DNA of 64,000 nt from the IMG/VR virus record IMGVR_UViG_3300035680_001736. One strand, written 5' to 3'. The notes under the pieces are model-generated. The model made no database searches. It was not told the origin of the DNA and saw nothing but the letters and a program-made list of their open reading frames with translations. The translations under genes were made by a program, and so were the position numbers. Source of the DNA: an uncultured virus (IMG/VR IMGVR_UViG_3300035680_001736) (lineage: Duplodnaviria; Heunggongvirae; Uroviricota; Caudoviricetes). Positions 1 to 64,000 of this stretch are shown one piece after another (the stretch's first letter is position 1; every line of letters starts with the position of its first letter).

Positions 1-3000
1 ACCCCTCTACAAGACGCTGTTGGACAACCGGCCCATCCTCCACCTACTATTGCTCCCATGGCAAGTGTGTTTGGAGAGATATACGCCATACCTTGGTCAA
101 TTCTTGAAATCACTCCGTTATTATTTGAAGTATTAAGTGTGATTAATCTACTCCAAGTTAAATTATAGTATTCATCATTAATTGTCCATTCATTTATATA
201 CGTAACATTAGTGTTGGCGACTTTCTTAATCCATAAAAATCCGGTATTTGTTATAAAATCAAATGAATGTGCAATATCTAATGTTTCAACTAAAGAGCCT
301 AATCCTAAAATATTAGGATTGTAACTAGTACCTAAATTTAAGAAAGTAGGTTCTCCAAGACCTAATGCGTATCTTGATACTCTTAATCTATGTGTTTGAC
401 TAGTAGGCGCCAACCATAACATCAAAGGATTACACAGTGATTGGAATGAGAAAGATGAACAGGATGGAGAGCTGGCCGCACCTGACACTCTACCCAAACC
501 AGTGTCGGAATAAACCGATGTGGTATTACCATATATGTCAACTTCATAAATGTCAGACACATTTGATGAATTACTTGCATATGACGCGGCAATGTACAAT
601 CTATTTTGGTCGGTTAAAAATAAATCAATTCCACTACCGTAATCGGTTGACTCAGGAAAATTAAAAATAGTCACAGTTTCTTCAATCACCGCGTTAGTAA
701 AACTACCATCCAAATAAATTTGTTTAATCATCCATCTAGTAGGATTAGTTACACCATAACCAATCAACATTCTATTATTATTTACAACCGCAATATCCGT
801 TGGGCTTTCATCGACGGGTAAAGTCAAAATAGCCGGAGTTATGAATTGCTGACTCACAGTATCAAATCTTCTAATAGACCATGTGTTAGAATTTGAAGGT
901 CTGGTTGATAAAAACACATTGAGTCCGTCCTCACTTACCCCTAATGCCGCAGCAAATAGTCCAGGGTTTCCATTAACAAGTGGTTCTGGATTTTGTAGAG
1001 TTACTGAGGTTGGGTTTGGAGTTATAACAAATCCTGATATGAAATCAACATTCCACCATGTTAATCTTACATCAGTTGTTTGATTACTACCATGTAATAA
1101 ATAAAGTCTTTGACTTACTGAATTATAGGCAATATCCCAAAATCTATCATTTGTAATAGTAGGTATATTTGGTAACTCAATTTCAATTGACTCATTATCA
1201 TTAACATTATAATAAAAAACCCTGTTAGGATTTAAATCATTATTATCGGCTCTTGTGACAAAAAACACAGGACAAGTAGGTAATATAGTTGTTACTATTA
1301 AATTTGGTGTAAAAGTTAATGGATTACACAAGGCTATCGCTTCAGGACTTGAGTTTATTGAAGACGCTCCAAAAGGTCCTCGTCCGTTTGGGGGAGTCCA
1401 AAATTCATCAATATTTGAGCCAGTGACAAGGTAATTAGTTGGACTAAATAAAAGTTGACTGAAAGCATTTCCAAAACCAGGAGCATTATTTGTTAATCTT
1501 ATTGACCTTATTTCGTCTAAGAATGTTGCAATAAAATTTGTAACACCATTTCCCGGATTCTGAGGGTCAGGATATGGGAAATATACTTCAGGGAATGCAA
1601 AAAAGTTAGGATTTGTACTTTGGACGTACTCATATTGTAAAAGATATTTTATACCCGTCTGAGACAAATTGGTAGAATCTCTAGCAAATATTACTAATTT
1701 ATTATCAGGACCTAAATAAAAATTACTATAAATAACAGTTGAGCGTGTTCCGGTATATATCGAATCTCCTTGTGCCGGTAATCTGAACATTAATGTCATA
1801 TTATTCACCAAAGATAAGTTATTACCTAATGCCGGAGTAATATCCAACTGACCAATAAACTCACGGTAATTCTGCTGATTATTATAGGGGCCAGTACCAC
1901 CTGACCAAGTTTCAATTATCAAGGTATTTCTGTCTAATGAAGCAATTCCAAGGTTGTGTCTAAAAGTAGTACCTGATGCAGAAACGTTAATTACTCTATT
2001 AAAAGTTAAATTAAAATCTTCATCATCAATACTCCATTCGTATATTTGAAAATTAACATTAGTAATTGCGGGGGTTGGTCTACGACTAATCCACATCCAA
2101 CCTGTGTTAAAATTGAAATCAAAAATGTGAGTAATTGACATACTTCTCTGTACAGAATTTCCAGGTGCCGGATATGTATTTCCTAAGTCTAAAACTTGTT
2201 GCGGGTCCTCTGTTTCTCCATCCCATCTAATTGCGACAAATTGATTATTACCTGAAAATAATATTAACGGTCTACATCTTGGGTCAGGGAATTCAAATTC
2301 AAATGAGTGACATGATGGATAAGATGCCGCCCCATTAATTGTTTGTAAATTAGTGTTATTCCACGATTGAGTTATTGTTAAATCAACATCAATTTTAAAA
2401 ACTGAAGATGTACTATTTTGACTAGCAACTACATAAAATTCACTAACTCCTTCATTTAAACTTAAGAAAATATCCAAAGATTCATAAACATCAGGACCAA
2501 ATTCAATTTCATTGTCAAAAATAGTGCCCTCTGGACTATCGTCACAAGTCCATTGTTCTATGTATATAGTTGTTCCGTCAGTTGTTGAAATAAATAATTT
2601 ATCATTATTAGTTCTTATAAAATCACCTTTAACTCTTCTTCCATTTGTAAAGCTTATCAATTCTGTATAGTAGTTGAATTGGCTAGTGTTGAAAACATCG
2701 TAAATTAGTACTCTTGGAGTTTGAGGTTCTCCGGGGATTGGAACTGTAGATAGGTATATTAAATTACCGTTAGGGCTAACTTCTAATCCTTCGCTAAGTC
2801 TAAGAGCTCCAAATGTTACTGGTGAAGGTAGTTGTATTAGGAACGGACCATCAATTAACTGTCCGGTCTCAAAATCAACATTCCACCATATTAAATTATT
2901 GTCCCATGGAGATGATGGATTGGGTTGAGGTAAATCACTTAATGTTTGTAAAACATATAATCTATTATTAGTATTACAAACCGCAACATCTCTATAGCTA

Positions 3001-6000
3001 TAGATAGTTTCCGCAACATCTCCAAGCTGAGGTAATAAAATAAAGTTATGTGTATTATTTGTGACGTTATAATTCCAAAGACCCTCCAATCCTGAAGAAT
3101 TCAAAAATACAGGGCAATTACTTAAAGTAGGAATGACCGGCGCTATATTTGGTACAAATCTAGTTAATTCACATTGAATTTGGCTAGGTACAGTTACATT
3201 AATTGTTGAGGACGCTCTTAAAGCAGTATTAAAAAGTGGTGATAAAGTATATTGAGTTTGAGGTATGTCCAAATAACCAGAAATACCATAGTTTGGCTCA
3301 TTATTGAGTATATAACCGCCCCAATTCTGGTTAGCCCCAATATTCTGATTTCTATGTACAAAAATAAAATTATTATAGTTAACAACTCCAATTTGTTGTA
3401 CATTATCACTAGTGGCGTTGCCATTTCCTTCGGCGTCTAATATAGTATTGATATATTCATATTGTGCATCTATTGCGTATGGGTATTGTAAAATGACTCT
3501 TGTTAAATTTATATTACTGCTTTCAGGTAATCCACTTCTCACAATTACAATTAATTTATTATCTACAGCATAATCCATTGATTGAATAATTGCATTTCTC
3601 GGTAAAGTGTACCCTGGAGACCCTGCTGTAGGTAATGTAAACATAGTAGTTGTATTTGCGTTAAAAGTTAAATTCAAATTCACATTACCAGGTGTTAAAT
3701 TAAGTTGTACAATTCTGGACCTAAGAGCTGCGCTACTTGTCCCATATCCATTGCGGGTACCAATTATTAAAGTATTATCATCAATTGCCGCTAATCCGGC
3801 AAAGAAACGAAGACTCGTAATTGCTTGATTGGTCTGCGTCAAAGTAATTTGTCTGTTATAAGTACCAATAAAATCTATTTCACCATTAGGTAATGTTGTA
3901 CCGTTTAAAGTAAATTCCCATATTGTTGTTACCCAAATTGATGATTGTGTGTTAAATAGAATCCATAATAAACCTGTATTTGTTTCATAGTCAAATGTAT
4001 GGGCAATTTCATTGGGTCCTACAGTAGGTACGGGGTGAGTTCCTAAATTTAAAGTGCTTATAGGTTGGAATGGTAAGAAGTTGAATCTGGATACAAAAAA
4101 GGTATTACTTAACCCTGAAAATAAAAGTAATGGTCTACATCTTGGGTCAGGATAAATAAAACTAAATGAATTACACTCAGGGAATGTGGCAGCTCCGTTA
4201 AATAATCCACCATATGTAGCATAATTGGTAAGATTAGTTATACTATCAACCGGCTCTAATCCATAAGGATAATCACTAATTACTTTATAAACAGGTATAT
4301 TAAATTGATTATTATCTATACAAAATAACGAACCGTCTAATATATATAAATCTATTTGATTATCTCCGTCGGCGCTTAAACCTGTTACAATTTCAAACTC
4401 GAAAAGAGACCCCTCAGGTGTTCCATCGGTATGCCATTGTTCAATGAATACACGTTCACCATCTGTTGTTGTAATAAATAATTTATTATCAGTAGTTCTA
4501 CACATATCCCCTTGAACTCTTCTTCCTGGTAATAAATCAAATAATCTCTCACAAGGACATACTTGGGTAAGGATAGTATCCTGACCAGAGTCAATAATTT
4601 CACATCTTAGAATTGATTGTACATCATCAAGTTCAGAATAGTTCATTGAGCTTACAAAAACATGGAATCCGTCCAAATCAACTTCTAATCCATGGTTAAC
4701 CGTAAAAAAATCATACGGGTCTTGGAAAGGTAAATCAGGGGTTACATTAATTGTTGCCCCTGATACGTAAGTTCCGGTTTGGAAATTAATAGTAAAATAC
4801 CCAATATAACTGGCGGGATATGGTCCAACTTGATTTGTTTGATAGGTACCATTTGTTTTGAAATAAACTCTCTGAGATGTTCTTGAAATTGCTATGTCGG
4901 TATAGGTATCCCCACTTGAATCCGCATTATTAAATATGTATGGACCTTGTAGTGAAATTGGTATTAAACTACCTTGATTGGTGTCATATAAGAATATATC
5001 AAATTCGTCTGTAGATGAATTTAACATTACTATACAACCTTCAATCGGAGGTAATGGGTCAGGTAAAAGACGAGCTAAACAATATGCGTTATTTGCTGTA
5101 CATGGACCTCTGTCTGTAATACTACTTTGAGATGATGTATTTATGATAGAAGTCATACATACAGTTCCTTGAACAGTAACCGACGGACCGTAATTATTCG
5201 TAATAAATCTATAATTACCATCACAATCTAAAAATTCGACAGTTAGATTATTACCTATTTTAAGTTCAAAACATGTACAAGGAAAAACAGTGGGTTCAAT
5301 ACAATACTGAGAATTTGAAAGACCGCAAAATTCATTGGTATCCTCAACATAAGCATATTGTTCATTAGTACCTATCCCTGGTTGGTCAACAAAACTAAAA
5401 TTATCATTTAGAATACAAGGGAATAAAGGATTTTGGCCAACAAAAGAACTATGTGGACTACCACTACAATCTCTCCAAGAAAATAAGAACCAAGTACTCT
5501 GAGGAGGATTTAGTCCTGCGTTTGTGTGACGTACTTCGTAACAAGTACAATCAGGGGCTGGTTCGGTTTGGATTGCACAAATATTACTAATAGAAATTGG
5601 TATATTAGCAACACAATCTTCATGTGCCTGAAATCTTAGTAGTGTACTTGTTGCTACTAATGTAGTGGTAAATCTTTGGTATCCTCCGGAACCAAATGTA
5701 CTAGTTGGAGTAAAAAATTCAGACCCATTAGAACCTGCAAAAACTCTAACCCATCTTTGCCCAGGAAATACAGTACAAGTGCCACCAAAATCGGTAAAAA
5801 ATACAGGAAGTGATAAGTCAAAAGAAATTTCATAGGTTGCCCCAATAACCAAGCAGTTTTGTTGAAGATAATTATTTAAATCACCTCCCGTATATAGCGC
5901 GGCCGAGCCAAATGTACTATTATTACCAACTGTCTGCCATAGTGTTGAAGTTTGTCCGACTCCATTAACTGACTCCCATGAAGGTATGGTTGTATTCGGT

Positions 6001-9000
6001 ATTCCTTGAACTAAAAATTGTGGGTTAGCAACTACGTTATTTTCTTGACAAACCGCTATTGGGGAACATCCCTCAACCCAACTGAAATCGTCTCCACAAA
6101 CCCAATGAGAATTGGAGTCATCGGTTAATTTTCCGCACCACCCATCTACACTTATTGTTGTTACACTTGTTGGAGATAGTTCGTTACTTAAACCACTGTT
6201 AACATTGGTTAATTCAAATAAATTGTTTCCATTAGAACTATCGATTCCTGCCAATATTGTAAATGTTCCAGTTGTAGAACCATTTACAGTTCTAGCAACT
6301 CGTATTCTTACTGCATCATTAATATTTAATTGAACGTTTTCAAATATACTTTCAGTTTCAAAATTAACTAAAGCGGTTGAAGGTCCATAAGTAAATGAGT
6401 CGTATAATACTCCATTAACAAAAAGACCCACAGTTAGGAAATTATTGTTCTGTTGAGACACGAATACAAATCTTGCTCTAAACGTATAATCACCATTTCC
6501 TGGCGAGGTATATACTCCAGTTGTAGGATTATATCCATTATAGTAATCAAAACTCTCCGTATTAAACGTAAAATCTGTCCATATATTAGGTTGTGCAATT
6601 TGTAAATTTTGAGCAACATTTCTGTAAGCTCTGAAGGATAATGGTTCTGCAAAATATGGATTAGAAGGTAAATCAGGAGACTCATTAGCACTCCAAACCG
6701 CACAAAAAGTATATTCATTCGACGGTAATACTGTTATAGTCACTTCTTCTGATAAATTATCACATTTTGTGTAATTTAAATAATTCACATTTTGTGATTG
6801 ATTTGTCACGGTAATACATCTACAACAAAAACCTTGACCTCCACCCAAGAAATTTTTATAACCACCCTCAACACGGACAATTAAAGATTCCCCATTTTCG
6901 GTATATCCGGTTGAAATTTTTCTAATATACGTATCGTTATCCGTAGTAAGTCCATCACCAACGGTTGAGATAAACAAACCTGATGAACTTATTGATGAAG
7001 GAATATCCTCAGGTAAAATTAAATCTCCTGAATTACTTCCTTGTTCAAATGTTAAATAAGAATTTGTTCCTAAATAAACTGTAGATATTTTTGTACCATA
7101 AGCATTCAAAGTGAACCCTTCAGGTAAATCTAGTTGAACAAAACTATTAGTTGGTTGTCCGTCATAAATTTCATTCAAGTCGGTTTTATTCACCGGTGAA
7201 AATGCTAAATAAGAAATTGTTGGTTTGTATGAATAAAAAACGTTAGAATAAATACTGTTATCAAATAGTATTGATGATAAATTTTCAAAATTCATTAATA
7301 ACGTGGTTGCGCTTGTTGGTAAATAAGACACATTACTATATGATGATTGGGTTATTGTTAAGGGAGTTGTTTGTGGTGTGAATTCACCAGTATAAACTGC
7401 AATTTTACAAATTCTAAGGTTACTAATATAGGCATCTAAATTAGTTGTCTTATCATAATTAGTTCCAATGTAGAATGACGTGCCTGTTGTTGCGGTAATA
7501 GAATCTGTAATACCTGTGGTTACAATTGAATCTTGTTTTCCGTTAACATATAGGAAAATATCTCCTGAATTTCTAACTATTGCAATATGAACCCATTGAT
7601 ATATATTAATCTGACTTTCAAAATTAATTACATTTTCGTTATACGTAAAATTAAGTTGACATAGTCCTGTAAATGATAATTCCCACCCTTGGGTATTTGA
7701 TGAATCATAAAAAGAAATAATCGAAGGATTTTCTAAGTTTGTACTACTATAATTTAGCCAAAATTCTACAGTGAAATCTGAATCAAAATTAAACCCTTCG
7801 CTAAAGTCTGTATAAATGTAATTACCGTTATATAACGATAAACTACCTCCGTTATTTGAATTAAAATTAAGAACTAATTCACCTTCAGGACTCATTTTTA
7901 AAATGTTTCCCGCACTATACAAAGAACCATTATTCACTTGTACTAAACCGTCTCCCCCAACTAATATTGACCCATCATTTAATTGAGTAATCGTATTAAT
8001 TTGAGATGTTGTGTATGAGTTATCTTTAAATGTTTCGTCAATACCGCTATTATTTATATAATTTGAACACTCATAACAGTTTTCAAAAACTTTTGTACTA
8101 AATATTTCTGTAGTAACTCCTGATATTTCAGAATAATCACCTGAGGTTACGGCGTTTAAAACTTTCTTACATTTTGATTCTCCAGTAGGTAAACTTATTA
8201 TTTGTCCATATTTCTCAAAATATTGGTGACTTAATATCACACTTGTTGAACCGTTAACACAATCCTCAACTAAATAATAGACACCTTTAGATTCAACCAC
8301 TTGTTGGAACGAATCGTATGGTAAATAATTGACTTTTACTGGTATACTTGAGTTGATGCTTTTTCTAATAAATAAACTAGAATTTCTACATTTGATATCT
8401 TCATTTATAAATGGTTGGTCGGTTAAATTAGAACATACCACACCTTCAGTTTCGGTATTATCTACATATGTAATATTTGACCCAACGTTTATTAATCTTT
8501 TAGCACATATTTTTTTGGTACCTACAAATTTTAGAGTTTTTACAGGATAAGTTTCTGTAAAAAATTCAGTAGTTACACAACTGACATAAGTCACAGATTG
8601 TGCCGTGGCTCCGCTATTATTTAAAGTATAACAATTACACGGAAAATTAAAAGTAACTTCGTTAAATGTTGTAGTTCCATCAGTACATGTAAATGTTACA
8701 TTAAAAGTTATGGTTTGTACCCATGTATCAGGATTCTGTAAAGGAACATTAAATGGTATACTAGTATATCCTGGTGCTATATTCAATGACTCAGATTCGG
8801 AATTAAGGGTATATGTATTAGTGACAATTTGATAATACCCCATAGGTGCCGCAACATTAATGGTGTATATATTGGTATTTAAAGGTTGGTTAAAATGAAT
8901 TATAAATGTGTAAAACGGACCCACGTATTCAATATTAGAAACTGAATAATCACAAGCCTTACTTCCAAACTTATATGGAAAAGTTTCAGTTATAATTGCT

Positions 9001-9398
9001 GGAGAATTTATAAATTTAGTAGTTCCAGAATCGTCATAAACTATGTTTACTCCTAAAACATCTCCCTTTTTAAATCTACTATCGGCAATCAAATTTAAAC
9101 TACTTAAATCAGGTTTTGTAATACCTGATACCGTAACAACTTGAGTATTGGCAGAAAGACATAAGTCACAATCAACATACTTTGAAGCAACGTCAGTGTA
9201 ATGAGTTGCAGCACTTGATGTTGATGCTGTGATATAAACCGCACAACTACGACTATTAGGTTCTTCAATAGGGTAGATTAAATAAGGTGCGTCTAAGCTC
9301 AATTCTTCATTTGAACCTACCACATAGGTTAATGGGTTTCCTGAGAGGTCAAGTTGAAAACAGTCCTCGAAATCATAATAATAAATAAAAGGGTCCAT
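1..9398 (-). CDS. Giant (>=3132 aa) Cys-rich virion/adhesin-like protein, truncated at window edge; LamG-like and C1q-like domains plus ~620-aa tandem beta-propeller-like repeats
   Basis: ATG at 9398 (MDPFIYYYDFEDCF...) preceded by TATTTATA. Manual translation found no stop before position 1, and its absence from the ORF track fits an ORF with no stop in the window. LamG-like FTVEFW...WVHIAIVR...LYVNG at ~7780-7540. Repeat marker GAA.xP.C.SF...C.PL at ~4150, ~2290 and ~440. Confidence 0.85.
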   Translation of the reverse strand, partial: MDPFIYYYDFEDCFQLDLSGNPLTYVVGSNEELSLDAPYLIYPIEEPNSRSCAVYITASTSSAATHYTDVASKYVDCDLCLSANTQVVTVSGITKPDLSSLNLIADSRFKKGDVLGVNIVYDDSGTTKFINSPAIITETFPYKFGSKACDYSVSNIEYVGPFYTFIIHFNQPLNTNIYTINVAAPMGYYQIVTNTYTLNSESESLNIAPGYTSIPFNVPLQNPDTWVQTITFNVTFTCTDGTTTFNEVTFNFPCNCYTLNNSGATAQSVTYVSCVTTEFFTETYPVKTLKFVGTKKICAKRLINVGSNITYVDNTETEGVVCSNLTDQPFINEDIKCRNSSLFIRKSINSSIPVKVNYLPYDSFQQVVESKGVYYLVEDCVNGSTSVILSHQYFEKYGQIISLPTGESKCKKVLNAVTSGDYSEISGVTTEIFSTKVFENCYECSNYINNSGIDETFKDNSYTTSQINTITQLNDGSILVGGDGLVQVNNGSLYSAGNILKMSPEGELVLNFNSNNGGSLSLYNGNYIYTDFSEGFNFDSDFTVEFWLNYSSTNLENPSIISFYDSSNTQGWELSFTGLCQLNFTYNENVINFESQINIYQWVHIAIVRNSGDIFLYVNGKQDSIVTTGITDSITATTGTSFYIGTNYDKTTNLDAYISNLRICKIAVYTGEFTPQTTPLTITQSSYSNVSYLPTSATTLLMNFENLSSILFDNSIYSNVFYSYKPTISYLAFSPVNKTDLNEIYDGQPTNSFVQLDLPEGFTLNAYGTKISTVYLGTNSYLTFEQGSNSGDLILPEDIPSSISSSGLFISTVGDGLTTDNDTYIRKISTGYTENGESLIVRVEGGYKNFLGGGQGFCCRCITVTNQSQNVNYLNYTKCDNLSEEVTITVLPSNEYTFCAVWSANESPDLPSNPYFAEPLSFRAYRNVAQNLQIAQPNIWTDFTFNTESFDYYNGYNPTTGVYTSPGNGDYTFRARFVFVSQQNNNFLTVGLFVNGVLYDSFTYGPSTALVNFETESIFENVQLNINDAVRIRVARTVNGSTTGTFTILAGIDSSNGNNLFELTNVNSGLSNELSPTSVTTISVDGWCGKLTDDSNSHWVCGDDFSWVEGCSPIAVCQENNVVANPQFLVQGIPNTTIPSWESVNGVGQTSTLWQTVGNNSTFGSAALYTGGDLNNYLQQNCLVIGATYEISFDLSLPVFFTDFGGTCTVFPGQRWVRVFAGSNGSEFFTPTSTFGSGGYQRFTTTLVATSTLLRFQAHEDCVANIPISISNICAIQTEPAPDCTCYEVRHTNAGLNPPQSTWFLFSWRDCSGSPHSSFVGQNPLFPCILNDNFSFVDQPGIGTNEQYAYVEDTNEFCGLSNSQYCIEPTVFPCTCFELKIGNNLTVEFLDCDGNYRFITNNYGPSVTVQGTVCMTSIINTSSQSSITDRGPCTANNAYCLARLLPDPLPPIEGCIVMLNSSTDEFDIFLYDTNQGSLIPISLQGPYIFNNADSSGDTYTDIAISRTSQRVYFKTNGTYQTNQVGPYPASYIGYFTINFQTGTYVSGATINVTPDLPFQDPYDFFTVNHGLEVDLDGFHVFVSSMNYSELDDVQSILRCEIIDSGQDTILTQVCPCERLFDLLPGRRVQGDMCRTTDNKLFITTTDGERVFIEQWHTDGTPEGSLFEFEIVTGLSADGDNQIDLYILDGSLFCIDNNQFNIPVYKVISDYPYGLEPVDSITNLTNYATYGGLFNGAATFPECNSFSFIYPDPRCRPLLLFSGLSNTFFVSRFNFLPFQPISTLNLGTHPVPTVGPNEIAHTFDYETNTGLLWILFNTQSSIWVTTIWEFTLNGTTLPNGEIDFIGTYNRQITLTQTNQAITSLRFFAGLAAIDDNTLIIGTRNGYGTSSAALRSRIVQLNLTPGNVNLNLTFNANTTTMFTLPTAGSPGYTLPRNAIIQSMDYAVDNKLIVIVRSGLPESSNINLTRVILQYPYAIDAQYEYINTILDAEGNGNATSDNVQQIGVVNYNNFIFVHRNQNIGANQNWGGYILNNEPNYGISGYLDIPQTQYTLSPLFNTALRASSTINVTVPSQIQCELTRFVPNIAPVIPTLSNCPVFLNSSGLEGLWNYNVTNNTHNFILLPQLGDVAETIYSYRDVAVCNTNNRLYVLQTLSDLPQPNPSSPWDNNLIWWNVDFETGQLIDGPFLIQLPSPVTFGALRLSEGLEVSPNGNLIYLSTVPIPGEPQTPRVLIYDVFNTSQFNYYTELISFTNGRRVKGDFIRTNNDKLFISTTDGTTIYIEQWTCDDSPEGTIFDNEIEFGPDVYESLDIFLSLNEGVSEFYVVASQNSTSSVFKIDVDLTITQSWNNTNLQTINGAASYPSCHSFEFEFPDPRCRPLILFSGNNQFVAIRWDGETEDPQQVLDLGNTYPAPGNSVQRSMSITHIFDFNFNTGWMWISRRPTPAITNVNFQIYEWSIDDEDFNLTFNRVINVSASGTTFRHNLGIASLDRNTLIIETWSGGTGPYNNQQNYREFIGQLDITPALGNNLSLVNNMTLMFRLPAQGDSIYTGTRSTVIYSNFYLGPDNKLVIFARDSTNLSQTGIKYLLQYEYVQSTNPNFFAFPEVYFPYPDPQNPGNGVTNFIATFLDEIRSIRLTNNAPGFGNAFSQLLFSPTNYLVTGSNIDEFWTPPNGRGPFGASSINSSPEAIALCNPLTFTPNLIVTTILPTCPVFFVTRADNNDLNPNRVFYYNVNDNESIEIELPNIPTITNDRFWDIAYNSVSQRLYLLHGSNQTTDVRLTWWNVDFISGFVITPNPTSVTLQNPEPLVNGNPGLFAAALGVSEDGLNVFLSTRPSNSNTWSIRRFDTVSQQFITPAILTLPVDESPTDIAVVNNNRMLIGYGVTNPTRWMIKQIYLDGSFTNAVIEETVTIFNFPESTDYGSGIDLFLTDQNRLYIAASYASNSSNVSDIYEVDIYGNTTSVYSDTGLGRVSGAASSPSCSSFSFQSLCNPLMLWLAPTSQTHRLRVSRYALGLGEPTFLNLGTSYNPNILGLGSLVETLDIAHSFDFITNTGFLWIKKVANTNVTYINEWTINDEYYNLTWSRLITLNTSNNNGVISRIDQGMAYISPNTLAMGAIVGGGWAGCPTASCRG

Positions 9399-9414
9399 AT
9401 TTAATAAGTTTTTT

Positions 9415-9422
9415 TATAAATA
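9415..9422 (-). promoter_or_regulatory. Putative phage late promoter TATTTATA (sense strand), representative copy
   Basis: Same motif lies a short distance (mostly ~5-30 nt) upstream of >20 genes on both strands. Confidence 0.65.
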
Positions 9423-9432
9423 TCTATAAAAC

Positions 9433-9458
9433 AAAAAAGGAGGCTAATGCCTCCTTTT
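9433..9458. terminator. Bidirectional intrinsic terminator
   Basis: AAAAAAGGAGGC-taat-GCCTCCTTTT. Confidence 0.8.
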
Positions 9459-9479
9459 AATTTTTAATTATTTTTTATT

Positions 9480-11804
9480 TTAGTTTACAGAAATCTTTTT
9501 AATTTCTACCGTTCCATCAGAGTAATGAATGTGAATTACATTAAGTCCCTTTTCAAGTATTGCTTCATCAATACTACCGTACCTAATTGGTTTTTCATAT
9601 AAATTACTAAACTGTCTAACTTCAACAAATTTAACTTCAGGTGCATCAATAACCTCGTCATTGTTAACCGCAGTTGCAAGTCTTGTTACCGTACATTCAA
9701 CTTGGTTATTTGCAAGGTTTTCATCACCTGCACCACCATTTACAGTAAGAATTCTTACTCTGAAAGTGTTTGTTGAACCGAGTGGTAGAGCACAACTGTT
9801 TGTACTAAAACATACAGATGCCGATAAATAAGACACGCCTAATCGGTTTGTAGGTAATCCTCCACCTGGTAAATAAATGAATTGACCTGGAAGTAATGGA
9901 CCTTGCCAAGAACCTGGAAAACCTCCATTTGCAGGCATAGGCCAAGTTCTAGGTGCTTCAGGAATATTCACCCACATTCTGTCCCAAGTAAATGATGTAA
10001 TTGGAACTGTACCTGTATTTGTAACCTTCCATTGGAAAGTAATTTGAGTTTGTGTTGGTGAAATTGTTGCAGTTGGTGTTGACGGTATAGTCAGTGCAAC
10101 TGATAAGTCACCACCTGATACAACAGGTTGAGTAACATTGAAACTTGTTTGTCTTGTATTATCAGTTGTATTAGTTTCAGATATAGTACCCATATAATTA
10201 ACTCTACTTATAATATATCTGAGTCCTGTAATGTTACCAACATTATAAGTTATTGTCTCAACGTCAGTTGCAACTCCACCACCAAGATTGCCACTTGTTG
10301 TTCCTATAACAATATCATCAGAGTCACCCCAAGTTGTGTTGGTTGATAATCTGTGTTGAGTCATTACATTCACCGATGGATATGTAGGATTTTGTGTCGC
10401 GACATTTGCAGTAATTGTAATATTAGAACCTACTGTAACCGCCGCAGGACTTACAGTTAAAGTATTAATTACAAAGTTATGAATGAGCGTCGGAGGAGGT
10501 GGAGGAGGAATTACACCACCTGGGTTTGGTGTTAGATTAATCGCATCTTTTAAATTAATTCTTCCATAACCAAGTTCATTACTTCTTGTTGATAACGGCC
10601 AAGTAGGATTGTTAGAGTAAACATATCCACCTACTTTTTCAGCCGATTGAGCTAGTATCTGTAGTACTTGGTCGTCAGTAAGTTCCCAATTCTTGTAGAA
10701 TACAAAAGCCGCAGCGGCTGCCGTAATAGGACAAGAGAATGAGGTTCCGTTTATAGAAGTGTAGTCACCTGCGTTATAACCCGCAGCTCCCAATCTATCA
10801 GTAGTTCTAATACCAACACCAGGTGCCGATATGTCACAAATTTGACCGAAGTTAGAGAAACTTGCTCTAACATCTGATTGTGATGTTGCCCCAATTCCCC
10901 ATACAGCTGGGTAATTAGCCGGATATTGATTTGCAGTACCTGAAGCTCCATTTCCTGATGATGCTACTACCACCATACCTTTTCCACCTCTTGCGGTTGT
11001 TCTTGCCGCCTGAAACGAAGCGTCAAGAGCCGCAGAGTATGATGACCCACCATAAGACATTGCAATTGCAACACAAGTTGGATTAGCCATCGCAGCATTT
11101 ACACCATTAATCTGAATTACGTCCGATGTTCGGAAACTACCTCCAGCAAAAACTTCGGACATAATGTTAACCGGCATTACCTTTACTTTGTTGTTACCAA
11201 CACTACTAACACCAATACCATTATTTGTAACGGCCGCAATAGTTCCCGAACAAGTTGTTCCGTGTTTGTCCTCAGCGTTTACATAAGGAATATTTGTTGT
11301 GCTATTAACCGCATTGAATGGACTGTTTGTATTCCCAACGAGGTCAGGAATAGTTAAATCCAATCCTCCGTCGAACATTGCAACACTAACAAATGGATTG
11401 TTTGCCGGAACTAAGTCCCATGCTTCATCGGCATCAATATCTTTATCAGTAGACTGACGTAGATGCCAACAAGATGCAAATTCAGCGTCGTTTGGAAGAT
11501 AGTCCAACTTCATTTCTCTTGTCTCATCCTTGTAAAGATTTTGTACGAAACTTAAACTTTTGTTTCGATTAATAAATTCGTCTTGGCTCGCACCATTCGG
11601 AATCAGGACAACATACCACCCAAGTTGGTCGAACTCGACAACAACTTTTGTATCACCTTGGTTAAAGTGATTTTTTGCTTGTAGTTCCATTCCTTTTTTT
11701 GGAACCACAATAATTTGTCTTTCAATATTCTTGGATAAGTCATATTGACCGTATCCGAGAATAAAGGATAGACAAAGTGTAAGTAATAAAACGATTTTTT
11801 TCAT
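9480..11804 (-). CDS. Secreted S8 subtilisin-like serine protease with CARDB/Ig-like domains
   Basis: Signal peptide; catalytic motifs FDGG, HGTTCSG, GTSFSCP; SSGN oxyanion motif; C-terminal KGLNVIHIHYSDGTVEIKKI resembles a T9SS-like tail. Confidence 0.9.
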   Translation of the reverse strand: MKKIVLLLTLCLSFILGYGQYDLSKNIERQIIVVPKKGMELQAKNHFNQGDTKVVVEFDQLGWYVVLIPNGASQDEFINRNKSLSFVQNLYKDETREMKLDYLPNDAEFASCWHLRQSTDKDIDADEAWDLVPANNPFVSVAMFDGGLDLTIPDLVGNTNSPFNAVNSTTNIPYVNAEDKHGTTCSGTIAAVTNNGIGVSSVGNNKVKVMPVNIMSEVFAGGSFRTSDVIQINGVNAAMANPTCVAIAMSYGGSSYSAALDASFQAARTTARGGKGMVVVASSGNGASGTANQYPANYPAVWGIGATSQSDVRASFSNFGQICDISAPGVGIRTTDRLGAAGYNAGDYTSINGTSFSCPITAAAAAFVFYKNWELTDDQVLQILAQSAEKVGGYVYSNNPTWPLSTRSNELGYGRINLKDAINLTPNPGGVIPPPPPPTLIHNFVINTLTVSPAAVTVGSNITITANVATQNPTYPSVNVMTQHRLSTNTTWGDSDDIVIGTTSGNLGGGVATDVETITYNVGNITGLRYIISRVNYMGTISETNTTDNTRQTSFNVTQPVVSGGDLSVALTIPSTPTATISPTQTQITFQWKVTNTGTVPITSFTWDRMWVNIPEAPRTWPMPANGGFPGSWQGPLLPGQFIYLPGGGLPTNRLGVSYLSASVCFSTNSCALPLGSTNTFRVRILTVNGGAGDENLANNQVECTVTRLATAVNNDEVIDAPEVKFVEVRQFSNLYEKPIRYGSIDEAILEKGLNVIHIHYSDGTVEIKKISVN

Positions 11805-11830
11805 TTTTTTATTGGTTTAATTGTTTATTA

Positions 11831-12406
11831 TCATTTGACCTTGTAATTGTTGTAGTCAGACGATTTCGGCTCTTCATTTTTGAAGAAATATTTTTCTTTT
11901 TTATTTCCGTAAGTTATAATTTTTGTAAAAGAATCGGGTATAGTTGCTCCCGTAGGTAAGATTTTTGAATTTTTACTATAATTCATCCTGATTTCAACTG
12001 AAACTGTGTTAGTTTTTGCGAGTTCTCTCTCGTAAGCCTCAAGAAGTCTCCATGTGCCTCGATTTAGTTTCTCGTGTTGTAGTGTACAATTAAGATATGA
12101 GAAACTTTGTTTTAAATTTTCTTTGTCACAATTAAAGTCAGCTGCCGGAGCCAAATGACCTTTATCGTATATATTATTTTCATAGTCTTCCTCAGTTGAG
12201 GTGACAATTCCCTTTACAGGATAAAAATCAAGACCTTTACGGGATATTGTACCGTCAGTACATAACACCCTATATTCAACCCATTTTGGTTGTTGTAACT
12301 TTTCAGAATATACTACATTAAAAATAGAAGTTGTTACATAAACCGAATCCCTAAGTTGTGCATTTGTTAGTAATGGTAGAAAAAACAATAAAAATAAAAA
12401 CCTCAT
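11831..12406 (-). CDS. Secreted DNA/RNA non-specific endonuclease (NucA/EndA family)
   Basis: Signal peptide; YDKGHLAPAAD and Q...LNRGTWRLLE motifs. Confidence 0.9.
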   Translation of the reverse strand: MRFLFLLFFLPLLTNAQLRDSVYVTTSIFNVVYSEKLQQPKWVEYRVLCTDGTISRKGLDFYPVKGIVTSTEEDYENNIYDKGHLAPAADFNCDKENLKQSFSYLNCTLQHEKLNRGTWRLLEAYERELAKTNTVSVEIRMNYSKNSKILPTGATIPDSFTKIITYGNKKEKYFFKNEEPKSSDYNNYKVK

Positions 12407-12588
12407 ATGTAAAAAACATTTACATATAAATATCGTTGTTTAAGTTTGATGCCTGTCCTATCAAACTAATTTATGTCGAATCATAATGAGGTTTCGTCTA
12501 CATATTAAAATAAGATTAGAGTGAAACAATTCTAATCAATAAGGTGAGATGGAAGACGATTAAGATACAAGTCTCACCTTTATAAAAT

Positions 12589-12617
12589 AAAAAAGGTCAG
12601 ATTTCTCTGACCTTTTT
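12589..12617. terminator. Intrinsic terminator after major capsid gene
   Basis: AAAAAGGTCAGA-tttc-TCTGACCTTTTT. Confidence 0.8.
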
Positions 12618-12636
12618 AATATTACTAAGATATTGA

Positions 12637-14502
12637 TTATCTCAATTCTCTTAAATCAAATGTACGAACACCATCAATTGTAATTCTGCCATAGAAGCGG
12701 TTGTTGACCATCTTCTTCGCGTAACGTGTCATGATACCTTTGATTGGTGTGAAGTTGAATGGATTGTACATAGTTGGAGTTAATTGAAGTGGTACATACG
12801 GTGCGTAAATGTAACCAGTATCAAGTAACGATGTACCTTTGTGACCAATCAATATTTGGTTCGGTGGGAAGTATGGGTCACGATAAACCTGGTAACGACC
12901 AGCTAAAGTACCCACTCTTTCAATACCCATGTTGTATTGGTCTTGCTCAGGAGACGCATTTGAAACGTGGAAATATTCCAAGTCATCAAAGATTGCAGAA
13001 ACCTCAGATGATACAACAATCCAGTTAGCACCACCACGAAGAGTTGACTTGTGGATTTGAGCTGACAATTGGTTGATTGCAGTAATCAATGTTTGGTTCC
13101 AATCTTTCTGAGTGTAAGAAGTAGTTTGAGAAATTCTTCTCCAACCGTTGTAGTCCCAACGTAAGTTCCAAGCGGCACCCTTACGAAGGTCACGAAGAAT
13201 TTCACGGTCAATTTCCGCAGCTACTTGCTCTGACAATAAAGCCGTCAATTCAGCTTCAGCGTCAATGTTGTGGAATGCCGCAACGTCTTGAGCAAGTTCT
13301 GGAGACCACTGAGCTCTTAACTTTCTTTCAGTTACAGAAACAGTTACAGACTCAAGGTCGAAAGAAACTTCACCGATTTGGTCTTCGAATTCTAAGTTCT
13401 TATAACGTCTGAATACTGCACTTAAGTTAGTTAAACCTAAAGTATCAATAGTCGTACCTGTATAACCATCTAAAGTGGTACCTGAACAAGTTGCACAAAC
13501 AGGACAAGAAAGGTCAACTTCCAAATAAATGTCACCTGTTGGGCTACAAATATCGTTGAATGAACCTCCGTTACCTTGTGCTGGCCATGGAACTGGAGTG
13601 CGAGTGTTTAATCCGCTAACGATACCTTGACCATATTGTTGAGTCACAACTCTAAACAATAATGAATTTGGGTCTCCAGCATCGTCAAATACTACTGAAC
13701 AAGGACTTTCTGCGTCAACGAAATCATTTGTTGCAAATACTCTTAAATCAGACAAGAAAGTTTCTGAATCGTATTCATTACCATCAGGTCCAATTAATTT
13801 ACCATTACCAACATTAGCAAAACCGCTAATTTTAACGATAACTTTTCTAACGTTCAAACCATCAAATTCGCCACCATAGTTAACCAATGAACCATTTGAC
13901 CAAACTTGAACGTCACCGGGTACAGTAACTGCAGACCACTGTCCTTTTGAATAGTCAAACAAACCTGGAGGGTCTAATTGACCTTCATTACCTTCATAAA
14001 ACAAATCATAAAGGTTCTTTTGGAATTGGTTACCAGTTGTATACCCTGATGTCGGTGAACCAGGATAAGCACCTGGTGACCCAACTGGACTCAAGTGACC
14101 ACCTGAAGAACCATCGTAGTTATTTGATGGTAATTGTGGGTCAAAGTATGGATTACCCGCATTGTAAGCCTGAATCTTTGGTACGAAGTAGAACAACTTA
14201 CCGATTGGTAAGTTCATAGCTTGTACTGATACGATTTCATTAGCAAGTAACTTAGAGAATACACGTCTAACGATTGGGAATACAACAGTTTCAAATGAAC
14301 CTGAAGAACCGTCAGAAGTAGCTTCGTTAATCAAATGTGACGCTTGGTTTTCATATAACTGCGCTACATTTTCTTTTAGGTGGCCTTTAAGACCTTCAAG
14401 GAACCCTAATTTGTCCCATTTGTTGATAGTATCTTCTTTGATAACTTTAAGGTGCTTAAGACCGATGTTACCAACAAGACCTGATTCTAATAATGCTCCC
14501 AT
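12637..14502 (-). CDS. Major capsid protein (T4 gp23-like)
   Basis: RKLRAQWSPELAQD...DAEAEL...EIDREI, YAPYVPL and GIMTRYA motifs. Confidence 0.97.
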   Translation of the reverse strand: MGALLESGLVGNIGLKHLKVIKEDTINKWDKLGFLEGLKGHLKENVAQLYENQASHLINEATSDGSSGSFETVVFPIVRRVFSKLLANEIVSVQAMNLPIGKLFYFVPKIQAYNAGNPYFDPQLPSNNYDGSSGGHLSPVGSPGAYPGSPTSGYTTGNQFQKNLYDLFYEGNEGQLDPPGLFDYSKGQWSAVTVPGDVQVWSNGSLVNYGGEFDGLNVRKVIVKISGFANVGNGKLIGPDGNEYDSETFLSDLRVFATNDFVDAESPCSVVFDDAGDPNSLLFRVVTQQYGQGIVSGLNTRTPVPWPAQGNGGSFNDICSPTGDIYLEVDLSCPVCATCSGTTLDGYTGTTIDTLGLTNLSAVFRRYKNLEFEDQIGEVSFDLESVTVSVTERKLRAQWSPELAQDVAAFHNIDAEAELTALLSEQVAAEIDREILRDLRKGAAWNLRWDYNGWRRISQTTSYTQKDWNQTLITAINQLSAQIHKSTLRGGANWIVVSSEVSAIFDDLEYFHVSNASPEQDQYNMGIERVGTLAGRYQVYRDPYFPPNQILIGHKGTSLLDTGYIYAPYVPLQLTPTMYNPFNFTPIKGIMTRYAKKMVNNRFYGRITIDGVRTFDLRELR

Positions 14503-14530
14503 TTTTTTTGGTTTTTTATTAATTTTAAGT

Positions 14531-16000
14531 TTATTTTAATTTTGCCATTAAATCTTTCATTCTAAGGAATTGAGGATTTTCATAAGTTTTTGATTCAATT
14601 AAGTTAACCGCAGAACCTGTAGCCGGAACTGATTCAATTTTACGTTCGATTGACTCGTTCATTGGTTGACTTTGTACCGTTGAAAGCTCATCCTTGATTG
14701 ATTTATACAAATTCTTCGATTCTTTAAGAGTTTCAACACCATCAAATCTTTTCAAGATGTTAATTTTTTCTTGTTTAGATGTTGAATGTTCAGTAAACAA
14801 ACGTGTTGCGTATGCCAAGTTTGAATTGAATACCGCTACCTCGTTTAATTTATTTCTGAACACGTTAAGTGCCTTTCTATACTCTTCGTTTTTCTCTCTA
14901 AGAATTTGTAACTCGTTTGAATCCACACCTTCAAAAGTTAGGTTTCTATTAGGAGTAATCCCTTTTCTTAGACCACGACCTGATTTAGAACCATTACCAT
15001 ATGTACGTGCGGCTTCTTTTGTTTCCGTTTTCTTAGCGCCTTTTGGTTTAATTTTGAATTCGCCATCAAGAGTTTCCTTATCTTTGTATACATTAACTTT
15101 TTTAGCGTTACCTGTACCCATAGTTTTGTTAGCACTCTTTTTAACAACTTTAAACCCTTCACCTTGATTTGGATTTTTATTATATGAGAATTTTGGTTTA
15201 CCCATGTTCTTACCTTTTGCTTTGAACGTCTTTTTAGACTCTTCTAAAGATTCATTGTATTCTTCCTCTTCTTCGTCTTCATCAGGCGTTTCAATTTCGT
15301 ACACCATACCTTCAGTTTCCTCTTCCTCCTCTTCTTCATCGGAGTCGTCAGACATTTCGATTTCGTACATAATTTCGTCACCTTCTGAATATTCATCGCT
15401 AAATTCCATGTCTTCTTCAGAATCCATTTCTTCTTCGTCTGATTCTTCATCATCAAACATTTTAGAAACGATGTCTTCAATTGATTCGTCAGTAGAATAT
15501 GATTTCTCCATTTCCATAGATTCTTCCATTTCTTCTGACTCATAGAATTCTTCTTCCATTTCTTCGTCAGATTCACCTACAATCATGTATTCATTTTCTT
15601 CATCTTTGATATTGATGTTTCCAGCATCGTCTTTTGTTACGATAATGTTATCATCAGGTCCCATAAGTTGAAATACACGAAGTACTTCTTCATCTGACTT
15701 GTCGGTAAGGTCGATAGGTTCTTCCATATCTTCCATTTCGTCATCAGTATCCATTTCCATACCCATGTCCATTTCATCAGAGTCCATTTCGTCGTCTGTT
15801 TCCATTTCAGGTCCTTCCATGTCTACATCAGTCATTTCAATCTCATCTTCTTCTTGTTCAGATAGAGATTCCTTTACTAGCTCTTTGATTTCTTCCTTCA
15901 TAGTAGAAGCAAGTATTCCTTTTGCATTTTCAGCAACCGCTTCTTCCAAATTTCTCATTTGGATGATTGCCTCTTCAACAATTGATTTTTCTTTTGCCAT
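14531..16000 (-). CDS. Prohead core/scaffold protein (acidic)
   Basis: Lies between prohead protease and MCP; very acidic, coiled-coil C-terminus, many LxE sites. Confidence 0.75.
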   Translation of the reverse strand: MAKEKSIVEEAIIQMRNLEEAVAENAKGILASTMKEEIKELVKESLSEQEEDEIEMTDVDMEGPEMETDDEMDSDEMDMGMEMDTDDEMEDMEEPIDLTDKSDEEVLRVFQLMGPDDNIIVTKDDAGNINIKDEENEYMIVGESDEEMEEEFYESEEMEESMEMEKSYSTDESIEDIVSKMFDDEESDEEEMDSEEDMEFSDEYSEGDEIMYEIEMSDDSDEEEEEEETEGMVYEIETPDEDEEEEEYNESLEESKKTFKAKGKNMGKPKFSYNKNPNQGEGFKVVKKSANKTMGTGNAKKVNVYKDKETLDGEFKIKPKGAKKTETKEAARTYGNGSKSGRGLRKGITPNRNLTFEGVDSNELQILREKNEEYRKALNVFRNKLNEVAVFNSNLAYATRLFTEHSTSKQEKINILKRFDGVETLKESKNLYKSIKDELSTVQSQPMNESIERKIESVPATGSAVNLIESKTYENPQFLRMKDLMAKLK

Positions 16001-16128
16001 TTTTGGTTTTAATTTTTTATATAAATATTATCGAGTTTTAAAAAATTTATTTATATTGACAAATCAAACCAAAATAAAATAAAAAAGGAGGTATAAAACC
16101 TCCTTTAATTTAATCATTGATATATAGA

Positions 16129-16338
16129 TTATTCTATCACCTCATCTATTTTACTTTCAACAATTGCGGTTATTCTCCAATCTTCAGAATAATTTTCAAA
16201 AACTTTAGTCACTTTTGCTTCTACATCTGTTGGTGAATAACCTTTAACTAATTTTTCTTGTCTTAGTTTTTTAATTTTACCTGTCTCGGGGTCAGGCATG
16301 TCTGTTGTAATTTTTGCTACAAAATATTTTTCGTCCAT
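16129..16338 (-). CDS. Hypothetical protein (head module)
   Basis: 69-aa ORF co-oriented with the operon and followed by a terminator at ~16081-16106. Confidence 0.8.
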   Translation of the reverse strand: MDEKYFVAKITTDMPDPETGKIKKLRQEKLVKGYSPTDVEAKVTKVFENYSEDWRITAIVESKIDEVIE

Positions 16339-16349
16339 TTTAATTATTT

Positions 16350-17075
16350 TTAGTACTTCAAATAATCGTTCAATTTTTTCATTAAGTCAAGCGATTTGTT
16401 TGAACTTTCACCTGAAACTCTTTGTGCTTTCATTTTGTTCTCCTCCTCCAAGTTTTCTTCAAAGTTAAATCTGTCATTTGGCTCCAAGAATAGATAAGCA
16501 CCAGGTGTTGATGGTGACCATACAAGGTCAAAACAAATTAATTCAAAATCGTCCTGTACTTCGTTTTGTTCTCCAATTTTTTTAAGTGACCCCACACCAC
16601 GAGATGAGATACCAAGTGTTACACCTTGTCTTAAAAGATTTGCCGCTTGGTCTCCTTTTGTAGAAACAATTCCTCTTTCATGAAAACCTGGCGAAGTGAG
16701 TAATTTTAATTTACCCATCAAAACAGGACCTTCCCACCATATATCGGTAATTGCATGAGAAACTCTATCTAAATCGACAAGTGATGACTCAGGGTGATTT
16801 AATTCAGACAAAGCAATACCTTTACCAATCATTTTTTTATAATTGTCGGCTTCTCTTTTTAATACTTTTTCAGGATATATTCTACCGTTTCTATTTGGAG
16901 TATTGTATTTTTGTAGTACCGCATAAAACTCAAATGGTTTTGAGTGGTCCAACATTCCTTTAGACTCACGGATTAAATTGGCGTTACGTTGTTCCGTAGG
17001 TGAAATATAACCCGCATCGTGTTCAACAAGTAATCCCTTACCTATTTGACCGGGTTGTATAATTTGATGATTCAT
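16350..17075 (-). CDS. Prohead core protease (T4 gp21-like)
   Basis: NRNGRIYP, ELNHP, GISSRGVGS, FDLVWSPSTPGA motifs. Confidence 0.95.
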   Translation of the reverse strand: MNHQIIQPGQIGKGLLVEHDAGYISPTEQRNANLIRESKGMLDHSKPFEFYAVLQKYNTPNRNGRIYPEKVLKREADNYKKMIGKGIALSELNHPESSLVDLDRVSHAITDIWWEGPVLMGKLKLLTSPGFHERGIVSTKGDQAANLLRQGVTLGISSRGVGSLKKIGEQNEVQDDFELICFDLVWSPSTPGAYLFLEPNDRFNFEENLEEENKMKAQRVSGESSNKSLDLMKKLNDYLKY

Positions 17076-17096
17076 CTTTAATTTTCTTTATAAATA

Positions 17097-17570
17097 TTAA
17101 AGATTGTCGGTTTCTATTTTCTCTACCTTAGTTTTTTTGGTTTTTGTAAGTTGGAACTTGAAGTATTCGTTGTTTGTGAAGTTTTCCTGAAATAATTGTT
17201 TGCATATTTTTTTAAGTGACTCTTTGAGTCGTCTTGATTTAAAATCACCCTCATCTCCTGTCAAATAAAAATTTATTTCCAAATTTAAAAATGACTTTTT
17301 ACCTTTTTGTAATCCGCTTGAACGTAAATCTAAATCAACAATAAATTTATTATCAAATAATGTTTTGTCTAAAGAATCTAAGACCGAATGTTTTATAAAC
17401 CGACTTAAGTTTAAAACTATTCTATTCCAATTTTCAGAATTTATCTTGGGTTCGACCCATGTTTGAATGTTTAAATACAATGACTTGAAATTAACTGAAT
17501 CTACCGTGCCATAAACTACTTTGGCCGTTTTAAACCCCTGAATCTGTGAGGTCTTTCCTTTTTTCATCAA
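17097..17570 (-). CDS. Hypothetical protein
   Basis: 157-aa ORF in the head module. Confidence 0.8.
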   Translation of the reverse strand: MMKKGKTSQIQGFKTAKVVYGTVDSVNFKSLYLNIQTWVEPKINSENWNRIVLNLSRFIKHSVLDSLDKTLFDNKFIVDLDLRSSGLQKGKKSFLNLEINFYLTGDEGDFKSRRLKESLKKICKQLFQENFTNNEYFKFQLTKTKKTKVEKIETDNL

Positions 17571-17662
17571 CTTTCCATATTATACAAGTTTATTTTTAAA
17601 AAAAATAAGTATATTTGTACCGATAGTCAAAAAAAAACTTATTTTAAAGATATTTGTAATAT

Positions 17663-17854
17663 ATGTTAATCGTTAAATTAGATAAAAATATTAATATTGA
17701 GAAGGCACTTAAAATTCTTAAGAGCAAAGTTATTAAAACAAAACAAACCTCTGAGTTGGTTAATAGAAAAGAATATACCAAAAAATCTATTAGAAAAAGA
17801 GATATTCTTAAAAAAGCCAAATACGTTCAAAAAAGAAAAGACTCTGAGGATTAA
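17663..17854 (+). CDS. rpsU: Phage-encoded 30S ribosomal protein bS21
   Basis: 63 aa, basic; NIEKALKILKSK...ELVNRKEYTKKSIRKR...KAKYVQ matches the bS21 pattern. Confidence 0.88.
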   Translation: MLIVKLDKNINIEKALKILKSKVIKTKQTSELVNRKEYTKKSIRKRDILKKAKYVQKRKDSED

Positions 17855-18573
17855 AGACTTTCGTTCAAGTTCTTTAATCTGAAGTATGACAATTTATTAT
17901 ACGTCTCAGAATCAACTTTTGTTATTGTTTCTTCAACTCTGTCTAAAGTGTCATTATCTTGTGTGCCTTCCTTCAAAGAAGTTAATTTTGTTTTAACCTC
18001 ATTTTTAATTGACTCAAACTGAGGTTCCAATTCAGAGTCTTCGGTCTTTAAAAATTTAATTAAATCTTGTCTGTCAGACTCATTTAAATTTTCAACGTAA
18101 TTTGAGAAAGTTTTATTTGCAATATTAATCATAGTTGAAATCGGCAAATTAACTGTTTCTGTTTTTTTGGTTTCAGTAGACTTAATTAAGTTTTCAGAAA
18201 TAACCTTTTTACTTTTTAAACGAGACTCAATTGTTAAAACGTCAGTTGAAAACAAATTATCAATGTTCTCGTACTTATTATCACATTTAACATCAGAAAC
18301 CCATTTCTTTAGATTGTTGATTGTTGATTCATCAATTTTATTTACGGTGTTCTCATAAATTGTAACACATTCATAGATGTAATCATTAACCAAAGATTCG
18401 TTTAAACCTTTATTTGAACTCATTTCATCGTATAGATAAAACAACTTACTAATATTCTTATTACCCAAAACTAAAGACTTAAAATTCCTCATTTCAGATT
18501 TAAAAGTATTCTTAGAATAAGATTCAAGTAATTTTTCTTCAATCTTTGATTTAATATTTCCGAACTTAATCAT
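17851..18573 (-). CDS. Hypothetical protein (head module)
   Basis: 240-aa ORF; TATTTATA at 18587-18594. Confidence 0.85.
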   Translation of the reverse strand: MIKFGNIKSKIEEKLLESYSKNTFKSEMRNFKSLVLGNKNISKLFYLYDEMSSNKGLNESLVNDYIYECVTIYENTVNKIDESTINNLKKWVSDVKCDNKYENIDNLFSTDVLTIESRLKSKKVISENLIKSTETKKTETVNLPISTMINIANKTFSNYVENLNESDRQDLIKFLKTEDSELEPQFESIKNEVKTKLTSLKEGTQDNDTLDRVEETITKVDSETYNKLSYFRLKNLNESL

Positions 18574-18594
18574 TTTCTTTTTTTATTATAAATA

Positions 18595-20436
18595 TCAATC
18601 TCTCAGAAGTTTTTCTAGTTGAGACTCCATTTGACCTAATGAATTTTTAGCTTTAGATAAATCGATATAAGAATCCTCTTCAAATAATGAGTCCGATTCT
18701 AATAAAATATTTAAATTATCTCTATTAAACGATTCAGGAGTTATTCCACCCTCTTCACCACCTGGTGGAGGTGGTGGAGGAGGTAATTCAGCTCCTCCAG
18801 GTTCAGGACCCAAACCTCCCATTTCACCTCCCATATCACCTCCTGGAGGTGGTGGAGGAGTTGCAGCGGATGAAGCGGTTGCTCCTGAACCAGGTCCTCC
18901 ATATAATTTATCCACATTATCAAATATACCTGTGTGAGCAATAATTGTGGCGGTGTTTGTTAACTCAGCTCCAACGGCCTTTTCAATACGTTGTTGTTGT
19001 AAATCAAGTTTAATTTCTTCATCACTGAATCCAAGAATATGTTTTTTAGCCCAAGACACAGACACTGGAGCAATACCTTCAATAGCCCCAACCGCATCTT
19101 TGTATAATAACATCTTTTCTTTCCAAACATCGATTTTAAGTAAGTCAGCTTGGGTCGATGGGTTAGTTAATCCTAAAGTAAAATTAGTTAACTCATCCTC
19201 AAAACCTAATAAGAAAAGGTGAATAATAGCAATTTTGTTCAATTCGGCAATCATACACTTTTGGATTCTGTTTATTGTACGAGCAAAACGAATATCTTGT
19301 AAAGATAAATTTTTACCTTCCCCTACAACTTCCTCAAAGCCTAAAAACGCTTTTGGAACACGAAGTGCAGTTAAAAGTTTCTTTTGGATATATTCAATGT
19401 CAGCTATTTCCGATAAGTTTTTAGCCCCGTCTAATGTTTCAATTGGTGACGCTTGAGCCGGGTCACGAACAGGAATAAAGTAATCTTGGTCAACCGCCAT
19501 TTGATTGAATCTCAAATCGACATTACCTGTTTGGCTGTCAACAACCTGACTACGTTTAAATTTATTTGCAACACGTTGTACATACGCCTCAACATCTTTA
19601 TCGTCCATATTACCAACAAACACTTTAAACACACGTCTTTCAGGTGCTCTTGATGTTCTATATATCAACATCGCATCCTCTGATAACAATAATTGTTTCC
19701 AAATACGACGAGCTTTTTCCAACATAGAAGTACCGTAAGGAAGTTTTCTATCATCACCCATTAATCTAAAGTGAGCAATCTCCCATGAATTGAATTCCAT
19801 GTCTTTTGCCTTCCACTTAAATCTTAAACCTCTATTTTCTTTTGGTTCCTCTACGTTTTGAGATTTTGCCGGCATACCTCGTTCCAAACGTTCAATCTCA
19901 ATGTTTGGGAGTTGCATACAACCGACAACACCCTTGTCCGAATCCAATTTTAAATAAACAAAATTATCACCATACTTACAAGTGTTTCTTGTCCACATTG
20001 GTAAGTTAGTATTTACGTCTAATGCGTTATTGAACAAATCCGCAAGTATTCCTTTTATTCTTTTTGACTCAGAATAAATCTGTAACATATAACCATATTG
20101 GTCAACAGTAGTTGATTCTTCCCCATAAATGTCCAAAGCTGCCGATATCTCAGGAGTATATTCCATAGATTCGTAATCGTAAAATGAAGCCAATCTTGTT
20201 GGTTCATAATATACCGCTTGAGTATAAAGATTACTTTCAATTTTTGTCCATTGGTTGGCAAGGTAGTATGTTTGTTGAGCTTGTAATAACTCTTTTTCAT
20301 ATTCCTGCTTGGACGTAGTTTTTAATAATTCTTCTTTATCAAACTTATAGGTTGGATAGTCTTGGTTTAATAGTGCGTTTGGTCCAAACGCTCTTGTGAG
20401 TCTTTGCCAAACCGTAAATTGTTTATTATTTTCCAT
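18595..20436 (-). CDS. Portal protein (T4 gp20-like)
   Basis: EDAMLIYRTSRAPERRVFKVFVGN, DYFIPVR, DIEYIQKKLLTALRVPK motifs. Confidence 0.96.
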   Translation of the reverse strand: MENNKQFTVWQRLTRAFGPNALLNQDYPTYKFDKEELLKTTSKQEYEKELLQAQQTYYLANQWTKIESNLYTQAVYYEPTRLASFYDYESMEYTPEISAALDIYGEESTTVDQYGYMLQIYSESKRIKGILADLFNNALDVNTNLPMWTRNTCKYGDNFVYLKLDSDKGVVGCMQLPNIEIERLERGMPAKSQNVEEPKENRGLRFKWKAKDMEFNSWEIAHFRLMGDDRKLPYGTSMLEKARRIWKQLLLSEDAMLIYRTSRAPERRVFKVFVGNMDDKDVEAYVQRVANKFKRSQVVDSQTGNVDLRFNQMAVDQDYFIPVRDPAQASPIETLDGAKNLSEIADIEYIQKKLLTALRVPKAFLGFEEVVGEGKNLSLQDIRFARTINRIQKCMIAELNKIAIIHLFLLGFEDELTNFTLGLTNPSTQADLLKIDVWKEKMLLYKDAVGAIEGIAPVSVSWAKKHILGFSDEEIKLDLQQQRIEKAVGAELTNTATIIAHTGIFDNVDKLYGGPGSGATASSAATPPPPPGGDMGGEMGGLGPEPGGAELPPPPPPPGGEEGGITPESFNRDNLNILLESDSLFEEDSYIDLSKAKNSLGQMESQLEKLLRD

Positions 20437-20472
20437 TAAGATAATTTAATCACTTTATCAATAATATAAATA

Positions 20473-22233
20473 TTACCTACCTCCGAATAACCAATTATAT
20501 TTCATATAATCGTCTCTGGTGACATTCTGTTGACCATATTGATTGATTTTTTCATTGATATTTGGTAATACCGGATTAAACGCAAGTTGGTTAGTTACAT
20601 TATCATTATTACTTACAGACCACGAATCAATCATGGCCTTTGTTTGTTCTGTAACTTTGGTTAATTGACTGAAAGATGACTCAGCAACATATGTTGCCAT
20701 GGCGATTGACATAATTAAGTCATCGTGATGACCCTTTTGGTGGTCAGGTCTTCCGTTAATGTAAACAAATGTATTCATCTCATTAAACAAACGACTACTA
20801 TAAATTTTAAAATCATGTCTCATGACTTCCTCAAACGAGGCTATGATTTGAACTCTTTTGTTATTAAAATTAATACCCGGTATTTTTTCAGCGGCCTTTG
20901 GGTCCCACTTCCATTTGTTTGCAACATCAACACCATCAACATATAGATTTTTAAATCCAATCTCTTGCATTTTTCTTGCTGTTGATACCCCCATTCCTCC
21001 GGTTATATCTATTACGACAAAACAAGAATACATATTGGCCCATTTATAACAAATCTCAGCCATTGTATCAGGAGGTAACTTACCAACGTACTCGGCAACT
21101 TGTTCTCTCTCATCAAAATCTATAATTTGAAATGAACTAAAGTCTTCACTATCTCCTCTACTAACGTCAACCCCCATAACATATTTGTGACCAACAACTG
21201 GTTCTTTCCAAATCCAAAGAGCGTTACCCATCATCTTATTTTGAGGTTCTCTTATATAATTTTCTCTAACTCTTTGTAACAAATTAGAATCAAATACGTT
21301 ATCACCCGAACCCAAAAAGTTACATTCTAACTCTTGAGATACTTTACGTTTATCGTATTTAAGTTTCTTAACCATACCCTCAAACCAAGCCGAACAAGGT
21401 TTATAACCTGTATCCATAATAAGTTTAAGTTCTTCGTAGTTTCTATCGTCAAAGGGTATACTCTCCCAACTTATAACATCGTCCTTACTATACTCTTCTT
21501 TGTTTAGTAAGTAATGAATAATATCTTTAGTTTTAACCAAATATAAATCTCTGGTATATCTTGGGTCTCTAAACCAATACATCTCAGAAATTTTGAAATC
21601 ATTCATATTTCTTAATGCTTGGTCATAAATCTCATAATAGATTGGGTCATATCCATTAGGTGTTGAAACTACAATTACTTTACCACCCGTAGATAGGGAC
21701 GCCATACAAGCCGCCCAAAAATCAGAATCTGCGTCGATAAACGCGGCCTCGTCAAATATAAGTATCGTTGGGGTGAATCCACGAAGTGCATCCTTTGATG
21801 TCGCAACCGCCTTTACTTCACATCCATTATTTAATTTATAGTGTTTTTGAGAGTCTTTCTCGACGGAAAATCCAACACCAACCCACTCAGGCCATTGTGT
21901 TATAAACGCTCTTATTTTATTTGCCATTTCTTGAGATGTGTCAAGTTTGTTGGCGATAATTAGAATTTTTTCAGGTTTGTTTTTCTTTGCGAAGGCTAAC
22001 TTTTTTGATACCCAAGCAGCGGTAACCGTAGAAACTCCTGCCTGTCTATATTTTAATGCAATATTTTCGTTAAAGTTTTCATAGTCATCAAGTAACGAAA
22101 TTTGGTCAGGAAATAGTTCTAATGGAACATACTTCGAAACGGTATTGTCATAAGTTTGTAAATAGGTACGTAGTGCGTATGGAGTATCCTTCATGCACTT
22201 TACGTACTCAAGCATTAATTGTTCTTTTGTCAT
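20473..22233 (-). CDS. Terminase large subunit (T4 gp17-like)
   Basis: KYRQAGVST, LIFDEAAF, STPNG; nuclease GVDVSRG...HHDDLIMS. Confidence 0.96.
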   Translation of the reverse strand: MTKEQLMLEYVKCMKDTPYALRTYLQTYDNTVSKYVPLELFPDQISLLDDYENFNENIALKYRQAGVSTVTAAWVSKKLAFAKKNKPEKILIIANKLDTSQEMANKIRAFITQWPEWVGVGFSVEKDSQKHYKLNNGCEVKAVATSKDALRGFTPTILIFDEAAFIDADSDFWAACMASLSTGGKVIVVSTPNGYDPIYYEIYDQALRNMNDFKISEMYWFRDPRYTRDLYLVKTKDIIHYLLNKEEYSKDDVISWESIPFDDRNYEELKLIMDTGYKPCSAWFEGMVKKLKYDKRKVSQELECNFLGSGDNVFDSNLLQRVRENYIREPQNKMMGNALWIWKEPVVGHKYVMGVDVSRGDSEDFSSFQIIDFDEREQVAEYVGKLPPDTMAEICYKWANMYSCFVVIDITGGMGVSTARKMQEIGFKNLYVDGVDVANKWKWDPKAAEKIPGINFNNKRVQIIASFEEVMRHDFKIYSSRLFNEMNTFVYINGRPDHQKGHHDDLIMSIAMATYVAESSFSQLTKVTEQTKAMIDSWSVSNNDNVTNQLAFNPVLPNINEKINQYGQQNVTRDDYMKYNWLFGGR

Positions 22234-22285
22234 AAGACTATATTTGTATATAAATATTAAACCCCCAACTAAGTGGGGGTTTTTA

Positions 22286-23611
22286 TTATAGACCTAAACT
22301 TGAAAGGTCAACATCGTCGATATCATCGTCTTCCCATTTGGAAGACTCTTGTTCATATTCTTGTTTCTTTAAATCTGAAACAATCTCATCAACCATTCTT
22401 TGCATGGCCTTTGCTCCTGATGGGTCTCCGTTTAACACCGCTTTAGCGAATTTGAAGAAATCCTCGGCCGGTAATTTAGAAAATCTCATGAACAAATAAT
22501 GTTGAATATGTTTCTTATCTTCATCAAATAACTCAATTGGGTATGCTTCAGTGAATTTTTCCCAAAATATTGGACCTAATCTCATGTCCCATATTTCTGC
22601 GGGTAGAGTATCCTCAGACCCCATAACCATTTCGGCCTGACGTGGGTCATCTGGAAGTCCGTGAGTACCAAATATTTCATAAATACCCTTAATCAATTCG
22701 TGGATAAGAAGTGGGAATGTTGCGGCTCTTGCTTTTACAGTTGGTGGGTCGGTTTCAGGGTCAACACTTGTTTGTCCCATTTGACCTCCGCCACTTGCTG
22801 CCATACCTTCCATATCAGGCATTACCCAATAAAGGTGGTCCATAAGTGATTGGTTAACACCGTATAGATTTACCAAATTAGGGTCAAGACGGTTTAGTTC
22901 ATCTCTAACTAACTCAAACATATAGTGTCCTTTTTTAGACGCCCCTTGTATGAGTGAATTAATAAATCTTCTTTTTGATTTTTCTAAATTGAATTTCTCA
23001 AACTCATCAGCAAAATCCTCAAGTTCTTCTTTATGTTTAAAGGCCTGTTTAACTTCCTCTTTACTTGGTTTCTGAGGCGTGGACCTCATTCCTTCTGCAG
23101 ATGACATCGGTCCTTGGACCAATTTTGCATCAAACTGCATTGCCCCGTCAGGAATTCCCATTTCTTTTTTAACCAAATCAACCGCCAATCTTTCGAGGTA
23201 TTCTTTATTTTGAAATTCAATTCTCATTACTTGTTGTAACGACTGCATTGCCATTCCCATAAGTTGCATGAGGGGATTACCTCCCTGTAAAGGTGCGGTA
23301 GTACCCAAATATCGTCTTACAGTGTCAACAGAATCTTTGAATCTTTTTGACGAAACTAACTCAACAAAGTCTCGGTCACCCTTTGGTAATGCCGGATTTT
23401 CAGAATATGGAGTTTCTTTACTAGTTATTTTTCTCTCGATGTCACGACCCATCCTTTCAGGACCTTCGTAATCAATCGGAGCCTCGTTCAATTTTGATTT
23501 AAGGTTTTTCAATGTTTGTTTTTCTTTTGTCGTTAGACCCTCAGAAACCAATTTTTTTTCTAAATTGTTCCTTTCTGTAATAACTTTTTTCATATTAGGA
23601 TTGAAACTCAT
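22286..23611 (-). CDS. Hypothetical protein
   Basis: 441-aa ORF followed by a terminator at 22259-22284. Confidence 0.85.
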   Translation of the reverse strand: MSFNPNMKKVITERNNLEKKLVSEGLTTKEKQTLKNLKSKLNEAPIDYEGPERMGRDIERKITSKETPYSENPALPKGDRDFVELVSSKRFKDSVDTVRRYLGTTAPLQGGNPLMQLMGMAMQSLQQVMRIEFQNKEYLERLAVDLVKKEMGIPDGAMQFDAKLVQGPMSSAEGMRSTPQKPSKEEVKQAFKHKEELEDFADEFEKFNLEKSKRRFINSLIQGASKKGHYMFELVRDELNRLDPNLVNLYGVNQSLMDHLYWVMPDMEGMAASGGGQMGQTSVDPETDPPTVKARAATFPLLIHELIKGIYEIFGTHGLPDDPRQAEMVMGSEDTLPAEIWDMRLGPIFWEKFTEAYPIELFDEDKKHIQHYLFMRFSKLPAEDFFKFAKAVLNGDPSGAKAMQRMVDEIVSDLKKQEYEQESSKWEDDDIDDVDLSSLGL

Positions 23612-23612
23612 T

Positions 23613-24623
23613 TTATTTCAAATTAATACCAATGGACCCAAATGTTAACCATTGTGGAACATCCTCGGCCTTTGGAGCTGGTTTATGTTTTGGTTGATAT
23701 GGAGTTTGTGGTTTTGGTCTTTCAGGTTTAACGTCAGGTTTGACAGGGGTTTCTACTTCTCTCTCACCGGCCTTTGGAGCTGGTTTATGTTTTGGTTGAT
23801 ATGGGGTTTGAGGCTTTGGTCTTTCAGGTTTAACATCCGGTTTAACAGGGGTCTCAACTTCTTTTCCGGCCTCATTAATCATATTTACTAAATCTTTTTT
23901 GCTCATCTTAGGTGGTAAATGTTTTTCTACTAAATTACTAATTTTCTTTTCTAAAACACTTTCGCCAAATTTAACATCAGGTTTCATATTATACGCAGCT
24001 TTTTCTAAATTATTTGCTAACACTGATGATAATTTTTTTGTGTAATCACCCATTCCAAATTCTTCTTTTGTTTCTTTTTTCTTTTTTTCAGGTAATTTAC
24101 TAAAATTTTTAGTAGAATCAGAAAATTCTTTTGCCATCTTACACCACTTTTTCTGTTCTTTTGTTTTACCATCACCACACTTGTACCAAAAATATTTTTG
24201 TTGTTTTTTTGATTCAAATTTTTCTCCTAAATCTTGAGCACCAAATGTAACCGCAATTTCAGGGTCATTCATTGCTAATAAAATATCACCATCATTAGAT
24301 TCTTGTTCATTGGTTTCTTTAGATTGTAAAGCCAATGCAATGTCAGTATCATCATCCTCATTCATTTCGCTCTCAGCTTTAATTGCCATACCTGCGGAAG
24401 TTGGAGTCATAGTGACAGGTTTTCCCCCGATTGTAGTTGTTCCTCCTTTGGGTCCAACAATTTGAACCGTGGTTGCACTTGTTGTTATTTGTTCCTTATT
24501 TTCTTTTTTTGACTCTTCAAGTCTCTGATGTAAAGAATCAATTTGTCTCTCATTAAGATTAGAAAGCAAAGAATTACTAAACCCGTGATTTAATAACTCC
24601 ATTATTTTTTTATTGGCTTTCAT
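23613..24623 (-). CDS. Hypothetical protein with duplicated Pro/Lys-rich C-terminal unit
   Basis: ORF; start probably MKANKKI at 24623. Confidence 0.8.
   Translation of the reverse strand: MKANKKIMELLNHGFSNSLLSNLNERQIDSLHQRLEESKKENKEQITTSATTVQIVGPKGGTTTIGGKPVTMTPTSAGMAIKAESEMNEDDDTDIALALQSKETNEQESNDGDILLAMNDPEIAVTFGAQDLGEKFESKKQQKYFWYKCGDGKTKEQKKWCKMAKEFSDSTKNFSKLPEKKKKETKEEFGMGDYTKKLSSVLANNLEKAAYNMKPDVKFGESVLEKKISNLVEKHLPPKMSKKDLVNMINEAGKEVETPVKPDVKPERPKPQTPYQPKHKPAPKAGEREVETPVKPDVKPERPKPQTPYQPKHKPAPKAEDVPQWLTFGSIGINLK
23666..23871 (-). repeat. Tandem ~100-nt in-frame duplication (EVETPVKPDVKPERPKPQTPYQPKHKPAPKA x2)
   Basis: Two copies with the same peptide and synonymous differences. Confidence 0.9.
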
Positions 24624-25023
24624 AGAATATTTTTTTTTCAAATTCTAATACGATGTCTCTTTCGTATAGTTTATTTTTTACAGTTTCTTCAGGTTCACCG
24701 AATCTAAAAACCAAACGCTTGTTTCTGTCAAAATCAATCGTTTCACTTTCATTTTCCCAACACAAAGCTATCACACCATCAACCGCATCAACCATTGAAA
24801 AATAATCAGAGTTTTGAATCACAGACATTGTTATTATGTCGTTTTTCAAAACTCCAACCTTTTTTATATGTTCTAAGTCAGGTGGGAGGGGGTATCCGTT
24901 TGATGGTTTTGATTCCCATGAATCCCCCCACACACCTTCCAAATCGTCAGAAAAAATAAACTCGTATATGTTATCTCCCTTATAATTTGGTCCTAATTCA
25001 TTTACAAATATCAAATAGCTCAT
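24610..25023 (-). CDS. Hypothetical protein
   Basis: 137-aa ORF overlapping both neighbours. Confidence 0.85.
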   Translation of the reverse strand: MSYLIFVNELGPNYKGDNIYEFIFSDDLEGVWGDSWESKPSNGYPLPPDLEHIKKVGVLKNDIITMSVIQNSDYFSMVDAVDGVIALCWENESETIDFDRNKRLVFRFGEPEETVKNKLYERDIVLEFEKKIFYESQ

Positions 25024-26309
25024 ATAACATCACCCTTTGGAGTAATCTTAATTTTAGACTCATTTACTTGGAAAACCAAATTTTTGTTCTTTGTTTTTCC
25101 TAACAATTTAGCATCAGGGTATTGGCTAATAAGTTTCTTTGATTTCAAATACTGAGTTTCACTTTCAGAAACATATTGAACTCTCTTAACTAATTTTTTA
25201 CGTTCAACTTCTTCTGAAACCACTTTTGGTTTTTTATTTTGTATTTCTCTTTTTTCCGCTTCATCAATTTGGAAGTATTTGGTTAAAATTTTGTCAATTT
25301 TAGATTCAGAGAAAATACCCTCAATCATTTCTTCCATTTTGTATGCACGGTCATCACTGATTCTTCTATCTTTAATTTTCCTATGTCTTGGTTCAGAAGG
25401 ATAATCAAAATCATCAGACTCTTCATCATCAAACATTGAACTAATATCATCCATTGACATTCCCATATCTCCCTCAGCCATTTCACCTTCAGGTGCTGGT
25501 GGCATAGGTTCTTCCGAAGTGTCAGGTTCCATACCCATGTCTTCACCACCCATATCAGGTTCCATACCCATATCTTCACCACCTTCAAACTTGGACATAA
25601 TTTCTTCCTTGTCTTCGGGAGCTAAACCGTTTAAATCTAAAGCCGAAAGAATCGAATTTATAACATATTTTGTGTCATCAGATGTCATTTTTGTTTCTTC
25701 ATCAGCATTCAGTGTTCTTAATTTTTGACCTAATTTTCCTGTCAATTTTTGAATTACTTTAAAAGTAACAACTTCATCATCAGGAGCCTCATCCGCCATG
25801 TCATCCATAGGGGGCATTTCCGCTTCAGGCTCAGCTGATGGTACAGGAATGTCCGCCTCGGGTGCGGGTGCAGGTGCCGGAGCAGGTGCGGGAGCTGGTG
25901 CTGGTGCGGCCTGTTCGTTGGTATTCAATTTCAAATAATATTTCTTTTCAGATTCTTCACTCTCAGTAAACAAAGAAATATTTTTGTCTTGACCTTCATT
26001 GATATTAACTTCTTTAGCAATTAAATTAAGTCTTTTAAAGGCCGCAGAATATGAAGAATAATATTTTCTATTTTTCATTGGTTCAAGATAATCAATTGAC
26101 TCATTAAGTCCTTTTTTAATTACATAACCATTCTTTTCTTTAACTATTTGGTAATTAATACCATCAGCTAAAGTGATTTTATATTCATTTGATGAATCTT
26201 CATTTATTGGTTGTGGGATATGTTCGTTATAACGAGCAATCTCCATAATACGGTTAATTTTATCCATACCATCTAATTTTTCACTACCAATTGGTCTTAA
26301 GTTTCCCAT
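25020..26309 (-). CDS. Hypothetical acidic protein with (PA)n linker, probable head/internal protein
   Basis: TATTTATA upstream; APAPAP tract; INE/LNE sites. Confidence 0.8.
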   Translation of the reverse strand: MGNLRPIGSEKLDGMDKINRIMEIARYNEHIPQPINEDSSNEYKITLADGINYQIVKEKNGYVIKKGLNESIDYLEPMKNRKYYSSYSAAFKRLNLIAKEVNINEGQDKNISLFTESEESEKKYYLKLNTNEQAAPAPAPAPAPAPAPAPEADIPVPSAEPEAEMPPMDDMADEAPDDEVVTFKVIQKLTGKLGQKLRTLNADEETKMTSDDTKYVINSILSALDLNGLAPEDKEEIMSKFEGGEDMGMEPDMGGEDMGMEPDTSEEPMPPAPEGEMAEGDMGMSMDDISSMFDDEESDDFDYPSEPRHRKIKDRRISDDRAYKMEEMIEGIFSESKIDKILTKYFQIDEAEKREIQNKKPKVVSEEVERKKLVKRVQYVSESETQYLKSKKLISQYPDAKLLGKTKNKNLVFQVNESKIKITPKGDVI

Positions 26310-26379
26310 TTTTTTTTCTTTTTAAAAAATTAATTTTTTTATATAAATATACGGCGAAATATAAATATTTCATTTTAAA

Positions 26380-28056
26380 TTACGCAGCATTAATTCCAAG
26401 AACGTCATCTATCTTTCTTCCGCTCTTAGCAATCAAACTATTACCACTATCAACTCTACTTCTTATTGCCTTTTTGGACAATACATCAGTATTAAGTTCC
26501 CCATTTTCAACCGCTTTATTAATAACTTTAGCAAATTTTCTAAACCATCCTGGTCCGTTCCAAACCGCATAAGCAAAATGGAAGGTCAATCTTGAATCAC
26601 TATCAACTAATTTCTTTGCCGTTGGAGACAAGTATCTATTTTTAAATTCGTTATAAAAAGGTTGAATAATATCAACAACTAAATCTGTGAGTTCTCCTTC
26701 AAGTTGTCCTCCTCTGTAGTTATATTTCCAAACCTGTTGACTTTTATTTTTGTCTATAATACCCCAAAACTTAATACCTGCAGGACTTGTATTATAGTTA
26801 CCTCCATGTCTTCTATCAATTCCAAACATAGTCTCACCTGACCTACCCATTCCTTTTGTATTGTGCCATTTTGGATTGTAATAACCTCCTTCCAAATTAT
26901 TAATGACACTTCTTGTGATTTGTCTAAAATCAACTGAACCTGATGGTGATATAATTTTCGGTTCTTTTTTAACGATTAATTCAGTTTCTTTTGATTTTAT
27001 TGGTTCTAAAGTTTTAACAGGTCTTCTTTTAAAAATAACTTCTGACATTTTTTTGAAGTCTTTAGAATCAACTTTACCATCGACAGTTAACCCATTTTCA
27101 GATTCGAAGGACTCAACTGCGGTTTGTGTTTCTTTTCCAAATTTACCATCAACACCAAATTTAGGTAAAGGATAACCCATAAGTGTCAAAGCTGTTTGTA
27201 AAATTTCAGTATTTGGATTAAAGATTTTTTGACCTTTAGGTTTTGGTTCATTGATTAATGTCAGATTTTTATTTGATAATTCGGTTAAACTATCGACAAT
27301 ATTTGAGTATTCATCACTTTCAGCCTGCTCCTTGAGTGATAATTGTTTATCAATGTGCTTGTCTTCAAAATTAAAAAGTTTTTCAATATACCCGTTTCTT
27401 CTAAGAACTTTAAATACCAAATTTTCATCTGAATATTCTCCATCTTTTTCAAGACCACAAGTACGATATTTTTTTAACTTATCTTTGTATTTTTTAATTA
27501 TTTTCTTAGCACTTTCAATTGGTTCATCTGAAGCATTTTCTATAACACTATCAATAATGTCCATCCATTGTTGAGACTTGGTTTTGATTAATTCCTTATC
27601 AATTTTGACAGTTTCTTTTTCAGGTTTGTTACTCCATTCATCAAATAACACAGAATAAACACCACTACTAAAATGAATTTCGGTTTCGTTTTGGACGTAT
27701 AATTCAACGTCATAACCAAAAATCTTTATATTGTGTTTGTCGTTATATAAAGTTTTTTTGAGTTTGAATAACTCTTCGTATAGTGGTAATTGTTCTTCTG
27801 AAAACTGAGAAAAATTCGCAACAATATGTAAATCAATGTCTGAAAATTTTGACCAATTGTAGTTGGCAAGTGAACCTGTCATTATTACATCAGTAACAAT
27901 AACGTCAACACCCAAAAATTCTATAAAATCATTGGTTATCTCCAATAGTCTCTCACGGACCTTTGGATTCATTTTTTGTCCGTCTTTGGACCAAATTTTT
28001 GGGTTCAGTTCATCTTGTAGATGAAAACTCGAAAGAATATCTTTTAAACTACTCAT
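26380..28056 (-). CDS. Pol-beta-type nucleotidyltransferase fused to a peptidoglycan-binding domain and a GH108-like lysozyme domain
   Basis: GSLANYNWSKFSDIDLH; LQTAL...GVDGKFGKETQTAV...GLTVDG; LEGGY...GETMFGID. Confidence 0.75.
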   Translation of the reverse strand: MSSLKDILSSFHLQDELNPKIWSKDGQKMNPKVRERLLEITNDFIEFLGVDVIVTDVIMTGSLANYNWSKFSDIDLHIVANFSQFSEEQLPLYEELFKLKKTLYNDKHNIKIFGYDVELYVQNETEIHFSSGVYSVLFDEWSNKPEKETVKIDKELIKTKSQQWMDIIDSVIENASDEPIESAKKIIKKYKDKLKKYRTCGLEKDGEYSDENLVFKVLRRNGYIEKLFNFEDKHIDKQLSLKEQAESDEYSNIVDSLTELSNKNLTLINEPKPKGQKIFNPNTEILQTALTLMGYPLPKFGVDGKFGKETQTAVESFESENGLTVDGKVDSKDFKKMSEVIFKRRPVKTLEPIKSKETELIVKKEPKIISPSGSVDFRQITRSVINNLEGGYYNPKWHNTKGMGRSGETMFGIDRRHGGNYNTSPAGIKFWGIIDKNKSQQVWKYNYRGGQLEGELTDLVVDIIQPFYNEFKNRYLSPTAKKLVDSDSRLTFHFAYAVWNGPGWFRKFAKVINKAVENGELNTDVLSKKAIRSRVDSGNSLIAKSGRKIDDVLGINAA

Positions 28057-28086
28057 CAGAGATAAATATTTGAGTAGTGTTAATTG

Positions 28087-28329
28087 TTAAACTTTTCTAT
28101 ATTTATAAGTCTTTGAAATTTTTGTATTGAAAAATTTACCTTGAGACTCTGACATTCTAAATTGAGTATATAGTTGGTGGGGGACCTCACTATACTCATA
28201 TTTTGCACCATTATTAAATTCAACCAACATTTTTTTGGTCTCAGTATCATATTCAGTTTTTTTCAAATTACTTGACTGAATTTCATTAATAATTTTTGTT
28301 CCAACAATTTCTTCTTTGATTATTCCCAT
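28087..28329 (-). CDS. KTSC domain protein
   Basis: SSNL...YD...VEFNNG..YEY..VP...SQGKFFN pattern. Confidence 0.88.
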   Translation of the reverse strand: MGIIKEEIVGTKIINEIQSSNLKKTEYDTETKKMLVEFNNGAKYEYSEVPHQLYTQFRMSESQGKFFNTKISKTYKYRKV

Positions 28330-28376
28330 AACTTTTTTTTTTAAAAATAATTGTTATTATTAAAAAAAAAACAGTT

Positions 28377-30425
28377 ATGACTGAACCAATGGATAATGAC
28401 GGAAAAAGCAAAAGCAAACCAAAAGGAGATTCGTCAACTCCAGTCCTTGATAATTTTAGTAGAGATTTGATAAAGTTGGCTGAAGAAGGTAAACTTGACC
28501 CTGTTATAGGTAGAGAAAGAGAAATAACAAGAATTGCCCAAATTTTATCTAGAAGAAAGAAAAATAACCCAATTATTATTGGCGAACCTGGTTGTGGTAA
28601 AACCGCAATTGTTGAGGGTCTTGCCATTAAAATTTTTGAGGGAGATTGTCCAAGAAATTTGATGGACAAAAGAATTGTGTCTTTAGACATGACATCAATT
28701 GTTGCCGGTACAAAATACCGTGGTCAATTTGAAGAGAGAATGAAAGTTATTATTGAAGAACTACAATCCTCTCCAAACATTATTGTCTTTATCGATGAGA
28801 TTCATACAATAGTTGGGGCCGGAAATTCATCGGGTTCTTTGGATGCGTCCAATATCTTTAAGCCAGCACTTGCTAGAGGAGAAATTCAATGTGTTGGAGC
28901 AACAACATTGGATGAATATAGAAAGAATTTTGAAAAGGATGGTGCCCTCGAACGAAGATTCCAAAAAGTTGTTGTTGATTCGGCAACAAAAAAAGAAACA
29001 TTTTTGATTCTTAAGAATGCTAAGGATAAGTATGAAACTTACCATAAAGTGAAATACTCTGATGAAATTCTTAATCTTTGTGTTGATTTGGCAGAACGAT
29101 ATATAACCGACCGTGAGTTTCCTGATAAAGCTTTCGACATTATTGATGAAGTAGGAGCTCGTAGTCAAGTTGAGATTAAGGTTCCTGAAATTATCGACCA
29201 ATTGAAACAACAAGCAACCGATATTAAACAACAAAAAATTGAGGTTGTTAAAAAACAGAACTATGAAGAGGCTGCAAACTTACGAGATAAGGAAAAGAAA
29301 ATTATTAGTAAGTTGGAAGATGAGAAAAAGAAATTCGAGGAAGAATTAATCTCACAGAAAAGAGAAATCACAACAGAATTGGTTTATGAAACCGTTTCTA
29401 ACATGACCAAAATTCCAATTTCTAAATTAGATTCTGACGAAACTAAGTTGTTAACTAAACTTGAGGAAAATTTATCCGGTAGGGTTATCGGTCAGGCACC
29501 GGCTGTTGCAAAAATTGCAAAATCTATCAGAAGAAATAGATTGGGTATCAAGGACCCAAACAAACCAATTGGTTCATTTATATTCTTAGGTTCAACAGGC
29601 ATCGGAAAAACATTACTAGCCAAAGAACTTGCAAAACAAATTTTTGGTAGTGAGGATAACCTTATCAGAATTGATATGTCAGAGTTTCAAGAAAAACATA
29701 CAATATCTCGTTTGATTGGAGCTCCTCCAGGATATGTTGGGTATGATGAAGGTGGTCAGTTGACAGAACAAGTTAAAAACAAACCATATTCTGTGATTCT
29801 ATTTGATGAAATTGAAAAGGCAAACAAAGACATTTTCTCAACTCTATTACAGGTATTGGATGACGGTCACGTTACAGATGGTTTGGGTCGTAAAATTAAT
29901 TTCAAAAATTGTGTGATTATTATGACATCGAATATTGGGGCGAAAAAATTACAAGATTTTGGCGCTGGTATCGGATTTAAGAGTGTTAACACTTACGTTG
30001 AGGAGGAGTATAAAAGAGACGTTTTGAAAAAAGAACTTCAGAAGTTTTTTGCTCCAGAATTCTTAAACCGTATTGATGAAGTTATTGTCTTCAATAGTTT
30101 GAAAAAAGAAGATATTCAACAAATTGTTAAACTTGAGCTTGATAAACTTTGTAATAGATTAGTTGGTCTGAAATACAACATCACATATGAACAGAGTGTA
30201 ACCGATTTAATTTCTGAGGTTGGTTTCGATGAACAATTCGGGGCTCGTCCTTTAAAGAGAGCAATCCAAGACAAGATTGAGGACTATATTTCTGAAGAAG
30301 TATTAAAAGGTAACATTGTAGAAAATGGTGATTACCAATTGTATGTAGAAACCAAAGAAATTAAAATTAAACAGGTTACCACAATAAGTCCTGTGAAAAA
30401 GACAAGAAAGAAAAAAGGGGAGTAA
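28377..30425 (+). CDS. clpC: ClpC-type AAA+ ATPase lacking the N-terminal domain
   Basis: Walker A motifs GEPGCGKT and GSTGIGKT; short M-domain (YEEAANLRD); IGF ClpP-docking loop. Confidence 0.88.
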   Translation: MTEPMDNDGKSKSKPKGDSSTPVLDNFSRDLIKLAEEGKLDPVIGREREITRIAQILSRRKKNNPIIIGEPGCGKTAIVEGLAIKIFEGDCPRNLMDKRIVSLDMTSIVAGTKYRGQFEERMKVIIEELQSSPNIIVFIDEIHTIVGAGNSSGSLDASNIFKPALARGEIQCVGATTLDEYRKNFEKDGALERRFQKVVVDSATKKETFLILKNAKDKYETYHKVKYSDEILNLCVDLAERYITDREFPDKAFDIIDEVGARSQVEIKVPEIIDQLKQQATDIKQQKIEVVKKQNYEEAANLRDKEKKIISKLEDEKKKFEEELISQKREITTELVYETVSNMTKIPISKLDSDETKLLTKLEENLSGRVIGQAPAVAKIAKSIRRNRLGIKDPNKPIGSFIFLGSTGIGKTLLAKELAKQIFGSEDNLIRIDMSEFQEKHTISRLIGAPPGYVGYDEGGQLTEQVKNKPYSVILFDEIEKANKDIFSTLLQVLDDGHVTDGLGRKINFKNCVIIMTSNIGAKKLQDFGAGIGFKSVNTYVEEEYKRDVLKKELQKFFAPEFLNRIDEVIVFNSLKKEDIQQIVKLELDKLCNRLVGLKYNITYEQSVTDLISEVGFDEQFGARPLKRAIQDKIEDYISEEVLKGNIVENGDYQLYVETKEIKIKQVTTISPVKKTRKKKGE

Positions 30426-30438
30426 AATCCCCTTTTTT

Positions 30439-30816
30439 TTATTTTAGTGTTTGTGAAGTTAATTTTTCGATTTTGTCAATCGCATTTGCATATGACGTAA
30501 AATAATTTACCGCATCGTCTATTTCATTTTCTAAGTCGAACTTACTTTGTGCGGGCATTTTCGAGGCCTGAACCTTACCTTTTAAATCGGAAAGTTGGGT
30601 CATTATTCTTGTATTCGGCTCGTCTAATTTTTTTAGTTTACGAGTAAGATTTCTTAAATTACTTGTGTATTTGTAGTAATCATAACCATATCCTCTCCAT
30701 ACACCTTTCAATCCTTGATACACGTCACTTATACCTTCTTGAGTTTCTTGTTCTTCAATAACTCTCTTAACTATTTTTTCTAAATCGGATTCTGTTAATC
30801 TTATAACTTTTCCCAT
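30439..30816 (-). CDS. Hypothetical protein with N-terminal IRLTESDL motif
   Basis: ORF; TATTTATA at 30829-30836. Confidence 0.85.
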   Translation of the reverse strand: MGKVIRLTESDLEKIVKRVIEEQETQEGISDVYQGLKGVWRGYGYDYYKYTSNLRNLTRKLKKLDEPNTRIMTQLSDLKGKVQASKMPAQSKFDLENEIDDAVNYFTSYANAIDKIEKLTSQTLK

Positions 30817-30838
30817 GATATTTTTTTTTATAAATATC

Positions 30839-31663
30839 TTAAAAAAGTAAAAACTGAGAATCTTTACGAGGGGTCAAATAATATTTTTTGTAACCCAATT
30901 CCTCAATCATTTTTTTACCAGTCTCAATCCCATTAAAGGTATCCTCAATTACAACATATTCTTCGGGAGTATGATAATTGTAATACCCAATTGAAATGTT
31001 TATACAAGAGAAGTCAAATTTATTCTTTAATGCATAAACATCAGTATAAGGATGTGACCCATACTTTTGTCGTCCTTGGAAAGATTCATTTAGAACATTA
31101 TCACATGTTTTAAAGAATTCGTCAGATTTTTCAAACAATTTAACACCCATGCAATATTCAGAAACCATCCAATTAAACGGAGCATCGAACTGAATCACAT
31201 AACCAACATCATAAAAGAAATTTGGGTCGGCCTTTCGTGACCCATGACAACCTGTTTCTTCTGAGACAAAAAACGCGGCTTTCAAAACCGGTAGTTCTTT
31301 AAGAAGTTCCAAACAAGCAAACACACCACATTTGTTATCACCACCAATGCCGGTTGGTCTACCAAAATCATTGTAGGCTTTGAGTGATTGTTTTAATTCT
31401 CCTTGAAAGTTTTCCAGTTCCTCTTCTCTAATGTTAATAACATCGATATCATGTACGGTATCGGTGTGAGCGACAACACATGGGTAAAATGAGTTTTCAC
31501 TTATTTCACCCTTTGTTGCATAAACATTCCAATGTTCATCAACAGAATATTCAATGTTATTTTTGGTTAACCAATCAATCAAAAACTCAATCATCAAATC
31601 TTCTTGATAAGTTTTTGTTGGTACGGATAAAACAGATTTAAGTAAATTTAGGTCTCTTTGCAT
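30839..31663 (-). CDS. M20/M28/M42-family metallopeptidase
   Basis: AHTDTVH, GIGGDNKCG, SEETG, QFD, YHT. Confidence 0.85.
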   Translation of the reverse strand: MQRDLNLLKSVLSVPTKTYQEDLMIEFLIDWLTKNNIEYSVDEHWNVYATKGEISENSFYPCVVAHTDTVHDIDVINIREEELENFQGELKQSLKAYNDFGRPTGIGGDNKCGVFACLELLKELPVLKAAFFVSEETGCHGSRKADPNFFYDVGYVIQFDAPFNWMVSEYCMGVKLFEKSDEFFKTCDNVLNESFQGRQKYGSHPYTDVYALKNKFDFSCINISIGYYNYHTPEEYVVIEDTFNGIETGKKMIEELGYKKYYLTPRKDSQFLLF

Positions 31664-31668
31664 ATTGA

Positions 31669-31676
31669 CAAAGATA
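31669..31676 (-). promoter_or_regulatory. Bacteroidota sigma70 -7 element TATCTTTG, 5 nt before ATG (representative copy)
   Basis: Matches the TAnnTTTG consensus; recurs at many genes. Confidence 0.75.
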
Positions 31677-31705
31677 GGTCAAGTTTGTGAATAAATAAAA
31701 TTAAT

Positions 31706-32770
31706 TTAAAATAATTCAGGGTGATACAAAAAGTTATAGAAATCATCAACTTCTACATACATTTTTTCGACACCGTAATAATTGTTTTTGTCAGGTTTAT
31801 GTAAGATTTTAATTTTTCCATCTTCAAACCCTTCAATTCTGAATATTTTATTTTCGTTTTTCTTTCCAAAAGTTTTTTGTACTGGGAAATTATTCCACTG
31901 ACCCGAACTGTAATTAAGTTTATCTAATAATTTGTAGAATTTTTGCATTTTTTCAAGTTCTTCAGGGTCAATATCTTCAACTAACCTATTATATAACCTA
32001 TCCAAAATTCTGTTAACCTCTCTATTGAACCCATCTCCATCCCAATTCTCGTTGCTCCAATAATTGTAATAATCCTCATATAAATTTTCGTCAAACTCTA
32101 AATTATTTTGTCCAACGAAATTCTTAAACATGTCAATCAAACTATCCTCGTGAGGAGTTTTGGTTTTGTCCCAAAAATAAATTAAACTACTTACAGTTGT
32201 AAGGTATACTTCTTTACACTCTTTTTCAATAATTCCAAAATTATCAAATTTACCACATAAATTTTTATTGACATATTCTAAACAACCCGCCTTTAACGTT
32301 TCGTCATAATAATCAGCATAATAACCTCCAATTTCACTAGCCTCATTACTAAAATTCTGATAGAAAAATTCACCAACACCTTCATTATAACCAATTTGGA
32401 AATTAGCCAAAGGAGGATTAACCAATTTTATAATATTTTTAAATAAAGTTAAATTTTCTTCATTAAAATAATGAATCGGATAACCACCTCTCATCTCATC
32501 ATCACCCCAATAACTGTCAACAAATAAGTTACCCGAATATCTACTCTCACAAGCGGCGATTATTGAAGCATTATTATTGTAATTGTCTTTGTCATCTATG
32601 AATATATTCATATATTCTTCCTCAGTAAATCTTAATTCAACCAAAGACTTTCCTCTATTTTTTTCATTTACTCTTGTAACCTTTACAATTCTATCATCAT
32701 CGGCCTCTTTAACAAATATAGGGTTTAAATTTGAATCACGAAATTGTAAAAGCGATTTATATAGTTCCAT
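31706..32770 (-). CDS. Hypothetical protein
   Basis: 354-aa ORF; TATTTATA at 32785-32792. Confidence 0.85.
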   Translation of the reverse strand: MELYKSLLQFRDSNLNPIFVKEADDDRIVKVTRVNEKNRGKSLVELRFTEEEYMNIFIDDKDNYNNNASIIAACESRYSGNLFVDSYWGDDEMRGGYPIHYFNEENLTLFKNIIKLVNPPLANFQIGYNEGVGEFFYQNFSNEASEIGGYYADYYDETLKAGCLEYVNKNLCGKFDNFGIIEKECKEVYLTTVSSLIYFWDKTKTPHEDSLIDMFKNFVGQNNLEFDENLYEDYYNYWSNENWDGDGFNREVNRILDRLYNRLVEDIDPEELEKMQKFYKLLDKLNYSSGQWNNFPVQKTFGKKNENKIFRIEGFEDGKIKILHKPDKNNYYGVEKMYVEVDDFYNFLYHPELF

Positions 32771-32844
32771 TAAAAAACTTTTTATATAAATACTTGGAAT
32801 ACCGATAAACTATTTATATCTTTGTATCACGTTATTTGATATAT

Positions 32845-33221
32845 GGGGGTAACTTGGAATTGACTAGCATGGTTGATTACTCGGAGCATGTCGAGGCTGA
32901 ACTAACCTTGTAAAACTGGTTCACACGATAAACGGCAACGTTATCAACAAACTCTCTGCAGTTGGTCTTATCCGTACTGAGGAGAACATTTCAGTAGCCT
33001 AATCTAGGATTAGCCTACAAAACGGGTCGGTAAGCATACAACCTTGGAACAGAAGCTCGTACTGTGGTGTGGTTTCTACCCGAAAAGAAGCACAACTCGT
33101 TTGTGGTTTTGAGAGCTCAAAAACCAATATTTCGGAACATTGAGAAGCGATGTTGACCTAAACATGTAGGGCTTAGTAGTTAAAATGAGTAGGAAGGGGT
33201 TCGACTCCCCATACCTCCACC
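32845..33221 (+). ncRNA. ssrA: tmRNA
   Basis: 5' GGGGGTA..GGAATTGAC; 3' GGGGTTCGACTCCCC-ATACCTCCA-CC; G3.U acceptor pair; tag ORF 32934-33002; TATCTTTG promoter upstream; terminator 33229-33255. Confidence 0.93.
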
Positions 33222-33271
33222 GTAAACAAAAATCCCCTCCGAAGAGGGGATTTTTAATTTAATTTTATTAA

Positions 33272-33706
33272 TTATACTTTCTGTTTACAAAGATTAATAA
33301 TTTCTCTAATCAAAGGAATTAATTTATCAGTTGGAAAGGATGTGTATGGGTTCAAATATAACCCACTATGGGTACCCATTTTTTTAACCGGAAAACCATA
33401 TTTCTGAGTAAGGTCAAAAACTAATTTACCCTTTTGAGGGTCGTCACTTTGGAAACTGAATGTTCCTACTTTTGATATTGACATTCCCCAATCATTTCCT
33501 GGCCCTGAGTGTGAACCCCAATTTAAACTATGGTCCCCGTCTTTCATTTTGATTTGTTTAGGACTTGTAGTCACTAAAGAAGAAACAATTTTAGACCAAT
33601 TTTCATCCATTGATTGTTCTTCTTCATTTATCAATGGTTTAGCGTCACCCATTGTTGATTCCATCAAATTATAAAATCTTTTTTTGTATTGTTCTATATT
33701 GTTCAT
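33272..33706 (-). CDS. Hypothetical protein
   Basis: 144-aa ORF; TATTTATA upstream. Confidence 0.8.
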   Translation of the reverse strand: MNNIEQYKKRFYNLMESTMGDAKPLINEEEQSMDENWSKIVSSLVTTSPKQIKMKDGDHSLNWGSHSGPGNDWGMSISKVGTFSFQSDDPQKGKLVFDLTQKYGFPVKKMGTHSGLYLNPYTSFPTDKLIPLIREIINLCKQKV

Positions 33707-33770
33707 TGTACTATTTTTTTATATAAATATATGAAAAATAAAAAAGGTGGGTTTCCCCACCTGTGATTTG

Positions 33771-33843
33771 TTGCAACTGAAGGATTCGAACCTCCGACCT
33801 TCAGGTTATGAGCCTGACGAGCTGGCCTCTGCTCTAAGTTGCG
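33771..33843 (-). tRNA. tRNA-Met(CAT), initiator-like
   Basis: CGCAACT...CTCATAA...GTTCGAATC; C1:A72 mismatch. Confidence 0.9.
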
Positions 33844-33859
33844 ATGTAATAGTTGAACT

Positions 33860-34700
33860 AAGCCTGAGATTACAGCTTTGAGTGAGAACCTTTTGAAGGA
33901 TTATTGTTTCCCTTCTTATCCACTTCCTTTTGAGAAGTATTTCTCAGTCACGGTCTTTTAGGTTTACCACTCCTTGAGGTTTAAGTTACTCTCTTATTAC
34001 TTAACTCTTTCCGAGGTTGCCACCCCAGTTCATCCTTGCGGGATTAAAGGTTTTTCGTAAAACTACAGTTAGACTTGGGGTCTTTCTGTGCCACGGACAA
34101 CCCGTGACTGTGTAGTGACCTTTCACTCAAACCTGATGGACACTTTTCCTTTAATTATTGTTCATAATTTTAGATTTGTGTCGTGGATGTGTCAGAGTAG
34201 TGGTCCACCTTAAGCTCCGTCTCCTTTTGGGCGACGAAATACTAAACTACTCCGTGAGATATCCCTATCTCCATACTTTCAGATTACTTCATAAAGAGAC
34301 CTTGGTAGGTCATCTTTAGGGGTAGTAGCGACACCACTCGTTCTCTACCTTACCTTTCGGTTTTAAATCCCCTTCGGTATTGGAATCCGCAATTGTGTAG
34401 TTGGAGCTACGTTTCTTACTTGATTCCTATGGGTTATTCTTGTTGGTGTTCCCACCTCAACTTGACAATCCACTTTGCCAAGTCACCTGACCACTTTCCC
34501 TACAGTGTTACCCTCGGTACTAAAGGTCTTGTGATATCCCACTTGTGTACTCGAGTTCCTTTCGAAACCGCAACCTCCTCAACACGGGGGAGGTCACTTT
34601 ATCCTACTTTCGTAGTTTATTTAAGGACCATACACGGCCCATTATCTTTTATCAGTTGTCATCACCCGAAGGTTACTTTCACTGAATGGATAATCTTACT
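33860..34700 (-). ncRNA. Large structured ncRNA, GOLLD-like (~840 nt)
   Basis: GC-richer, no credible ORF, many GNRA/UUCG hairpins, own promoters and boxA, directly upstream of a tRNA, 3' hairpin loop TGTAATCTCAG. Family assignment rests on size, context and recalled motifs only. Confidence 0.7.
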
Positions 34701-34738
34701 TTTCAAAGAACTTCTTCGGTCATTCCCGAATTGTTTTA

Positions 34739-34946
34739 CAAATTTAAGTCAAATTTTTCGTTCTGTCAAATTTTTCTTAAACTTTTTTTAAGATTCGAGA
34801 CTTGTATCTTAATCGTTGTCCGTCTCAAATCCTTTACAAATATATGGTGACTTTTTCAATCTACCAAATTTATTTGTATTTTTTTTTTGATTTAACTTTC
34901 CGAGTATCTTTCATCACCTGTAGGTGTCAAATCTTTTACAAATATA
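34739..34946 (-). promoter_or_regulatory. Three tandem Bacteroidota-type promoters (~100 bp spacing)
   Basis: TAAATTTG 34739-46, TATATTTG 34837-44, TATATTTG 34939-46; the first two have TTTG 20 nt upstream (-33 box). Confidence 0.75.
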
Positions 34947-34985
34947 AGGATAAATACTCACCAGACAAGCAAAATCGTAAAAAAA

Positions 34986-35669
34986 TTACAGATTCATCAA
35001 ATTTTTAATTCTATCGACATCTTCTTTAACGATAGAATTCATACCAAATTGACCAAACGCCTTTTCAAACCCTTTCATTAAAGGGTCCAATTTTCCACCA
35101 AACACATCAAGACCTTTAGAGCCCGGAGTTAAAGTTTTAAGTGATTTAGATAATTCAGGGCTAATTTCTTCTGAATCATCATCAGGTGTTGGTAAATCTT
35201 CATCGTTGGTAGTTGTCGAATCTTTAGGAGGTTGTGTGGGTGATACCCCTGACTTATTTGAAATATGAACATGATTATTATGATTTTTATAACCAAACCA
35301 TAAAACAACTTTAGGATTACCTGATTCTTTAACATTCACCAAATACCCCAAATTTTTCAATTCATCAACAAATCGTTTAATACTATCATAAATCCCTTTG
35401 GTTTTTGCAGAACTTTCATCGCTCCAACCTTTACCGTTAATCATGGCAATATCAACAGCATTACCCGTTTGATGTCTAGTTCCTTTTCTATGTCCGGTCA
35501 CTGCCGTAGTTACTGAAACTTGAACATTCGCCTTTTTAGCTGCAGTCTGAATGTCTGATAATAAAGAAATATTAATATTATCCTTAGATGGCGTTGAATT
35601 ACCTACCACTCTATCTCTAAATTCAACATTTGAGTACGTATCAACTACCTCATTTAATTTTTTATTCAT
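34986..35669 (-). CDS. M15-like Zn peptidase (peptidoglycan hydrolase) domain protein
   Basis: RHQTGNAVD and HNNHVHIS motifs. Confidence 0.7.
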   Translation of the reverse strand: MNKKLNEVVDTYSNVEFRDRVVGNSTPSKDNINISLLSDIQTAAKKANVQVSVTTAVTGHRKGTRHQTGNAVDIAMINGKGWSDESSAKTKGIYDSIKRFVDELKNLGYLVNVKESGNPKVVLWFGYKNHNNHVHISNKSGVSPTQPPKDSTTTNDEDLPTPDDDSEEISPELSKSLKTLTPGSKGLDVFGGKLDPLMKGFEKAFGQFGMNSIVKEDVDRIKNLMNL

Positions 35670-36004
35670 TATCCTTTAGTTCTCAAAAATTGATTTTCCG
35701 CTCTTAACTTTTCGTTTTCTTTTCTTAAGAAATCCACCTCAACTTCTAATCTTGAGAGTGAAGTGGTTAATACGATGATGTTTTCTCTCATCTTATCTTT
35801 TTCTTTGGATGATTCGTCAAGTAATGTTTCTAATTTAACAATTCTTTCTCTTAAATCATCTCTATAAAGTTCCCCATCTTTGTGTTGATTCTCTTCTTGC
35901 CTTTGCTTCAACAACATTCTTTTCTCATAATATTTCCAAGCCGCGTTTGAAGTTAAAACCGTTATTAGTGTAACGAGAATTGTAACCAAGTGTTGCTCCA
36001 TCAT
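35669..36004 (-). CDS. Membrane-anchored coiled-coil protein
   Basis: N-terminal hydrophobic helix followed by coiled coil. Confidence 0.8.
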   Translation of the reverse strand: MMEQHLVTILVTLITVLTSNAAWKYYEKRMLLKQRQEENQHKDGELYRDDLRERIVKLETLLDESSKEKDKMRENIIVLTTSLSRLEVEVDFLRKENEKLRAENQFLRTKG

Positions 36005-36104
36005 CAGTTTTTATTAAGTCAGTTATTATATTAAGATAAATATCAAAAACAAAAAAAAAGTATGACATAGAGTCATACTTTTTTACAAATATACGAATGT
36101 TTAA

Positions 36105-36557
36105 TTAAACCGTATGGTCAATATTAACCCTAATACAAGTTTGAGGTTTATTTTCATTCATCAAAAAATTATTAATATACCCCATAATATTTGCCGAGCC
36201 GATAGGATTGGCCGAGTGTACGACTACCAAAGGAAATTTAATACTACTAGCACCCTTTTTGGAACGGCTCATCTCAATCCTATCAGGATTCATTTCATAA
36301 AAATAATCTACAATCCATTTTGTACAATCATATCCGGTTTTTTCCTTAATATTATCGTAATCCAATTTGTAGTTTGGGGATACATTTGCAAAATACTCAT
36401 TCACTGCGGTATCACCCAAATCATGGTCCAATGAGATTGTTTCAATTTCACCGAGACCAATCTCAGTTACTTTATTAACAAAATCGTCGTAATTTCTAAC
36501 AACAATCCAATCGTTAGATAGAGGTGTACGAATGTCATCCAAATAAATTCTTTTCAT
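36105..36557 (-). CDS. Cyclic-phosphate-processing receiver-like domain protein
   Basis: YLDDIR, SLDHDLG, TGYD, VHSANPIG motifs. Confidence 0.75.
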   Translation of the reverse strand: MKRIYLDDIRTPLSNDWIVVRNYDDFVNKVTEIGLGEIETISLDHDLGDTAVNEYFANVSPNYKLDYDNIKEKTGYDCTKWIVDYFYEMNPDRIEMSRSKKGASSIKFPLVVVHSANPIGSANIMGYINNFLMNENKPQTCIRVNIDHTV

Positions 36558-36575
36558 AGTACAAAGATAGGTGTT

Positions 36576-37700
36576 TTATCTAACTCTCACAAATTTTTTG
36601 TACTTATTATCTTTTCCCTTAATAACTCTCATTTGTAAATCACTATTTGGTAAAATAGTTTGCCAATCAATTATCATTTCGGTACAAGGACCAAGATAAT
36701 CTCCGTGATTTAGGTGTGCCTGAACCGCATTTTGATTCACATAAATTGTATGATAAGAACCATTACCCGTTCCATGACAAATCGCAACTTTGTGACAATC
36801 ATCGTCATCTTCATCATCTTCATCCTCATCTTCATCGTCCTCATCTTCGTCCTCATCTTCATCGTCCTCATCTTCATCCTCATCTTCATCGTCCTCATCT
36901 TCATCGTCCTCATCTTCATCGTCATCGTCATCACCAGGTGGGATAACAATATTGATTCCAATAATTTGTTCAAATGTTGACACATTACCACAAGCGTCAG
37001 TTGCGGTATAATTTCTTATAATGTTATTTGCTGAATATTCTAAATCGCTATAAATTAAATTTATTGATGAACAATTATCTGTCACAGTTACAAACGAAGT
37101 ATCAATATTATCATCTTCATTAACCTCCAAATAAATTGGACCTGTAATAACCGGCGGTGTCATATCAATAGATGTTATTGTTTGTGACGAGATAGAAGTA
37201 TTTCCACAAAAATCAACGGCCTCCCAAACCCTAGTATAGATTGTAGAACAACTATCAACATTTTGAATTATGTTATAATAAGTTAGTACAAAATCACTAC
37301 AGTTGTCTGTGACTTGGGGGTCATCGAATATAATTGAGTCACCACATTCCACTGTACGATTGACCAAAGGTACAAAAAGTGGCGAAGTTTCATCAACAAC
37401 GTGAATTATTTGACTCTCCACTGATTGATTTCCAAAGTTATCAAAAGCTCGATATACTCTAAAAACATCATAATTGTTTTCACAAATACCGGTCGTAACT
37501 TCTTCATACCAAGCAATCTCAACACTATCATCACACTCATCAAGTGCTACAGGAAATACAACACTCAAATCAACATCACAAGAAATGGTAACTTCAGGTT
37601 CAAAGTTGATAAAATAAGGATTAATGGAATCATTTTCACACTGTGAAAATAAATTTATCGTTAAAAAAGATAAACTGAGAAGTAAAATTAGGTTTTTCAT
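36576..37700 (-). CDS. Secreted protein with HYR-like Cys repeats, poly-D/E tract and C-terminal KVAICH...HGDYLGPC domain
   Basis: Signal peptide; repeated D.C...R.Y.A.D.CGN.S...Q.I units. Confidence 0.8.
   Translation of the reverse strand: MKNLILLLSLSFLTINLFSQCENDSINPYFINFEPEVTISCDVDLSVVFPVALDECDDSVEIAWYEEVTTGICENNYDVFRVYRAFDNFGNQSVESQIIHVVDETSPLFVPLVNRTVECGDSIIFDDPQVTDNCSDFVLTYYNIIQNVDSCSTIYTRVWEAVDFCGNTSISSQTITSIDMTPPVITGPIYLEVNEDDNIDTSFVTVTDNCSSINLIYSDLEYSANNIIRNYTATDACGNVSTFEQIIGINIVIPPGDDDDDEDEDDEDEDDEDEDEDEDDEDEDEDEDDEDEDEDDEDDDDCHKVAICHGTGNGSYHTIYVNQNAVQAHLNHGDYLGPCTEMIIDWQTILPNSDLQMRVIKGKDNKYKKFVRVR
36799..36932 (-). repeat. Low-complexity codon repeat encoding a D/E tract
   Basis: (GAT/GAG/GAC/GAA)n in frame. 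Confidence 0.9.
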
Positions 37701-37831
37701 AGAATTTTAGTTTTAGAGTTAAATAATAATGTATAATTTGAGATATATCAAACATACTCAAGATAAATATTTTTATAAAAAATAAAAACCACACCTATTG
37801 GTGTGGTTTAACTCCATCCCCGACCTTAAAT

Positions 37832-38332
37832 TTATTTTTTACTCCCAAAGGTTTTAATGGTAAAATACCAACTTGGTTTTATATGTTTTGGGTCTTGTAT
37901 GACCACATATATTCTACCATTTTCTAATCCCGTATAATCATCAGAAAACGCATCTTTACCAACAGTAACTGTCCAAATATATCCATCTTCATCCTTTACC
38001 ATACTTTGAATATACATTGAGTATTTGCTGAACCACTTCTCACCCATAAATCCATTATTGGGTAATCCTTCAGAACTTAACTTAACCTTATTTGGGTATT
38101 TGATTCCAATCAATGTTCCCTTTTTAGAGATGTCAACATATATGGCATGTTTATTTGGCCTAACTTTTTTAATATCCCAAGTTATTGAGATAGTATCAGG
38201 AGCGACGAATGTGCCTTCCTCAAAAGTTTGAACAAGCCATAAATCGGACTTAAAAGATACTGGGTCTTTAAAAGTTTGTGAAAAGGCATTGATACTCAAA
38301 ATTGTACATAGTACAAAAAATACGTGTTTCAT
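37832..38332 (-). CDS. Hypothetical secreted protein
   Basis: Signal peptide. Confidence 0.8.
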   Translation of the reverse strand: MKHVFFVLCTILSINAFSQTFKDPVSFKSDLWLVQTFEEGTFVAPDTISITWDIKKVRPNKHAIYVDISKKGTLIGIKYPNKVKLSSEGLPNNGFMGEKWFSKYSMYIQSMVKDEDGYIWTVTVGKDAFSDDYTGLENGRIYVVIQDPKHIKPSWYFTIKTFGSKK

Positions 38333-38399
38333 TGTTAGGTTTTATAGTAAATATCTTGAACAAAACGCGAGTTAGATATGAACTATAGTTTTTCAGTTG

Positions 38400-38473
38400 T
38401 AGTCGGAGTGGGAGTTGAACCCACGACCATCACGGTATAAGCGTGCAACTCTAACCACCTGAGCTATCCGACT
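38400..38473 (-). tRNA. tRNA-Ile(TAT)
   Basis: Acceptor AGTCGGA/TCCGACT; anticodon loop CTTATAC; T-loop TTCAACT. Confidence 0.82.
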
Positions 38474-38479
38474 ATGTTT

Positions 38480-38683
38480 CCCCACCTTGAGATTATTGGT
38501 GAGTAGATTTATCGGTTTTCTATTTCTTAAAAACCTGCTGGTCTTACCCGTTAAAAACATCCAACACTACTGGGAGGGAATGTGTCTATCCCTTTATCCC
38601 ACGATGTCCCACTCGCGCCGTAGACATTCTGCGGAATCATTCTTTAAGTCTTGATTCGAAGACTCTGAGTATCTCTTACTCAT
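38480..38683 (-). ncRNA. ~200-nt multi-hairpin RNA of unknown class
   Basis: Hairpins GAGTA/TACTC, AGTCTT/AAGACT, GGTTTT/AAAACC, CTCACC/GGTGGG; lies between tRNAs. Confidence 0.6.
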
Positions 38684-38685
38684 TG

Positions 38686-38794
38686 TAGTCAGGACAAGAA
38701 TCGAACTTGTATAGTCACCTCCTTGATTCACGTCCGATTGGGAGGATTACTGAACTCGTGATACAACTACTGGCGCCAATTCCGCCACCTGACT
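38686..38794 (-). ncRNA. tRNA-like RNA (109 nt) with non-canonical interior
   Basis: AGTCAGG/CCTGACT acceptor; ACAAG-TTCGATT-CTTGT T-arm; no standard anticodon arm. Confidence 0.75.
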
Positions 38795-38892
38795 ATTGGG
38801 TTATTTAACGTCACTACTTTATTAAACCTCGGTATCATTGAGGTATCTACACCCCTCATTTAATAAATCGTCACCCATTTGACGAGCCTCTG

Positions 38893-38965
38893 TAGTCAGG
38901 ACAGGAATCGAACCTGTATTCCCTAATTAAGCGTTAGGTACTTTACCAGTTAAGTACACCTGACT
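38893..38965 (-). tRNA. Atypical tRNA (loop CGCTTAA; nominal Lys-CTT but G33)
   Basis: AGTCAGG/CCTGACT acceptor; TACT/AGTA D-stem; CCTAA/TTAGG stem; ACAGG-TTCGATT-CCTGT T-arm. Confidence 0.7.
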
Positions 38966-38970
38966 ATGTT

Positions 38971-39422
38971 GGGTGGGTTAATGAGTGGTTTCCCCCACCT
39001 CTTTTTACTCTGTATCAATCTACTTGCGAAGTAGTATCAACCTGCGCCACTCTGTGAATTTTTAGGGTGAGAAACCCTATGTGTTGTAGTGATGACTCTA
39101 GTGTCACTAAGCTCTACTCCTTTCCTTTCTCAAGGGAACAACACATTAAGTTTAGGTAAGGGGAAGATGGTCGAGTGGACAACCCCTTTTACGATTGGCA
39201 TTACTTCAGGTGAATACCTGCCAACTCCGATTATACCAGTCGGTATCCACTCTCAAACTATTGGTATAATCATTCCCCAATCAACCTATAATGTGGTCGG
39301 TGGGGGAGGAATAAGAGCGACTTATTCCCTTAAAGCTCTACTTGTCGTTTATCCATCGTGTTTTAAAAACACCGTAGCTACGTTTGACTTGGATATATCT
39401 AACTTTCGTCTGCCACCCCACC
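38971..39422 (-). ncRNA. Array of four small structured RNAs (39299-39422, 39153-39288, 39079-39146, 38971-39052)
   Basis: Each is closed by its own helix and two show pseudoknot pairings; downstream of a TATATTTG promoter (39449-39456) and boxA. Confidence 0.6.
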
Positions 39423-39459
39423 TTTTAAATATTTTTAAAGAACTTCTACAAATATACGA

Positions 39460-39792
39460 CTATTTTTCCAATTCACCTAATTCTTCTTTCAATCTTTTCA
39501 AAAAACTTTCTTCTCCATCATCGCCCGATAACAACCAATCAATACGTTGAGCATAAACTGCGGCGACTCTAAGAACTTTCATACCCTCCTTGAATTTTTC
39601 AATTACCTCATCAGGATATTTGTAATGACTTAAATCTTCAGGATATTTCTCATACCAATCATCCCCACGCCATCCTTCTTCTTTGAGTTCCTCTCGTGTT
39701 TTTTCACGACCATTTTTCTCAATCAGTTTCTCAACGTCATCGGCAATTTGTTCAATATGCCATTGTTTGTAGTCGAATGCTCCTCCTGACAT
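39460..39792 (-). CDS. Hypothetical phage protein
   Basis: 110-aa ORF (MSGGAFDY...RIDWLLSGDDGEE). Confidence 0.85.
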   Translation of the reverse strand: MSGGAFDYKQWHIEQIADDVEKLIEKNGREKTREELKEEGWRGDDWYEKYPEDLSHYKYPDEVIEKFKEGMKVLRVAAVYAQRIDWLLSGDDGEESFLKRLKEELGELEK

Positions 39793-39793
39793 T

Positions 39794-39976
39794 TTATATT
39801 TCTTTTAATTGTGATTTAGAACATGCTTTACCGAAACTGAATGCTCCTTGACTATCGTGACCACCAGGAATTTGATTATAGTATTTTCCATCGGTCATTG
39901 ATAATTCAAGCCATACAGCCTTTGATGGGTTAAGTTTTTCACCACATCTTTCACACCATATTGTTTCTTGTTTCAT
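39794..39976 (-). CDS. Small hypothetical Cys-containing protein
   Basis: CERC...SQGAFSFGKAC; TAAATTTG 4 nt upstream. Confidence 0.8.
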   Translation of the reverse strand: MKQETIWCERCGEKLNPSKAVWLELSMTDGKYYNQIPGGHDSQGAFSFGKACSKSQLKEI

Positions 39977-39999
39977 TGGACAAATTTAAGTATTTAATT

Positions 40000-40140
40000 T
40001 TAAACCACCAAATCTTTTTTTGAGAATTTCATAAACTCATAACCTTCTTGAAACATTCTATCCAATAACTCAACGGTTATCTCGTCAAGGTCAATCATTC
40101 CAATCATTTTGTTTTTCTTGTATACTCCGATGTATTCCAT
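40000..40140 (-). CDS. Small hypothetical protein (46 aa, not in ORF track)
   Basis: MEYIGVYKKNKMIG...; TATCTTTG upstream at 40161-40168. Confidence 0.6.
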   Translation of the reverse strand: MEYIGVYKKNKMIGMIDLDEITVELLDRMFQEGYEFMKFSKKDLVV

Positions 40141-40199
40141 AGTTTTTAGTTTTAAGTAGACAAAGATACAACAAATTAGGTTACGATAAGATTAAGTTA

Positions 40200-40682
40200 T
40201 TAACAAATTTTGAATGCGAAATTAATCACTCGTTTCTTCATTGTTGCGTCAGATGCGTTTCCAACGACTTGACCATCAATGATTGAAAATGCGTGACCAC
40301 GAACAACCACAAGATACTTACCAACAGGATATTTCTTAATAAACGTACTGGTGGTCATATTACGTTTAACCATTTGACCTTTGGACTTAACATCATATTT
40401 CATATGTCCGTACTGGTTACCCAAATTTGAGAATGATTTTCCATTAATCAGAATTTTATTGTCAACCATATGACGCATACCACCGACAAAGTTTCTTGTT
40501 CCTTCAAAGTTTTTACGGAACCAAATCTTTGCAACAAACTTGTGAGCCTCATCATAATGCATTTCAAATGATGACGAGATGGCTCTTACGACACAATCAT
40601 TTTTTTCGGTTTTGGCAATTGTTGAATCAGAGTATCCAATAATCGCCTCTTTTGTGGGTATGTATTTGATTTCGTTATTCAT
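40200..40682 (-). CDS. Hypothetical phage protein (NDCVVRA...GHAFSIIDG)
   Basis: Start moved to MNNEIKY, 4 nt after TATATTTG. Confidence 0.8.
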   Translation of the reverse strand: MNNEIKYIPTKEAIIGYSDSTIAKTEKNDCVVRAISSSFEMHYDEAHKFVAKIWFRKNFEGTRNFVGGMRHMVDNKILINGKSFSNLGNQYGHMKYDVKSKGQMVKRNMTTSTFIKKYPVGKYLVVVRGHAFSIIDGQVVGNASDATMKKRVINFAFKIC

Positions 40683-40774
40683 ACCACAAATATACGGCGA
40701 ACAACTCATCCCACAAAATTAAGTTATTAACAAAAAAAATACCACCCGAAGGTGGTATTTTCTTTTTTGGTCGA

Positions 40775-41803
40775 TTATTGGACCACAAATTTGTTTGTGG
40801 ACGTTATTGTACCATTTCGGTCAACCGTGTTAAGAACGTAGATTCCCGAAGAAAGTAATGATTTAACATCAATAACAACTTTACTTTGGTTTACATTTTC
40901 TTCATATACAATTTGACCTGACAAATTCATAATTCTTAGTTTTTGACCACTATAATCGTTCAGACCAGACAAATCAATATTAATAACATCTGTAGTTGGG
41001 TTGGGGAATACATCAATGTTTATAACTATGTTGGGGTTATCAGTATTAGTTGGGTTTTGGGAATTTGAATCTCTATAAAGTTTAAAAACTTCATCCTCAT
41101 TCAAATCTCGATTCCACATTCCTACATCATCTAAATTACCTGATAAAAATCTGTACATATTACCTTGGAAATTATCAGCTCCAAAAAATAAATTATTTTC
41201 AGATGGACAAATATCACCATATGTAGTTTGTTCACCGGTTAATACTCCATTAACATACATTTTTCCACCATTTACAGGACTATGAGTAAAGACTAAGAAA
41301 TGCCATTTATCATCAGCAGTACAAGTTCCACCATTAACATTATTACCATTAATTGTATTCATATTAGTTGATGATATAAAGTTATTATCACCTATCAACA
41401 TTGTATATGAATCAAAAGACCCTCCATTACATACATCAAAGTATGAAAAAAACCATTTAGTAACAATTCCTTGGTAATCATCTACACTACTACCGACAGG
41501 TTTTTTTAACCATACAGAAATTGATAACGATGGGACGTTAGAAATACTTTCAGAATTATCGACCAAAATAAAATTATCAATTCCATTAAAATTATAGGCC
41601 ATATCAGAATTACCAAATCTATCCATAGTTAAAGACGAACCAAAAACCTGTCCGTGGTTTTGATTTCCACTTTCATCATTGGCATTACCGTCAAACGGCC
41701 ACCAACCGATAAGACCATTTGTTGGTAAATAATTTGGTACTTGAGATACAATCAAGTTGTAATAAAAAAGAGAAATTAATGTAAAAAAAATTGTTTTTTT
41801 CAT
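40775..41803 (-). CDS. Secreted LamG-domain protein with T9SS type A sorting domain
   Basis: Signal peptide; GWWPFDGNAND...DRFG; C-terminal VFPNPTTDVINI...SGIYVL...KFVVQ. Confidence 0.9.
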   Translation of the reverse strand: MKKTIFFTLISLFYYNLIVSQVPNYLPTNGLIGWWPFDGNANDESGNQNHGQVFGSSLTMDRFGNSDMAYNFNGIDNFILVDNSESISNVPSLSISVWLKKPVGSSVDDYQGIVTKWFFSYFDVCNGGSFDSYTMLIGDNNFISSTNMNTINGNNVNGGTCTADDKWHFLVFTHSPVNGGKMYVNGVLTGEQTTYGDICPSENNLFFGADNFQGNMYRFLSGNLDDVGMWNRDLNEDEVFKLYRDSNSQNPTNTDNPNIVINIDVFPNPTTDVINIDLSGLNDYSGQKLRIMNLSGQIVYEENVNQSKVVIDVKSLLSSGIYVLNTVDRNGTITSTNKFVVQ

Positions 41804-41972
41804 GTTATATATATTTTAAATTATTGAATACAAATTAAAGTCATTTTTTTTAAACTGCCAAATTTTTTATGTGTTTGGTTAAATGTTGATTCCAAAGTAA
41901 GACGTAAATAAAATGGAATTATTCCATCTTTTCTTACATAAGTTGATATTACGATTGCTAATTTAATAATTA

Positions 41973-42758
41973 TTAATCTTGATTTTTTTTATAAAATCTA
42001 TTTTCTTCAGGTTGATACCATTCATCTAATGAAGCCGGTACCCTTGAAGAATATCCCAGAAATTGTTGCATTTTAGGAGTAAAGGTGTTCATAATATCAT
42101 ACCCTAAAGCTCTTGGGTAATCAAGTAATTGTTTCATAAATGACCTACTTATAGTTATTGGTATTGCTCGTCTATTTTTATTAGTTTTGTTAGGTGATGA
42201 CGAATGCCATACATTAGAATTAAATATTAATATGTCTCCTCTATTTCCTGTCGCCTGATATGAGTTTGAAAAAAATTCTGAATCGGATGGTTTTTCCTCA
42301 CTTAAATGAGAACCTGATAGTAAAAAAGTTCCACCATTTTCTAAAGTAAAATCGTCAACCATAACTAAACAATTAATCATAATTGGGAAATCTCCCGAGT
42401 AAAACCTCAAATCTCTGTGGATAATTGATGAAAAATTTGGTTTAAATGGTAGGTTATTTAACGCACTAAATGAATTTAAGATACAGTTACTTTTAAAAAA
42501 ATTATTTTGTAGTGAATCAATAAATCCATTGTCAAGTAATACTTGTAAAAATTCAATGAAAATCTTACTGTCTAAAATAGCGTGGAGAGCAACTCCATCT
42601 GAGTTTATTTCATTATTATTACTTATTTGAATATTTCTATGTTTAACAAAAGATTTATCCATCTCTTCAGAAAGCATATCTAACCATTCTGTGCTAACTT
42701 GATTTTTAATTATAGTATGACCTTTCATACTTAATTCATTTAATTGGTCAATTGTCAT
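41973..42758 (-). CDS. Phytanoyl-CoA dioxygenase-family 2OG-Fe(II) oxygenase
   Basis: HRD...DDFTLENGGT...GSH...GDILIF...WH...N...R. Confidence 0.88.
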   Translation of the reverse strand: MTIDQLNELSMKGHTIIKNQVSTEWLDMLSEEMDKSFVKHRNIQISNNNEINSDGVALHAILDSKIFIEFLQVLLDNGFIDSLQNNFFKSNCILNSFSALNNLPFKPNFSSIIHRDLRFYSGDFPIMINCLVMVDDFTLENGGTFLLSGSHLSEEKPSDSEFFSNSYQATGNRGDILIFNSNVWHSSSPNKTNKNRRAIPITISRSFMKQLLDYPRALGYDIMNTFTPKMQQFLGYSSRVPASLDEWYQPEENRFYKKNQD

Positions 42759-43420
42759 TTTAAAAATTTTTCTCCTTTTATTCTTTTTCTAATTATTTTA
42801 GCCGGATTACCATACGCTAAAACATCGTCAGGTAAAGATTTAATTACTAAACTTCCAGCACCAACAACAGTATTATCTCCTATTTCTAATCTATCTAAAA
42901 CAGTGACTCCCAGAGTAATTGCCGAATATTTACCAATTTTTACATAACCTCCAGTAATTGAACCCGCGGAAATACTTGCAAAGTCTGATATTATATTATC
43001 ATGTTCAACCTGAGCCCCTGTTGCAAAAAAAGTAAAGTCACCAATTTTTGATTTTGGGTTAAATATACATCCGGCCATAGCCACAATCCCAACACCCATC
43101 TCAGTTGTATTACCAATGATTACTGATGGATGTATTGCGTTAACAAATTTGAAATTAGGAACCATTGAAATTATTTTTTCATGTACGTAATACCTAGTCC
43201 AATTCTCACCTATTGATATTACACCTCCATAAACTTCATATTCATTTATTATTTGTTTTAAATTTTCTTCTCTTCCTAAAATTTTATATCCATATTTAAT
43301 ACTACCAATTTCATTTATCGAATCAATAATACCTACAATTTTATATTTATTTTCTTTTTCAATAATGTCGATGGTATAATGAGATTGATTACCCCCACCA
43401 AATAAAACAATATTTTCCAT
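42755..43420 (-). CDS. NeuD/PglD-family sugar acetyltransferase
   Basis: Rossmann-like N-terminus; EHD motif; hexapeptide repeats; GNPAK. Confidence 0.9.
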   Translation of the reverse strand: MENIVLFGGGNQSHYTIDIIEKENKYKIVGIIDSINEIGSIKYGYKILGREENLKQIINEYEVYGGVISIGENWTRYYVHEKIISMVPNFKFVNAIHPSVIIGNTTEMGVGIVAMAGCIFNPKSKIGDFTFFATGAQVEHDNIISDFASISAGSITGGYVKIGKYSAITLGVTVLDRLEIGDNTVVGAGSLVIKSLPDDVLAYGNPAKIIRKRIKGEKFLK

Positions 43421-43422
43421 AA

Positions 43423-44067
43423 TTAATTAATTTTAGTGTAGATTTTAAATTTAGATAAATCAGGATAAGGTAATTCTAAATCTTCGTTGATAATAGGAAT
43501 TCCCTTCGAATCATAGAACTGACTAATTAAAAGTAATCCTCTTGCCGCAATTTCAGGCATCATGTAGAAATTCCATCCGATTACCGGATTTTTATCAAAA
43601 TCATCATCATGATAACTACATTCATCACGACCGCTAAATCTAGCCTTTTTAAACCACTTGTAGGCATTTTCATCATCAGTTAAAATAGCACCACCTTTGC
43701 CCAATTTTAAATGTTTGTATGGTCCTGTGAAAGATACACACATATGTGTGTTTGGAATGTACATGTTATGAGTAAATCTTAACGCACTATCCCAAACTTT
43801 AGTTGGATATAACTGATATGCCCCTTTAATCGTATCTCCTTCCACATTAAAGAATTTAACTTTACCTCCTGCGTGAATTATTTCACAAGGGACCGATGGA
43901 TATGTCCTACAAGGAATTTCAATATCCATTCCCTTCACATTTTCATACATCAGAGATAAAAAAAGTGCATTACTTTGATTATCTACTGTAACTACAAACG
44001 GAGCTCCGGTATAGTCTGATAATTTTTTTTCAAATTCTTCAGTTATTTTATGAACGCCTTGTGCCAT
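43423..44067 (-). CDS. DegT/DnrJ-family PLP aminotransferase (short form)
   Basis: FEKKLSDYTG, DSA, SFTGPYKHL..GKGGAILTDD, GWNFYM. Confidence 0.85.
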   Translation of the reverse strand: MAQGVHKITEEFEKKLSDYTGAPFVVTVDNQSNALFLSLMYENVKGMDIEIPCRTYPSVPCEIIHAGGKVKFFNVEGDTIKGAYQLYPTKVWDSALRFTHNMYIPNTHMCVSFTGPYKHLKLGKGGAILTDDENAYKWFKKARFSGRDECSYHDDDFDKNPVIGWNFYMMPEIAARGLLLISQFYDSKGIPIINEDLELPYPDLSKFKIYTKIN

Positions 44068-44152
44068 TTTTCTTATAAAAATCTTTTGTTATTAAGTACC
44101 CAAGTCCCATTCCGACCCAAATACCAATTAATAATAATTCTAACCCATTCAT
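44048..44152 (-). CDS. Small membrane peptide (34 aa)
   Basis: MNGLELLLIGIWVGMGLGYLITKDF... Confidence 0.5.
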   Translation of the reverse strand: MNGLELLLIGIWVGMGLGYLITKDFYKKNGTRRS

Positions 44153-44170
44153 AGTAAATTAAAAAAATTG

Positions 44171-44315
44171 TAGTCAAGGAAGGATTCGAACCTCCACGGG
44201 CTGCCATTATAGTGACCACACGCATTGTGCTTTTTTACCCCTAGTGCTATAACCATCTAGTACGTCTACCTTGAGAGTATGTTTCCGGAGACTCTCAATA
44301 TTCCGCCACTTGACT
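44171..44315 (-). ncRNA. Expanded tRNA-like RNA (145 nt)
   Basis: AGTCAAG/CTTGACT acceptor; Leu-type D-arm with an inserted hairpin; oversized anticodon and variable arms; GGAGG-TTCGAAT-CCTTC T-arm. Confidence 0.75.
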
Positions 44316-44327
44316 ATGTTTAACTAG

Positions 44328-44401
44328 TGCACCCTGCAGGATTCGAACCTGCCACCCAGTGATTATGAGTCACTTGCTCTAACCTAATGAGCTAAGGGTG
44401 C
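44328..44401 (-). tRNA. tRNA(CAT), probably Ile2 (lysidine type)
   Basis: GCACCCT...AGTGA-CTCATAA-TCACT; resembles ileX-type tRNA. Confidence 0.85.
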
Positions 44402-44403
44402 TT

Positions 44404-44693
44404 TGGTACTGGGTGTGGGACTCGAACCCACACGGACGCAATGTCCACAGGATTTTCTTACCACTATAGTTTTCACTACCAACTAAAAGTTGTTTGTGGT
44501 CTGGACTATACCTTCACCATATCTTACGATTTAGGTGCTCCGTGTCTAGTCTCTACACCTTCCTTTTCAGGCTTGGCTCGGGGTTCCCACTTTCGGAGGG
44601 TTCACCGAATTTACGGAGTTCTACATTCTTGATTTCTCAAGACGCACTCAAATAGTTAAAGTCCTGAATGTCTACCTATTCCATCAACCCAGC
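44404..44693 (-). tRNA. tRNA-Leu(TAA) split by a group I intron
   Basis: Exon 1 44693-44659 ends CAGGA-CTT; exon 2 starts AAAA-TCCTG; long variable arm; encoded CCA. Confidence 0.92.
44457..44658 (-). mobile_element. Group I intron (202 nt, trnL-UAA type, no ORF)
   Basis: P1 with U.G at splice site; P/Q/R/S-like AAATTCGGTGAA, CCCGAGCCAAG, GTAGAGACTAG, GAAGGTATAGTCC; terminal G. Confidence 0.9.
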
Positions 44694-44729
44694 ATTTCAA
44701 ATAACTTTTACAAATATACAGGTAAAACC

Positions 44730-44951
44730 TTAACCAATCAACTTTAAAACCAAAATAATTAGATTTAAAGTAATCACAGTGATTCCAAAGACAACCGCAA
44801 AACGGTACATAAATTCTTCAAAAGGTGTATTGTTATTGTATCTCATTTTTGTAATTGGTTTTTTATTGGTGTTAAACATATCTCTAATTACCTGATTTCT
44901 TGTCTCATCAGTTTTATCGATATAAGGTTTTTTTAATTTGATTTTTTTCAT
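44730..44951 (-). CDS. Small membrane protein
   Basis: C-terminal TM helix. Confidence 0.7.
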   Translation of the reverse strand: MKKIKLKKPYIDKTDETRNQVIRDMFNTNKKPITKMRYNNNTPFEEFMYRFAVVFGITVITLNLIILVLKLIG

Positions 44952-45316
44952 TGGAGTTCTATCTTCATACTCTCCAAAATCTCACTAATCATATTATCCA
45001 TTTCATAAGTGCTCGGAGGCTCAACAAGACTTTCAATTTCATCAGAAATACCAGTGGAATCAATTGAAGCAACGATTACATTGTCCTCAAGTTCTAATTG
45101 AACATAATCACTTGAAAATTCAATTCCAGAAATTGAGGAGTTTTGTAATTGAACAAAATTATCATACAGTGCGTCTGAAAATTCCTTGAGTTGTTGTTTC
45201 GTGAAGGAATAGGTTTGTTCACCCATAACTTCTTTCTTTAATTGTTCTACTTGTTTTGCAATTAACATAGTTTGTTCATACAATGAATCAATAGAGTTCT
45301 TTTTTTCTTTAGACAT
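44948..45316 (-). CDS. Hypothetical protein
   Basis: 122-aa ORF; TACATTTG upstream. Confidence 0.8.
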   Translation of the reverse strand: MSKEKKNSIDSLYEQTMLIAKQVEQLKKEVMGEQTYSFTKQQLKEFSDALYDNFVQLQNSSISGIEFSSDYVQLELEDNVIVASIDSTGISDEIESLVEPPSTYEMDNMISEILESMKIELQ

Positions 45317-45405
45317 ATTTTATCGTTTTAATTGTGATTACAAATGTAAGTGTGTTTTTCCGACTTTCAAAATATTTATAGTAAATAAATTTTAATTTTT
45401 AAACA

Positions 45406-45570
45406 ATGGTACAAAAAGAACAAATTTTGGGTTTAGTTAGACACGGACTTACTTTTTTAGGGGGAATTTTAGTTGCTAGGGGCTTAGCATCAGAAGGTCA
45501 AATTATGGACATAATTGGTATGACTGTAACTTTCGTTGGGACCGTATGGTCAATTTTATCCAACAAATAA
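45406..45570 (+). CDS. Putative small holin (54 aa, not in ORF track)
   Basis: MVQKEQILGLVRHGLTFLGGILVARG...WSILSNK; two hydrophobic segments; TATTTATA at 45373-45380; terminator after. Confidence 0.7.
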   Translation: MVQKEQILGLVRHGLTFLGGILVARGLASEGQIMDIIGMTVTFVGTVWSILSNK

Positions 45571-45601
45571 TATTTCAAATATTGGGAATTAAGGGGAGTT
45601 G

Positions 45602-45766
45602 TTAACTCCCCTTTTTTTGTATATAGTCGTCGTAAACCTCCTCAACAGTGAAACACTTGGTCATTTCATCTGAATTTTTTGGATACCTATATTTCCAATC
45701 ATGTTGGCCACATGGTTCATATACCGTCGGTATCCAATATGCAAAATCTTTAGCTTCTTTACTCAT
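45602..45766 (-). CDS. Small hypothetical protein (54 aa)
   Basis: MSKEAKDFAYWIP...; start overlaps the upstream stop. Confidence 0.6.
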   Translation of the reverse strand: MSKEAKDFAYWIPTVYEPCGQHDWKYRYPKNSDEMTKCFTVEEVYDDYIQKKGS

Positions 45767-46047
45767 AAATTAACTTTTAAAATTGGTTCATTATCGTATT
45801 TCTGAATTAAATCAGTGATTTCATGTTTGATTTGGTACCCTAAAACTTGGTCGGTTTCTTGAAGCATTATCATTTCTCCCATTCTGTCAAACACCGCAAC
45901 TTCAAAAGTGTTAATACCATCTCCGTAAAAGAATTCATCTCCACCAACTACTGAAATTTCGTATCCGTTGTTAAGGGTCATTAAAGCTTGAACTCCTCCT
46001 CTCAAATTTGGGTGGGGTTCAAATACCAAATCATTGAATGTTTTCAT
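45763..46047 (-). CDS. Hypothetical phage protein
   Basis: NNGYEISVV...YG...FEVAV. Confidence 0.8.
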   Translation of the reverse strand: MKTFNDLVFEPHPNLRGGVQALMTLNNGYEISVVGGDEFFYGDGINTFEVAVFDRMGEMIMLQETDQVLGYQIKHEITDLIQKYDNEPILKVNL

Positions 46048-46702
46048 CTTGTTTCAATCTTTTTTTACATTTATCACAAAAATCCATAGTTACCTCGGCG
46101 TCATTATTAATGGCCATCAAACATTTTGGGTTATTACAGTGAACAAGACCTAACGTATGACCAACTTCGTGTAAAACCGTAGTTTCATCGTAATCAGTAT
46201 GTTCCACAATCACAGTATTACAACGTAAGAACGTACCCCCACGAATTTGTTGACCTTTATTAACAACGTTTTCATTGGTCACATAAATTGTTTTAACTCC
46301 GTGACGATTAAGTTCAAATATACATTGGGAAACATCTAAGTTATTTCCATTGTAATACATCTTACTTGTCGTTGGAACTCCTTCCTCAACTATACATCGA
46401 TAACCAAAAAACTTGTTAACATATTCCGCAACTTTGTTAACATCCTTTTGGTTGTAATTACCCAATCCTTTAATTCGGACCGCAGATTCAACTTTAGGTT
46501 GGACTTCGTCTAATTCTTTTTCTTTAAGAATTTTTACATAATGCTGAGACAAAGTGTCGTCTATGTCAGGCATTTTTTCGAGTTTTCGACCAAGACTTTC
46601 AAGTTCAGGAATTCCACTTTCGGACCATGGAACGACTTTAGTTGGTTCGTTGTTACAAGAAAATAAAGAAATAATTGTGAGGGTTATAAGTATGTGTTTC
46701 AT
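46031..46702 (-). CDS. Archaemetzincin-like (M54) Zn metalloprotease lipoprotein
   Basis: LFSC lipobox; HEVGHTLGLVHCNNPKCLM...FCDKC. Confidence 0.88.
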   Translation of the reverse strand: MKHILITLTIISLFSCNNEPTKVVPWSESGIPELESLGRKLEKMPDIDDTLSQHYVKILKEKELDEVQPKVESAVRIKGLGNYNQKDVNKVAEYVNKFFGYRCIVEEGVPTTSKMYYNGNNLDVSQCIFELNRHGVKTIYVTNENVVNKGQQIRGGTFLRCNTVIVEHTDYDETTVLHEVGHTLGLVHCNNPKCLMAINNDAEVTMDFCDKCKKRLKQDENIQ

Positions 46703-46768
46703 GGTACAAATATACGGTAACTTTTTTGATTTTACAAAATTTACTTATCAACATTGTCTTCAATCTTT

Positions 46769-47149
46769 TTAATATAAAACCTCATAAATTATACATACGT
46801 CATCATATTCAACCATAACAATGTCCCCACCTTTATAGTAAAGATAAACCTTGCATCTTTTCCTATCTTCGTCAACCGCATACCAATAAGAACCATTACC
46901 ATCTTCGGTAAAATATTCAGGTTTAAGTGTCTGATAGAATTGAATATCTTCGGTGTATATTGTAATTTCCTGAGCGTCAAATTTGACAAGAATATCACCC
47001 GACAATTTTTTCGTTTCTCCCCACGTAAATTTGGAATAAGCATCATCTCTAACACCAATTGTTAGACTGACGGCCCTTGCCCAAACTTGTGAGAATGAGA
47101 TGATTGTCAAAAGTGATAGGACTAAAGTTAGGATTAGTTTTTTCATCAT
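46769..47149 (-). CDS. Hypothetical secreted protein
   Basis: Signal peptide. Confidence 0.8.
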   Translation of the reverse strand: MMKKLILTLVLSLLTIISFSQVWARAVSLTIGVRDDAYSKFTWGETKKLSGDILVKFDAQEITIYTEDIQFYQTLKPEYFTEDGNGSYWYAVDEDRKRCKVYLYYKGGDIVMVEYDDVCIIYEVLY

Positions 47150-47159
47150 AAAAAATTAG

Positions 47160-47233
47160 TACTCCCGAAGGGATTCGAACCCCTGGCCCACAGATTAGAA
47201 ATCTGTTGCTCTATCCAACTGAGCTACGGGAGC
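47160..47233 (-). tRNA. tRNA-Arg(TCT)
   Basis: Canonical cloverleaf; loop TTTCTAA. Confidence 0.95.
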
Positions 47234-47340
47234 ATTTGTTGTTTGTGATTACAAATATAGGTAGAATTTTCGAATTGACAAATAAATTATTTTTTTACAG
47301 GTTATTTTTTATGTGACTAAAATTTCGTATATTTGAATGG

Positions 47341-47832
47341 ATGGAGAAAGTTTTAGTTCTAAACTCAGATTTTACCCCCATTAATGTGACATCCGTTTAT
47401 AAGGGGTTCAATTTGGTAAATAAAGGTAAGGCTGAGATATTAAAATCTCACGAAAAACCTATACTTGCTGGTTTACAAACATTTGTTAGACCTCTTATTA
47501 TACGTCTTTTCAATTATGTCAAATTCAGATACCACAAATTAAAAATTAATCGTCATAGACTTTTTAGACGAGATGACTATCAATGTGTTTATTGTGGTAG
47601 TAAAAAAAATTTAACGGTTGACCATGTCATTCCTAAATCACGAGGTGGGGACAATACTTGGTTAAATCTTGTTACTTGTTGTTCGTCATGTAACCGTACA
47701 AAAGATAATTGTACACCTGAGGAAGCGGGTATGAAGTTTTTAAAAAAACCATACGAACCAACAATATTTTCAGATGTTGTTAACCCTCAGGTTGAGTTTG
47801 TGTGGGAGGAGTTCAGAAAATCCTTCATATAA
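47341..47832 (+). CDS. HNH endonuclease
   Basis: RDDYQCVYCG..LTVDHVIPKSRGG...NLVTCCSSCN. Confidence 0.93.
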   Translation: MEKVLVLNSDFTPINVTSVYKGFNLVNKGKAEILKSHEKPILAGLQTFVRPLIIRLFNYVKFRYHKLKINRHRLFRRDDYQCVYCGSKKNLTVDHVIPKSRGGDNTWLNLVTCCSSCNRTKDNCTPEEAGMKFLKKPYEPTIFSDVVNPQVEFVWEEFRKSFI

Positions 47833-47929
47833 AACAAAAAGGTGTCTCTCGACACCTTTTTGTTAGATTTGGAATACCCCCTTTCTTTTAGTGGTTTATC
47901 CCATTGCAGAAACTACTCTGCTAGGTTTC

Positions 47930-49612
47930 TTAAGAAAAAACTTTGTCCTTTAAACCTTGTTCTGTATCGGTAAATTTTTGTCTAACATCAGATAACATAG
48001 GACAAATTGAATTTGCTAATTTTTCTTCAACCGATTGGGCAAAATCACCCTTTTCAATCATATCAACTAAAGTGTTTGAAAGAATATCATAGAAACCTCC
48101 AGATACTCCAACACCTAATCTAACTTGGTTAACGGCTTCTTCAGCGATTGATTTTGACAATAATTTTGTTGTAAAACTACAATCGGTAAATACTTTAGGA
48201 ATATCACTTAATGCCAAGTTACCAATAGTTGTTGATACTACACCTCCAACCCAGCTATCAGGATTTACTCCCAAAATTGATAGGACCTTATCAACCAATT
48301 TTTCCTTAAAGAACTGACTCACACCTTCAGTTGAATGTCCTAAAACTCCACCTAAAAAGTCAAATAAACCTTCATTTAATATCGGAGAATTAAAACCTTG
48401 TGAACGAAGGTACATAACTTCCTCGAATAATTCTGAACCTACCTTTTTTTGGTTCTCAACTGAATCTAAATTTATGTCTTCAGTTATGAATTTAATTCTA
48501 TTTTTAATTATTTTGGTCTCGTTCTCGTTAACTTTTTTTTTTGACCCTTTATAATTCTTAAGCCCTTCTTTAATTGATTTTTTTAAATCAATCTCGTAAC
48601 TATCAATGACTTCTTTTTGTTCGATACTTTCATTTTTTCCCTTAACCGGCATACATACTTTTAATTCGTTTAATTTGTATCCTGCCGGACATCTCAAACT
48701 ATAAGAATTTCTATAAGGGTTCAAACCATATAATTCCTCATATTTACTCTTGGCAAACATTGGAATCTTATCTTGAGCTGCACATCTTCTAACATAAATC
48801 TTCATGTTATTCTTCATAGTATCTTCCATCGCCTTATTTTGAGACATGTGAGTATATAAAGATTGAATATATTGTCTACATAAAGATTTTTCAACATCTT
48901 GACTTTGACTATCAATTTCAACTTGTTTAATGTCTTCGTCCGCAAGTTTTGTATCTTGGACTCTCTGATACATGAAAAATGGTGTTGAAAAATATTCTGA
49001 GTATTTACCATCTTCAGCGGTTCTTAAATTAATTGAGTTCCAAAATAAACTTTCGGTTGCAGGCGGTCTTTCAATTTGGTAACCTCTATCTTTATATGAT
49101 TGTATAATTTGGTCTTGTTGTGGTTTATCAATATTAATTTCACCTTTTTGTTTATAAACCATCGCAACTCCGACTTTAGGGAATAAAGTTGGGTTTTTAG
49201 AATTTAAATCTATAACTTCATATTTTCCTTGATTTGTTTCATAATCAGATGGTTTTTCTCTAACAACACCTTCATACTTAACCAAATCTTCAATGTATTT
49301 TTGTTGGTCAGGAGTAAATTGTTCCATTGGTGCTTCAACACCAACTGTTTGTTCTAATGCCTGACATTTCCATTTTCCAGTTTTAGAAGGTTTATCTGTA
49401 TCTTTGAACTTAACTTCTGCGGTCATATCCGCATAGAAGATAACGGTATTTCCTTTATCGTTTGTGCCATACCAAACTTTTTTACCTTTATAGTTACCTA
49501 ATCTTCCATTTTTTAACCATTTAGGATAACATCCATTTTCGGCAGCGGTTTTTAGTTTTGTTCTGTCATCCATGACAGCGGCTTGTTCCGTTATAATATT
49601 TCTTTTTTTCAT
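47930..49612 (-). CDS. Hypothetical protein (probably virion-associated)
   Basis: 560-aa ORF with ITE/VNE/LNE sites. Confidence 0.85.
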   Translation of the reverse strand: MKKRNIITEQAAVMDDRTKLKTAAENGCYPKWLKNGRLGNYKGKKVWYGTNDKGNTVIFYADMTAEVKFKDTDKPSKTGKWKCQALEQTVGVEAPMEQFTPDQQKYIEDLVKYEGVVREKPSDYETNQGKYEVIDLNSKNPTLFPKVGVAMVYKQKGEINIDKPQQDQIIQSYKDRGYQIERPPATESLFWNSINLRTAEDGKYSEYFSTPFFMYQRVQDTKLADEDIKQVEIDSQSQDVEKSLCRQYIQSLYTHMSQNKAMEDTMKNNMKIYVRRCAAQDKIPMFAKSKYEELYGLNPYRNSYSLRCPAGYKLNELKVCMPVKGKNESIEQKEVIDSYEIDLKKSIKEGLKNYKGSKKKVNENETKIIKNRIKFITEDINLDSVENQKKVGSELFEEVMYLRSQGFNSPILNEGLFDFLGGVLGHSTEGVSQFFKEKLVDKVLSILGVNPDSWVGGVVSTTIGNLALSDIPKVFTDCSFTTKLLSKSIAEEAVNQVRLGVGVSGGFYDILSNTLVDMIEKGDFAQSVEEKLANSICPMLSDVRQKFTDTEQGLKDKVFS

Positions 49613-49625
49613 TCGGTTAAATTTT

Positions 49626-50579
49626 TTAAATATTCAATGAATCAATGTCATCTTCATCAGGTGTCGGTAAATCCATATCAGGTTCAGGCATTGTTTGAGT
49701 CTGACAAATTTTATCTACATCAGAATCTTTAAACCCTGAGCCAAATCCTGCCCCTTCTAAAGCTGCTTGTGTTTTAGGTCCATATTTACCATCCGGTACC
49801 AAATCTAAACATGTTTGAATTTGTTTGATAGCGTCTGAATAACATCCTTGAGTGTAAGTACCTTCACACGCCTTATATTTACCAACAGAAGGTACGGGAA
49901 CTACTTCTCCGCCTCCTGTAGTGTCTCCACCGTCAGTAGTTGTACTTGCCGATAATTTAGTTTCATCAATAACTTTAGTTCTTTTCATAACTTGTTTGAG
50001 AGGTGTATATATATATTCTTGCCAATCCCCTGGTAAATCAAAATCACCATCCAACGCATCTACTAAAGTTTCATTATAATTATCTAAATAAATTTCAGAC
50101 ATCCTACAAAAATCAGGAAATGTATCACAAGATGAAATAGCGTTTTTGATAGCTTCCTCGTCAGTTCCAAGACCTTCTATTGCGGTATATATTTGATTTA
50201 CAATTCCTTCTAATTCACTATCACTTTGTGAAGGGGAACCAACACCACCAGATGTACAAGTTTTAATAATTTTTATTGTATTATCGGCAGAACCAGTGTT
50301 ATTTGAGAGTGCTAGAACTATTCCAATGGTGGCCCCTACTGCGGCTCCAATCGCAGTACCTAATCCAGGTACGAATGAACCTGCGGTAGCTCCCGCTCCC
50401 ATTGCTGTCGCTACAGCCCCTAAACCAACGGCGGTACCGGCTCCTGCAAGTCCCGCCCCTGTTAAATATCCTGTATCTACTTCATTTATATTTTCAGTTA
50501 ATGTCTTTTTACTATCGTATTTCATCATAAGAAGGGCTCTTTTTAATTCCTCTTCTCCTATTTTTCTCTTATTATCCAT
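49626..50579 (-). CDS. Protein with Gly-zipper TM segment, annexin-like repeat and peptidoglycan-binding-like C-terminus
   Basis: AIEGLGTDEEAI...Y...L.DALDGD; IKQIQTCL.LVPDGKYGPKTQAAL. Confidence 0.7.
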   Translation of the reverse strand: MDNKRKIGEEELKRALLMMKYDSKKTLTENINEVDTGYLTGAGLAGAGTAVGLGAVATAMGAGATAGSFVPGLGTAIGAAVGATIGIVLALSNNTGSADNTIKIIKTCTSGGVGSPSQSDSELEGIVNQIYTAIEGLGTDEEAIKNAISSCDTFPDFCRMSEIYLDNYNETLVDALDGDFDLPGDWQEYIYTPLKQVMKRTKVIDETKLSASTTTDGGDTTGGGEVVPVPSVGKYKACEGTYTQGCYSDAIKQIQTCLDLVPDGKYGPKTQAALEGAGFGSGFKDSDVDKICQTQTMPEPDMDLPTPDEDDIDSLNI

Positions 50580-50619
50580 AATTTAGTTTTTTAATAAATA
50601 TATCTTAGTTATATTAAAT

Positions 50620-50868
50620 TCATAATAAAGTATTAGCTTTACCTCTTGTTAATTTAACAATTTCACTCCACTTCGTAAGACCTATTTGATTAGCGGGTCC
50701 TGTTCTTGCAACACCACTTTCCCATTTTGTGACTGTGGGATATGCGGGTTTTGCTCCTCCACCTCCAGAGGCAGGAGCTGCTGCGTCCTGTTCTCCCATT
50801 TCTTCTTTATCTGATGACGGAGTAAACGATTTCATCAGAGAAATGATTGAATCAATGTCGTTTTTCAT
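50620..50868 (-). CDS. Hypothetical protein
   Basis: 82-aa ORF with two KW...RG(P/K)AN-like units. Confidence 0.8.
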   Translation of the reverse strand: MKNDIDSIISLMKSFTPSSDKEEMGEQDAAAPASGGGGAKPAYPTVTKWESGVARTGPANQIGLTKWSEIVKLTRGKANTLL

Positions 50869-50924
50869 ATAAAATAAATATTTTGTTATTCAAAAATTTC
50901 CTATATTTGTAAAATATTACTATT

Positions 50925-51431
50925 ATGAGAAACATATTTTTGATTTTTATATTATCAAGTGTATTAGTATCTTGTTATAGATACGAAGAACCTTCATTGG
51001 TTAGTCTAAGTGGTGAATACATCATCGATAAAATAGTTGTTAATATTACTGAGGGTCCTAACACTGGGTCTGATACTACATACCTGCCTGGTGATGTTTT
51101 TGTAAACGAAACCGATAGTTTTCCTCTCAATTACATACATGTTGGTTATACCAAATGGCATTTTGACTATAGTGTGGTTTCTTTTTTACCTTATGTTAAT
51201 CCTGTGGGTCAATTAGAATGGTCCGAACAATATTTTTATAGTTTGGTGCCAGCATATAATCAATATGACTTGGGTTATATTGATATTAATTTGATGGAAC
51301 GAAAATTGGTTCTAAAAGTTGTGGACGATTCCGCAGAAAGTTTAACATTCAGAACCACAGGTCAATGGGTGTTTCCAAATATTTGGCAACAATCATCAAT
51401 GACAATACATATGACAAGGGTTGGACCTTAA
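50925..51431 (+). CDS. Hypothetical lipoprotein
   Basis: LVSC lipobox. Confidence 0.8.
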   Translation: MRNIFLIFILSSVLVSCYRYEEPSLVSLSGEYIIDKIVVNITEGPNTGSDTTYLPGDVFVNETDSFPLNYIHVGYTKWHFDYSVVSFLPYVNPVGQLEWSEQYFYSLVPAYNQYDLGYIDINLMERKLVLKVVDDSAESLTFRTTGQWVFPNIWQQSSMTIHMTRVGP

Positions 51432-51766
51432 TAAATTTCAGATTTTGGTAATCTAGAATTATAAATCAGATAGTATTCATTTAAGAATGAGACAATCTCG
51501 TGTTCATCGATTTCTGAGTCAGAAAATATATCTTCAAAAATATCTGAATCAAACTCTTCTTCATCTTCGAAAGACTCATCTTCAAAAAGAGTTTTATATA
51601 CATCTATTTTGTCGTCCAAAAAGTTATACCCAAAACCTTTAATTTCATCAAACCCAATTTGGTCGGTTCTTACTTCATCATCTCTATCTGAATCTAATCT
51701 AAACGTAACATCTAGTGTGTGAGTAGATTCATTCACATAAAATGAAACTAAATCTTTGATTTCCAT
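51428..51766 (-). CDS. Hypothetical acidic protein
   Basis: Start probably MEIKDL at 51766. Confidence 0.75.
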   Translation of the reverse strand: MEIKDLVSFYVNESTHTLDVTFRLDSDRDDEVRTDQIGFDEIKGFGYNFLDDKIDVYKTLFEDESFEDEEEFDSDIFEDIFSDSEIDEHEIVSFLNEYYLIYNSRLPKSEIY

Positions 51767-51770
51767 AAAT

Positions 51771-52322
51771 TTATAAATTCTTAAATCTCTTGAACATATC
51801 AAGAGTTTTATTAATCTGTTCTTGTAGTGGCTCGATTTTTTCTTCTTCAATTTCTTCAAACATTGAGGTTATATCAATCTCATCAAAATCATCTTTATCA
51901 TTATCTACAAACATTTCCATTTTACCTTCGGGACTTACCAACATCTCCGTTTCATCATCCTCAAATGTTCCATGGTCTAAATCATCAGAACCGTCTCCAA
52001 TCATATCTAATTGTTCACCTACACTAACCATGAATTCTTCATCTTCAAATGTTTCATCAGGGCCACCAAAATCGAAAGTTCGTTCGGGGGTTCCCATCGA
52101 ACCGGTAAAAACATCTTCATTAATATTCATATTTGTGTATCCCTTAACATTACCTTTATTACTTACAGTAATTCCGTTTTTGTCATTGGCAAAATCTTGA
52201 GTATATAATGGTTGTTCTTTTGGTTGACCATATTGTGTTGCAAACCCATCATAAATTGTTTTATGTTGGTCAAGAATATTATTTTTCTCGGCTTGGGTCA
52301 TTTTGAAAAAATATGAATTCAT
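51771..52322 (-). CDS. Hypothetical acidic protein
   Basis: 183-aa ORF; TATTTAT upstream. Confidence 0.8.
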   Translation of the reverse strand: MNSYFFKMTQAEKNNILDQHKTIYDGFATQYGQPKEQPLYTQDFANDKNGITVSNKGNVKGYTNMNINEDVFTGSMGTPERTFDFGGPDETFEDEEFMVSVGEQLDMIGDGSDDLDHGTFEDDETEMLVSPEGKMEMFVDNDKDDFDEIDITSMFEEIEEEKIEPLQEQINKTLDMFKRFKNL

Positions 52323-52382
52323 AGTTTTGTTTTTCTAAATAAATATATTGATTGATGGGAAATTATTTTTTATATTTCGAAT

Positions 52383-52880
52383 ATGAAAACTCCAAAAAAA
52401 TTCAATATTTCTGTTTTTAAAGATAATCGAGGTTCATTTACGCCAATTCAAATTGAAGACCGTTGGGTTCAATCAAATTTAAGTATTAATGATAACCCAT
52501 TTACTTGGAGAGGACTTCACTTTCAAACAGAACCAAGAAAACAATCCAAATATGTTTCAGTAATAAAAGGACGAATAGTTGATATTATAGTATGTTTAAA
52601 AGGTGAAAATATAGGTGAAGTTGAAGTGTATGAATTAAAAGAAGGTGAAGGCGTATTTGTTCCTAAAGGATATGCTCACGGGTTCTTAACTTTGGAGTCA
52701 GGAACTATCGTTAGTTATTTTGTTGATGAGATTTATTCAAAGGAACATGAGGTATCGATTCATTGGATGAGTATACCTGGAGTTAGAAAAAGAATTGAGT
52801 CACTACTTGGTAGTCACCAATTAATTATTAGTGACAAAGATGATACTGCTATAGATTTTAACGAATATATTAAAAAATGA
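52383..52880 (+). CDS. rmlC: dTDP-4-dehydrorhamnose 3,5-epimerase
   Basis: DNRGSF, RGLHFQ, VPKGYAHGFLTL. Confidence 0.9.
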   Translation: MKTPKKFNISVFKDNRGSFTPIQIEDRWVQSNLSINDNPFTWRGLHFQTEPRKQSKYVSVIKGRIVDIIVCLKGENIGEVEVYELKEGEGVFVPKGYAHGFLTLESGTIVSYFVDEIYSKEHEVSIHWMSIPGVRKRIESLLGSHQLIISDKDDTAIDFNEYIKK

Positions 52881-53182
52881 CAATAGATATTAACGAATAC
52901 GCCGAAGGTGCGGTAATACTTTCAGATTTAGATACCGCTATTATTGGTATTGTTGAAGATTTTAACGGAAGAAGAATTTTATATTCAAAAGAAAAAATTT
53001 TGAATATTTTAATGGTCAGAGATGGTATGACTATGGATGAAGCCGAAGAATATTATGATTATAATATTTTGGGACTTTATGCCGGAGACCAAAATCCCGT
53101 TTTTTTGGATTTAAATATAACCCCTATTCCTGATAATGATAAAATAATTTATTACTCAGAATATATGCATGTAAACATCTAA
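52877..53182 (+). CDS. Hypothetical phage protein
   Basis: DTAIIG...EAEEYYDYNILGLYAG. Confidence 0.8.
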   Translation: MTIDINEYAEGAVILSDLDTAIIGIVEDFNGRRILYSKEKILNILMVRDGMTMDEAEEYYDYNILGLYAGDQNPVFLDLNITPIPDNDKIIYYSEYMHVNI

Positions 53183-53758
53183 AACTTTTTGAGAGTATCT
53201 TTGGAGATATCTGTTAATTTTATTTAACTCAACCTCTTTTCCTTCGCTTTCTAAAACCTTAATAACCCCTGATACCATTTCATGTTGTGCCATGTTTGCC
53301 ATATCCAAAACTTCTTCACAAATATCACTTTCAATATCCTGATAACGAAACATATGTTCCATTCGGTCTCTTCCCATGTAAAGAAAATGAGCCGCGGTAA
53401 ACATATTTACGGCACCACACTCTCTAACTTTTTTTAAATACTCTTGTAAGTACCTCATTTTAAAATTGGTAAACACATCCATATTGCCATACAAGGCATT
53501 ATGTCTTTCAATTTCACCCTGCTCAGTTATTTTTTTCTTTTTGAATTTACCTCTATTTTCTTCGGTGTCCCAAACATCGGAGGTTGATAAAATGTTTAAA
53601 GTTTTACCATTATCCCATTTAACACCATAAATGTCTTCGTCCATTACATTAGAAACTCTTTCTACTATTCCCCATGTTCCCATAGGAATTATATCCATCT
53701 CATCCTCCATATGTAATATCTGGACCCTATCTCCGACCTTTAATTTTGGATTTATCAT
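53156..53758 (-). CDS. DUF4314-like SH3-fold domain protein
   Basis: GDRVQILHMED...GT.G.V...VKWDNG..L. Confidence 0.7.
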   Translation of the reverse strand: MINPKLKVGDRVQILHMEDEMDIIPMGTWGIVERVSNVMDEDIYGVKWDNGKTLNILSTSDVWDTEENRGKFKKKKITEQGEIERHNALYGNMDVFTNFKMRYLQEYLKKVRECGAVNMFTAAHFLYMGRDRMEHMFRYQDIESDICEEVLDMANMAQHEMVSGVIKVLESEGKEVELNKINRYLQRYSQKVLDVYMHIF

Positions 53759-53802
53759 ATTTTGACTTTAACAATAAATATATTTCAAGTATTTATTATT
53801 GT

Positions 53803-54432
53803 ATGAAATTAACTGTAGTAATAAACGAAAGTCAAAAAAAAGTTTTAATCACTGAATCAATCGTTGATGAATTGATTGGTGTTTTAAAAACTAACTACGA
53901 AACTGTTAAAAATATTATTGAGGAAACCTCTAAGGAATTTGGGGGTCATTTTAATATTTTGATATCGTGGGGGGCGACTATTGGTGGTTTAATTGAGCCA
54001 TTATCAAGATTTATACGTGGTAACTATTCAGGGCTATCTGACACAGAGTTGAGTATAGTATTACTTGGGGTTATTGCAATATACTTCCAAGACAATAAAT
54101 CAAAAGTTAAAGAAGTTCTTAATGTTATTAAAGAAAAAGGTTTAGAAGAACCATTCAAAATGGCATTATATAAAAGTCAGGAATTTAAAACCGCTTTTAT
54201 GGATTTCATGGGAAGTTTAAATTTACATTTATATAAAGTGACAAACTTGATGTCATATGCGTTTTTAGCCCCGATTTTATTCTATTTGGCCCAATACGCC
54301 ACAAGTGGTGAAATTGATAGTTCTACTGTTAAGGAAATTTCAGATAGATTGTTAACTTCAGGACTACTAACTGTATCATCAATAGGTCTTAGAAATTCAA
54401 TTAGTAAAATAATTAAGAGATTTTCTTCTTAG
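53803..54432 (+). CDS. Hypothetical membrane-associated protein
   Basis: Start MKLTVVINESQ after TATTTAT. Confidence 0.8.
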   Translation: MKLTVVINESQKKVLITESIVDELIGVLKTNYETVKNIIEETSKEFGGHFNILISWGATIGGLIEPLSRFIRGNYSGLSDTELSIVLLGVIAIYFQDNKSKVKEVLNVIKEKGLEEPFKMALYKSQEFKTAFMDFMGSLNLHLYKVTNLMSYAFLAPILFYLAQYATSGEIDSSTVKEISDRLLTSGLLTVSSIGLRNSISKIIKRFSS

Positions 54433-55423
54433 GATAGTTCATAATAGCGGATTTTATCTTTGCAACGTCCTTATCAGATAACCTAAATCTTTTTGCATTA
54501 TTTTCAAACCAATCATCAACAACATCAATCATAGGTAATCCCATAATCTTCGATTTTCTTTTGAGTCCTCTATATTGAGCCTCAATTTCATCTGGTTGTA
54601 AAAAATATCCAACATTTGACCCTTTATAATCGGTAATATCGAGTCTACCTTCAACATCCTGTCTCAAATGTTGTAGTTCGTGTGCAATATCGTCATTAAG
54701 ATTTCCAACTATAGAATGTAATGATTTTTGTAGTCTCTCAGGTACATACTGAATTAAAATTTGTAATTGTTGCCCCTCAGACACATAACCTGACTGTATT
54801 AAAAAGTCAGCACCTGATTTAATCTCTTCAAAATCAACCTGTCTAACATCCAAAAAAACGTCAAACTCAGGAAAATTCATTATCTCATAACTTTCTTGAC
54901 CATTTAAGTCATAAGGTAACATAATTTCATCAGTTTTACCTGATTTTAAAACCGTTACAATATCTCTAATTACAGTTCTAACTGCCAAAGTGGGTACTTT
55001 TTGTTCCCTTAAATCCCTTACAAGTTCATCCTCGTCAATATCATAATCAAAAACAAATTCATCAATAACAACATTTTCATAATTTTCTGTGTCGAAGAAT
55101 TGGAGTACCGAAGATAAGTAATTTTGAACTCCACGTTTGAACGTCCACATATTTCTATCTAAATGACGTAATATATCTTCCTTTTCTACTTTTTTAAGTT
55201 GTAAAAGAACAAGTCTACTAACTCTATCTTTGATATCGGTAATAGTTATTTTTACCCTCATGTATGGGTATGGCTCACCAACTCTTATCATATTTCTATA
55301 ACCCAATAACTCAATCTTGAAATTAATATTACCGTTTAAATTTTGTATAAGTTCCCCGGTATAATTGAAAGTATTATCTTTTAATAGACCATTAATCCTA
55401 TCTATCGCTTTTTCACTTAACAT
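54413..55423 (-). CDS. Hypothetical protein with HExxH zincin-like motif
   Basis: AHELQHLRQ...YFLQPDEIEA. Confidence 0.75.
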   Translation of the reverse strand: MLSEKAIDRINGLLKDNTFNYTGELIQNLNGNINFKIELLGYRNMIRVGEPYPYMRVKITITDIKDRVSRLVLLQLKKVEKEDILRHLDRNMWTFKRGVQNYLSSVLQFFDTENYENVVIDEFVFDYDIDEDELVRDLREQKVPTLAVRTVIRDIVTVLKSGKTDEIMLPYDLNGQESYEIMNFPEFDVFLDVRQVDFEEIKSGADFLIQSGYVSEGQQLQILIQYVPERLQKSLHSIVGNLNDDIAHELQHLRQDVEGRLDITDYKGSNVGYFLQPDEIEAQYRGLKRKSKIMGLPMIDVVDDWFENNAKRFRLSDKDVAKIKSAIMNYPKKKIS

Positions 55424-55486
55424 ATCAATAAATACTCTTTGACCGATAATAATTTTTCACTTATATTTTAGTGTTAAACAAATAAT

Positions 55487-56494
55487 ATGGATAAAAAGTT
55501 CGATTTCAAAGATATCACATTGGTTCCTGAAACCATATCATCAATTTCGTCTCGTAGTGAAATTGATATTTTGACTGATTCGCGTCATTTACCCCTTATG
55601 GTATCACCAATGGATACTGTCATTGATTATACAAGTTCTATCGATTTTTGGCAAGAAAACATGGTTCTATGTTACCCAAGAGGTTTGGAACCAACTTATA
55701 CAGGTTTCAAATCAATATCATTAGATGAATTTGAGAAATTGGTAAATACCAAGTGTTCGGTACTACCAAAAATACTGGTTGATATTGCCAACGGTCATAT
55801 GGAAAAACTATACAATTTATCCAAAAAGTTTATGGAACAATACCCATATGGTGAATTAATGATTGGAAATATTGCCAACCCAAAAACATATGAAAAATTT
55901 GCCGAGATTGGTGTTAAGTATGTTCGTGTTGGTATTGGTGGTGGTAGTGGTTGTTTAACATCGGCAAATACTGGTGTCCATTACCCAATGGCGTCTTTAA
56001 TTAAGGAATGTTTTGAAATTAAAAAACAGTGGGGGTATAATTCTAAAATTGTTGCAGATGGAGGCTTCAGAAATTACGATGACATTATTAAAGCTCTCGC
56101 TTTGGGTGCTGACTATGTAATGTTAGGAGGTATGTTGAATAAAACTTTGGAGTCATGTTCAGACACTCTGTTGTTTGGTAAGTTTAAATTATCCAAAGAA
56201 CGAGCAATTAAAATTTGGGAAAAGTATCCGTTTATGAGAAAGTATTTCTACAAAAAGTTTAGAGGTATGAGTACAAAAGAAGTTCAGAAAAAATGGGGCC
56301 GAGGTAAAATTAAAACATCCGAAGGTGTCCATCGGATGAATAAAGTCGAATACACATTAACGGGTTGGACTGAAAACTTTAAGGATTATTTGAGGTCGGC
56401 AATGTCTTATACCAATTCAAAAAATCTTGAGTCATTCAAATACTCTGATTTTGTGTTCATAACAGAAAACGCCCGTAAAAGATACGATAAGTAA
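55487..56494 (+). CDS. GMP reductase / IMPDH-family oxidoreductase
   Basis: SPMDTV, DIANGH, GIGGGSGCLT, ADGG, FRGMS. Confidence 0.9.
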   Translation: MDKKFDFKDITLVPETISSISSRSEIDILTDSRHLPLMVSPMDTVIDYTSSIDFWQENMVLCYPRGLEPTYTGFKSISLDEFEKLVNTKCSVLPKILVDIANGHMEKLYNLSKKFMEQYPYGELMIGNIANPKTYEKFAEIGVKYVRVGIGGGSGCLTSANTGVHYPMASLIKECFEIKKQWGYNSKIVADGGFRNYDDIIKALALGADYVMLGGMLNKTLESCSDTLLFGKFKLSKERAIKIWEKYPFMRKYFYKKFRGMSTKEVQKKWGRGKIKTSEGVHRMNKVEYTLTGWTENFKDYLRSAMSYTNSKNLESFKYSDFVFITENARKRYDK

Positions 56495-56899
56495 TTACCA
56501 AGTACGACACGCCCAATATCTTGGTTTCCATCTTGGTCCAGGATTGTCACAATTGTGTCTCGCTCTGAAAGATTTTCTTCTTTCAGGATTATTTTTCTTG
56601 ATTGTCATTCTTTTTCCTTTTGCGGACTTACCACCAAAACCAAAGTTTACCTTAACAACTTTACCATTTTCATTCTTAACATAAACTTTAAACTTTTTAA
56701 TATCACCTTGCATGATTTTACCAAGCTGTACTTTTCTACCCTTATACTCCGCTTCATTTAAAACGTCAGTTGATTCGAAATCAGTTTCAACAACACTTCC
56801 ATATTCATCTTCATATATGATACCTTCATTCATCTGAGCGGTAACCATCTCAATAATTCTTTTCAAATCTGATTCTGTCAATCTTATAATTTTACTCAT
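56495..56899 (-). CDS. Hypothetical protein (IIRLTESDL leader; RRKSFRARHNC...YWAC domain)
   Basis: ORF; TATTTAT upstream. Confidence 0.85.
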   Translation of the reverse strand: MSKIIRLTESDLKRIIEMVTAQMNEGIIYEDEYGSVVETDFESTDVLNEAEYKGRKVQLGKIMQGDIKKFKVYVKNENGKVVKVNFGFGGKSAKGKRMTIKKNNPERRKSFRARHNCDNPGPRWKPRYWACRTW

Positions 56900-56951
56900 G
56901 TGGTATGTTTTTTAAATAAATATCCCTATATTTGTATCAAATAAATTTCCT

Positions 56952-57164
56952 ATGAAAAAATTTTTGATGGTATTTTTAGTTGTAATTAGATTATACGTAT
57001 GTTATAGAGTAGTTGGTGGTTTAATTATGAACTCAATAAACCCCCAACAACACCCATTAGACAATATCACATGGTGGATTTATTATTTGATTTTTGACAT
57101 TTGGTTACAGCAAATCATACCAAATAATGTTTCCGAATCTAATGATGAATCAGAAAATAGTTAA
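56952..57164 (+). CDS. Small membrane protein
   Basis: Hydrophobic; TATATTTG upstream. Confidence 0.7.
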   Translation: MKKFLMVFLVVIRLYVCYRVVGGLIMNSINPQQHPLDNITWWIYYLIFDIWLQQIIPNNVSESNDESENS

Positions 57165-57165
57165 T

Positions 57166-57390
57166 TTATTTAGATGAATATTTTTGAGATAAAAAAGATA
57201 GACCAAAGAAAAAGGCCGAAATAAAATACAAAACCAAATTTGCGTTCCACAAACTTCCTGTTAGTAAAATAAGTTGATATTGAACCAAATCGAAACCGAA
57301 AGGGTTGAAGAACATCCCTAACATCAAAAACTTTACCGACAGGTTTCCCACAAAAATTTTCCTCCAGGTTGATTTTGTTATCGCCATCAC
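57166..57390 (-). CDS. Small membrane protein
   Basis: Two hydrophobic segments. Confidence 0.6.
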   Translation of the reverse strand: MMAITKSTWRKIFVGNLSVKFLMLGMFFNPFGFDLVQYQLILLTGSLWNANLVLYFISAFFFGLSFLSQKYSSK

Positions 57391-57499
57391 TCATGTTTTG
57401 TAATTTACTTTTTATAGAACGAGTCTAAAATACTTTTAATATAAATATTGGTATCGAAGAATAATTCACAGTCAAATAATATTTATAAATAAAATTGTC

Positions 57500-58030
57500 A
57501 TGAAAAGAATTACGATAAACGAGGGTGAACTTAGAAAAATAATTAGACAACACCTGAAAGAGGAAATGGGAATGGATTCTAAAGAAACTCAAGAATCTAA
57601 ACCAAAATGTATGACCACCAATTCTATCCCATTGACTGAACTTGTTGGTGAGGCCGGTGATTATGATTTATATTCTCCAGGTGTGACAAAAAGAAAAAGA
57701 GGAGTAAACTCAATGGTGGACACTTTAGGTATTTTAAATAACCTAAGATTATTTAAAGACGTTAATGACGGTGGTGCCCATCTTTCTTATGAAATGATGA
57801 ATCATTTGAATAAATTTAAAAACAAAAACTACTACGATGAAACATCAGGAGAATGTCATAAAGCCATGGATAAAGTAATCGAACTATATAAAGAAAATGA
57901 ACACGGGACAGAACTAGTTAAAGACATTGAAAGGGTACTCGCTCTTCAAACTAAAGATGACGAGTATACCCCATCTCCAAGAGCGAAAGAATATTTAAAA
58001 AGATGTTTAATGTTAGTTAAAGAAAAATAA
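57500..58030 (+). CDS. Hypothetical protein (ITINEGEL leader)
   Basis: TATTTATA upstream. Confidence 0.85.
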   Translation: MKRITINEGELRKIIRQHLKEEMGMDSKETQESKPKCMTTNSIPLTELVGEAGDYDLYSPGVTKRKRGVNSMVDTLGILNNLRLFKDVNDGGAHLSYEMMNHLNKFKNKNYYDETSGECHKAMDKVIELYKENEHGTELVKDIERVLALQTKDDEYTPSPRAKEYLKRCLMLVKEK

Positions 58031-58154
58031 ACCTCGAAAGAGGAGTCTTAGGACCGTTATGTTACATAACAGGAAAAGGGGAAGTTCGCTACTGTCCCCT
58101 TTTTTGTTGCCCTAATATTTATATAATAAATAAATTATCTAAAAAATAAAAATT

Positions 58155-58283
58155 ATGGCAAAATCAGGTAGCGCTGTTGGGTCTAAAGAAACTTTTGGTA
58201 CACGTAAAAAAGGAAAGTCTAAAAGAAAGTACGGACCAAAAGAAGAAAAACCCAAAGCTTACAGAGGTCAAGGAAAAAAATAA
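58155..58283 (+). CDS. Small basic protein ending YRGQGKK (42 aa, not in ORF track)
   Basis: MAKSGSAVGSKETFGTRKKG...; TATTTATA upstream. Confidence 0.7.
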   Translation: MAKSGSAVGSKETFGTRKKGKSKRKYGPKEEKPKAYRGQGKK

Positions 58284-58304
58284 ACTCAAACTAAAACTGA
58301 AAAA

Positions 58305-58592
58305 ATGAAAAAAATTGTTGCTCTTTTTGGAGAAGCCCTTCTTTGGTTAAAAGGTATTTTTAACGACGAGAAAGGTAATCCCTCATCAAAAAGAATTGTG
58401 GGTATGGGTTGTGCCATAGCACTATGTTTAACCATGTATCACAATAGCTTTTCCAATGTTGATGTTGCACCTGCAGAATACTTAGTTGACGCGGTTGCAT
58501 TATTGGCGTTTGGTTGTCTAGGTCTTGCAAGTTTTGACAAGTTCACAGACAGAAGAGGTAGAAAGAAAAAGGATGAAGAAGAACCTAATTAA
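58305..58592 (+). CDS. Membrane protein, holin-like
   Basis: PSSKR followed by two TM helices and a charged tail. Confidence 0.7.
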   Translation: MKKIVALFGEALLWLKGIFNDEKGNPSSKRIVGMGCAIALCLTMYHNSFSNVDVAPAEYLVDAVALLAFGCLGLASFDKFTDRRGRKKKDEEEPN

Positions 58593-58618
58593 AATAACCC
58601 CCTTTTATAGGGGGTTTT

Positions 58619-58759
58619 TTATTTTCGTTTTTTCTTAACAGGTTCTGGTTTCTTATCAATTGTTTCAACTGATATTGGACCGTTCTTAAATTTGTCCAAG
58701 TCGTAAGTCCAAATTGAGATTGTGTCCTCGGTTTCGTATTTTCTTGTTATTTTACTCAT
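58619..58759 (-). CDS. Small hypothetical protein (46 aa)
   Basis: MSKITRKYETEDTISIWTYDLDKFKNGPISVE... Confidence 0.6.
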   Translation of the reverse strand: MSKITRKYETEDTISIWTYDLDKFKNGPISVETIDKKPEPVKKKRK

Positions 58760-58761
58760 TA

Positions 58762-58941
58762 TTACAATAAAAAATTAATTACTAAATTTGTTACTAACAT
58801 TAAAGGAATACTCCAAAGGAATATATTTAATAGTTTTTTTAATTCATCCCACAAAGATACAAATTTTTCATCTTCCAAGTAATACATTCCAAATCTTCTT
58901 GAAAAAGTAAAAATTAAACATTGTATGATGAAATAAATCAT
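58762..58941 (-). CDS. Small membrane protein
   Basis: Start MIYFII 4 nt after TATATTTG. Confidence 0.65.
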   Translation of the reverse strand: MIYFIIQCLIFTFSRRFGMYYLEDEKFVSLWDELKKLLNIFLWSIPLMLVTNLVINFLL

Positions 58942-58998
58942 TTGACAAATATAAACAAAAATCCCCACCGAAGTGGGGATTTTAACATTTTTTTACGA

Positions 58999-60876
58999 TT
59001 ACTTAGGTTGTACTTCTTCAAAATCTACGTCTGAAACTTCTTCATCCATAGTTTGACCGCCTTCACCTTCAGAACCAGACTGACTATAAATTCCTTGGGT
59101 AATTGTTTGAGATGTGATTGCAACTTTTGCAGTTGCGTCTCTAACCTTTTCAACTTCCTTCTCTTGTAGGGCTGTTTTTAATTCAGCCAAAGCATCGGTT
59201 AATTGAGTTTTTTGTTCATCGGTCATTTTTTCTTCTAAATCCTTTAGAGTTTTTTCAGCTTGGAACGCCATAGAATCTCCTTGATTTATTATGTCAGCAT
59301 TTTCACGAGCTTTAGCGTCCGCTTCGGCATTTAACTCAGCATCACGTTTCATTTGTTCAATTTCCTCTTTAGAAAGTCCTGTCGAACTTTCAATACGGAT
59401 TGATTGCTCTTTGTCAGTGGCTTTGTCTTTTGCTGAAACATTGATAATACCGTTAGCATCGATGTCAAAAGTTACTTCGATTTGTGGAACTCCTCTCATT
59501 GCCGTTGGAAGACCATCAAGGAAGAAACGACCAATTGTTCTATTGTCTTGAGCCATTGCTCTTTCTCCCTGTAGAACGTGAATTTCTACTGATGGTTGAT
59601 TGTCAACTGCGGTTGAGAAAACTTGTGACTTTTTTGTCGGAATTGTTGTGTTTGACTCAATAAGTTTTGTGAATACTCCACCCATCGTTTCAATACCGAG
59701 TGAAAGTGGTGTTACATCCAACAACAATACGTCTTTAACGTCACCTGCGAGTACTCCTCCTTGAATTGCAGCACCAAGTGCTACAACTTCATCAGGGTTA
59801 ACTCCTTTTGATGGTTCTTTACCGAAGAACTTTTTAACTGCCTCTTGGATTGCAGGAATTCTAGTTGAACCTCCAACCAAGATAACTTCATCGATGTCTT
59901 TTGGTTTCAAACCTGCGTTTTTCAAGGCCGATTTACATGGTGCAATTGTACGTTGTACCAAACTGTCAACCAACTGCTCGAACTTTGCCTTTGTCATTGT
60001 ACGAACCAAGTGTTTTGGCATACCATCTACCGGCATAATGTAAGGAAGATTGATTTCCGTTGATGGTGAAGATGAAAGTTCAATCTTTGCTTTTTCAGCT
60101 CCTTCACGAAGACGCTGAAGTGCCATTGGGTCTTGATTCAAATCCAAACCATTTTCATCTTTGAACTCTTGAACGAGCCAGTCGATAATTGCTTGGTCAA
60201 AGTCATCACCACCTAGGTGTGTATCACCGTCAGTTGACAAAACTTCAAATACCCCATCACCAAGTTCAAGAACCGATACGTCGTGAGTACCACCACCACA
60301 GTCAAACACAACAACTTTCATATCCTGACCTTTTTTGTCAAGACCATAGGCAAGTGCCGCCGCGGTTGGTTCGTTAATAATACGTTTAACAGTTAGACCT
60401 GCAATTTCACCGGCTTCTTTTGTTGCCTGACGTTGAGCATCATTGAAATATGCTGGTACTGTAATAACCGCATCAGTTACTGTTTCACCCAAATAGTCTT
60501 CGGCAGTTTGCTTCATTTTCTGAAGAACCATCGCCGAAATTTCCTGAGCTGAAAACTTCTTGTCCTCAATTTGAACACGAGGAGTGTTACCCTCACCTTT
60601 AACCACTTTATAAGGAACACGCTTGATTTCTTTTTTACTTTCATCGAAACTTGCTCCCATAAAACGCTTAATGGAGTAAACTGTTTTATCAGGATTTGTA
60701 ACCGCTTGACGTTTTGCCGGGTCACCAATCTTTCTATCACCACCATTTGCAAAACCAACAATCGAAGGGGTGGTTCTTTTTCCTTCACTGTTTGTAATCA
60801 CAACAGGTTCGCCATTTTCCATAACGGCAACACATGAATTTGTTGTTCCTAAATCAATACCTATAATTTTACCCAT
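58999..60876 (-). CDS. dnaK: Chaperone DnaK (Hsp70)
   Basis: [38 protein letters not shown]. Confidence 0.98.
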
Positions 60877-61019
60877 AGTTTAAAAAATTATTTTTATTTT
60901 TTTAAAGTATATTAAAAAACTTTTATGGAGTCAACTCCAAATCTACATTATTAACTAATGTGCCAAAACAAAAAAACTGACAAAATGTCAGTTTTTTATA
61001 AAAATATATGACAAATATA

Positions 61020-62060
61020 TTATTTTTCGAGTTCTAAAGTATATAATCTCATGAAATTTCTTTGCAGTTTGTCACCGGCCTTATTGATTCTTGGTTGGAA
61101 ATTATTAATCAAATCTAACAAACCTTCAGTTTTTTCTATATACCGTGCCGGTTTTTCACCGTAAACTCTCATCCATTTGTAATAATCGGTCATAAACCAT
61201 TTATATAAATTGTTCAAAATAGACAGTAGTTTATCGGGGTTCACTTCTTGAATTTTATTTGTCAACTTATCAAAAAACGTATCGGCATCAAAGTTTTTCA
61301 TGACTGATGCGTTGGACCAAAGTTTAGTTTTTTTGAATTCTTCAAAGGGTAATATTGATGTTTGGCTAACCGCCTCTTGTGATTTTGCATTTACTTCATA
61401 TGGTTCTGAATAGTATATCATATCCAAAAATTCTTGCCAAACTTTGTAAATTTCTTTGTTTACGTTATAGTTTTTACCTCCAACCCAACTCAAGGTGGTA
61501 TTAAATTGTTTTGCTCCTGATTCAGCCCTTCGATAACTCTCTAACATGTGATTACATTCGTGAATTATCGTATCTCTAAGGTCATATAGTGCTTTGTCTT
61601 TCAATTCTTCATTGAACTCAATCCCTATTTTAAAACTTATAAATAATTTTACATACAAAGTTTGAGTAATCTCCTCCAAAATATACTTAGGTAACTCAAG
61701 TGTGGGTGATTTTAAATATGACCCACCAAATGATTTTTTGTCTATTGATTGAAATCCTCCTCCTGACGTGAATCTGTTTTCTTTTGTATTTTTTGGAATT
61801 TTCAAACAAGAAAAATCAATTTCAATTTTTTCCACGGGTAACTCAATATAATCATCCATACTTGATTGAAAAATTTGTGAAATATCTTTCAAGTCTATAA
61901 TGATTTTTTGTTTGGATGGAATTCTTGATTCCATAAATTCAAGGACCTTAGGTTCGAGTTTTTGGTATATCAAATTACTGTAGGACAAGGAAACCCGGGA
62001 GACTCCCAAATCTTCTTTAATAAGTGTTTTCAATTGGTTCTCAGATAACAAAACTTTCAT
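61020..62060 (-). CDS. Hypothetical protein with HExxH motif
   Basis: IHECNH...YYSEPYEVNA; VLLSENQL leader; TATTTATA upstream. Confidence 0.8.
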   Translation of the reverse strand: MKVLLSENQLKTLIKEDLGVSRVSLSYSNLIYQKLEPKVLEFMESRIPSKQKIIIDLKDISQIFQSSMDDYIELPVEKIEIDFSCLKIPKNTKENRFTSGGGFQSIDKKSFGGSYLKSPTLELPKYILEEITQTLYVKLFISFKIGIEFNEELKDKALYDLRDTIIHECNHMLESYRRAESGAKQFNTTLSWVGGKNYNVNKEIYKVWQEFLDMIYYSEPYEVNAKSQEAVSQTSILPFEEFKKTKLWSNASVMKNFDADTFFDKLTNKIQEVNPDKLLSILNNLYKWFMTDYYKWMRVYGEKPARYIEKTEGLLDLINNFQPRINKAGDKLQRNFMRLYTLELEK

Positions 62061-62131
62061 ATCTATAAATATTACAAAAAAAAATTAAAAAATATATTTA
62101 GTTTTCAACTTTATCTCGTATTTATTTCAAA

Positions 62132-62191
62132 ATGAACAAGAATTTAATAAATAATAAATAAACGCAAACCTCCTTCGGGAGGTTTTTTTTT
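62132..62191 (+). promoter_or_regulatory. Asn-rich leader peptide (MNKNLINNK) plus intrinsic terminator; putative attenuator
   Basis: ORF 62132-62161; AAACCTCC-TTCG-GGAGGTTTTTTTTT at 62166-62191. Confidence 0.6.
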
Positions 62192-62204
62192 ACCCTAAAG
62201 TAAT

Positions 62205-63062
62205 ATGAAAAACACAAAAATTTATCACGAGTTGGTCCAAAAGATGAGGACCTTTTTCCTAAACAAAGGTTTTCTTGAGGTTCCGACCCAATCAAGATTA
62301 TCAATTCTCGCAGCATGTGAGAATCCACACTCAATCACAACGTTTGAGTATCAAGGTCAAATTTGGCCATTACCACAAACAGGTCAAATGTGGTTAGAGT
62401 ATGAATTGTTACAAAATTCCGAATGGCCAGGTGTGTTCTGTATCTCAACATCATACAGACAAGAAAAAGACCCAATCCCAGGTCGTCACGAATTAATCTT
62501 CCCAATGTTTGAATTCGAGTCAAAGGGTGGTATGAAAGAATTACTTAAATTAGAATCTGAATTACTTGCGTTTTTAGGTTTTGATTCTCCTGTTGAAGTG
62601 AATTATGACGATGTTTGTGAAGAATATGGCGGAGTTCCGATTTTGGAAAACGAACACGAAACTAAAATGTGGAAAGAAAAAGGTGATGTGGTGTCATTAC
62701 AAAATTTCCCTGTTAGAACTAACCCATTTTGGAACATGAAGTCAGGTGAAGGTGACAAATTCAATAAAGTAGACGTTATTCTTTACGGTCAAGAAACAAT
62801 TGGTTCTGCTGAAAGAAGTTGTGATGTTGATGAAATGAGACAAATGTTCTATACTATAGAAAACGGTGGTTATTCTGCCAAATTGTTTGAATTGTTTGGT
62901 AAAGAAAGAGTTGAAAAAGAACTTGAAGAGTTTTTATCTCACAAATTCTTTAAAAGATTTGGTGGAGGTATTGGTTTAACTCGTCTTGCCAGAGCATATC
63001 AAATGATGAAAGACTCTCACGATGAATTACACATGAATTATGGTGATGTAAACAAATTTTGA
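62205..63062 (+). CDS. Class II aaRS catalytic-domain protein (AsnRS/AspRS-like, no anticodon domain); probable asparagine synthetase
   Basis: FF...GFLEV, motif 2 YRQE...RH...F.MFEFE, ETIGSAER, motif 3 GGGIGLTRL. Confidence 0.75.
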   Translation: MKNTKIYHELVQKMRTFFLNKGFLEVPTQSRLSILAACENPHSITTFEYQGQIWPLPQTGQMWLEYELLQNSEWPGVFCISTSYRQEKDPIPGRHELIFPMFEFESKGGMKELLKLESELLAFLGFDSPVEVNYDDVCEEYGGVPILENEHETKMWKEKGDVVSLQNFPVRTNPFWNMKSGEGDKFNKVDVILYGQETIGSAERSCDVDEMRQMFYTIENGGYSAKLFELFGKERVEKELEEFLSHKFFKRFGGGIGLTRLARAYQMMKDSHDELHMNYGDVNKF

Positions 63063-63230
63063 ATGAAAAATTTTAAGGTTAAAAATAGATATACCAAAGA
63101 AATGTCAGATAAATTTTTATCCGACTACAAATCTTCTGGTGAATGTTCTGTTGAAAATCCCGACTTTTACGGTAATTGGAACTGGAAAAAATACGGAACC
63201 GAAGAATATAAAAATTCTTTCAAAAAATAA
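63063..63230 (+). CDS. Small hypothetical protein (55 aa)
   Basis: MKNFKVKNRY...; abuts the upstream stop. Confidence 0.55.
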   Translation: MKNFKVKNRYTKEMSDKFLSDYKSSGECSVENPDFYGNWNWKKYGTEEYKNSFKK

Positions 63231-63233
63231 AAA

Positions 63234-63473
63234 TTACTGAATTTGACTCAAAGACATAATGGTGTCATTCGAAAGGGTGACACCATTTTTTGTTTCATAG
63301 GAAACATAACTTACCGATAAAACTTTATCTTCAGTTGGTATAAAAACTTCACCATCTAAGTTAGAAAAATACACACCCTGATTAGTTTCAACTTTAACAC
63401 CTGTCAAAGTTTCATCTGTTTGTGAATCTAAAAAAATGATTCTAAAAAATACTGTAATAAGAATTGTCTTCAT
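63234..63473 (-). CDS. Carboxypeptidase-regulatory-like (SusC N-terminal type) small domain protein
   Basis: D..T.ETL.GV...SNLDG...VSYVSYE. Confidence 0.6.
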   Translation of the reverse strand: MKTILITVFFRIIFLDSQTDETLTGVKVETNQGVYFSNLDGEVFIPTEDKVLSVSYVSYETKNGVTLSNDTIMSLSQIQ

Positions 63474-63564
63474 ATTGCAATATGTATGTTAAATTTTTCA
63501 ATTGTCAAAATTGATAATATTACTTAACATTTCCTTAATGTATTTATAATATATCCTTAATACT

Positions 63565-63915
63565 ATGAAGCAGATTATATTTTTGGTGTTTATGTTCTTA
63601 CAGGTTGTAGGACATTCACAAGTAGAAGAAGTTGTGTTTAAAAATGACAAAGGTCAAATCGAACAACGTGGTCATTTATCAAATAATCTAAAAACTGGTG
63701 AGTGGATTGCTTATTATGAAAATGGAAGCATATTTTCTGTAGGTTATTATGATAAAGGTAGAAAAGATGGAATCTGGACTACATATTCACCAGTTGGAAT
63801 TAGAGTATCTCAAGTCAAATATTTTAAGGGTAAAAAATATGAAGGTTGGATGTATGATATGGAAGGAAATTTAGTTGAGAAAAGAATTTTTAAGGATTAT
63901 ATCACAAATGATTAA
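63565..63915 (+). CDS. Secreted MORN-variant repeat protein
   Basis: KTGEWIAYYENG...G.Y.KGRKDGIWTTY. Confidence 0.85.
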   Translation: MKQIIFLVFMFLQVVGHSQVEEVVFKNDKGQIEQRGHLSNNLKTGEWIAYYENGSIFSVGYYDKGRKDGIWTTYSPVGIRVSQVKYFKGKKYEGWMYDMEGNLVEKRIFKDYITND

Positions 63916-64000
63916 TTCTTCTTTGGTTTTTCTGACGCATACTTAACACCCATTATAGTTCCGACAATACTGAATGCATTTGTTAATAATATACCAAACA
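63912..64000 (-). CDS. 3' end of a membrane protein (partial)
   Basis: ...FGILLTNAFSIVGTIMGVKYASEKPKEE*. Confidence 0.6.
   Translation of the reverse strand, partial: FGILLTNAFSIVGTIMGVKYASEKPKKN

What the first reader, a model, noticed from the sequence alone, without database searches (positions are those of the whole stretch)
38686..44315. Family of tRNA-like RNAs with a shared AGTC(A/G)(A/G)(G/A) acceptor stem and remodelled interiors
Seen: RNAs at 38686-38794 (109 nt), 38893-38965 (73 nt) and 44171-44315 (145 nt) keep a perfect AGTCAGG or AGTCAAG acceptor helix, an A discriminator and a canonical TTCGA T-arm, but none has a normal anticodon arm. The 145-nt copy has a TTGAGAGT/ACTCTCAA hairpin inserted in the D-loop, and its 'anticodon' loop GTTATAG is complementary to CTATAAT in an oversized variable arm. 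The 109-nt copy has interleaved TCACG/CGTGA and CCTCC/GGAGG pairings. The 73-nt copy has G33. tRNA-Ile(TAT) has the related AGTCGGA stem. Inference: intact processing elements with structured, divergent cores argue against simple decay. These may be a tRNA scaffold carrying variable RNA cargo, decoys for host anticodon nucleases or uncharged-tRNA sensors, or amino-acid donors for non-ribosomal reactions.
Basis: partly seen in the sequence, partly recalled or inferred. Interest (0 to 1): 0.88.

Follow-up and report, generated by a model that had tools for sequence, protein, structure and literature searches.

The report
Phage tRNA-shaped RNAs without anticodons
Three small genes of a freshwater phage encode RNAs that keep the ends and elbow of a leucine tRNA but replace the codon-reading part with other folded RNA, and they belong to a large, apparently undescribed family of such RNAs in uncultured phages whose job is unknown.

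Summary
On the minus strand, 38686-38794 (109 nt), 38893-38965 (73 nt) and 44171-44315 (145 nt) have perfect 7-bp acceptor stems (AGUCAGG or AGUCAAG), discriminator A and a UUCGAnU T-arm. ARAGORN and Rfam do not call the 109- and 145-nt genes. The 73-nt gene is called a weak tRNA-Lys(CUU) with G33.

They are not decayed tRNAs or intron-bearing tRNAs. A 16-mer from their 5' end finds more than 127 IMG/VR stretches, giving 116 distinct complete elements of 70-279 nt. These share a near-invariant tRNA-Leu-like shell around interiors that differ in sequence and length. T-stems and interior helices covary. The 145-type interior recurs in 11 distinct elements with different shells. The 109-type recurs almost unchanged in 10 contigs with different flanks. 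Contigs from four metatranscriptome libraries cover the RNA arrays. A close relative carries other tRNA or tRNA-like genes in the same slots.

Most likely these are tRNA-mimic scaffolds, cut out by RNase P and RNase Z, that carry type-specific structured RNA domains. About a third lie just upstream of a gene. Processing, charging and function are all inferred. The closest known cases are T5 RNA1/RNA2 and T4 species 1/2 RNAs. This is a new variant of a known kind.

The parts
38686..38794 (-). 109-nt anticodon-less tRNA-like RNA ('type B'). It has an AGUCAGG shell and a D-arm that lacks UAGA. Its interior holds the interleaved UCACG/CGUGA and CCUCC/GGAGG pairings and a perfect Shine-Dalgarno-like AAGGAGGUGA (38715-38724).
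   Evidence: Sequence read. No ARAGORN or Rfam call. R1 scores 54.6 bits. Ten near-identical homologues sit in different flanks. RNA-library contigs match it exactly, for example 38683-38764.
38893..38965 (-). 73-nt gene with the AGUCAGG acceptor and family T-arm. It is otherwise a near-canonical tRNA-Lys(CUU) with G33, a 3-nt acceptor-to-D connector and a 4-nt variable loop.
   Evidence: ARAGORN. Rfam 36.7 bits, with alignment. R1 49.0 bits. Its D-arm 16-mer was found with this acceptor only in the near-identical contig G002.
44171..44315 (-). 145-nt tRNA-like RNA ('type A'). It has an AGUCAAG shell and a hairpin inserted in the D-loop (44271-44298). An anticodon-like stem-loop GUUAUAG (44247-44253) is complementary to CUAUAAU (44206-44212) in a two-hairpin variable domain.
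   Evidence: Sequence. Eleven-sequence alignment A1 and pair counts. R1 20.3 bits.
38400..38473 (-). Canonical tRNA-Ile(UAU) with the related acceptor AGUCGGA and the same AUAGUC...GACUACA flanks. It is the last gene of the array.
   Evidence: (60.7 bits). It is 96% conserved in the relative G001.
38966..39430 (-). 465-nt non-coding leader of the array, strongly structured. It follows a TATATTTG promoter-like motif at 39449-39456.
   Evidence: Fold z = -3.34, with 0 of 100 shuffles as stable. The first 308 nt are 97% identical in G001. RNA-library contigs cover it.
38474..38685 (-). Non-coding spacer between the 109-nt element and tRNA-Ile.
   Evidence: no long ORF on this strand. RNA-library contigs cover it. 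G001 has a different sequence here.
38795..38892 (-). Non-coding spacer between the 73-nt and 109-nt genes.
44048..44152 (-). 34-codon ORF with a hydrophobic product. It starts 18 nt after the 145-nt element and overlaps the start of a sugar-modification operon (43423-44067 and onward).
44328..44401 (-). tRNA-Met immediately upstream of the 145-nt element, in the same transcription unit.
44404..44693 (-). tRNA-Leu(UAA) interrupted by a 202-nt group I intron. It is the first gene of the unit, after TATATTTG at 44711-44718. Its D-arm has the same architecture as the family shell.
   Evidence: ARAGORN with introns. Rfam Intron_gpI 49.5 bits against a gathering score of 50, E=1.6e-11. Sequence.

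Best explanation
The three genes encode non-decoding, tRNA-shaped RNAs of a large phage family.

The family shell copies the top half and elbow of a class II (leucine-type) tRNA. Its parts are:
- acceptor AGUCAGG/CCUGACU;
- U8-G9;
- D-arm GCGGAAU(U)GGUAGACGC with G18G19;
- U48;
- T-arm ACAGG-UUCGAAU-CCUGU;
- A73.
U lies at -1 and C at +74, and CCA is not encoded.

The space of the anticodon and variable arms is filled by an interchangeable, type-specific folded domain.

Proposed mechanism (inferred):
1. The shell makes the RNA a substrate for the host's tRNA-processing enzymes. RNase P cuts at U-1/A+1, RNase Z or exonucleases cut after A73, and CCA may then be added.
2. Each element is therefore cut out of long non-coding arrays or mRNA leaders and accumulates as a stable small RNA.
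3. The interior domain is the part that acts, on a target still unknown.
4. Where an element sits 12-23 nt before a start codon, as the 145-nt copy does, the same cut would also give the downstream mRNA a short A-rich leader.

Shown here: the family, its conservation, covariation, modular exchange, and presence in RNA libraries. Inferred: processing, stability, any charging, and the function of the interiors.
For: 1. Size and anatomy of the family
- Of 147 matches, 116 are distinct complete elements of 70-279 nt. Seventeen matches without a recognisable 3' end were set aside.
- The 3' half was not part of the search pattern, yet it is conserved. The T-stem is ACAGG/CCUGU in 86 of 116 and the T-loop UUCGAAU in 70 of 116. 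The base before the T-stem is U in 105 of 116 and the discriminator is A in 101 of 116.
- In the flanks, the first trailer base is C in 110 of 116 and base -1 is U in 99 of 116. CCA is encoded in 2 of 116.
- By recalled RNase P biochemistry, U-1 and an A73-C74 start of the RCCA motif are favourable for cleavage.

2. They are not decoders
- ARAGORN gives a call for only 24 of 116, with scattered and often impossible anticodons.

3. RNA-level selection
- T-stem variants are compensated: GUAGG/CCUAC, GAUGG/CCAUC, ACUGG/CCAGU, GCCCG/CGGGU.
- Type A alignment (11 sequences): 99% of cells paired and 6 pairs with changes on both sides. The covariation score is 0.171 against 0.081 for shuffles, reached by 0 of 500.
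- A separate 6-member interior type has an 11-bp arm with 3 compensated pairs.
- Interiors fold better than shuffles: mean z = -0.69, n = 112, p = 5e-10.

4. Interiors are conserved as units
- The type A interior occurs in AGUCAAG and AGUCAGG shells, with four different D-loop hairpins or none.
- The type B interior is nearly identical in 10 contigs with unrelated flanks.

5. The class is tied to the leucine chassis
- A search on the D-arm alone gave 84 complete genes. Forty-eight are ordinary tRNA-Leu of 80-86 nt with varied, mostly G1-type acceptors. Thirty-six are 92-222 nt: ARAGORN gives no tRNA call for 31 of them, and the other 5 get spurious or malformed anticodon calls. Fifteen of the 36 have AGUC-type acceptors.

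6. RNA evidence
- Contigs assembled from four metatranscriptome runs match the arrays. One 82-nt contig is identical to 38683-38764, inside the 109-nt gene.

7. Gene context
- 35 of 100 elements have an ATG ORF starting within 40 nt, with a mode at 12-23 nt. The figure for random positions is 86 of 580.
- The window's 145-nt copy lies 18 nt before a 34-codon ORF.

8. Precedent
- T5 RNA1 and RNA2 are annotated as tRNA-like stable RNAs. RNA1 has the same D-arm type and a long interior.
Against: - No mature ends, CCA tails or aminoacylation were observed. The RNA evidence comes from assembled contigs, which cannot show ends, strand or level, and RNA libraries can contain DNA.
- Recognition by RNase P and Z depends mainly on shape. 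It does not explain why the acceptor sequence AGUCAGG itself is so constant. That points to a sequence-specific partner, or to homogenisation by recombination.
- The 145-nt copy scores no better than ordinary tRNAs with the shell model.
- The loop-loop pairing of type A and the pseudoknot of type B never vary, so they are untested.
- The single folds of the three window RNAs are not clearly better than shuffles: z = -1.42, -1.67 and -0.25.
- Interiors show no complementarity to the phage fragment beyond chance, so no target is known.
Confidence: 0.55

Rival explanations
1. They are chargeable tRNA-Leu mimics. Bacterial LeuRS does not read the anticodon (recalled knowledge). The leucine-type shell (A73, D-arm, U48) would therefore let the host enzyme leucylate these RNAs. 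They would then act off the ribosome, as leucine donors or as sinks for LeuRS, EF-Tu or other tRNA-binding proteins.
For: - The chassis is specifically the tRNA-Leu type. The D-arm is identical in architecture to the phage's own tRNA-Leu(UAA).
- 36 of 84 phage genes carrying this exact D-arm are over-long and lack a canonical tRNA-Leu anticodon call.
- A73 is present in 101 of 116 and U48 in 105 of 116.
- Strict conservation of the acceptor sequence suits recognition by an enzyme that reads the acceptor end.
Against: - Charging was not tested.
- The 73-nt copy has a different D-arm. The 109-nt copy lacks UAGA of the D-loop, and the 145-nt copy has a hairpin inserted there. The D-loop is where recalled LeuRS identity elements lie.
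- The A1-U72 acceptor is unlike the 48 true tRNA-Leu genes found.
- The window's own class IIb synthetase-core paralogue is not a general partner. It occurs in 3 of 29 element-bearing contigs and in 0 of 6 near-complete ones.
Confidence: 0.14
2. They are pure punctuation signals, like plant mitochondrial t-elements. Only the shell matters, as a cutting site that defines mRNA and tRNA ends. The interiors would be unconstrained filler.
For: - 35 of 100 lie directly before a same-strand ORF, against 15% for random positions.
- 13 of 115 lie 3-11 nt after a TAnnTTTG promoter motif.
- Interior length varies continuously from about 17 to more than 130 nt.
Against: - Interiors are conserved as units across unrelated contexts: type A in 11 elements, type B in 10 contigs.
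- They show compensatory changes and fold better than shuffles.
- 65 of 100 are not next to an ORF.
- Filler of 50-200 nt is unlikely to persist in phage genomes.
Confidence: 0.12
3. They are decoys or resistant substitutes against host tRNA-targeting defences such as anticodon nucleases or acceptor-end toxins. The G33 tRNA-Lys(CUU) would be a cleavage-resistant lysine tRNA. Type A would display a UUAUA loop like that of tRNA-Ile(UAU).
For: - G33 sits next to the wobble base in an otherwise regular tRNA-Lys.
- The type A loop GUUAUAG shares UUAUA with the anticodon loop of the window's tRNA-Ile(UAU).
- Slots in the array are exchanged between close relatives, as expected under an arms race.
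Against: - Most family members have no anticodon-like loop at all.
- The type A loop is predicted to be paired to its own variable arm.
- The G33 variant was found only in this phage lineage.
- No defence system is linked to any of this by a result here.
Confidence: 0.1
4. The conserved shell is mainly a DNA-level recombination module that lets phages swap RNA and gene cassettes. The RNAs themselves would have little function.
For: - The same leader end (…CCCACCCAACAU) is followed by three different genes. These are the 73-nt gene here, tRNA-Glu in G001, and a 109-type element in a metagenome contig.
- The 109-nt slot holds a different 122-nt element in G001.
- Breakpoints fall at gene boundaries.
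Against: - Compensatory changes that keep helices intact show selection on the RNA.
- U48, G18G19 and the T-loop are tRNA tertiary-fold features that DNA exchange does not need.
- RNA-library contigs match the elements.
Confidence: 0.05
5. They are decaying pseudo-tRNAs, or tRNAs with introns that are spliced to a canonical form.
For: - Neither the 109-nt nor the 145-nt gene is called by tRNA finders.
- A real group I intron interrupts the neighbouring tRNA-Leu.
Against: - The shell is conserved in 116 elements and there is covariation.
- ARAGORN with introns allowed gives no call at its default threshold. At a relaxed threshold it gives only arbitrary ones.
- The extra sequences are far too short for group I or II introns.
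- Members of 70-80 nt have no anticodon arm to restore.
Confidence: 0.03

Closest known systems
Phage T5 RNA1 and RNA2. GenBank AY543070, 30501-30644 and 32959-33083, annotated 'tRNA-like stable RNA with unknown functions'.
   Same: - They are small RNAs encoded among tRNA genes, other stable RNAs and an HNH endonuclease gene.
- RNA1 has a leucine-type D-arm (CCGGAAUUGGUAGACGG), a T-arm and an interior of about 85 nt.
- RNA2 has an 8-bp terminal stem and the T-arm GCAGG-UUCGAAU-CCUGU.
- Their function is unknown.
   Different: - Their acceptor sequences differ from AGUCAGG.
- The family model scores them 26.0 and 24.2 bits, which is the range of ordinary tRNAs. True members score 49-62 bits.
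- They are not members of the AGUCAGG family by sequence.
Phage T4 species 1 and species 2 RNAs (rnaC and rnaD). GenBank AF158101, 70908-71171.
   Same: They are stable small RNAs of unknown function, co-located with the tRNA cluster and a homing endonuclease gene. rnaC ends in a tRNA-like T-arm.
   Different: There is no leucine-type D-arm and no AGUCAGG acceptor. R1 gives rnaC 22.6 bits.
t-elements of plant mitochondria (PMC1920247; seen only in the listing and abstract).
   Same: They are tRNA-like structures next to genes that are said to contribute to mRNA 5' and 3' end formation. This is the same logic as the proposed cut 12-23 nt before phage ORFs.
   Different: They are organellar, unrelated in sequence, and not known to carry conserved interior domains. 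No processing has been shown here.
Canonical class II tRNA-Leu of phages.
   Same: They share the same D-arm 20-mer, U48, T-arm and A73. In the D-arm search, 48 of 84 complete genes are true tRNA-Leu.
   Different: True tRNA-Leu genes are 80-86 nt, have varied acceptors that mostly begin with G1, and have a 7-nt anticodon loop. The elements here are 92-222 nt, usually with an A1-U72 AGUC-type acceptor and no anticodon loop.
Engineered 'tRNA scaffolds' for RNA expression, and viral tRNA-linked small RNAs such as MHV68 tRNA-miRNA units and mascRNA. These are recalled and come from no call.
   Same: A tRNA shell provides processing and stability for an unrelated RNA placed in or beside it.
   Different: They are artificial or eukaryotic. 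Relatedness was not tested, and the resemblance is only one of design.

Membership tests
Canonical tRNA (Rfam RF00005 / ARAGORN) | 7-bp acceptor stem with a discriminator, and a 5-bp T-stem with a 7-nt UUCRAnY loop | tested here: met
   All three genes meet this.
Canonical tRNA (Rfam RF00005 / ARAGORN) | 5-bp anticodon stem with a 7-nt loop and U33 | tested here: not met
   The 109-nt and 145-nt genes have no such arm and get no ARAGORN call. The 73-nt gene has the stem and loop but carries G33.
Canonical tRNA (Rfam RF00005 / ARAGORN) | Reaches the Rfam gathering score of 29 bits | tested here: inconclusive
   The 73-nt gene scores 36.7 bits and meets it. The 109-nt gene has no match at E<=5. 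The 145-nt gene scores 16.4 bits.
AGUCAGG-shell tRNA-like RNAs of phages (working family defined here) | Acceptor AGUCAGG/CCUGACU, A73, U at -1 and C at +74 | tested here: met
   The 109- and 73-nt genes match exactly. The 145-nt gene has the compensated variant AGUCAAG/CUUGACU. All three have U-1 and a CA trailer.
AGUCAGG-shell tRNA-like RNAs of phages (working family defined here) | Leucine-type D-arm GCGGAAU(U)GGUAGACGC | tested here: inconclusive
   The 145-nt gene has it, with a 28-nt hairpin inserted. The 109-nt gene has it without UAGA (GGCGGAAUUGGCGCC). The 73-nt gene has a different D-arm.
AGUCAGG-shell tRNA-like RNAs of phages (working family defined here) | Score with a covariance model built from 39 independent members (R1) | tested here: inconclusive
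   The 109-nt gene scores 54.6 bits and the 73-nt gene 49.0 bits. A member in G001 scores 62.1, and ordinary tRNAs score 12-34. The 145-nt gene scores only 20.3 bits.
AGUCAGG-shell tRNA-like RNAs of phages (working family defined here) | Interior shared with members that carry the canonical shell | tested here: met
   The interior of the 145-nt gene also occurs in canonical AGUCAGG shells without a D-loop insert (L343, L354, L368). The 109-type occurs in 10 contigs.
tRNA interrupted by a self-splicing intron | A group I or II intron fold whose removal restores a tRNA | tested here: not met
   There is no intron-family match in either gene at E<=5, and ARAGORN -i gives no default call. The neighbouring tRNA-Leu(UAA) does meet this feature.
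T5 RNA1/RNA2 and T4 rnaC/rnaD stable RNAs | Sequence relatedness | tested here: not met
   R1 gives 26.0, 24.2 and 22.6 bits, in the range of ordinary tRNAs. No cultured-phage record covers 80% or more of a consensus element (0 of 283 records with a match).
T5 RNA1/RNA2 and T4 rnaC/rnaD stable RNAs | Accumulates as a discrete stable RNA in infected cells | not testable with these tools
   Only contigs of RNA libraries were available. Ends and abundance cannot be read from them.

The most novel reading that the evidence does not exclude
Phages of Bacteroidota and other hosts use one universal leucine-tRNA shell as a plug-in chassis. Any structured RNA effector placed in the anticodon/variable position is then made, cut out and stabilised by the host's own tRNA machinery. 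The cassettes are traded between phages at the shell boundaries.

In this reading the window's copies are two such effectors:
- Type A holds a UAU anticodon mimic clamped to its own AUA 'codon'.
- Type B folds a perfect Shine-Dalgarno sequence (AAGGAGGUGA) against anti-SD-like UCAC...CUCC. This could address the normally hidden anti-SD of Bacteroidota ribosomes.
Probability: 0.2. Interest if true: 0.9.

Novelty: new variant of a known kind. Interest (0 to 1): 0.72.

Why it matters
tRNA-like stable RNAs of T4 and T5 are annotated with unknown function and, as I recall, have stood that way for decades.

This window shows that such RNAs are not oddities of two coliphages:
- That family has an almost invariant leucine-tRNA shell and swappable, conserved interiors.
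- It is not in Rfam 15.
- Five full-text searches did not find it.

If the shell is a natural tRNA scaffold, several things would follow. It would explain how phages express stable small RNAs without their own processing enzymes. It would give a defined set of new structured RNA domains to study. It would also correct annotation, because 92 of 116 members are missed by ARAGORN and the rest are mis-called as odd tRNAs.

Unannotated relatives in cultured phages make the question testable at the bench. T5 RNA1 and an Enterococcus phage EFDG1 element are examples.

Tried and rejected
- **Intron reading.** ARAGORN with introns up to 400 nt calls only the neighbouring tRNA-Leu at its default threshold. 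At 90% threshold it gives arbitrary calls for the two elements: Arg(cct) with a 16-nt 'intron' and Arg(ccg) with a 70-nt one. Rejected.
- **Orthologues by synteny.** Eighty loci were fetched through the downstream aminotransferase gene. Only one, a near-identical phage, had the element. The others have coding sequence upstream.
- **Bacterial genomes.** The 16-mer gave 123 matches. About 11 are real elements, all on MAG contigs. These are Sediminibacterium, Flavobacterium, Chitinophagia and several small contigs of doubtful binning. The rest are chance matches inside genes.
- **Cultured phages.** None of the 283 matching records covers 80% or more of a consensus element. The hits are T-arm or D-arm pieces.
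- **Phage-encoded partner.** The class IIb synthetase-core paralogue (62205-63062) is present in 3 of 29 element-bearing contigs and in 0 of 6 near-complete ones. It has no PDB relative by sequence. Rejected as a general partner.
- **Antisense targets.** The longest complementary runs of the three interiors to the 81.6-kb phage record are 10-12 nt. Shuffles give the same.
- **Shine-Dalgarno motifs.** They are not enriched in the 116 interiors: GGAGG occurs 5 times against 5.3 expected.
- **Homologues of the 73-nt type.** In 32 loci carrying its D-arm 16-mer, this acceptor occurs only in the near-identical contig G002.
- **RNA-library cover.** The coding stretch 39600-44158 between the two arrays had little or no contig cover in the four RNA runs. 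Neither is used as support.
- **Earlier notes of this scan.** Look-ups by place and by sequence gave nothing.
- **T5 records.** AY587007 does not carry the RNA1/RNA2 annotation. The coordinates of its tRNA-Leu did not give a tRNA-like sequence, so AY543070 was used instead.
- **Not attempted.** No protein structure or complex prediction was run, because none bears on the RNA question.

Full report
**What is in the window**

The window is part of an 81.6-kb IMG/VR virus record judged 28% complete.

The phage has several recognisable features:
- T4-like capsid, portal and terminase genes, plus DnaK- and ClpB-like genes.
- An ORF with a T9SS sorting tail, which is typical of Bacteroidota.
- TAnnTTTG promoter-like motifs before its RNA arrays.
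- Its DNA is held by many lake-water metagenome runs.

All RNA genes discussed here are on the minus strand.

ARAGORN finds five tRNAs, including tRNA-Ile(UAU) at 38399-38473 and 'tRNA-Lys(ctt)' at 38892-38965. Rfam adds a GOLLD RNA (321 bits) and a tmRNA. It gives the Lys gene only 36.7 bits.

Neither tool reports the 109-nt gene (38686-38794) or the 145-nt gene (44171-44315), even at E<=5. The one exception is a partial 16.4-bit tRNA match for the 145-nt gene.

The exception is that the 73-nt gene has a regular anticodon stem and loop, with G33 as its main defect.

The shared flanks AUAGUC...GACUACA are more frequent than chance. The counts are 10 against 4.0 expected and 7 against 0.85 expected, and no shuffle of 100 reached either.

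**The genes belong to a large family**

Several contigs carry three or four copies.

The 147 matches gave 116 distinct complete elements of 70-279 nt. Seventeen matches were set aside. They were truncated loci, copies with an insertion in the 3' acceptor strand, or copies with unusual T-arms.

The elements share this layout: AGUCAGG-UG-GCGGAAU(U)GGUAGACGC, then an interior of about 17 to more than 130 nt, then U-ACAGG-UUCGAAU-CCUGU-CCUGACU-A.

The 3' half was not part of the search pattern, yet it is strongly conserved:

| Feature | Count |
|---|---|
| T-stem ACAGG/CCUGU | 86 of 116 |
| T-loop UUCGAAU | 70 of 116 |
| U before the T-stem | 105 of 116 |
| Discriminator A | 101 of 116 |
| Trailer starts with C | 110 of 116 |
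| Base -1 is U | 99 of 116 |
| CCA encoded | 2 of 116 |

ARAGORN calls only 24 of the 116, with scattered anticodons. Six of those calls have malformed anticodons of two or four bases.

I built a covariance model (R1) from 39 of these elements, none from the window. Its scores are as follows:

| Sequence | R1 bits |
|---|---|
| 109-nt gene | 54.6 |
| 73-nt gene | 49.0 |
| Family member in the relative G001 | 62.1 |
| Ordinary tRNAs | 12-34 |
| 145-nt gene | 20.3 |

In bacterial genomes the 16-mer is almost always a chance match inside genes. About 11 of 123 matches are real elements, all on MAG contigs. Several of these are Bacteroidota. The family is therefore essentially viral.

**The shell is a leucine-tRNA shell**

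The D-arm has the same layout as the phage's own intron-bearing tRNA-Leu(UAA).

Searching IMG/VR with the D-arm 20-mer alone, leaving the acceptor free, gave 109 distinct sequences. Of these, 84 had a recognisable 3' end:
- 48 are ordinary tRNA-Leu of 80-86 nt, with varied acceptors that mostly begin with G1.
- 36 are 92-222 nt. ARAGORN gives no tRNA call for 31 of them. The other five get odd calls: Leu(taa), Asp(atc), Pro(agg) and two with four-base anticodons.
- 15 of those 36 have AGUC-type acceptors, which makes this the largest single group.

So over-long, anticodon-less derivatives of the leucine chassis are common in phages, and AGUCAGG marks the main lineage.

**The RNAs are under selection**

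T-stem variants are compensated.

The interior of the 145-nt gene ('type A') was found in 12 distinct sequences. A further 15 distinct sequences matching the probe were unrelated coding sequence. Eleven type A sequences were aligned.

The same interior sits in AGUCAAG and AGUCAGG shells. It occurs with four unrelated D-loop hairpins or with none. Two of the hairpins differ by a compensated C-G to A-U change, read directly from the alignment.

On a structure that I wrote from the sequences, the pair counts were:
- 99% of cells pair.
- Six pairs change on both sides. These include the closing pair of the anticodon-like stem (C-G, A-U and G-C), a pair in the acceptor and two pairs in the T-stem.
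- The covariation score is 0.171 against 0.081 for shuffles, reached by 0 of 500.

Several caveats apply. There are only 11 related sequences. The structure was partly derived from them. Columns 59-74 were fixed by the search pattern.

The GUUAUAG/CUAUAAU pairing is invariant in all 11. It is therefore conserved but untested.

A different six-member interior type has an 11-bp arm with three compensated pairs. Across 112 interiors the mean fold z-score is -0.69, p = 5e-10.

The 109-nt type ('type B') was found in 4 viral and 6 metagenome contigs. It is nearly identical in all of them but has unrelated flanks. That fits a conserved, mobile module, but it gives no covariation for the proposed pseudoknot.

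The 73-nt type was found only in this phage lineage.

**Slots are exchanged**

A close relative, G001, has the same array. Its leader is 97% identical and its tRNA-Ile is 96% identical.

Three things differ in G001:
- It carries tRNA-Glu(UUC) where the window has the 73-nt gene.
- It carries a different 122-nt AGUCAGG element where the window has the 109-nt gene.
- It lacks a 94-nt module of the leader.

A metagenome contig has a 109-type element directly after the same leader end. Exchange therefore happens at the gene boundaries.

**RNA evidence and gene context**

Contigs from four metatranscriptome runs match the arrays. One 82-nt contig is identical to 38683-38764, within the 109-nt gene. 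Other contigs carry the same element joined to other upstream sequence.

This is consistent with transcription in several relatives. Contigs cannot show ends, strand or level, and RNA libraries can hold DNA.

In the wider family, 35 of 100 elements are followed within 40 nt by an ATG ORF, with a mode at 12-23 nt. The figure for random positions is 86 of 580.

In addition, 13 of 115 lie 3-11 nt after a TAnnTTTG motif. The 145-nt gene is 18 nt before a 34-codon ORF that leads a sugar-modification operon.

**Interpretation**

The best-supported reading is a tRNA-mimic scaffold. The shell provides the features used by RNase P, RNase Z and the CCA enzyme: the acceptor/T minihelix, the elbow, U-1, and A73-C74. 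The roles of those features are recalled knowledge.

The interior is a type-specific structured domain that does the work. Where a gene follows, excision would also trim its leader.

What this reading does not explain is the near-invariance of the acceptor sequence itself. That suggests a sequence-reading partner, or homogenisation by recombination.

The leucine chassis keeps open the possibility of charging by LeuRS, which does not need an anticodon (recalled). A phage-encoded synthetase-core paralogue in the window is not the general partner. No antisense target was found.

The Shine-Dalgarno-like AAGGAGGUGA in type B is striking in a phage whose genes show no such motif. It is not a family trait and may be coincidence.

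**Comparison with what is known**

T5 carries RNA1 and RNA2, annotated as 'tRNA-like stable RNA with unknown functions'. They lie among tRNAs, other stable RNAs and an HNH endonuclease gene. RNA1 has the same D-arm type and a long interior.

T4 has species 1 and 2 RNAs beside its tRNA cluster.

These are the same kind of thing, but they are not members by sequence. Their R1 scores are 22-26 bits.

An unannotated element with a leucine-type D-arm and an interior of about 150 nt follows a tRNA in Enterococcus phage EFDG1.

Rfam 15 has no family for these RNAs.

Five full-text searches found no description of this family. One of them used the literal sequence.

A 2023 survey of candidate structured RNAs in viruses (PMC10690425) mentions tRNA-like candidates only in general terms. 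I read the passages found, not its supplements, which might list related motifs.

I reached the family independently and verified the T5 annotation.

**Verdict**

The 'not simple decay' inference is supported. The scaffold idea is the best available mechanism but remains unproven, and function is unknown. This is a new, large variant of the old and unexplained class of phage tRNA-like stable RNAs.

Noticed in passing
window 44404-44693 (-): tRNA-Leu(UAA) interrupted in the anticodon loop by a 202-nt group I intron. Rfam gives 49.5 bits against a gathering score of 50, E=1.6e-11. CCA is encoded. It heads the unit that ends with the 145-nt element.
   Followed up: partly
window 33861-34254 (-) and 33771-33843 (-): A full-length GOLLD RNA (321 bits) lies directly upstream of a tRNA-Met.
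   Followed up: no
window 32845-33222 (+): Rfam finds a phage-encoded tmRNA (93 bits) that ARAGORN did not report. The middle of the alignment has low confidence.
   Followed up: no
window 38966-39430 (-): The 465-nt leader of the tRNA-like array folds far better than shuffles (z = -3.34, 0 of 100) and has a long-range closing helix. A 94-nt module (about 39057-39150) is absent from the relative G001 and from RNA-library contigs of three runs. It shares a GUGUUGUUCCCUUGAGAAAGGAA motif with a spacer in locus L108. This may be a separate, modular structured RNA.
   Followed up: partly
window 62205-63062 (+): A 285-aa class IIb aminoacyl-tRNA-synthetase catalytic core without an anticodon-binding domain. 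It has weak matches to AspRS/AsnRS and to the EF-P lysine ligase EpmA, and no PDB relative by sequence. Orthologues with 77-91% identity occur in 3 of 29 phage contigs searched.
   Followed up: partly
window 36105-36557 (-) and 47341-47832 (+): There is a protein with a cyclic-phosphate-processing receiver domain (cREC_REC). There is also an HNH endonuclease gene beside tRNA-Arg (47160-47233). This recalls the endonuclease genes inside the T4 and T5 tRNA clusters.
   Followed up: no
loci L029, L038, L078, L104, L371: In several family members the 3' acceptor strand is split by an insertion of about 50-90 nt. The insertion contains a hairpin with a UAGAAAU loop, and a second copy of the acceptor end follows it. 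It may be a small mobile insert or an attachment site.
   Followed up: no
loci L018, L046, L079, L104, L126: A second tRNA-like type, beginning GGCUAUG-UG-GUGGGAGGC and ending with a T-arm and CAUGGCC, follows AGUCAGG elements directly after their 3' end.
   Followed up: no
L338 (Enterococcus phage EFDG1, KP339049) about 396-590: An unannotated tRNA-like gene follows a tRNA. It has acceptor GUCACUG/CAGUGAC, a leucine-type D-arm, an interior of about 150 nt and a T-arm. The same match occurs in about 17 related Enterococcus phages, with no feature annotated.
   Followed up: partly
window 38715-38724 (-): The 109-nt RNA contains AAGGAGGUGA, the full Shine-Dalgarno consensus. It can pair with UCAC...CUCC in the same RNA. 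Genes of this phage show no such motif before their start codons, and the motif is not enriched in other family members.
   Followed up: partly
window 40775-41803 (-): An ORF with a lectin-like domain and a Por/T9SS C-terminal sorting domain, which points to a Bacteroidota host.
   Followed up: no
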